Shown here one piece after another: positions 1 through 36,127 of a DNA stretch of 36,127 bases. The DNA is taken from NCBI GenBank assembly GCA_000934665.2, contig KZ539021.1, positions 1 through 36,127 on the forward strand, written 5' to 3'. The position numbers and the translations under genes are program-made. The notes under the pieces are model-generated. The model was not told the DNA's origin, ran no database searches, and saw only the letters and a list, made by a program, of their open reading frames with translations. Numbering within the stretch: the stretch's first letter is position 1; the number at the start of each line of letters is the position of its first letter. This DNA is from Catajapyx aquilonaris (lineage: Eukaryota).

Positions 1-174
1 GGTCGTCCGCGTCACTCACTCGATTTGTAAACAGTGGCAACAATGGAAGCGATCTCCATGGGCAGATGTTTGAATTGGCCCGCCGGACGGGGTTGCCAGG
101 TAACGGGCTACAATATAAGCAGCTTAGGCCGAATTTGTCAATAACTAAAACGACAAAAAAGTTTGATCACCCTG
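1..174. mobile_element. Right end of a Tc1/mariner-type MITE (truncated by window edge)
   Basis: Ends in CACCCTG+TA, the same terminus as elements at 17304 and 27101. Confidence 0.5.
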
Positions 175-223
175 TATAAGTCACAAGTCACAACCGCAAT
201 AGAACAGGAAGCACAACACATAC

Positions 224-312
224 CGTTACCTTGTTCTTAAATGCAGAGGCGAAGTTGGATGCAGGCATTTTGTCCATTGATGGATGGCCACTGTTGTACT
301 GCAAACCAGATG
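224..312 (-). CDS. fs(1)h: Long-isoform exon (PSGLQYNSGHPSMDKMPASNFASAFKNK[VT]); gene continues beyond window start
   Basis: ttttattccag acceptor; two in-frame donors after 230 (gtaacg) and 224 (gtatgt); phase 1-0. Confidence 0.8.
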
Positions 313-934
313 CTGGAATAAAAATTACACAAATGTCAAAAAGCAGTTTTGCAGGCGTTCACTACACTTGCACATGTATGCAAGTTACAGAACATACTTC
401 AATAATTAATTTCCTGTATCCTTCCACTAATTTGCAGAAGGCAGGGAAGATAATAACAAAGAATGGAAACTAACTCTCATGAGCAGCCAGTGAGATACAC
501 AACGGACGTCATCACCTCATCAGGGAAACACAAATTGTTTGATTTCACTCTCTCCATACAAATTCATTTCTTTTACCCACACACCTTTCTTAGAGTAATA
601 TAAACACAACAACAACAACAACATCACGACATTTCCCTATGAGTAGTAGTCAGCGATGAAGGGAGACGCAAGCTAACCCAACATATGAACTAATAAAACT
701 CATGAGAATAAACCTAAAAACAACCCGTCCCACCCCCCACCCTGCCCGCCTCAGACATCCCCTTATCCTCAGACATATAAACATAATGTTCAGAAAACCC
801 AGGCACAGGATATTGCAGGCAAAATGTTTTTAAAACAAAGTACTATTGGCAGAACATTATCTAAGGCACACTTTCAGTAGAAATGTATGCGACTGTGCCA
901 ATGATCGCATTGTGGCAATGGTACAATTCCTGAT

Positions 935-1089
935 GTAGGTATCAACAGTGCAAAAAGAACTTTCCCAGTCATCCTGACGTGTGGGCTGCCCGCTTGACAC
1001 ACACCATGTAAGTTACATGGTGTGTGTCGAGCGGGCAGCACACACGTCAGGATGACTGGGAAAGTTCTTTTTGGACTGATGGTACCTAC
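935..1089. repeat. Near-perfect inverted repeat / foldback (about 155 nt)
   Basis: 951-1073 is an almost perfect palindrome centred near 1012 and extends imperfectly to gtaggta/tacctac. Confidence 0.9.
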
Positions 1090-1375
1090 TTGGAACCATG
1101 CTGCATATCTGGATTTGTGCGTTATTGTAATAACATAACTTTGCCATGCACCACATATCCACTGGCACTGCATTGTAGGGCAGGCAGCCTATCAGGCTCT
1201 CAAGCCAATACCTTGAGCCAATAGTTTGTGAAGTCCTGACCCACCACATAACCTTTGTCTCTCACCCTACATCACAACCCAAGCACAATATCTGAGAAGT
1301 TTGCAGAGGCAGGGCTGCCGCAAGCTATCAGCATGCTTCCCCAATTTCCAACTATCCCACACTGCTGCTACTTAC

Positions 1376-2122
1376 GATCCATTTGTGCTTTGACCATCTG
1401 TGGAGGTGTTCCAGCTGGTGACTCCTTCTTGATCTGCACCATGAAAGGAGGCTGGACATGATTAACTACTGGCTGCTGCGGCAATGACACATGCGACTGC
1501 TGTTGCTGCACTGCTGGCGGTATCGCTGCTGCACCATTCAATGCTGATGATGGAGGTGCAGGGGACAAAGGTTCAGACTTGGCAATGGTGGGTTGCTGTG
1601 ATGGTGCTGTCGCCTGCATTGGAGATAATGACTGTGCCAATGTGATAGGTGGGATAGATTGGCTCATGAATGGCATCTGGTGCTGCTGCTGTTGTTGTTG
1701 ATGTTGCTGCTGCTGCTGGAGCTGTTGGTGCATTGCAGTCGGGGGGTCCATGATGTTCTGCATTATTGGTGCCATGCTGGGCATCAGGAGTTCAGAAAGA
1801 AGGGGCTCAGTCTTTGTGATCTGATGCCCCATCATAGGATTGGTGTTCATGACGGAGGAGGCAAGACTCATAGTTGCATGTGTCAGGGAGGTAGAGACCA
1901 GCATGGACGTCATGGTCGGGGGCATTGTTGAGGGCATGGAGCAAGGCATTGTTGAGGGCATGGAGGATGTCATGGATGAAACCATGGTAGTAACAGGTGC
2001 TGCTGGCATTGCAGGAACCATTGTAGAAGCTACAATAGGAGGAACAGGAAGAGTGGTTGTAGGTGTGGGTGGGATGGCAGTGACAGGTAAAATTGGATGG
2101 TCATCTATGCTTGGAACTGGTT
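1376..2122 (-). CDS. fs(1)h: Long-isoform exon, P/M/S/Q-rich disordered region with polyQ
   Basis: cttgcag acceptor, C|gtaagt donor; 747 nt, phase 1-1; within ORF 1368-2147. Confidence 0.85.
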
Positions 2123-2544
2123 CTGCAAGTATAAGACATGCCATCACATAACTTGCTCAACAAATAATCATGAGTGATGCTAAAATTCGAGAAAGCCACT
2201 GTTACCAAACAAATAATCTGGAGGTATAATTGAACTCCCTCTCTTGAAGAAGGGGGTGTATGTCGTGAAATTGCTGAAATTGAACTAGCCAGTGGAAAAG
2301 TCAGTATCCCTTCCGCTCCATTGAATGATACCACCAGGGTCTGTCTGTGGCAATTTCGCTCATCACAGCAGAGCTCGAATGGTAGCTTGTTCCATAAGAA
2401 GGTTGGTTATTACATCCTTTTTTTTTTTTTTCTCCAAACTTCACTTTCGTTACATACACCCTTCTTCTTCTTCTTCTTCTTGACATAACTATATTTTCCA
2501 TACATGCATGTCACAGCAGATAATCTACATATTTTTGTTACATA

Positions 2545-3438
2545 CGTGGTGTGTCTGAAAAGTTCGGTGAATGTTACAATAAAAGCAACAAAACAGATAA
2601 TACGATTACCTTTTTATTGGCCTTCAATGTGTTCTCCATCAGACGCAACATACTTTTTTTAAATGTTTGTAAAGCTTCTGAAGCGAGTTTTTAAAAAAAT
2701 TATCTTTGGACACCATCCAGATCTGTTGTCACATGGGCCCAAACCTCCATGACGTCCACAAAATGTGATCCCTTCATGAATCCTTTAAGGCTCACTCGTC
2801 AGTGTGGTATCCAAGGGGGTAGTCACTCCTCAAAAAAGTGTACAACAGCTCTCTTGAGTTGCGGCTCTCTGCGGCTCTCTTTGGCTCTCCCCCGGCTCAC
2901 CAGCAGGCTCACCCATGGTCTTATGGGCTCACCTATGCCTCGGAGAGCCACAAGAGCCACAAAGAGCCTCGGAGAGCTGCAGAGAACCTGAGCCACAGAG
3001 AACCTCAGAGAGCCAACTACGTCACAACCAGCGGGTTGATGATATGACGTCAATATGACGTAGTTTTCCCTCGGCTCTCCGCAGCTCTCCTCGGCTCACC
3101 AGTGAGGGTGTACACCGGCTCTCCGAAGTGACTACCCCCTTGGTGGTATCACTGTTTTGGATCACCCACTGTACTCCCCGACCTTTCCCCTTTATTTTTG
3201 TTTCATTGCCTTAATGAAGGGATCATGCTTTGCAGATGTTCAGGCCCGTGTGACAACAGCTCTGGAGGGGGGTCCAAATACAAATTTTTCTATCTGTATT
3301 CAGAAGCTTTACGAATGATTTAGATAGTGTGTTGTCTCTGATGGAGAGCACTTGGAAGTCCAACAAAGGTCAATCCTATGTACTTTCTGCTTTGTTGCTT
3401 TTATTGTAACATTCACCAAACATTTCAGACACCCCACG
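2545..3438. mobile_element. Decayed non-autonomous mariner element
   Basis: TA-flanked TIRs CGTGGTGTGTCTGAAAAGTTCGGTGAA / TTCACCAAACATTTCAGACACCCCACG; frameshifted HPLYSP(D)LSP transposase remnant at about 3160-3192. Confidence 0.75.
2812..3142. mobile_element. Nested MITE with 8-bp TSD (hAT- or P-like)
   Basis: TIR CAAGGGGGTAGTCACT; perfect TSD GTGGTATC at 2804-2811 and 3143-3150; internal GGCTC/GAGCC subrepeats. Confidence 0.85.
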
Positions 3439-3704
3439 TATAACAACCTTATTCTGTACAAATAATTTCTGTAAAACATCTCCACTCCATTCCCATACAA
3501 AACATTGCTGAGCTTCAATAAAAGGCATCTTCACAGCAATCAATGACACTGTGCAGGATTTGGCATCAGCAACTTATTGACCAGAATTAACTGTGTGTGA
3601 AGTCCTTCAAGTTGTAATCAAATGCCCACTGACCTCCCAAGCATTTTCCCCAAACCTCACATATACTTGCCTGTCAAATATTAAATCAACTACTTCTGAT
3701 TTAA

Positions 3705-4210
3705 GGGGGCGCATGAGTAAAAATACGGTAGGCGCATTTTTGAGGGAATTATATTTTTTGTGGCGAAACGGACGGTTAATCGGAAAAATCACGCCGAAGG
3801 TGCCCTGCGGAAAGGTTTGGCCTATACTATGGTACCATACTCGATATGATTGCATTAAAATTGTGGACATACGGGCGCCGAAGCGTTCCCGAATTTGTCG
3901 CGTTCCTGCCGCCATGTTATTCAAATGGGCTTTTCGGGAACTCCATTTTCCTTTCACTTCAACTCGATGAAAAGGTCACTTCTAGGCCGAAAATGGGAAA
4001 ATGACGCCGAAGGTGCCCTGCGCCAGATCATGTCCTATTTTTTGGTGTAATTTTTGTGTCCATTGCTCCATTTTTGTGGCCGTAAGGCCGCCGAAGCGTG
4101 GACATGTCGAATCCCCATATGCTGTCCATGCAAACGCGGTTTGTTTACGTAGTCGCCAAGGGCTCGCATTGTTACCGATTGTTACCGTATTTTTTTACTA
4201 ATGCGCCCCC
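3705..4210. mobile_element. TTAA-flanked MITE (Kolobok- or PIF-like)
   Basis: TIR GGGGGCGCAT(G/T)AGTAAAAA(AA)TACGGTA with TTAA on both sides; internal direct repeat (about 3783-3900 vs 3994-4100). Confidence 0.8.
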
Positions 4211-4442
4211 TTAAATAATTAAATTGTTAATAACAGCACAGGTTAGGGGGGATATTGTGCCTGCACGCGTTTCAGAATTTGTACTGGAGTTGGAATGCAC
4301 CTTATTTTTGCCTACACCCAGCTTGTATTCAGCAGTTACACAAGGTCACCAGATTATCAACTTACAACAACCCATAACATGATTCACTTAATATGGGTGC
4401 AAGCTTGGTCTTTCAAATACAAAACACGTTCTCTTAACTGAC

Positions 4443-4749
4443 CTTTCTTGACCTGAGGTGAAGGAGGTGTGGGCGTGGGAGTCTTCTTGGCTGCAATGGC
4501 AGTGTTGGTGGGCCTGGCAGGCTGCTGCGGCAGGGAGTGACTTGCAACCACTGATGGCTTGGGAGGTGCCAACAACTCTGACTGTTGCTTTATGCTGATC
4601 GTGTTCTGCTTCGTGGTGATAATCTTCTTGCTGCCTATACCTGACTGTGGTAGCCCAGCCTGGCCATTGTTGGCCCCAATTGGTACACCAGATGCAGCAC
4701 CCGTCATGGGCATGTTATTGATAGGAATGTTGCTGTTCACCACTTGAGG
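4443..4749 (-). CDS. fs(1)h: Long-isoform exon (PQVVNSNIPINN...HSLPQQPARPTNTAIAAKK...QVKK)
   Basis: Open 307 nt, phase 0-1; atgtag acceptor, gtcagt donor; low-complexity P/S/T. Confidence 0.8.
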
Positions 4750-4842
4750 CTACATGTTGCAGGGTCGGGAGGAAAAAGACATGTTCTTGGGATTCAGTCT
4801 GTTTTGGGTGATTTCTCCCTCCCAGAAATGCCAATCCTTTAC

Positions 4843-4898
4843 CTTTTGAAGACTAGACAGCATGCCTTTTTTTGTTTTGGCCTTCTTCCTTGCTGGTC
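4843..4898 (-). CDS. fs(1)h: Long-isoform exon (GPARKKAKTKKGMLSSLQK)
   Basis: ctttacag acceptor, AAG|gtaaag donor; phase 1-0 matches the 8542 donor; basic NLS-like peptide. Confidence 0.75.
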
Positions 4899-5321
4899 CT
4901 GTAAAGCGGGAGGTGTCGAGACGCATTCATAAATAAATAGATTTAAAAAAAGGTTCCTCAGAAAGGCAGACTTTGGCTTTAACCCTCCCTTTTGAGGGAA
5001 CTTCTAACTACGAGTGACAAAAATATGTTATTCATTCAACCAGAGAATGGTAGTGATGTCACAAGCCTTTAATTCTTAGTTTCAATGTTGGCCTTGTTGC
5101 CCATTGTGACATCACTGCTATTCTATGGCTGCATCAATAATATATATCCCAAAATATCGCTAGATGGGAAATATCTCCGCAGAAGAAAAAGCCTCGTCCT
5201 GATGCGTTTTATCATACAATAAGAAAGAGCCAAAAAAATTACTTTGGAGTGCAGAATGCGGTTGGGGTGCACCATGAAAAAGAGAGACGCACTTCAGATT
5301 CATCACATTCTAGTTTACTAT

Positions 5322-5327
5322 TTTATT
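5322..5327 (-). terminator. Candidate polyadenylation signal of the short isoform
   Basis: AATAAA on minus strand followed by GU/U-rich sequence; last such hexamer I noticed at the end of the UTR-like stretch. Others at about 5781 and 6401. Confidence 0.4.
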
Positions 5328-8300
5328 TAAATCTTTCATTGTAATGTATACAACATTTTTTATCCTTATTGTAACTTTTTTTTTCTGACAAAACAATGAC
5401 AGAAAAAACACATAAAAATTTCGCCAACACACAATATGTACAAATCGAGTCATGAAAAATGCTGGGGCTACAAAGACACCTTTTTTCCTTTTTCTTGCGC
5501 ACCTAAATTTGAATATTCACCACGTTCTTAGTTTCATACCTTTCACAGGGTAGGTAGGCATACATGACTTATCCTTTTCCTCTCTTACAACTGGTAAGCA
5601 AATGCTGTGAAATTCTTATTGCTACGTCAGACTTGCAAAGCCATCACCTGAGTGAAGTTGCAAGCAACGTTCACTTGCATTCATGCAAGTTCCACATGGG
5701 GCTAGCAAAAAAAAATCCCAACCTACTGAACCAGATGGTTCAGAAACTATTTAAAAACTTAACACTGCTTCTCCCTCCCATTTATTCAGTGTACCCAAAT
5801 GAAAAAAAAGGAAAGCACAAATGCTTATTGGCCATGAATATACACACACAAGCTACAACCTACTGTCTTTAAAAGTTGCATTTTGAGTGTTAAGTACCAC
5901 GAGATTTAAAGCTGGCAAAGAAAACTGGCATGATATCCTCCAAAAGTGCTTACACTACTGAAGTTTACATTAAAAAAAAAAAAAGGAGGGATGCAGCCCA
6001 CGTAAATCTGTTCTTCCACAAAATCCATACTAGTACAGCGCTAATGCCCATAACCTGCAATTCCTAAGCCTCTCCCCCTCCCCTCCTGCTTCCAAACCTA
6101 CCTTCTAATACAAAAATACAGCTGATTGGAGGGTCGAGAGAAAATGAAACAGGCCTTAATTAATAAGGTTAACAAAACATCGGGATGGAGGAGCAAATGA
6201 CAAGGGCCCAATCACTTGGCGCTCAAAAGTAACATTGATGGTAAGGAATTAATAAAGGGGGGAAAAAAGGTTGAGTAACCTTGCGCCCACCATCACACTG
6301 GTGTGGGAGAAAAATATAAGTTGAAGCATCCCCTTGATGACCTTTTGTTCATTTGGAAATAGCCTAAACAACCAGTATATGCTGTATTTTTTAAATATTT
6401 TTATTTCGTTTTTAAGTTTTCGATGCCATGGAGTGCAAACAATGTGTTGGAGGCCAGCTAGCTGGAAGAAGGTGGTCCAGGAGTTGGTGCAGATTATTTT
6501 TTTTCCGTTCATTATTTTCAAAAATAGAGACGTTATTTTTGGCCTACTTGCAGCATATTCATCTCAAGGATTGAAAGAAGAAACAAGTCTGAGAGGAATG
6601 TAAGCAAAAGTTTGCTATCAAAATGGTGGGAGGGAGATTGCAATAACACTCTTAATCCGGATGCCATGTAACAAGTCCAGCCACCACTCACATTGTCTGC
6701 ATTTAAAAGTTTGAAAAATAATATCGGGCCTTTTGGAGCATGGATATCCTAGGAACAAAGGTATGGGTTGCCATCAATCTGCTTGACTTCTGGAGGCCAT
6801 CATAACCCCCATCAGCCACATAATGCTCGCATATGTGTATGTGTGTGTGCATGTACAGTGTGTGTGTGTGCTGGCCAGCGTCATCCGCACCTTCTGCGTA
6901 CACGAATACAACACCCAGAACTCCCCCAGTTCAACACTTGGAACTATTCTTATAAGAAAATAAGAACAATTTTGTTTCTGTATTAGTGCTCCAGCATTTT
7001 CCAACTCAGGGTAATCCCCATCCCATCTTTTATCAAAATGCATAGCTTCCATTTCACCTTTCTGCTTTGCTGGCTGACCCCAAGCAACATTCTGCACTCT
7101 TGGCTTACACCAAACACCTCATTTTATAAATATAGGTATATTTTTGTAGGTTTTCTTACTCTTTGTATACACACACAGGAAAATTTGTGAACCAGGACAC
7201 GAGGCGATTTCATCCCTCAATTTCCTACCGTTTGATGTTTATGTTACCTTGCAAAACAGCACATGAGGAAATAACACTACCAAGGAATCACTGGTCAAAA
7301 AGAATCAGTATTATAATTACTACTTAAAAGGCAGTCTTGATACTTGAGAACGTGGTACCAATTTTATCATCTGACACTTTTTCTGCCTCGCTGCGATGTA
7401 CAAATGAAAGGAGAAAAGTTGAGAACTGAATAGAGGCTATTTCTTAAGAGCAGATGCTCTTTCCATAAAATAAGCCCCCTCATTACTGACTGAATTTTCC
7501 TGCAGCCATGTTGTCAGCACACAACTTCTCTTCCAGTCATGCATTCTTTGCGAAATTACCAAGACCACTAGACATAGGAACATGCTTATGTCCTTGGTCA
7601 CAAAATGCGGGCTGCACACTGGCTTCTAAACTCAGGTAACAAAACAGATATATTTATAATATTGTTCTTTGCACTCAAACAACACAAAATAAGAAAAACC
7701 CCAGCATTCCACACATTTGCCATTGCGGAGGAAAACGAAAGATCGTTTCTTGCATGATATGACTCGGGTCCATGTCATGGACCAAATAAATATAATGTTC
7801 TTATTTCTCTCCTAAATGATAATAATCAGCATTCCTGACTTGATCTTCTCACTCGCATGATCTTTTCCTCATAAATAGCTTTCCATTTATCACTCTTTTT
7901 CTCGTTTAATCCAAATAACTAATGCTTCTCTCCTACGCTACATAATTCATACTGAGTCCTAATCTTTAATTTAATAAAAAAAAAAAAAACACGAGCCATC
8001 TCACCAATGACTCATTTGAGGATAGAAAGTTAAGGAGTGGGGCAAGGTACACAGGTCTAAGAAGGTAGGGGTAAGTCAAATAGTGTTGAATTATACAGAA
8101 AAGTAACAAAGAGATGCATGATTGGATGAGGTGGGGAAGGGGGTATCTGTTCCTTTGAGGCTCACGTCTTTCTGATGAACCCAAAACAACAGCACTTTGT
8201 ACATAAACTACGCCTCCTCCTCTTACTCCACAATATACCAAAAAAAAGTACTAAGCCTGCCTTGATGCAATGAACACAATAAATTGGTCAGCACTACAGT

Positions 8301-8536
8301 GTCACGAGATATTTTACAGTTCAACATGTCCATCACATGTTCCATGGGTGAGGAATCGGTGGGGGAGGAAAGGAAATGAAAAACTGAGAAATGATGGACT
8401 TGTAAAAAATATTAAAAGCAACGATCATGATGATGTTGGGAAAGGTGTGGTGGGTTGCATGGGAAAAATGAGTTGGTGGAGGAAGGGCAGGAAAACGAGG
8501 GAAAAAGTGTAAAAACGTAAGGCAGTTGGCAGCAGC

Positions 8537-8673
8537 CTAACCTGCTTCCGAGTCACTGGAGTCTGATGAACTTGAGCTGGAGCTGGAACTGCTGGAATCT
8601 GAGTCCGAACTACTTGAGCTCGAGGCGGAGAGGCGAGATGGTCCCCCAACAACATCCACAGACTTGCTTTCTT
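8537..8673 (-). CDS. fs(1)h: Exon: SEED domain; ends DSEAG-stop (short form) or splices at 8542 (long form)
   Basis: [41 protein letters not shown] is both a donor and Gly-stop. Confidence 0.93.
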
Positions 8674-11600
8674 CTACATTCATGAGGTTTGAGTGGTAAC
8701 CAATGGTAAAATAAGAAAGGAAAAAGGTAACAGGACAAAGTGGGGGTAGAGGCAGGTAAAGAAAAATATTAGAACAATGCAAATTTATGCTAACACAAAT
8801 GCTGACCATTGCAACATATTTGACAAAATATTACGCAATGATATCAATTTACTGTGCAATAATTCTGCATGAGCAAGTTTTGAAGTTACTGCAAATAAGT
8901 TATGCCCCAACTGGACCAGAAATATATGTAACTTACCAAAGTTTCCTAACAATCACACATATGATACTGTTAAAAGTCATATTCATTTGTTCAAGCTAAT
9001 AAACCACCCGTAGTTTGTACTTGTACACAGCTGAAAGTAGCAGTACATAGAAAATTTTCCAGTGTGGACGGGTCGCCCATGACAGAAATATTTTCTAGGA
9101 ACTGCTCCTTTGTCCAGCCGTGTACCTTGTTAAGACAGGTACGCACATTCTGCATGCCCTTTCCAAAATGGGCAGAAGTTAGTAAAATATTAATCAATGG
9201 CTGCTTTACCTTTTTTGGGCGTCTTCTTAGCTGTACCAAGCTGCCCCGTCACATCTTGTAGCCTCTTCTCCAATTCCTGCTTCTTCTCAGCCATCTGCTC
9301 GTCCTTTGATTTGCCTGCTGCTTTCTTGTCTAAAGGTGAGAAGATATTACACACATAATCCACATAAATCCTGAAAACATCAAGAGCAATCTAGGTGACT
9401 TACAGTAAGGCTTCCGTGGCTTCTTCCGTAAACATGATGCTACGTAAGACTCCAGCTCCCTTAGCGTGGAGGGTTTAAGGGTCTCAAAGTCAATCTCAAT
9501 CTCATCTGGGTTAGAATCCCTTAGCGATGGCTCTCTTGATTGAATTATATGCACTACCCTCCCCAGTTTATCACCTGCAATAAAAAGGTTCCCAGCATTC
9601 ATTAACACAATTTAATATGCCACAATTTCAATTATTTTGATCATCTTGAATAGTGACCAACTTCTCACTGCAGCATACGAATGCATCCCACATACCAGGT
9701 AATTTGTTAATGTCCAGGCTAAGCTGCCGTTTCTCATCATAAGACATAGGTTTGGCATTGTCCTCATCCTCTGAATCCACAACAGCTGGGGTAGCCACAC
9801 TCTTCTTCTTGCTCCTTGACCCAGACGTCTTCGGCCTTTTGGGTTGGGAGCCTGGTGGTTTTGATGATTTAGGTGCTTTGTTTTTCTGAGCCTTGGCGTT
9901 GCCAACTCCAGGTTTCACCTCTCCACCAGGGGCAGCCCCTGGACCACCCACAGATCCTCCAGCACCTCCACCTGATCCACCTCCCCCTAGTGTGGGCTTG
10001 GTGGCAGTAGCTACACTGTTAGAAGCCACTGAGGCGCTAGAAAGGGGGCCGGCAGGGAAGGCATCATTCACTGCAGGTTTCACTTCCTTCTCCTCTTTCT
10101 TGTCCTTCTTCGTCTTCACCTTCTTGTCCTTATCCTTTTTCTTCTTGCCTTTCTTATTCTCCTCCACCAACATCTTCATCTGCTCCTGGACTTGTTTCAA
10201 CTGTATGAGAAAAGAGCAAGTTACACCACAACAGAAGGCGGCTCATATCAAGTACATTTCATGATGCAATAAAGACTGACTGATGAAGTAGCTTCAATGT
10301 GTGAATAATTTCAGAAAGGAGCGTAGTTTCATTAATTTCCAACAAGTCATCCATGAGAATCAAACAAAAATTAAGCATGGTATCTAGGGTCCATTCAAGG
10401 CAGATTTTTACATTACAACAATTCACCTTTTGAAGTTTGACACTTGAAATGCATACACAAAAGTGGCCACCGGCCTGAAAATTATTGTCCTCATCTTAAA
10501 GGATACAAGGAACTTTTACCTCGTGCATAAGAATTCTTCCCCTCCTTACGTGAATACTGACACACCCATTTAAGGGTATAAACATACGAAACAACCATGG
10601 CAACGCCACCACATGATATTTGGTCGCGACACCAAGCGCACTGCCACCACCACGTGTGAAAGGCTACACCATGGTCTTGGAATAGTGAGGTCTGAACACT
10701 CCCCATCTTATCGCCTTAGGGGCCTAACAGGATGTTTTGCGACAGGTGGCCGCTTGATAGCGCTTTTCAGGGCTTCACAAGACTGTGCAACCCTACCGGA
10801 CTGTTCTGAACTTATAGGTAGAAGAGAAGCTACCTATAAGTTCAGAACAGGCCGGTAGGGTCGCACATGTCTGTGAAGCCCTGAAAAGCGTTATCAAGCG
10901 GCCACCTGCCGCAAAACACACTCCGTGTCAAGCCCCGTAAGGCGATAAGAGGGAAGAGACAAGACCTCACTATTCTTAGACCGTGGGCTACACTTGCAGC
11001 AATGCAAAGACGTGGGCATGTCCCAAGAGCACGCCTAAGAGTAATGCGAGGCTGTTGCAAGATTCTAATATCTCTTAATATCATACCCTCTGAAAAAGCC
11101 CAAGCTCCTTCCATCTAGTGCAAGTTGTAGGAAGGGTTCTGAGCCATGAAAGGTACAAATATGACAGGTTTTACTCCTTTAACTTACTTCCTGTCCCCTT
11201 TTCCCAAACCTGTCGGCCAGAAAGCCCATCCCTTGTGCAAGATTTTTTGCCAGGTCAATGTCAAGGCGTGGGCTGATAATTCTTGGATTCATGCATCCTG
11301 AATCTATTCATAGTGGTCAGTGTAAAATTGATGCATCTTTGTCTGCTCAGAATGATCAGGGTGCTCAACGCATGGGCCATAAAACATGGCTACACAGTGA
11401 AACAGTCCCAGTCTTCTGAGCAGGTTCAGACGACGCGCATGATAGCATCATCCCACTACAACATGCTCCAAATTTATAGGCAATCACGTCGTGCTGAGCA
11501 ACAGAAAATTAATTTAAAATCTCATCCTACATAACTAACCTGCTCCTGCAACTGCAACAGTTTTCTCTCCCGGTCTTCCTCCGAATCATCAGTTTCAGAT

Positions 11601-14600
11601 CCTGAGGTGGAACTAGACCCAGAGACAGAAGTGCTGGAAGATGACTTCTCAGCCCCTGTCTCGTTGAGGGTCTCATCTGGTATTTTGGCATACCTGTAAG
11701 GCGCATAACTAAACCCAAATTATTATTTTGTGAGCTTTCTAGAATTGATGCGGCCAAAATAAACAACTCCCATTTTCATGGAAGAGGGACTCTGAACAGT
11801 TATACCCTCCCTCAACACACCTCATCTCGAAGACATCCTGGAGCTTTCTTGCCATTGCTACAACGTCATGATCTGGTGGGTTGTACTTGTAGCAGTTGGT
11901 GAAGATCAGTCTCACATCAGCTGCAAACTCCGCCCCGCTTTTGTACTCTCGATTGTCCATCTTTTGCTGCAGGGGGTAATTGACAGGTCGGTACTGGTTA
12001 CCCCTTTGACTTACACTACTGCAAAGAGCCTCTAATTGTTTTCATTGCCAATACAATGCATTCCACATTCCAAATCCATTAACCACTCTCTATGGCCCGC
12101 ATGAAGTATCATTGACATTGCATTGGCAAGCAGGTAAAATCACCAGTGCAGGATTTGAGGAGTAAAAAGTTTGTCAAGTCACCTTGACATGCACTTTACC
12201 CAAGGAAACAGTGGCTTATGCTCTATTTCCACTTTCCTCTCAACAAACGATTGTCAGAAACATCTACAAATCTTGCCTCTTCATGGCCGGTTTCCACTAT
12301 GCAGTTATCATGACATTCTTTTTAAATACTTGTTACTATTTGTGCTCAAGGCTAAAAAGCCTTCCCAGAACGTCAATGTCAAAGCAAGATTTTTTCTTGT
12401 AGTTATGCAATGTGGAACCCAGGCATGTCCAGAACCCTCGGCTGAACTTTCTTGACATTCACAAAAATTCAGCCAGTGTCATCCAACAGAAGTTTCACAA
12501 AATTTAGAATGGCTGATTGTTGGTTAGAAGCTTGCTGTTTAAACACGATAATGGGACTTCCTAATACACTAATGCACACTCCATATCCTGCCGAGTTCTA
12601 ACTTCCTCTGATGCTACAATCTAGGATTTGCTAACCACTGCCCCTAGTCAAGATATTGGATAATTTCCCGATCTTCTGGTCTCCTGGCATAATATAAATG
12701 TGGATCAAAACGAGTTTTTAAAATGGGAGGAATGGATCAACAGCATCTGAACAACTGAATTTTCACAAGATTCAAAGCTTAATGCCAAAGCAAAGAAATT
12801 AGCGAAGTGATTTCATATACACCAGTCATGGCATTCTCCAAAACACTGGGAATTATTATTGATCTGCATAATAATTCAACTCTTGATCCTTTCCCTCCTA
12901 GACGAGACTTCAAATTAATTGAGCATCTCTCAGTATCCATTAGCCTTGGACCTACGGAACGTCAACAAAAAGAAAACCTATGTATATGCTCCAATGACAA
13001 GCCTTTTCCATCAATTGCATACGTGCATTATTCATACACTTTCAGCCCACCTGAAGCTTTAATGTCATTGCGAATAAATCTTCACCTAACAAATCTTTTT
13101 AACTGTTCTTCTCGCCAGACTTGACATTACCTGACAAATTTAGAATGGCAACCATGCTGATGTTTCAAGGTGATCCAGAAAGAGGGAGAGTCTTGAAAAA
13201 CTCAGTTCAAGGAAACAAACACAATGGATAATTTCCATCAAAACGCATTTTCTTTATTTCCGTTTTTTTTTTCGCACTGTAAACAAGAGGTCGTTAGTTT
13301 GAGCACCTTGTGAAGCATCATGCTTCAATATTCATGACTAGATTTGTTACTGTACAAGGCTGACAAGACTTGCCAGCAAGTTGGACGATAAAATCACTCG
13401 TTACAAAAGCATACAGAGAGTGCCATCATCCCTACATCCCGGCCGCAAAAGAGCAGAGCCACTCAAGATATACTTACACACTTTCAAATCCTCCAAATCC
13501 TTCACTGTCAATAGAAGTGCCAATTCAAGACTGCAGCATCAATTGAGATGCAGGCAGCCTTCAAGTGACAAGACAACCAGAAGAGGAATTTTCCCACACT
13601 AACACTTGACAGTTTCAACCCTGCCCAGAGTTATGTGGCAAAATCCCCCTTCGACCATACTCAAAGTGGAGGATTAATAAAACCAACTTACTTTCACTGT
13701 TCCCAAGTCCATGGGCTTCTTGATAATGTCATGGTAGTCATGAAGTCCCAGAAGTTCGGCATCGACAGGTTTGTAAAATGGCCAGGCATATCCCTATGTG
13801 AGGAGAGATCAGAAGCAATGTTACGATTACATTGCAACTGAACACTGCACTGTCTTGCACCCCATCTTGAACATTTAATGTAATCCATTGCTTCACTAAG
13901 CCATGCTACATCTGTGGTAGACCCAACTTTTATCTCACAAGCAAAACATAAAATTTGCTTGAAACCAAATCCTAATGTATGAGCCACCTCTCCTCTGTCC
14001 ACTTACCGAGTGTTTCTTTGAGAAAAGCTCTTTCAGGATTTCGTTACAGGCTTTGAGGGGCTCTGATAACTTTTCCTTAGGTTTTCCACCACAGTGCTGG
14101 GGCTGCAAAAAGAAGAGGAATACTTGATTTCCTACAGTACCAAATCCCGATATACGTGCAAAAATCCACAGCCTCAAATTTCCCCCCTTGCATTTCATAT
14201 CTTTTAAAAAGTAAAAAATTAAATGTTAGACCAAGTCCCACTTAACTATCATATACAAAGAGGGGAGAGAAGTGAAAAAAGTAAAAAATTAAAATTACAT
14301 CTACCGGCAGCTATTGATTCAAATCATTCAAACAGGATGGAAGAGGAATTATTTTCGAGCAGGTGTGATGCAGGAAGAAGGGGTTAATGCAGGCAGGTCT
14401 CACTGACAGTCCTTTCACTCTCACTCTTTATGTCCCATCCCAATTCCCCACTTGCATGTAACTTGGCTTCCCCTCCCCCCCCTCCCCCCCTCCCACTCCA
14501 CCCTCACCCATCTCCCAAAACCCTCCCCATCTGCAAATCCTCACTCACTCACTCACACACACACACACGAATAGATTGTGTCCTATCTGAACTTACCGCT

Positions 14601-17600
14601 TGGCTTTTATTGAACAATTCTTTTAAGACTGTATTACAATGTCTCAGACTCTCCAAACCGGGCTTCTTAGATTTCAAACTAGGCAGAGGCTAAAAGTTAA
14701 GAAGGAAACAAGTCAAGATTTCACACTGAAAATTCATTCTATTTTGTTTCAACTCTTTCACCCTTGCATTTTTCCCTACTGAGCTTCAACTGGCCAAATC
14801 TCTTCAGCAGGCTACCTTATTGCATGTAGCTCCCTTCTACACACCCTTTTTTTTATAATTGGCTCTTGTGAAATCAAACACGCACCACTCACACTGGAAA
14901 GGATTGACAGTGGATAAAACAGGTAACAGGAATGTCTACCTGGCTTCACCATTTACAATCCTCCAGTTTAATTTTAATTCAGCTACTGTATATTACCAGT
15001 TTTAAAACCCGCTGTTAAAATTAGAGAGAGAAAAACGGTACACAAAAATGTATGTCCTCTTGGGTGGGATATGGGGGAGGAAAAAAATGGAACAGCTCCA
15101 AGTCTTACCTGTGAATCAGGTAGGTCCTTCACAACCTTTTTGATTTGTCTCCCTGACTCCCTCCTGGTGTTGATCTTGGCTGACTTGACCTCTGAGTGAG
15201 GCTGGTAAGGGGCATCATATGCATTCCCCAAGGGAGTTGTCGTGTCTGCTTTTCTCTTCACGCCTTTTTTCACCTGTGGAAGTGAAACAGGAACCATATT
15301 GTAGGACATTAAACCAAAATTGCTTGCCATTTCAAAAACTTTATTAATCCCATACTTATTCCCTTGTCATGACATTCCAGAATTTTCGCTGTTATATTTA
15401 ATTCAAGCATTATGGCCTCAAGCAATAATCTAAACAAAAATGGTTTTGAACCCCCACAGTACACTTGCAAACTATTTCTTAATAATAATTACTGGGCATG
15501 CACAAATACATTTCACATGTGCCTGGTGGACAGAGAAAGCTCAGACGCAATGGCATCATTAGTCTTTGCAGGACTTCTGATATCGACCGCGAATGTTTGG
15601 GTGAAGTTCTCATCATTGCTAACTCTGCAGTCCACCAGAGCGGTTCCCATTCAGTCATCACACAACGGCGCATCATACTTCAGCATCTTTTACCTTGGCA
15701 GGTTGTGAGGGAGGTATCACAGCAGCTGGAACACCTGATGGCTGGATAACAGGTCCAGGCTGTCCATCCACTCCCATTGGTCCCACAGGGGGCGGATGGT
15801 AACCAGCAGCCAAAGGAGCACCCACCTGCAATTAACGACACATTTTAGGCAAGCATTTAAAATCGCAGCTCACTAATTCTTTGATCCTAACATGTACAAG
15901 AGGCATGCAATTCCTGTTAAGACACAATCTCTCATGCCTGATTGCACCAACAAAATTACCAATTCAATAGCTCCTAACAGATTGTTAGCACACCTTAAAA
16001 GGGTGTCCTAACGATCAGTTAGGAGCTATCCAAACAGTAATTTCGTTGGTGCAATCAGGCATCAGTCAGGTATTGAAATACTCAACATTCTGGATATTTT
16101 ACTATGCTGTTGCCACCCCACAACCTTTAATAGTAACACTTCATGTTATGGACAGGTTTCTCTTAACAGCGGATCAAAAAAAATAATTAGCAACCATTTA
16201 AAAGCCGTCAAATAAATGAAAGAGTCATCACCTGTTGCTGCATAGCCCCATGTCCTCCATGGACCATGGCAGGAACAGTGGTGGTGGCAGTGCTCCCAGG
16301 AACTGCACCTGGTGCCATTGGCACCTGAGGTGGGAGGGTTGGAGCAGGCTGCATTGGCGGAGGTGCACCGATACTAGAAGTAAGCCCCATGCTTTGGGCA
16401 TTCATGAGTGGTGGAGGCTGTTGCTGTTGTTGTCCACCCACAGGATGCGACACAGTGGTAGTTGCAGGAGCTGAGATGGGCTTGGGTACCGGATTCACAC
16501 TTTGCACCGTCGATGACACTGACGATGCAGACGTCGACCCAGCCGGCCGACCCCTACCTGGTAGGGCCCCCCCAGCTCCGGCTCCACTTCCAGGAGTTCG
16601 CCCTTTCTTTCCCTTCCCACCCTTAGGTGGAGGTGGCTCCATCTCTACCTCCTCCTTGGGCATCTGCGCCACCTTTGTGAGGAAAAGTTTTTCCAGAGTC
16701 TGTGCCATCACTACCACATCTTCTCCAGGCTTGTTGTACACATAGCAATTGGTGAACATGGTGTTGAAGTCCTGAATGCACTCCTTTGCACTCCAGTAGT
16801 AGTTGTTTTCCAGTCTCCGCTTGATTGTTCCCAGATCCATAGGGTGCTTGATGATACGGTGGTAGTCCTTAAAAATATTTCAGAATTAATCAGTCTCCAG
16901 AATCAGAACTACATCACTCCTTTGTTCTCTTAGTCATGAAACATGAAAAACAAGACCAGAGTACTACAAACGTGACAATTTTGAATCTCAATGTCAACTG
17001 CATCAAATACCTTCAGAAGAACAACCCTTTTACATCACATATGTATTACCTTACTCAAAAGCCCAGCATAAATTGCTTTTACCACTGTCTTTAAAAGCTT
17101 CATCAGAAATACGGCATGTTAACAACACAGATGAAAAGTGTGATAAATAAACCAATCGCAGTCCCAGGGGTCTTTTAAATCTCTAATTTCCATTCTCTGC
17201 AGCTCTGAGATAAGGAAAGGCACTGGTACAGATACCATCTCCTACTAGACAGTTTGCAAGTAGTACTTCGACATTCAATATGCCTGAACAAATGGTTCAT
17301 ATACAGGGTAAAGTCATTCTTGCGGACAATCGCCAGGTAGACAGTACTCGTAAAACTAATACAGAGATGTGCAATCAGTTTTGGGAGCCGTTGCGTAGTT
17401 AATGCGTACGGCGCTGTTAAAGTGTCGAGTGCCAGATGGTAGCATATGACCGAGACATAGACAAAGTGTATGTGTGTCACCAGGTTTTTACTCTGACGGG
17501 ATTTTAATCACCTGTTGCACATGGACAATGCGTTAGGGACCAAGACGGTATCATTTGGAGGTCCTCAAGCTGACTTTTGCTTCTTTGAAACTGGTGGAGC

Positions 17601-20600
17601 AGATGTGACGGCACACAACTTTGAATGCGCCGTACGCATAACTAGGCAACGGCACCCAAAACTAATTGCTCATCCTTATTAATTTCGTGAGTACTATCAG
17701 TCTACCTGGCAATTATTCGTGAGAAGTCCTTCACCCTGTATACACACAAACGTTGAATCTAGTTTGCTAGAGGCAGGGCTTGAAAAACTTACGTATGTGC
17801 TTGCTTCAACTAGATGAATAATTTTCTAGTTCATTTACACAACATTTTCAGCAATGAAGGAAGTGAATGTCATGTTGGCACATGCCAACAATGTCTTAGT
17901 GATTTCATGATTATAACTTGCATGGTGTTAAAAAAATTCATGATGTGGGGAACCAAGTTGTTATCACTCACAATCAGACGCAAACAGGCATCATGTAGGC
18001 GGGACCTATCAGGTATCGACCGCGAATGATTGGCAGAATATATCATCATTTGTGATGTAACCCTTGGTGCCCCACCCTACTGTGACATGTCATTTGCAAT
18101 AAATTTTAGTACAAATACAAAACTACAATTTCCCCAGATTATCGGGCATATGTAGTGAAGGTTTCAGATCCTCAAATCAACTATCATTCAGTTCTGATCA
18201 TTATGCAGAGGAGTAAACATCACTCCAGTGCTCTTTTGGCAAAAATACACACTGACATACCAAAAACCGCATTGAGCCCTATGGTTATGTTTACACCATA
18301 AGTGTGCACATTCCTGATTTTTAAGAACAAATTGATTAACCTTGAACTTGACTTGCGATTCACTTGCTTTCAGTTTCAGCTCATGTGCAATATTTTGTGT
18401 GGCTGCAAGTCATAATTTCTCCATTTTGAGATCTAGCTAGGCAAAAGTAGTGTCACATATTGTCAGCTAATATTGGGCGCAAAAAAATATTGCCAATGAG
18501 ATAAAAATTGACTCTAAAATGTCAAATTTTAAATGTCTAATTCCAACAAGGCATCAAGAGCAAAATCATACTCACTGGGAGATTGAGTTTCCGGGCATCG
18601 ACTGGCTGATGGAAAGGCCATGCAAACTGATGCTTCCATACTGCCTTGAGAACAGTTTTGTGTAGGAACACTAATTGATTTGTCAATCGTCCCTGGCGAT
18701 CGCTGGATGGAATGAACGGAGGCTGAACAATACCATTCACTGGCTCCATGGATGGCTCCTCCCGTGGTGGGGGTTCTTTGGAATCAGCTTTAACAGGTTG
18801 TTCCTATTTGGGAGAAATTCATGTCACTTCGGGGGAAAAAATACACATTCCTAATCACTGGCCAAGGGCACCGATTTTTAATTTATTGGCCAGCGCACCA
18901 TCTTCATTGAGGCATCAGATTTTCACAATATCTTTTACACAGAGTTCAACAATGGCAGGGAGGTGGTTGATTTAGAAAAGTCTCAAACGTGCATTTTACT
19001 TATTGCCTCATAATACACCCTAATATCATGTGTATATCAATATTAGCACAGTCAAAAATGCACATTCTGCCAGTTTCCCCAATTACGGTAATTTTTTGGC
19101 CACGGGGTTTTTCCTTTCAGTATCCAGCAGCTGAAAGGAGGTATTCTACAAAAGCAGCATGGGGAACCATACTGCACTCCCGTCTTGTATACTACACGGC
19201 CTTGGGGGAGGACTAGCCTGGCCTCCAGATGGCATGAGCAGCTCAGACACAAACACATCACAAGGCCTGGGACCTTCGGATGTCGACCGCGAATGTTTGG
19301 GTTGAAATTCTCATCACTGCTAACTCAGCCACTGGCCCTATCTAATTGATCTATTTTTAACCATTACCCTGGTAAGAAGCGGGTAACGATATATACGCTT
19401 AAAAAAATTACGCCGTGGACATACCCAACTTACCACATCGACCTCAATTGAACTCGAGGACCGATCTGGACTCGAACTGCACGAGTCCATACCCAGGTAC
19501 GGGTTGTACATGGCTGCAATCGAACCACAGCCGACCACACCACCATACAACCTCCTCCAAGATCGCACGCCGAAATGGGACGAGCTCCCCACGTCCCCAG
19601 AAGCTTTCGAGGTTATGGTGGAGGGGTCGGGAAGGGGGGATGGGGGGGAAGGGGTCGCGAAGGGTGCTGAACAAAGAGGCAAACGCACCTGGTAGCCTGA
19701 GAGTACGCCCCCTTTTGGTGCTTGCACAACCACCACGGGCGCCGTACCGACCAATTGCGCACACTGGCCTAATCCTGGCTGGGAGATCTGGAGACGGGGC
19801 GCGGGGGAAATACCCAATGATCAGGTCGAATTGTGGAGAGCGTGTTATCTCGATCCGTCACCAGACAAAGCCAGCCTGCCGGATTTTCAGAACTGACTCA
19901 GCAAGGTCAGTACGCCGACAATTCGACGCCGCTCGACCCTTTTCCCCCTCCCTCCATGTACTTATCGCAATGCACGTACCGGTTTGAATAGCCTGAAACC
20001 AACTTCCAGAGTATTTTCGGCGCCCGAAAGTCGTCACTAACGTGGTTCTCTGGCGCCCGTGCGCACGAAAATTCATGATCTTCGAAAAAAGGGGTCACTG
20101 GGGCTCAAAATACAAGCCCGCGGCCCCGTTTTTGAACATGTCAAGACATATTATATGATACACTGGCAATTATGATCAGCTGTGGCAGTACGTACTCACA
20201 GGTCAGCCACAAACTGCTCAACATCCGAGCATGGCAATGACTTCGTTGTCAGCTTGGCGTGCGTGTTCGTCACCCGAGATGTGCTCACGTAATACTTGAA
20301 TAACCCCAGCAGGGTAGACAAGGAATTATCAGCCCCATTGATGCGCGCATGAATAAGCGAGGAGCCCATTATCACAAAGCTGGCTGCCGTTATCAACACC
20401 CTGAATGCCACGAAACAGCATACGTTTCTCTCTCGAGTGCCACGCCGCTCAATGCTGGATGATTCAGATTCCTTTACTCGGCCACATGGCCCTTCGTTAT
20501 TTGCAGAATCTTACACATGTGCCAAGTGTCGATAACACCGGTGCTCGAGCCGACGACGACGTGGAGCTTCTGCAGTACAGTACTATCGCCGGAACAAAGC

Positions 20601-21370
20601 GGCATTCCCCAAATGCAATTCATGCGCTTGGTCGGGGGAAATTCGTGAGCGTCGCGTCGCCTCATTCCAGACAAGCGCTTGTTTTGGGCAGGGGAGGAGG
20701 GATTATAGGAAGGTGCAGGCGGACTGGTCGCAGAGCCATGTCGATGTCGCTCTCGCCGTCTCCCCTACACCCGACAAGTTGGCGCGGGGCAGAAACGTGA
20801 CGGGTGGTGGTGGTGGTGGGGGGGGGAAAGGTATCTTGCGGTTCCCTCCCTTCCCTGATATACCGGTGCATTCTGGTTCAACCCATTCGTTTTCCGCCAA
20901 GTAACGTCACCGCGGCAAAGTGAGCAGGATTCTGAAAGTTGGTTTCCTGACCCTATGAACACCTACATGCTTCTTACACCGATGGCTATTCCTACAATAC
21001 TGTACAAATAACCTACACCCTGTGCAGACATTCCATGTCTCCTTTCAGCACGGTTCGTGACGATTTGTGCTCGACTTATGCGGCAATCGAGTACACCGAA
21101 CCTAAATTGTGCTTCAATCACTTAGCACGACTTTGAAAGTGCCAGGTGGTCAGTCGATGCCCTGTTCTGGCCCGAATTAATCAATTAAGTATACCTAGTG
21201 ACGATACCTAGCTCTCCCCCCACCTGCCGACCATTGATATGGCAACTTCCCATATCCCAAAACGCACAGCCATTCTGGCAATAAGCATGAGACCACGACC
21301 GCCCCCAAATCAAGAAAGCAAGCAAGGTACTCACCATGCTGTTTTGCGGGGTCGATTCCACGATCTGCAT
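8537..21370 (-). CDS. fs(1)h: BET-family bromodomain protein (fs(1)h/BRD4-like), short isoform; join of 21335-21370, 18576-18803, 16232-16867, 15694-15825, 15109-15273, 14007-14102, 13692-13793, 11821-11966, 11540-11693, 9696-10200, 9404-9574, 9210-9329, 8537-8673 (2628 nt, 875 aa)
   Basis: Two bromodomains (WPFHQPVDA...[21 protein letters not shown]...[12 protein letters not shown]), motif A ([13 protein letters not shown]), ET domain ([33 protein letters not shown]...[18 protein letters not shown]) and a SEED tail. All junctions are GT-AG and the phases give an open frame. Confidence 0.95.
9210..9329 (-). CDS. fs(1)h: Exon: post-ET coiled coil ([31 protein letters not shown])
   Basis: Conserved BET C-terminal helix; cctttag acceptor, gtaaag donor; phase 1-1. 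Confidence 0.93.
9404..9574 (-). CDS. fs(1)h: Exon: ET domain
   Basis: [52 protein letters not shown]; phase 1-1. Confidence 0.96.
9696..10200 (-). CDS. fs(1)h: Exon: motif B/basic region to start of ET domain
   Basis: [14 protein letters not shown]...[27 protein letters not shown]; 505 nt, phase 0-1. Confidence 0.95.
10670..10986. repeat. Long imperfect inverted repeat (about 150-nt arms, 8-nt loop)
   Basis: Arms ending ...ctgttctgaacttataggtag / ctacctataagttcagaacag... around loop aagagaag at about 10822-10829. Confidence 0.9.
11540..11693 (-). CDS. fs(1)h: Exon: end of BD2, Ser-rich segment, start of motif B (YAKIPDE...[16 protein letters not shown])
   Basis: cttacag acceptor, CAG|gttagt donor; 154 nt, phase 2-0. 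Confidence 0.92.
11821..11966 (-). CDS. fs(1)h: Exon: BD2 alphaB-alphaC ([11 protein letters not shown]...[25 protein letters not shown])
   Basis: Conserved Asn of the acetyl-lysine pocket; 146 nt, phase 0-2. Confidence 0.96.
13692..13793 (-). CDS. fs(1)h: Exon: BD2 ZA loop ([34 protein letters not shown])
   Basis: BD2 WPF shelf; cacatag acceptor, gtaagt donor; 102 nt. Confidence 0.96.
14007..14102 (-). CDS. fs(1)h: Exon: canonical BD2 alphaZ ([32 protein letters not shown])
   Basis: BD2 consensus; ttttgcag acceptor, TCG|gtaagt donor; 96 nt, phase 0-0. Confidence 0.95.
14597..14689 (-). CDS. fs(1)h: Duplicated alternative BD2 alphaZ exon ([31 protein letters not shown])
   Basis: 93 nt, open, phase 0-0; polypyrimidine tract ...ttccttcttaacttttag; donor GCG|gtaagt; aligns with exon 14007-14102 (E.L..CN..LKELF.K). 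Confidence 0.8.
15109..15273 (-). CDS. fs(1)h: Exon: BET motif A ([14 protein letters not shown]...[11 protein letters not shown]...LPDSQ)
   Basis: Conserved BET motifs; ccacag acceptor, CAG|gtaaga donor; 165 nt. Confidence 0.95.
15538..15620 (-). ncRNA. Intronic box C/D snoRNA, U14-like (copy A)
   Basis: C box ATGATGA (15610-16), CATTCGCGGTCGA element, D' CAGA, C' ATGATGC, D box CTGA (15541-44), terminal stem; same strand as host. Confidence 0.85.
15694..15825 (-). CDS. fs(1)h: Exon: inter-bromodomain linker ([13 protein letters not shown]...VIPPSQPAK)
   Basis: ttgcag acceptor, AAG|gtaaaa donor, 132 nt open frame, phase 0-0. Confidence 0.88.
15934..16062. mobile_element. Small palindromic MITE
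   Basis: Termini ATGCCTGATTGCACCAAC / GTTGGTGCAATCAGGCAT; self-complementary through most of its length. Confidence 0.7.
16232..16867 (-). CDS. fs(1)h: Exon: second half of BD1 plus P/G/Q-rich linker
   Basis: [52 protein letters not shown]; 636 nt, phase 0-0. Confidence 0.95.
17304..17738. mobile_element. Tc1/mariner-type MITE, family X copy 1
   Basis: TA-CAGGGT...ACCCTG-TA, long imperfect TIRs; homologous to 21976-22424. Confidence 0.85.
17968..18055 (-). ncRNA. Intronic box C/D snoRNA, U14-like (copy B)
   Basis: TCACAA/TTGTGA terminal stem, C box ATGATGA, CATTCGCGGTCGA, D' CTGA, C' ATGATGC, D box CTGA. Confidence 0.85.
18576..18803 (-). CDS. fs(1)h: Exon: N-terminus and first half of BD1 ([17 protein letters not shown]...[15 protein letters not shown])
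   Basis: BD1 alphaZ/WPF motif; aaatag acceptor, gtgagt donor; 228 nt, phase 0-0. Confidence 0.95.
19240..19321 (-). ncRNA. Intronic box C/D snoRNA, U14-like (copy C)
   Basis: C box GTGATGA, CATTCGCGGTCGA, D' CCGA, C' GTGATGT, D box CTGA, terminal stem. Confidence 0.85.
19400..20130 (-). promoter_or_regulatory. Internal GC/CpG-rich island, candidate alternative promoter
   Basis: CpG-dense segment directly upstream of and including the candidate MYNPY exon. Confidence 0.4.
19434..19511 (-). CDS. fs(1)h: Candidate alternative first coding exon ([26 protein letters not shown])
   Basis: GCAGCCATG start context, 26 codons, consensus donor GTG|gtaagt, phase 0 matching the 18803 acceptor; lies at the 3' end of a GC/CpG-rich island. 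Confidence 0.55.
21335..21370 (-). CDS. fs(1)h: Probable first coding exon ([12 protein letters not shown]); exon starts at 21383
   Basis: Acceptor tcttctttccag before 21383, ATG at 21370, donor ATG|gtgagt, phase 0 into the 18803 exon. Confidence 0.75.
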
Positions 21371-21975
21371 GTCACCTTCACTTCTGGAAAGAAGATACAA
21401 AATGTGAAAGTGGTGAACCAAGACAACCATGGTTATGTCAGCAGCTCCCTGAATATCATAATTTTACTCCCCCTCTAACCACATATGGGGCCCAGCTCTG
21501 GACAGTGGAGATCAGCATGCTTACCTATCCCCATTGTCCAGACTAAGGCCCCGAGTGGGAGAAATACTTTACTGGCTTAGCACAAGAGTACCTCAAGTTA
21601 TAAAACCTCTAAATGAATGTAACCACGCATAGAATCACATGCACTACTTAGCTCATCTTTTGTTACGTGGCAGATCCCACACACTGGGACCCACCCTTGA
21701 TCACACAAGCACAACTGAATGAAATGAGAAGTTAAGCAAGATGCAGTTTGTCCCAGGCACGCATTTGGCACAAGGTATATTGGAAACCAAAAGCAAGATA
21801 CAACTCCATTTCTTATCAGTTATCACTTTGCATTAGGTACCTGGGATGGGTGGAAATCAGGGAAGGTAGTGCTGGGGAGCTGCCTTGTTAGTTGTAACGG
21901 ATGCACCATACATTTGCAGACATCCCGCGTATTTTTACTCGTAACAGGTGTATGTTGCCAACCATAACTTGTATA

Positions 21976-22424
21976 CAGGGTGAAGAGAAACTCACAGACA
22001 ATCGCCAGCTAGACTGATAGTACTCGTAAACCTAATATAGGGATGTGCAACTACTTTTGGGAGCCTTCGCATAGTTAATGCGTAGGGTGCCTTAAAAGTT
22101 TCGTGACGTCACATCTGTTCCACCAGCTTCAAAGAAGCACAAGTCAGCTCGAGGGCCTCCAAACAATCGGGCCTTGGGTTCGTAACACATCATCCATGTG
22201 CAATAGGTGATCAAATCCCTTCGGAGTAAGAATCCAGGTACAACACCTGTACCCGTGCACTTTGTCGTTTTTACATCATATTCTACCATCCGGCCCTCTA
22301 CACTTCAAAGGTGTTGTACGCGTTAACTAGCAATGGAGCCCAAAACTAATTGCACATCACTGTATTAGTTTGGCGAGTACTATCAGCCTACGTGGCGATT
22401 GTCCGCTAGTCTCCCTTCACTCTG
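21976..22424. mobile_element. Tc1/mariner-type MITE, family X copy 2 (opposite orientation)
   Basis: TA-CAGGGTGAAG...CTTCACTCTG-TA; internal core is the reverse complement of the 17304 copy. Confidence 0.85.
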
Positions 22425-24587
22425 TATATTATGCACACTTGGATCAGAGTATTTACATATCCCAGTCTGGTGGCAGCAATTGGCAAGGTCAAAACCTAGT
22501 ATGCTTTTGTTTCACCCCTCATTTATTATTCTGCTGCTATCAGATGATATTTATTATTGCAGTTCAGATTGCAGTGACAGTGATCTCATGAGTCTGCTTC
22601 AAAAAAATCAGAGTAGTAGGTGATGCATCTCCTCTCCTCATCCTCCGCCACTCAACTGCCTGCACCTACAGGTCAGTTTTACATTTTCCAATCTCCGAGT
22701 CATGAGGGCAACAGTTAACTAAACATTTTACGGTGACCCACTGCCATTTCCCATATTCCCCCCTTCACCACTTTTTCCATGTACACTCCACACTTGAGAG
22801 GAGAAAATCGGCAGGCTGACCCTTACGAAGTGGCCAATGGGTCAGTACTGAGCATGCGAGGAGGGAGGAACCAACAGGGAGAGGGCGACTTGCACCGAGA
22901 AATAGGAATAAGTCTATATTTTCAAGTCCGTCTGTGACGTCACGGATTGAATTGGAGAAGTTATCCACATTGCCTCAGTTTCTCGCAACCTCTCATAACA
23001 GTATTTTCCAGGCCAGAAAATAAGCCAGTGTAGAGGCGGCTTTATATCAGCTACTACAGCTACGCTTAGGAAGGTTTTCCCCTGTCCCGTTATTCAAGTC
23101 AATCGAAACTATATACTAGCCAATCTTTCTCCCAGAAAGGAAAGATTCCACCCTGATTCAAGTGCCATACTTGTTTCTGCTTGCTAGCTAACCGCTTCTT
23201 TTCTATCTCCCCTGTCTCCAGTCAGTACTTCTATGAGTCTGCAGCCGAAGGATTCAGCCATTTTAAAGGTCTGACAATGACAGCTCTAAAAGCGCCAAAT
23301 AAATGTGTAAAAATTAACTTTAAAAAAACTCAATATTTCTCAAGTTGTGCACAAAACTATTCATGTGTTTCAACAAGGCACAAAAAGATGCCTCAATGTG
23401 CTAAGTTACCCAGCTTATAGCAAGAATCAGTCAAGTGAACGAACTACAAGTTACTCTCTTTGGAAACAGCACAAATATGAATAAAACAACCTCTCCAGTT
23501 TTCATAACCTCAGATCACAACCTTACAAGTCAGTGCAAAAAATAGCTAACTGCTATGGACATTTCAATTGGAACACACTGTATGCAGAATTGAAATTGTA
23601 TGGTTATCTATACACATGTAACCTTGAGCATTTGCAGTGACAATACCTCCTAGCAATAAATATTAACAAGCAATTTTCCTTTCAACAGGTCAGTGAATCG
23701 CCCTTTAATCTGCCCATTTCCACACAACTTCTTGGCCACCCCATACATGGTCTTGTGTGCAATTTTAGTGCCAGTTGCACAAGCTCAAACCTGCAATATT
23801 ATGGATTGTCAACACCACTACATAATCCATTTTTCATGTCTATGTCCTACTGGCCCATAGAATACCTTGGGAAGGACTTGCTTATCGACTGACAGAATTT
23901 TCCAGGGGTAGGGGGTAAGCTGTACCAACATAACCCATGACCTAATTTTCTTCCCTGCGGATATACACCTATCCTTCAGTGATACTAGCATATCTTTCAG
24001 CAGTTAAAAGCCTAGGAAAGTAGGCAAAAGTGTGACATCTCCCGACTCCCGAAGTGAAAGCATAGCCATATCTTGTTCACTCAATTTCTGTACAGGTGGA
24101 TGCATTTGAGGCGCTTTATTTTACTCCCAATGCCAGTATCAAAATTACCTTCGAAAATGTTTTCAAGTCGGATAATTGTAAAATCTGTGCAAATAACAAG
24201 GCAATCTAAGCATAAACAAATCGGGTGGAATTTTCGTCGTACTACTAGTTACTTTTAACTTAACAGTACCAGTGTAATGCAATGGTAGTACTGCTAAGTT
24301 AGCAGTAACTAGTAGTATGTCGAAAATTTCACCCATCGCTGCAACACTTATGAATCCAAGCACACTACAGTGTAGGCACTTTTGTTTTTCATGGTGTATT
24401 GTAGCAGGGTCTATAGAAATAGTGTGCCGTACTGTCCTATTACTCCTATACAGCACTTCAGTTCTTGCCAAAGACGGGACAGGAACCCTCAGAACCCAAT
24501 GATCCTCAACCTAGGACCTCCCATCAAACCTGTCTCCCAAGCACCATATTTGTTTCTGCAAAGTATGTGATATTTATGAGAAATTCA

Positions 24588-24899
24588 CCGAAGCAGTGGT
24601 AGCGGAGGGGATATGGTATCTGACTGCTAATCGGGAGGTCCTAGGTTCGAACCCCGGGGGCCGCCGACCCTGACCGTGGTTTTCTGTGGTTATCCATGGT
24701 CCCACCAGGACAATTCCGGGGTCGTGTCCGTAATTATAGGGCACAGCCGCTTCCTTCCGTCCCTATCCCATCCCCAATAGGGAAAAAGTAAAAATGCAAG
24801 AAAGAGTTCCAGACAGAAAAAAATATGGTGGTATCCCACCCCCCTAAGAGAGCCCATGGCTCTAGCACGGGGTACAAATTATTATAATATTATTATTAT
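24588..24899 (+). mobile_element. Full-length tRNA-derived SINE
   Basis: tRNA-like head with B box GGTTCGAACC, (TTA)n tail, perfect TSD TATTTATGAGAAATTCA at 24571-24587 and 24901-24917. Confidence 0.9.
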
Positions 24900-26525
24900 A
24901 TATTTATGAGAAATTCATTGGTATCATTCCAATGGAAATTTCTTTCACCATAGCCTTAGAAAACTCTTCTAGTTCATGTTCATGAGTATTGACTCTGCAT
25001 GCATGACATTTTAAACATGGCATGAAGTCATACTTGTATATTGTAGGTTGGGAGAATTGTAAACAAGCAGTGCAGGAATTTAGAGACATAGCTCCCAGCT
25101 GCATTTTTGCTGGAAGGCATGCAGCAGAAACCAATAAAAATTGTCACAAAATTCTGCAAATTACTTTTGTGGAGGAAAAATTTACAAGCGCATGCATTCA
25201 TGAAAACACCCTCTTATGTCGCCACAGGGGCAGTGGAAGGAGGCTCTCTCCTGATTGGTCGGGTAGTCTCCACTGTGTGCATGGCTGATGCGTCAAAGCC
25301 CGAGACTGCTTCTGAGCCGTTCACATTGCAGTGGGGCACCTCGTACTTTAATTATTTCCAGGATGATTTCCAAATCAATTTTCCCTATTAGAAATCAACT
25401 CAAGTTAATTCATCTGGGTACTTTTCCGTTTGCTCCCTGATACCCACTATGGGCATTTTCTGGAACAGGCCTACCCTTTGTTATAGTCAACAATCCCCTC
25501 TTTCACATTTCCATGGAGGTGCCGTCGCATAGAAAAAGAAGTAAACAGTGTCAACAATGGAACAAATCCATAAGCACATTCGCAAGTTACAGTTGTCTTT
25601 GCCTTGATCTGCTTCGCGGAAGCAGCCCTTTGGCAATTAATAATTACCAGGGGTATTTGGTGATTGGCAATGCCACAATAACGTTGTTGGCCTGCGATGC
25701 ACAATGAGGACCGCATTGTTGACGAATTCAAAACCCACAATTATCTCCACAATTAACTAAAATCAACTGACGAACCGTGCCTGGCAGGGCCCCAACAAAG
25801 GACAGTTCTGTTGTGGTAACGTAAGGCCACACAGCATCACCAATACAAATGGCAACTAAATACATCCCTGACCCTGTCAGGAGCGGGGAAAATATGGCTG
25901 ACTGCCAAAGGCTCCCTCCACTCTCCTGGAACCTGGACCATACTTCGCCACATAGCCTGTAGACTATGTATAAATCTGTCATGATATTGATACAGAGAGA
26001 CCACAAACCCCCCCCAGCCACCCTTGAGCAGTTAAGATCCTGCAGGTATGTCACTTTAAAATTTCATTTTTTTTTCTTTGTTGTGTTCTCCTCTTTATTT
26101 TATTTCATTTATATTCCAGCTTAGGCTTGGGAAATTACCTTTTCTACCTATTGGCATATCCAGCGCTGGGTGGAGTGCCCGGACCAGCCCCTGGACACTT
26201 CTACCCAAGCCCAATAGAAAAAGTTGTGACATTACACCTTCACACATTGGCACTAGTGTATCTCCATTGCTGGATGCCACATTCGCCCTATTCTTGCACC
26301 TGCGGCCACCTTGGTATAGCACACTCTGCAGGGGAATTATCCAGAACATATCCTGACCACGGGACGATTCCCCGCTGAATACTGCAGATAGCGTTATACC
26401 AAGATGGTCATATAGTGCGAGCAAGAAGCTACATGGAGCTTGGGTGGGAAGGGTTAATGGCACGGATGATGCCGGCACGTGTCCCGACCTATTATTCTAA
26501 GACCCTGGTCTGGACCTAACTATAA

Positions 26526-26955
26526 GGCTGGGTTCACACTAGACGTTTTTGTCGCGCGACAAAAACGCCGCGACAAGTCGCTCAAAACAGAACACATGTA
26601 AACTTATGGTGCATGACACACCACGACTTCTTTCCTGCTTGGTCGTCGCAAAACGCAGCATGCTGCGTTTTTGCTGCCGCTACAAAAACGCCACGACAAC
26701 GTCGCTGAAAACTGAACACATGGTAATCAGTTGGGGCAGACACACCTGGCGACAAAGTCGCGTGAAAAGTGTTTAATTTTGACTATTGTGGAACGGTAAG
26801 TGCTAAGGGTCAGGTTGGCAACGCTGCTCGGGTTGCATCAGTGGGGGAAGCAAAACGCGCGACAAAAACGCCTAGTGTGAACCTCGTGAGGCGTCAGCGA
26901 CGAAAACGCGGCAACAAAGTCGCAGGCGACAAAAACGCCTAGTGTGAACCCAGCC
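26526..26955. mobile_element. PIF/Harbinger (Tourist-like) MITE
   Basis: TIR GGCTGGGTTCACACTAG, TAA TSD on both sides, internal GCGACAAAAACG repeats. Confidence 0.85.
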
Positions 26956-27100
26956 TAAGACCATAGTTTGCCGATATCAGACAGTCCTGCCCTCGCTTGG
27001 GGATGGAATGATTACAAAATCAAGGGAGCCAGATTAATTTATTTCTCCACAGCAGCACACAATTCAAACGCCCAAAAATATCAGAAAAAATCGTGTTATA

Positions 27101-27833
27101 CAGGGTGGGGCAAAAGTCTCGGGTGGATAAGAACGACACAGCATGGCGTAAGTAACGAACGATTATATTTAAAACATTTCCACTACACAAAGATATGGAT
27201 TCATGGATCAAGGTCGAAAAAGTCACCTCTTGAAAACAACACCAGGTAGATGTCCACCTTTGTGGGCAACGCATTCTTCCAAGCGCCAGACGAAACCCTT
27301 CATAACGCCCTCCAGCATGTCCAGGGGAATGTTTCTCACGGCGTGCCTTATCTGATCCTTAAGATCAGCCAATAACTTACTGAGGACGTGTGGCGAACAC
27401 CAAACAAATTAACAGTCAAGTGTTTCCCGGGGCGGGTCATTTCGAGATTTGGGGACATTCCATGGCCGCCGTGGTCGCCGGATTTGACCACCCCGACTTC
27501 TTCTTGTGGGGGTACCTGAAGAGTTTGGTGTTCGCCACACGTCCTCAGTCATTGGCTGATCTTGGATCAGATAAGACACACCGTGAGAAACATTCCCCTG
27601 GACATGCTGGAGCGTGTTATGAAGGGCTTCATCCGGCGCTTGGCGAAATCTGTTGTCTGGAAAAGGTGGACATCTATCCTGTGTTGTTTTCAAGAAGTGA
27701 CTTTTTTGGACCTTGATCCATAAATGGCATAATTATCTTTCTCTGTGTAGTGTAACTTTCTTTAAATATAATTGTTCGTTACTTACACCGTGCTGCGTCG
27801 TTTTTATCCATCCATGACTTCTGCCCCACCCTG
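27101..27833. mobile_element. Non-autonomous Tc1/mariner element with transposase C-terminal remnant
   Basis: TA-CAGGGTGGGGCA...TGCCCCACCCTG-TA; inverted arms of about 300 nt; frameshifted WPP.SPDL..PDFFLWGYLKSLVF motif at about 27462-27535 (+). Confidence 0.85.
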
Positions 27834-27835
27834 TA

Positions 27836-28045
27836 CTATCGGCCGCATAAACAATGTCCGGGGAGATTCTTCGTTCAGCCTTGTGGAGGCAACCCATTGC
27901 ACCTTGGTAGCTAAGGGAGGAGGGAAAAAACTCGGCAGATAAGCATGGACGTACACACAAGTGTGTGTGTACACACCTGTGCAATGGTTTGCCTCCGCCA
28001 GGCTGAACGAAGAATCTCCCCGGACATTGTTTATGCGTCCTATAG
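27836..28045. mobile_element. TA-flanked MITE abutting the preceding element
   Basis: TIRs of about 65 bp beginning CTAT(C/A)GG(C/A)CGCATAAACAATGTCCGGG; shares the TA at 27834-27835. Confidence 0.8.
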
Positions 28046-28636
28046 TACCTAGCGCTAAAAAGGTGTAATTATTTTATTACCGATTCACTTTATGCCACTG
28101 CTGTATTGCTGGAACCAATTACCGGCGTAAAATAAGTCCCACATGTACTTCATACACCATGGCTGAGCCGAGGCTTTATAATATCTCATTTACAATTGAA
28201 TACAGACATTGTCTGAACATTTGCCACCTAGATCCCCTGGCACCATAAATCTTAAATGCAGTACTGACATATTGTCATTGTGGGGCCTGAATTGGGATAC
28301 AATAGCATATAATTATTGCTCATTCAGGAAGTGACAACATATGAGCCTAGTCTTTCAGAAATAATACTTTGGCATGAACACTGCCAGCCTTTTTGGCATT
28401 GCATGTTACAACTGACCAAAACAGTATCAGCACTGGGGTCCATTCCTAAGTGATATAATTATATCAAAAATCATGCATTTGAATGATTCCAGGGCAAAAT
28501 AGCCCCCAAAAAAATCATGTGATTCCAACAAGGTACAAGACAAGGCATTGTCGAGGCCTTTGGAACCATTGGGGTGCAAGGAATGGGCATTGTACAGAAT
28601 GGGCCTGGCACTAATGACAAATTCTGTTGATTTTTA

Positions 28637-28930
28637 GGGGGTGAGGTGTGGTGGCCGAGATGATAACGTCTGCTTGCGGAGTGAAAGAACCCAGGTTCGA
28701 TCTCCACCTGGGAGTTCCCTTTCACCTGCGTCAGGAGGGTCTCTGACCTGCACCTTGGGAGGTGTCTGAAAACCTAACCTCCTGGGGGACTGCACATGGC
28801 CCAAAGGTTTATCACATTGCACCTGCCCAAATGTCCCCTCCCCAACAATCCCTATCCCTACCCTACATCCTGAAGTCCTTGATTGAAGAAAGACAAGTTT
28901 GAAAACTGATGGTCGTGTGCCACCCCCCTA
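28637..28930 (+). mobile_element. Older tRNA-derived SINE (3' boundary approximate)
   Basis: A box TGGCCGAGATG and B box GGTTCGATCTCC at tRNA spacing, followed by non-tRNA body; no clear TSD. Confidence 0.6.
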
Positions 28931-30219
28931 TAATGACTTACAGTTGTATCACGGGGTAATTTTTAAACAAATATTTGTTGATTTGGTAGTTATAGGCTAT
29001 CCAGGAAAACACTGCATAGGTTTTCAGGAGTTTTGAAGTCGAGTTGCCAGGCGCAAAAGGAACCGGGAATATCCCACATCCACGTTTAAAAAATTTTTAA
29101 AAACCCACTTGGCTACTCCAATCTTCATGGTAAACATATGGGCTTGGGGGGGGGGGGGGNAACCCATCTAATCCCCGCAGTCTTTTCTTGGTTTCCCTAT
29201 AACTCGAGATATGCTTGTACATTAATTGCGGGCCTCTCCAGTCTGTCCTAACAAATAGTTCCTCAAGTTCCACTTAGCCTGTTTTTAACACACATTCATA
29301 GAACTGACCCTAAAATGGATACAATTATATAGATAAATGCACAATACTGTTTGCACAGTGGCTGCCTTCCTATTACGTACTAAGTGGGCTACAAAAAGCA
29401 CAACACAAATCAGTTTTACCAAACAGCATGGGACTCTTGCAATGTGCTATAAAAATCAAAACGAAAATTCCTGCATGTTCCAATCACTACACGTGGTCCT
29501 TTGAAATGCACAAAAGTTGAAAATTGGTGATTCATTCTCCAATTGTGCCTCATTAGCAATGCTAGTGTGCTTATTTAGAACAAAAATGTATGCTAGTGCC
29601 CAAAGTAGATATACAGAATAAGCATCCTACAGATCCTGTCATTTTAGTTGATTGGTTTTAAGAGTCCTTCTGTAATTATTCAGTTTTTAAATAGAAAATA
29701 GTTCCAGCTCAAATCATTTTTTAAACAAAATTCGGAAAAATTCATCAGAACATTTACTGTCCCAATGACTTTCTCAACATTATGAATGGCCCCCACCATG
29801 TCATGTCCACTAACCAATGAAATAAAGGAGTTTATAATTCTCCTTTCTAAAGATTATCATAAATAACTCACTTCGGCATAATGATTCCTGAACAAGGTCA
29901 AGTCTACATAGATTTTTCCCTTGTTCCCTTCTGCATGAGAGATGCGTGGTTGCAAGTAGTTCTTCTTTACATTAAGGAAGTCTCATAACTGCAGAACCCT
30001 GTAAACAAAAAGAAAACAATTCTACACTATAAAACTTAGAAACTATCTATCAACTGTGACAAACCAGTTATCACTATTTTCAAGTGATCACATGGAGCAA
30101 GTCACAGGTTTCATATCGATAATGTAATTCTACCTTTCACATGTAGTGGATTGGTGCACACCTACACTACAAGTGCATCCCTCACAATTGTGACACTGAC
30201 CTCCATGACCCCCCCCCCC

Positions 30220-30243
30220 NNNNNNNNNNNNNNNNNNNNNNNN
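30220..30243. other. Assembly gap (N run) inside a poly-C tract
   Basis: 24 Ns; single Ns also at 29160 and 30526 next to homopolymers. Confidence 0.99.
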
Positions 30244-30433
30244 NCCCCCCCCCCCCCACCTCCCCTTTCAGTGTCAAAGAATTTTATGGTTATAACCCTA
30301 GGAGTTATTTTCTTGGAACACAGCAAATATGGACTCATATTAATTTTGTAAGGATAAAATGGGGGAATTAGGCAATTAACACACCAACTCACACTGGCAA
30401 CTCAATTTATGTTATAAAGTATTATGCCTTTAA

Positions 30434-30850
30434 GGCTGTTTTACGAATTTGCTTTTCGCATTATAAAACGACTTTATAACACCGGACGGCAAGCAACCTC
30501 CTCTTCTCCTCGTCCCCCCCCCCCCNGCCGCTAATGTCCTGTCCTTTTGCCCCCATCTCGTCTGCCTTTGCCCCGTATGTGGTCCAGGACACTGCCCTCA
30601 CCCGGCTAACCGCCCCGGAGCCCGCCCCGAGCTCGCCCGACCCCAGGTTGGCCTAGCGCACGTCCTTCTCCGACCCTCTCCTTCTCATACTTGCCCATAC
30701 CTTCTCATACTTTGCCGCGAGCGGCAACCTTTTCATAAATTAACACACGGCAGGAAGCGGCTTTTTGCTGCACACCCATATGCAGCGACGACTTGCAGTT
30801 TGCGGGATGAAGTCGCTTTATAACGCGAAAAGCAAATTCATAAAACAGTC
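30434..30850. mobile_element. Harbinger-like MITE
   Basis: Imperfect TIRs of about 40 bp (GGCTGTTTTACGAATTTGCTTTTCGC... / ...GCGAAAAGCAAATTCATAAAACAGTC); TAA at left. Confidence 0.7.
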
Positions 30851-31898
30851 TTTGGAAGCTTACTCATCTTCCAGCTGTATTAGGGTGAATTAGTCTAGTA
30901 ATGGCTCAGTTTTCATTCAGTTATACTTAGGAATTTTTAAACTAATGGACGACTTCTTTTTAAAATCTGCCTATTTCCCAGTTAGACATTTGATTTACAT
31001 TTCATCAGACAAATATTCAAGGAAAATATCCCCCACCCCCGCTTTGCCCAGCCTAACACACGGTTGCCCAGCCTAACACATTTTTACACCATTAGCAAGT
31101 ATTCCCTGATTCAGGGACTGCTACAGGCAGGGTTCACTACACAGAGGGTTGCAAGTAACTCATGCCATAAAACACGTTTGGTGCCAGCCACATATTAATG
31201 TTCTGCCGTGATAAATCAGGAATATGGGCAAAATATGCACGTTCCAGTGGCAAAATACCTCCATAATAACACAAAGCACCATCACATTAACCACATTCGA
31301 TGAATTTGCGGCTCCATCCAAACCTTATCGATATATTGCACTAAAAAATTATTTCAACGGGACTATGCTTTGATTCCCTGTGTGCCGACTGTAGGTTCAA
31401 GTAATATAAAGGAACGGGACAAGCACCGAAACTGAAGCGAAGCAGCAACCCACGAATCTACTGATATGCCGCTCTAAGGTCACGGGATCTGACAGGGTAA
31501 CCTATATGAAAAAAAAGGAGTTGCAGTGGGGTGCCTTCACCACTAACAGAGCAGGCCTTACAATGAATCAAGCTCAAGTCCACAATGAGGTGAATCACTT
31601 ATCAGCTGTGACCCAATGTCGCAGCCTTGTAGGCCAATTTGAGATTACTTCAAATGCAACTAGGTACAGTACCTCAGATGTCAATATTAATCTGACAAGT
31701 TTCTTCTGACACCTAAAATGTGCAAATAACATTCCCCATCCACCTAGCATCAGTTGAATGCATGCATGAAAGTGTGGGGCTAGTTAAGTGCCACCACAAT
31801 TTGGATACACATTCCTGTCAGTGTCACTCACCTACTCCATCCATAAGAAAATATTCATTTATCGTGCTGGAATGTGAATCTCTTTACACCTGCACTTA

Positions 31899-32604
31899 CA
31901 AGGGAAGTATCTGTAGGGGTATCAGCCAATCGGCCCTAAAATGACACTTCAGGTAAATCGCAGGCCAGAAATTCATTGGTGAAAATAAAAAGTGCCAATA
32001 GCCAAGCATTTTAGAGATATGAGGACGATAGGTGTCAACTCACAATAACTGCGCAACCAGAAATGAATGCGTGTACAGGTAAACAAATAATTACCAAGGG
32101 ACACAAATAATTTCGAAGGGACACAAATAATTTATTATTTACTGAGCTTGTGACTCATCATTTTCCCAAATATGAAGCCATGGAGAGAGTAGGTAAGCAT
32201 CGTCAGAAGAAAATAAGTAATGCACTTCCTGGCTGTTTTATTCCTGTTGATTGCAAAAGGGATGATATGGGGTGATAAACGGTGTTGGGAAAACCGAAAA
32301 AGAAAACGATGCTCCAAGACGGGGGTGGAGGGGAAAGGAAGTCACTTCCCGCGGACTTGAACGGGGAGACTTTGGAACGTGAGGCTGACGCTACACAGAC
32401 TTAGCCACGAAGACTGTTTATGATTTCTTACCCCGAATGCACCCCTTGTCACAGCGCAGGTATGCCGTGCACCTCTCGTCCCTCATATCTCGAAAACGCT
32501 TCGCTATTGGCACTTTTTATTTTCACCAATGAACTTCTGGCCTGTGATTTACCCAAAGTCATTTTCGGGCGGATTGGCAGTTAGCCCTACAGACACTTCC
32601 CTTG
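31899..32604. mobile_element. MITE with long TIRs (about 125 bp)
   Basis: CAAGGGAAGTATCTGTAGGG...GTGCCAATAGC mirrored at about 32480-32604; internal 20-nt tandem repeat at about 32083-32132. Confidence 0.75.
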
Positions 32605-35199
32605 TTAGACAACTCTCTCCCCCCTCCCTTTTGCATCAGAATCTCCCAAGTACTTTTTTTTTTAAATCCTTGTTTTGAACCACACACATGGGCATGGTGC
32701 GGTCTTCTGGCAGTAGGGACCACTGATGTCTGCTGATGCCTGCTGCAAACTGCATTAATATTTACAAATGCAGACTCCGTTCGTAGCAACTTGCATAAAG
32801 AGGCAGGGAGGCAAGGAAGTGTCTTAACACACGAGCTGTTCCTACACCCTATAATAAATGTGATGCAATTGCAGTCATGTAAACTGAGGGTAGGATGAAC
32901 AAGTTATCCTATTTATTAGCCAAAAATGCCTACTTTTTTTTGCATCTATTAGTAACAAAGCCAATGCCAATTTAACTGCATTGCATTTGACAGATGAAGG
33001 ATATAAATATCAGTAAACAGATGTGTCATGTTTTGTGGACTGGCATGTGCAATTTGAAACTGATACATGGCAGATTATAATGCACACACAAGTTTTACAA
33101 ACTAGATTAATTTATTTTAAAATGTTTCCAAAATAACTGCACTTATTGATCATAAAAAATTCATGAACTACAGGCAGGCGTGATTTGAATGCCAGGAGAA
33201 TTAACATGGTTTTGGAGTGCCTTTGACAGTAATGACTTAGTCTGTGGTCATACATCTCACCAAACTGAGATAATGTGAGCCACACATCGAATACAGACAA
33301 TACACTAATCCTATTATCATTGGTTACCCCATGACAGGCCTGTTGCCACAAAGATTACCACCATCCTTTATAACATTTGAACAGCAGCACCATCTGGCAT
33401 CCATTTTTGGTTGGCCAGCTCCATTGAACCCTGCCTTCCTGTCTCCCACAATTACTGGACATTCATGAAGGTATTATGCTACTGCATATTTTAGAAACTT
33501 TTTGATGAAACACAATCTTTTCCTTCACTCTCTGGGCAGGGTTTGATAATTTTAAACCCTAATAAAAATGGTGCCATTTTGTATTTTTCTCTAATTTAGA
33601 AAGGAGTCAGCAACAAAATCTGCAGGCTTCTTAAATTAATTCTATGTATTGTAGTGGATAAAATTGCATTCAATATCTGCATCTCAGGTTCAGCTATAAG
33701 GCTACTGCAGTTTGGATTGAAGCTCAAACAATCAGAAGTGTCCAACAGGTGTAAGATCATCAGCAGTATTTTGATTTTTTAATAGTGTGCCCACTTTTAA
33801 ATGCAACCCACACTAGCACCTGTGTTGGTGGTGCCCTCTGGCCTGGTATGGGTCATTGAACTAGGAAAACTCCAGGGGCTAAGCCAGGTCCTAAGAAGAA
33901 GCAACCCTTTTGCTGTGTATCTCCAGGCCTACCCTTTAGTGACACATGGGCTGCCAGATATTCCCACCCATGGGGCTGGTACTCAGCATTCAGTATGTCT
34001 TTCTGTTTCTGTGTACTGTAGTTATTGACAATAAAATTGTTTTTAAACCTTACAAAGAGGCTCACTACATTCATTCTTGACCAGAAAATGTTTGGGTACC
34101 CAACCATATTGAAATTGGGTCAAGGTCAGCTGCCTTTTTTTTAGGTCTGATTTTTATTCATGGCAGGAGAGGCCTTATTTTTCCGCACAGCGGTGGTCAA
34201 ATATTTCGTTTTTCTAGCGACACAATACTAAAAATCCGCAAACAGCAGTACTTTTTTCAAAAAACTAGTGTTTCTGCAACATTTTTTAATTCACTGCTGT
34301 GTCAGTACGACATACACCCTGCATTGGTGACAATATGGACGAATTTATCTGTGCACTTGCATTCTAACTTACAATTTGATTTGCACCTAAACACAACTTT
34401 CATTGGGATTGAATTGCAAAGTTATATTATTTATTTTTATTAAAACTCACTGCCTTCATATCAGGATTCAATCACATGGCCTTACTCCATTGCTCCCCTT
34501 ATAATCCCGCATTCAACATGCCAGAAATATATCACACCAGCTATGTGGTCAGTTGCATTGTTGGGGTCAAGATTGTGTGTGCACTAACAAACCCTACCAT
34601 ATTTCCTTGCGGGATCCCCAGCATCACTCCTGCAGTATTGCGTGAGCTATTCACACTAGCCCACCTCACCACAAAAACCCAAGTCACCAAACTGACATAC
34701 AAAGGCTCCACCACATGCCAACTCACATAACTGTCAATAATGACAGCTCCCATATCCATCATCTATTCGTTTTCTGCTACAGCCAATGCACAGTCCAATA
34801 CTAGGGCTAACAAGCGCAGGTGGTGCACTATTTTATAGGATGAGCTCATCTTGCACAAAGGGGGCAATTTTCAAGCTACATGGATTCCAGCATATGCCAT
34901 TCCATCCACCTTTCCATCCAGACCTCTCATACGACTCAAGAAACCAGTTCCAAGCGGTCCTTCCACACACATACACACATACCCAGGACACAAAAAGACG
35001 TCAACCTCCAAGCCAAGCTGACTACCCCACCCATCTTGCTCCCTCTCTACCCACCCCCGCCTCCCCCACCCTTGTTCCAATATTTCGGCATTATGCAACT
35101 CCCGAAATTCAACCCCCTACCCCGGCCGATTGCAGTCCTCCCGAAAATATCACCTCCGGAATACGGGTCCTACGTTCAAGAGAGTTGGGTCAGTCGAGG

Positions 35200-36127
35200 G
35201 TGGGGTCCGAGCGGCAGTTTCCCACTGAGGCCAGCTTCGGGGGGGGACCTTGACCAACATGGCGGCCGGGGGAAGTGAAAAAAGGGAAAAGGACCCGAGT
35301 CGAGAGGCGCTGGGCCCGGGCATGCAGGCTCCTACCCCCCAGCTTCGACTCGCCCCGGCATCACAAGGGCCTACCCGTCAATCCTGGCCAGTTTTCGTAG
35401 GGCAATCGGGCCTTTCAAGAGCACCAGGGCGGCCTCAAAGCGGGTCTGGAACGTCCCTCCCTTGTAAGCGCCTCTGAATTGGGTTGGGTGGTGGGCCCCG
35501 GGCCGGGTCCCCCCTTCTACAATCTATGATCAGAAAAGGGTTCATTACCCTCCTCTGGCGGCGTCCCGTCTCGGCCCTTGGGTCGGATGGCCCCGCTTGT
35601 CCATGATAAGGCCGGATTCCGTCGCCGAAGCTCCGGGAAGCCGAACCCCCCTAGACACAAGCTGCAATGGCTGCCGTTCCGAACACCCTCTCCTCCCCCC
35701 CCTACCCCCTGCCCTCTCTCTGCCAGCTACCCTCTCTGCTCTCCCCTGCCCAGCCCCCACCCCACCGCCTCACCCTGTCACCCCCGGTCTCTTCCAACTC
35801 TTTGCGATTTCCGTGGCTCCCATTGGCCCCCTGGAGTCACGTGGGCACCCGCCTCGGGACGGAGGGGGTCTGGGATGAGGGCGGCCCGCACCAGGGGCGG
35901 CCCAGGGGAGGGCCGACGAGGGTCCCCTCGGATGGAGTAAGGGCAGAGGGTGGGACATAACGCGGGCTGGGAGGCTAGGGAGCTGGCAGTCGAGCGCAAG
36001 GAAGAGGGCGAGTGGCGGAGTGATCGGCGGATGACGACGCCATTTAGGAGGGGGTCACGTGACCACGGAGGGGAGGGAGAGTGCCGCACGGGATTGTGGG
36101 TAATTCTGGGGAGCTGATGGGAGGGGG
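35200..36127 (-). promoter_or_regulatory. GC/CpG-rich promoter/first-exon region, probably of the BET gene
   Basis: Sharp rise in GC and CpG relative to introns; YY1/Pho-type CAACATGGCGGC at about 35255-35266; candidate donor GG|gtaatg at 35549. Confidence 0.55.

Follow-up and report, generated by a model that had tools for sequence, protein, structure and literature searches.

Three short U14-like box C/D snoRNAs with domain A and without domain B in introns of an arthropod BET gene

To which family do three related box C/D snoRNAs in the introns of one BET gene belong, and what could they do with domain A of U14 in the absence of domain B? Judged from sequence, the three elements are probably (at a probability of roughly 75%) paralogous arthropod short U14 (SNORD14) genes, in which domain A has been kept and domain B lost and which are carried by BET introns. 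The results below refer to one stretch of 36 kb, called the window, and the coordinates of its features are collected in Table 1.

The host is a minus-strand BET gene, orthologous to fs(1)h/BRD2-4, with two bromodomains and an ET domain identified by Pfam. The exon with the likely start codon is bordered by an acceptor AG (18805-18804) and a donor GT (18575-18574), and tblastn with arthropod BET proteins matches it at 18576-18779. A further tblastn match (16661-16867) joins the following exon to it at LP/DYH, and the reading joined across the intron of copy 1 matches protein P0007. The Pfam matches of the downstream exons have E-values of 2e-11 (Bromodomain) and of 6.3e-17 and 1.8e-4 (BET). 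The proteins most similar to the host are insect and crustacean BET proteins, which marks the organism as an arthropod; for the bromodomain-1 exon, the identity is ~55% over 89-96% of the query, with insects as well as decapods. No relatives were found for the C-terminal exon.

Copy 1 is located in a 420-nt intron (15693 to 15274), where it starts 72 nt past the 5' splice site, and copy 2 in a 1708-nt intron (18575 to 16868). Copy 3 precedes the acceptor of the start-codon exon by ~434 nt and lies in an intron with a predicted 5' end. An earlier note on this DNA had described three intronic C/D paralogues in separate introns of a BET gene, each with boxes C, D', C' and D and an invariant element. 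This description holds: the copies measure 84-85 nt, all on the minus strand, every box can be read, and the element is identical at 13 of 13 positions in all three pairs of copies.

Table 1. Positions of the BET exons, the snoRNA copies and their elements in the window
Feature	Position	Strand	Details
BET exon with likely start codon	18576..18803	-	ATG 18749-18747; first half of bromodomain 1
BET exon, rest of bromodomain 1 and linker	16232..16867	-	Pfam Bromodomain E 2e-18
Small BET exon ending ...PPSQPAK	15694..15825	-	splice sites; next exon from 15273
Downstream BET exons	9330..12041	-	bromodomain 2 11739-12041; ET 9330-9611, 9628-10242
snoRNA copy 1	15537..15621	-	85 nt; SNORD14 22.8 bits, E 0.31; nhmmer E 6e-26
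snoRNA copy 2	17970..18053	-	84 nt; SNORD14 23.3 bits, E 0.22; nhmmer E 8e-24
snoRNA copy 3	19239..19322	-	84 nt; SNORD14 25.8 bits, E 0.044; nhmmer E 1.6e-27
Copy 1 boxes	C 15616-15610; D' 15579-15576; D 15544-15541	-	
13-nt element	15583-15595 (copy 1), 18016-18028 (copy 2), 19283-19295 (copy 3)	-	exact matches

The anatomy of all three copies is that of a box C/D snoRNA, with RUGAUGA at the 5' end, CUGA at the 3' end and a terminal stem joining them. Box C reads AUGAUGA in copies 1 and 2 and GUGAUGA in copy 3, and box D is CUGA throughout. The terminal stem consists of 5+3 bp in copy 1 (MFE fold), of 6 bp in copy 2 (UCACAA/UUGUGA) and of 4-5 bp in copy 3 (generic C/D scan). Internally, every copy has a D' box (CAGA, CUGA and CCGA in copies 1, 2 and 3) and a C' box (UGAUGC in copies 1 and 2, UGAUGU in copy 3), with a hairpin between them. 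A reading of UCGA as the true D' box was ruled out, as the compensating hairpin abuts C(A/U/C)GA instead. Only 8, 10 and 8 nt separate C' from D in copies 1, 2 and 3.

Searched with a profile built from the three copies, the window yields these copies alone (E 1.6e-27 to 8e-24), the next match having an E-value of 0.21. A generic scan of both strands for box C, box D and a stem returned copies 2 and 3 only; copy 1 was missed because its box-proximal stem has three pairs, while four were required. No further copies or other snoRNAs were found in the window.

The earlier note had also called the elements U14-like, with a domain A spaced from a CAGA-type box as in vertebrate U14, and had stated that domain B is missing. 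As far as sequence goes, both points are borne out. SNORD14 (RF00016) is the only snoRNA family among the eight Rfam matches at E≤10 in 15300-19600, and it matches the three copies end to end (model positions 1-111) at 22.8-25.8 bits and E 0.044-0.31. From box C through domain A to D', the alignment is nearly gap-free, and domain A keeps the distances to box C and to the D'-type box that the Rfam consensus has. In the 3' half, the alignments have 25-28 nt where the model has 52-53 positions. The scores are low because this half, which holds domain B, is missing; all lie far below the gathering score of 64 bits, and a scan of the window at gathering thresholds gave no matches. Since the three SNORD14 matches come from paralogues, they do not constitute independent support.

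The domain-B motif has no match in the window at up to three mismatches, and just 8-10 nt precede box D. No antisense stretch of 12 nt or more to the domain-B target region of 18S rRNA, and no separate snoRNA guiding that site, was found within the window. The 8-mers before box D were considered as a mini-guide beside the old domain-B site. When G-U pairs are allowed, they pair ~22 nt downstream of the domain-B target in 32/35 loci (copy 2) and 35/35 loci (copy 3), and in one of 35 for copy 1. Shuffled 8-mers do likewise in 123/300 (copy 2) and 166/300 (copy 3) cases, and the pairing was judged to be due to chance.

The invariant element, CATTCGCGGTCGA, occurs exactly three times in the window, on the minus strand only. 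In shuffled sequences, matches with up to two mismatches averaged 0.17, and three were reached in 1/100. The element can be divided into the 10-nt core of domain A, CAUUCGCGGU, and the trinucleotide CGA. It aligns with the CAUUCGCAGUUuC stretch of the Rfam SNORD14 consensus, to which it is equal at 9/13 positions. The core differs from the domain-A consensus by one A-to-G change, common to all copies. The matching U-to-C variant of the 18S site is present in at least 100 metagenome 18S loci, and the change in the core therefore keeps the pair. The 18S comparisons were made with metagenome rDNA loci. The arthropod 18S sequence given for this site in the earlier note is consistent with them.

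Complementarity to the core was found in 100/100 metagenome 18S loci, a set picked for carrying the core-complementary U14 site. Opposite CGA, the 100 loci listed have GAA (98), AAA (1) or GAG (1) and never TCG, in line with the earlier statement that CGA is unmatched by 18S. CGA thus replaces three further 18S-pairing nucleotides of the consensus, and pairing is limited to 10 nt. When 14 long rDNA loci were searched for complementarity of 9 nt or more, the U14 site alone was common to the three copies; its presence in 14/14 loci is circular, because those loci were chosen for carrying it. RNAduplex, applied to the 30-nt spacer and eight of these 14 loci, predicted many sites of -20 to -28 kcal/mol without ranking the U14 site, and was set aside as non-discriminating.

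The conservation among the copies is concentrated in few positions. Similarity is lost within 7 nt of the snoRNA ends (blastn with flanks of 400 nt on either side). Identity in the D'-C' hairpin is only 1/16, 8/16 and 5/14 between copies, copy 2 being the most diverged, and four of the hairpin pairs are maintained by changes on both sides. The terminal stems differ in sequence and are present in every copy. Boxes and a 13-nt element that stay fixed amid near-random hairpins and flanks are a pattern of purifying selection.

This pattern bears on whether the three elements are duplicates derived from a snoRNA that have decayed or fallen silent, neither expressed nor assembled, as might be suspected from a D' box that is different in each copy and a C' box with a non-consensus final nucleotide. 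Against a background of random flanks, however, neither box D nor the 13-nt element varies, box C does so only at its first position, a purine, and compensating changes preserve the stems, as expected from continuing selection on all three; decay is highly improbable. A functional alternative is that they are ordinary D'-guided methylation snoRNAs, in which CAUUCGCGGUCGA(U/C)A, the whole invariant stretch as far as D', pairs with a putative RNA containing UCGACCGCGAAUG and directs 2'-O-methylation to the C that faces the fifth nucleotide before D'. In that case, the resemblance to domain A of U14 would reflect reused ancestry or coincidence. The fifth position before D' does fall within the invariant stretch, D', hairpin and C' together resemble a working internal C'/D' motif, and CGA, for which 18S does not account (0/100 listed loci), is invariant even though copy 2 is saturated elsewhere (hairpin 1/16, 3' flank 1/10). 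Yet no target was found in the rDNA-bearing sequences searched. An 18S sequence with the full 13-nt complement, sought as a 27-nt pattern, had no match in the metagenome contigs. In 361,200 nt of rDNA-bearing loci, no other rRNA target for the whole element was found: every 13-mer site with up to two mismatches contained at least one G-U pair, and mostly three to five. In addition, it is the U14 site that the three copies share at 9 nt or more, and three extra conserved nucleotides in three paralogues are weak evidence, with a rough chance estimate of a few per cent. We therefore consider an ordinary guide unlikely.

The invariance of CGA in the three copies would also agree with a dual role, in which the 10-nt core serves as U14 chaperone and CGA(U/C)A performs a second, lineage-specific task, such as a contact with a pre-rRNA spacer or a protein, or the masking of domain A before snoRNP assembly. 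Masking would agree with the RNAalifold structure, in which CGCGG of domain A pairs with the U/G-rich nucleotides preceding box D in each copy; copies 1 and 2 show this pairing also when folded singly. These folds are no better than those of shuffled sequences (z -0.9 to -2.0), the intramolecular pairs are without changes on both sides, and G/U-rich 8-mers pair promiscuously, so that this dual role seems very unlikely. Also improbable is the possibility that CGA(U/C)A is no passenger and that, in this lineage, domain A of the short U14 has become a true guide for D' methylation, or makes a second contact with pre-rRNA, on a target with 13-16 nt of complementarity other than the classical 18S site; the one RNA would then be U14 chaperone and guide of a lineage-specific modification at once.

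For U14 of yeast and vertebrates, a chaperone role of the snoRNP in the folding and processing of 18S rRNA is established. If the three copies are short U14 genes, their RNAs would be released from the introns of the fs(1)h-type BET pre-mRNA, and each would assemble into a box C/D snoRNP. The core would then pair with the 5' domain of 18S in the pre-rRNA of the host species, and the snoRNP would be a folding and processing chaperone in 18S maturation instead of a methylation guide. The predicted pairing starts 7 nt upstream of D', leaving the fifth nucleotide unpaired, and therefore no methylation is predicted; nor are the 8-10 nt from C' to D long enough for a guide. For the methylation that domain B of U14 directs in yeast and human, the genome would encode a separate guide snoRNA at another locus, as Drosophila does.

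A U14 with domain A only is already known from Drosophila. According to PMC6315972 and PMC3273799, the fly RNA has no domain B, and the site is served by a different C/D snoRNA; PMC6461891 places the missing domain B in "Euglena, Tetrahymena, and Diptera". In Table S6 of PMC11014333, snoRNA:U14:30Ea and 30Eb (renamed snoRNA:CD9a/b) are short box C/D snoRNAs of 81 and 80 nt, compared with 84-85 nt here. That table lists one as an orphan and the other with a weak 28S prediction only; fly U14 has no confident methylation target of its own. Table S4 of the same paper assigns Drosophila 18S-Cm419 (human C462, yeast C414/snR128), the site guided by U14 in human and yeast, to FBgn0086533 and not to U14. 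The three copies fit the fly type of short U14, which is ~80 nt long with domain A and without domain B, and this likeness is one of length and published description. As here, more than one copy is described within introns of a single host gene; the fly host is the non-coding Uhg2, whereas here three introns of a protein-coding BET gene hold three copies.

With canonical U14/SNORD14 (RF00016; yeast snR128, human SNORD14A-E), the copies share boxes C and D, the terminal stem, domain A after box C with its core, and a D'-type box 6 nt past the 10-nt core. In contrast to canonical U14, they are without domain B and the Y domain, are ~25 nt shorter, and have three of 13 domain-A positions (CGA) that misfit the 18S site. 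Tetrahymena TtnuCD25 and TtnuCD32 and the U14 of Euglena are described as U14-like with domain A only, as here. According to PMC6315972, the pairing of TtnuCD32 with the small-subunit rRNA site extends over 10 consecutive base pairs, as long as the one predicted here. TtnuCD25 retains a Y-domain hairpin in the account of PMC3273799. The hosts and gene organisation of the protist U14s are unlike those of the BET-intron copies, and the loss of domain B in protists was probably independent because the lineages are distant. A tick paper reports that a control assay for Drosophila U14 was without signal in ticks, and the literature searched on crustacean and arthropod U14 yielded no report of a short U14 in non-dipteran arthropods.

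As this arrangement has been described in fruit flies, the three-copy finding is real but ordinary. To the specialist its value is one of bookkeeping, the sole puzzle being the invariant CGA that misfits 18S. The copies would add a case outside Drosophila of a split U14, with the processing element and the methylation guide on separate snoRNAs, and they would place the short U14 in a chromatin-reader gene that codes for protein, not in a non-coding host gene for snoRNAs. The SNORD14 gathering threshold misses the short form, and arthropod annotations that use gathering cut-offs are probably without their essential U14.

The three minus-strand snoRNAs, named copies 1, 2 and 3, are probably (about three chances in four) intron-encoded genes of a short arthropod U14. 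Each unit is 84-85 nt long and contains, in order, a 5' stem arm, box C, a spacer, D', a hairpin, C', a gap, box D and a 3' stem arm. All three copies have a terminal stem, each with its own sequence, and in the D'-C' hairpin four pairs are kept through two-sided changes among the copies. The 13-nt element, made of the 10-nt domain A core plus CGA, has three exact matches in the window. When up to two mismatches were allowed, dinucleotide-preserving shuffles contained a mean of 0.17 matches, and three were reached in 1 of 100 shuffles. The box readings and splice sites agree with the intronic, four-box snoRNAs described in the earlier note, which had also reported the invariant element and the pre-D segment of 8-10 nt as they were measured here.

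Coordinates and composition of the three snoRNAs and of the BET host gene
Feature	Coordinates	Strand	Description
Copy 1	15537-15621	minus	inside 420-nt intron 15693 to 15274, 72 nt past donor
Copy 2	17970-18053	minus	inside 1708-nt intron 18575 to 16868
Copy 3	19239-19322	minus	~434 nt upstream of ATG-exon acceptor
13-nt element, copies 1/2/3	15583-15595 / 18016-18028 / 19283-19295	minus	identical
Box C, copies 1/2/3			AUGAUGA / AUGAUGA / GUGAUGA
Box C-to-D' spacer			30 nt; 3' end is the 13-nt element plus three more nucleotides
D' box, copies 1/2/3			CAGA / CUGA / CCGA
D'-C' hairpin			13-16 nt
C' box, copies 1/2/3			UGAUGC / UGAUGC / UGAUGU
C'-to-D gap, copies 1/2/3			8 / 10 / 8 nt
Box D, copies 1-3			CUGA
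Terminal stem, copy 1			CAGAG/CUCUG plus AGC/GCU
Terminal stem, copy 2			UCACAA/UUGUGA
Terminal stem, copy 3			AGCAG/CUGCU
BET exon	18576-18803	minus	splice sites read; likely ATG at 18749
BET exon	16232-16867	minus	splice sites read
BET exon	15694-15825	minus	splice sites read
BET exon	start 15273	minus	splice sites read
Bromodomain ORF piece	16208-16879	minus	Pfam, E 2e-18
Bromodomain ORF piece	11739-12041	minus	Pfam, E 2e-11
ET domain ORF piece	9330-9611	minus	Pfam, E 6.3e-17

A profile of the three copies identified only these three in the 36-kb window (E 1.6e-27 to 8e-24), the next match having an E-value of 0.21. A generic C/D scan of both strands (box C followed by box D at a distance of 45-140 nt, with at least four contiguous terminal pairs) recovered copies 2 and 3 and no others; copy 1 is missed because its box-proximal stem has three pairs only. 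Similarity among the copies ends at most 7 nt beyond the snoRNA ends (blastn, 400-nt flanks). Neither the 13-nt element nor box D varies among the copies, and box C matches at 6/7 or 7/7 positions per pair; across the three copy pairs, identity is 1/16, 8/16 and 5/14 in the hairpin and 1/10, 5/10 and 0/10 in the 3' flank. Judged from these alignments, the pattern is that of old duplicates under purifying selection on the boxes, the stems and one antisense element.

No match was obtained in the window at the Rfam gathering thresholds. In a scan of 15300-19600 with permissive thresholds, SNORD14 (U14) was the only snoRNA family listed, and it aligned end to end (model 1-111) to all three copies with 25.8, 23.3 and 22.8 bits (E 0.044, 0.22 and 0.31), all below its gathering score of 64 bits. 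The alignment follows the stem, box C and the spacer up to the consensus CAUUCGCAGUUuCCaCCuaAg, past which 52-53 model positions are skipped against 25-28 nt of the copy, and resumes at box D. What the copies share with U14 is therefore its 5' half, with the spacing of domain A to box C and to the D'-type box; its 3' half, the location of domain B, is missing. The window has no match to the domain-B motif plus box D at up to three mismatches, and nowhere in it does a stretch of 12 nt or longer run antisense to the domain-B target region as it occurs in metagenome 18S loci. Both the U14 likeness and the missing domain B proposed in the earlier note are supported.

Pairing with 18S was evaluated on metagenome contigs. 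A 24-nt query, in which the 10-nt complement of the core is extended by the conserved 18S sequence behind it, has at least 100 matching loci, so an 18S variant able to pair perfectly with CAUUCGCGGU is common. At one core position the A of the Rfam SNORD14 consensus is replaced by G in the copies, in keeping with the C of this variant; if this species has it too, a two-sided change would have kept the pair. Just upstream of the site, the matches listed have GAA (98), AAA (1) or GAG (1) as their three 18S nucleotides, and never TCG, and a 27-nt query with the full 13-nt complement has no match in the whole metagenome collection. This indicates that at these loci 10 nt pair and CGA remains unpaired, as had been claimed from the sequence. 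The core-only duplex starts 7 nt upstream of D', leaving the fifth position unpaired. Under the standard box D+5 rule no methylation is expected, which is also the case for domain A in the U14 RNAs already described. When all Watson-Crick complementarities of 9 nt or more between the copies and 14 long rDNA loci were compared, the U14 site alone was common to the three copies (14/14 loci, a count uninformative on site presence since the loci were chosen by that site); no second rRNA target common to the copies was seen among these loci.

CGA is invariant in the three copies, and the next two nucleotides are largely so, even though copy 2 is saturated relative to the other copies wherever constraint is unexpected. 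The chance conservation of three nucleotides is roughly estimated at a few per cent, which is suggestive but weak with three paralogues. Together with the mismatch at the 18S site, this would suit a whole 13-16 nt stretch acting as a D' methylation guide for another RNA, or making a second contact. Such a role is considered unlikely; a scan of 361,200 nt of rDNA-bearing loci yielded no alternative target. Domain A is also predicted to pair intramolecularly with the stretch before box D; this pairing is accompanied by no two-sided changes among the copies, and the predicted folds do not surpass those of shuffles. The 8 nt before box D were rejected as a mini-guide near the old domain-B site: 123 and 166 of 300 shuffled 8-mers do equally well as those of copies 2 and 3, respectively, and copy 1 matches 1 of 35 loci.

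The host is a BET gene, as originally assigned, with two bromodomains and an ET domain (Pfam). Arthropod BET proteins (tblastn) join 18576 to 16867 at LP/DYH, and among named proteins the greatest similarity is to fs(1)h/BRD2-4 of insects and crustaceans (~55% identity, 89-96% query cover in both groups), which places the organism among the arthropods. Copy 3 lies upstream of the ATG-exon acceptor and therefore within a 5'-UTR intron; a candidate donor is GTAAGT near 19433 (minus), with a putative upstream exon. The regions 19330-19900, which adjoins the upstream side of copy 3, and 35000-36127 are rich in G+C and CpG and have long open frames in either strand; the BET promoter and a first non-coding exon may lie in the former. 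Between the bromodomain-1 and -2 exons, 13692-13793 (minus) resembles a bromodomain start in tblastn (68-71% identity over 33-34 aa of arthropod BET) and is probably the first half of bromodomain 2. Assembly gaps downstream of the analysed region show as N runs near 29100 and 30190-30220 (X in ORF translations).

The BET intron 16231 to 15826 has no snoRNA. It contains a long near-perfect inverted repeat (15929-16067), which on both strands matches several miRNA models from plants and animals that are unrelated to one another, well under their thresholds (MIR6288, 41.3 of 74 bits; MIR5048, 30.3 of 160), and looks like a MITE-type foldback element, not a miRNA gene. The hairpin-forming stretches 950-1074 and 10759-10892, with sub-threshold miRNA-model matches on both strands (mir-2483, 49.9 of 75 bits; mir-231, 44.1 of 50, the nearest to its own threshold), are probably foldback repeats of BET introns as well.

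The domain-A-only arrangement is already known from Drosophila. Fly U14 is described as lacking domain B, with another box C/D snoRNA guiding the corresponding 18S nucleotide (PMC6315972, PMC3273799 and PMC6461891, citing Yuan et al. 2003), and domain-B loss is named for 'Euglena, Tetrahymena, and Diptera' (PMC6461891). Table S6 of PMC11014333 records snoRNA:U14:30Ea and 30Eb (renamed CD9a/b), whose host is the non-coding Uhg2, with lengths of 81 and 80 nt; the pair consists of an 'orphan' and an RNA with a weak 28S-Gm1005 prediction only. In Table S4 of the same source, Dm 18S-Cm419, aligned with human C462/SNORD14 and yeast C414/snR128, is assigned to FBgn0086533, not to U14. Compared by length and described architecture, the domain-A-only fly U14 (80-81 nt) and the present copies (84-85 nt) are of the same type, although the host here is a BET gene instead of Uhg2. 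The split-U14 interpretation of the earlier note is supported. A limited search of the U14 literature on crustaceans and arthropods turned up no short U14 reported from an arthropod outside the Diptera.

For such a short U14, the intron-borne copies would be spliced out and then trimmed to the terminal stem, each trimmed RNA assembling into a C/D snoRNP. Domain A would pair with the 18S 5' domain in nascent pre-rRNA, and the paired snoRNP would aid early folding and the cleavages yielding 18S, while performing no methylation. We infer this 18S-processing role of copies 1-3 by transfer from yeast and vertebrate U14, for which PMC6315972 presents the function as established. The practical value of the finding lies in annotation, because the short form of U14 falls under the Rfam SNORD14 threshold.
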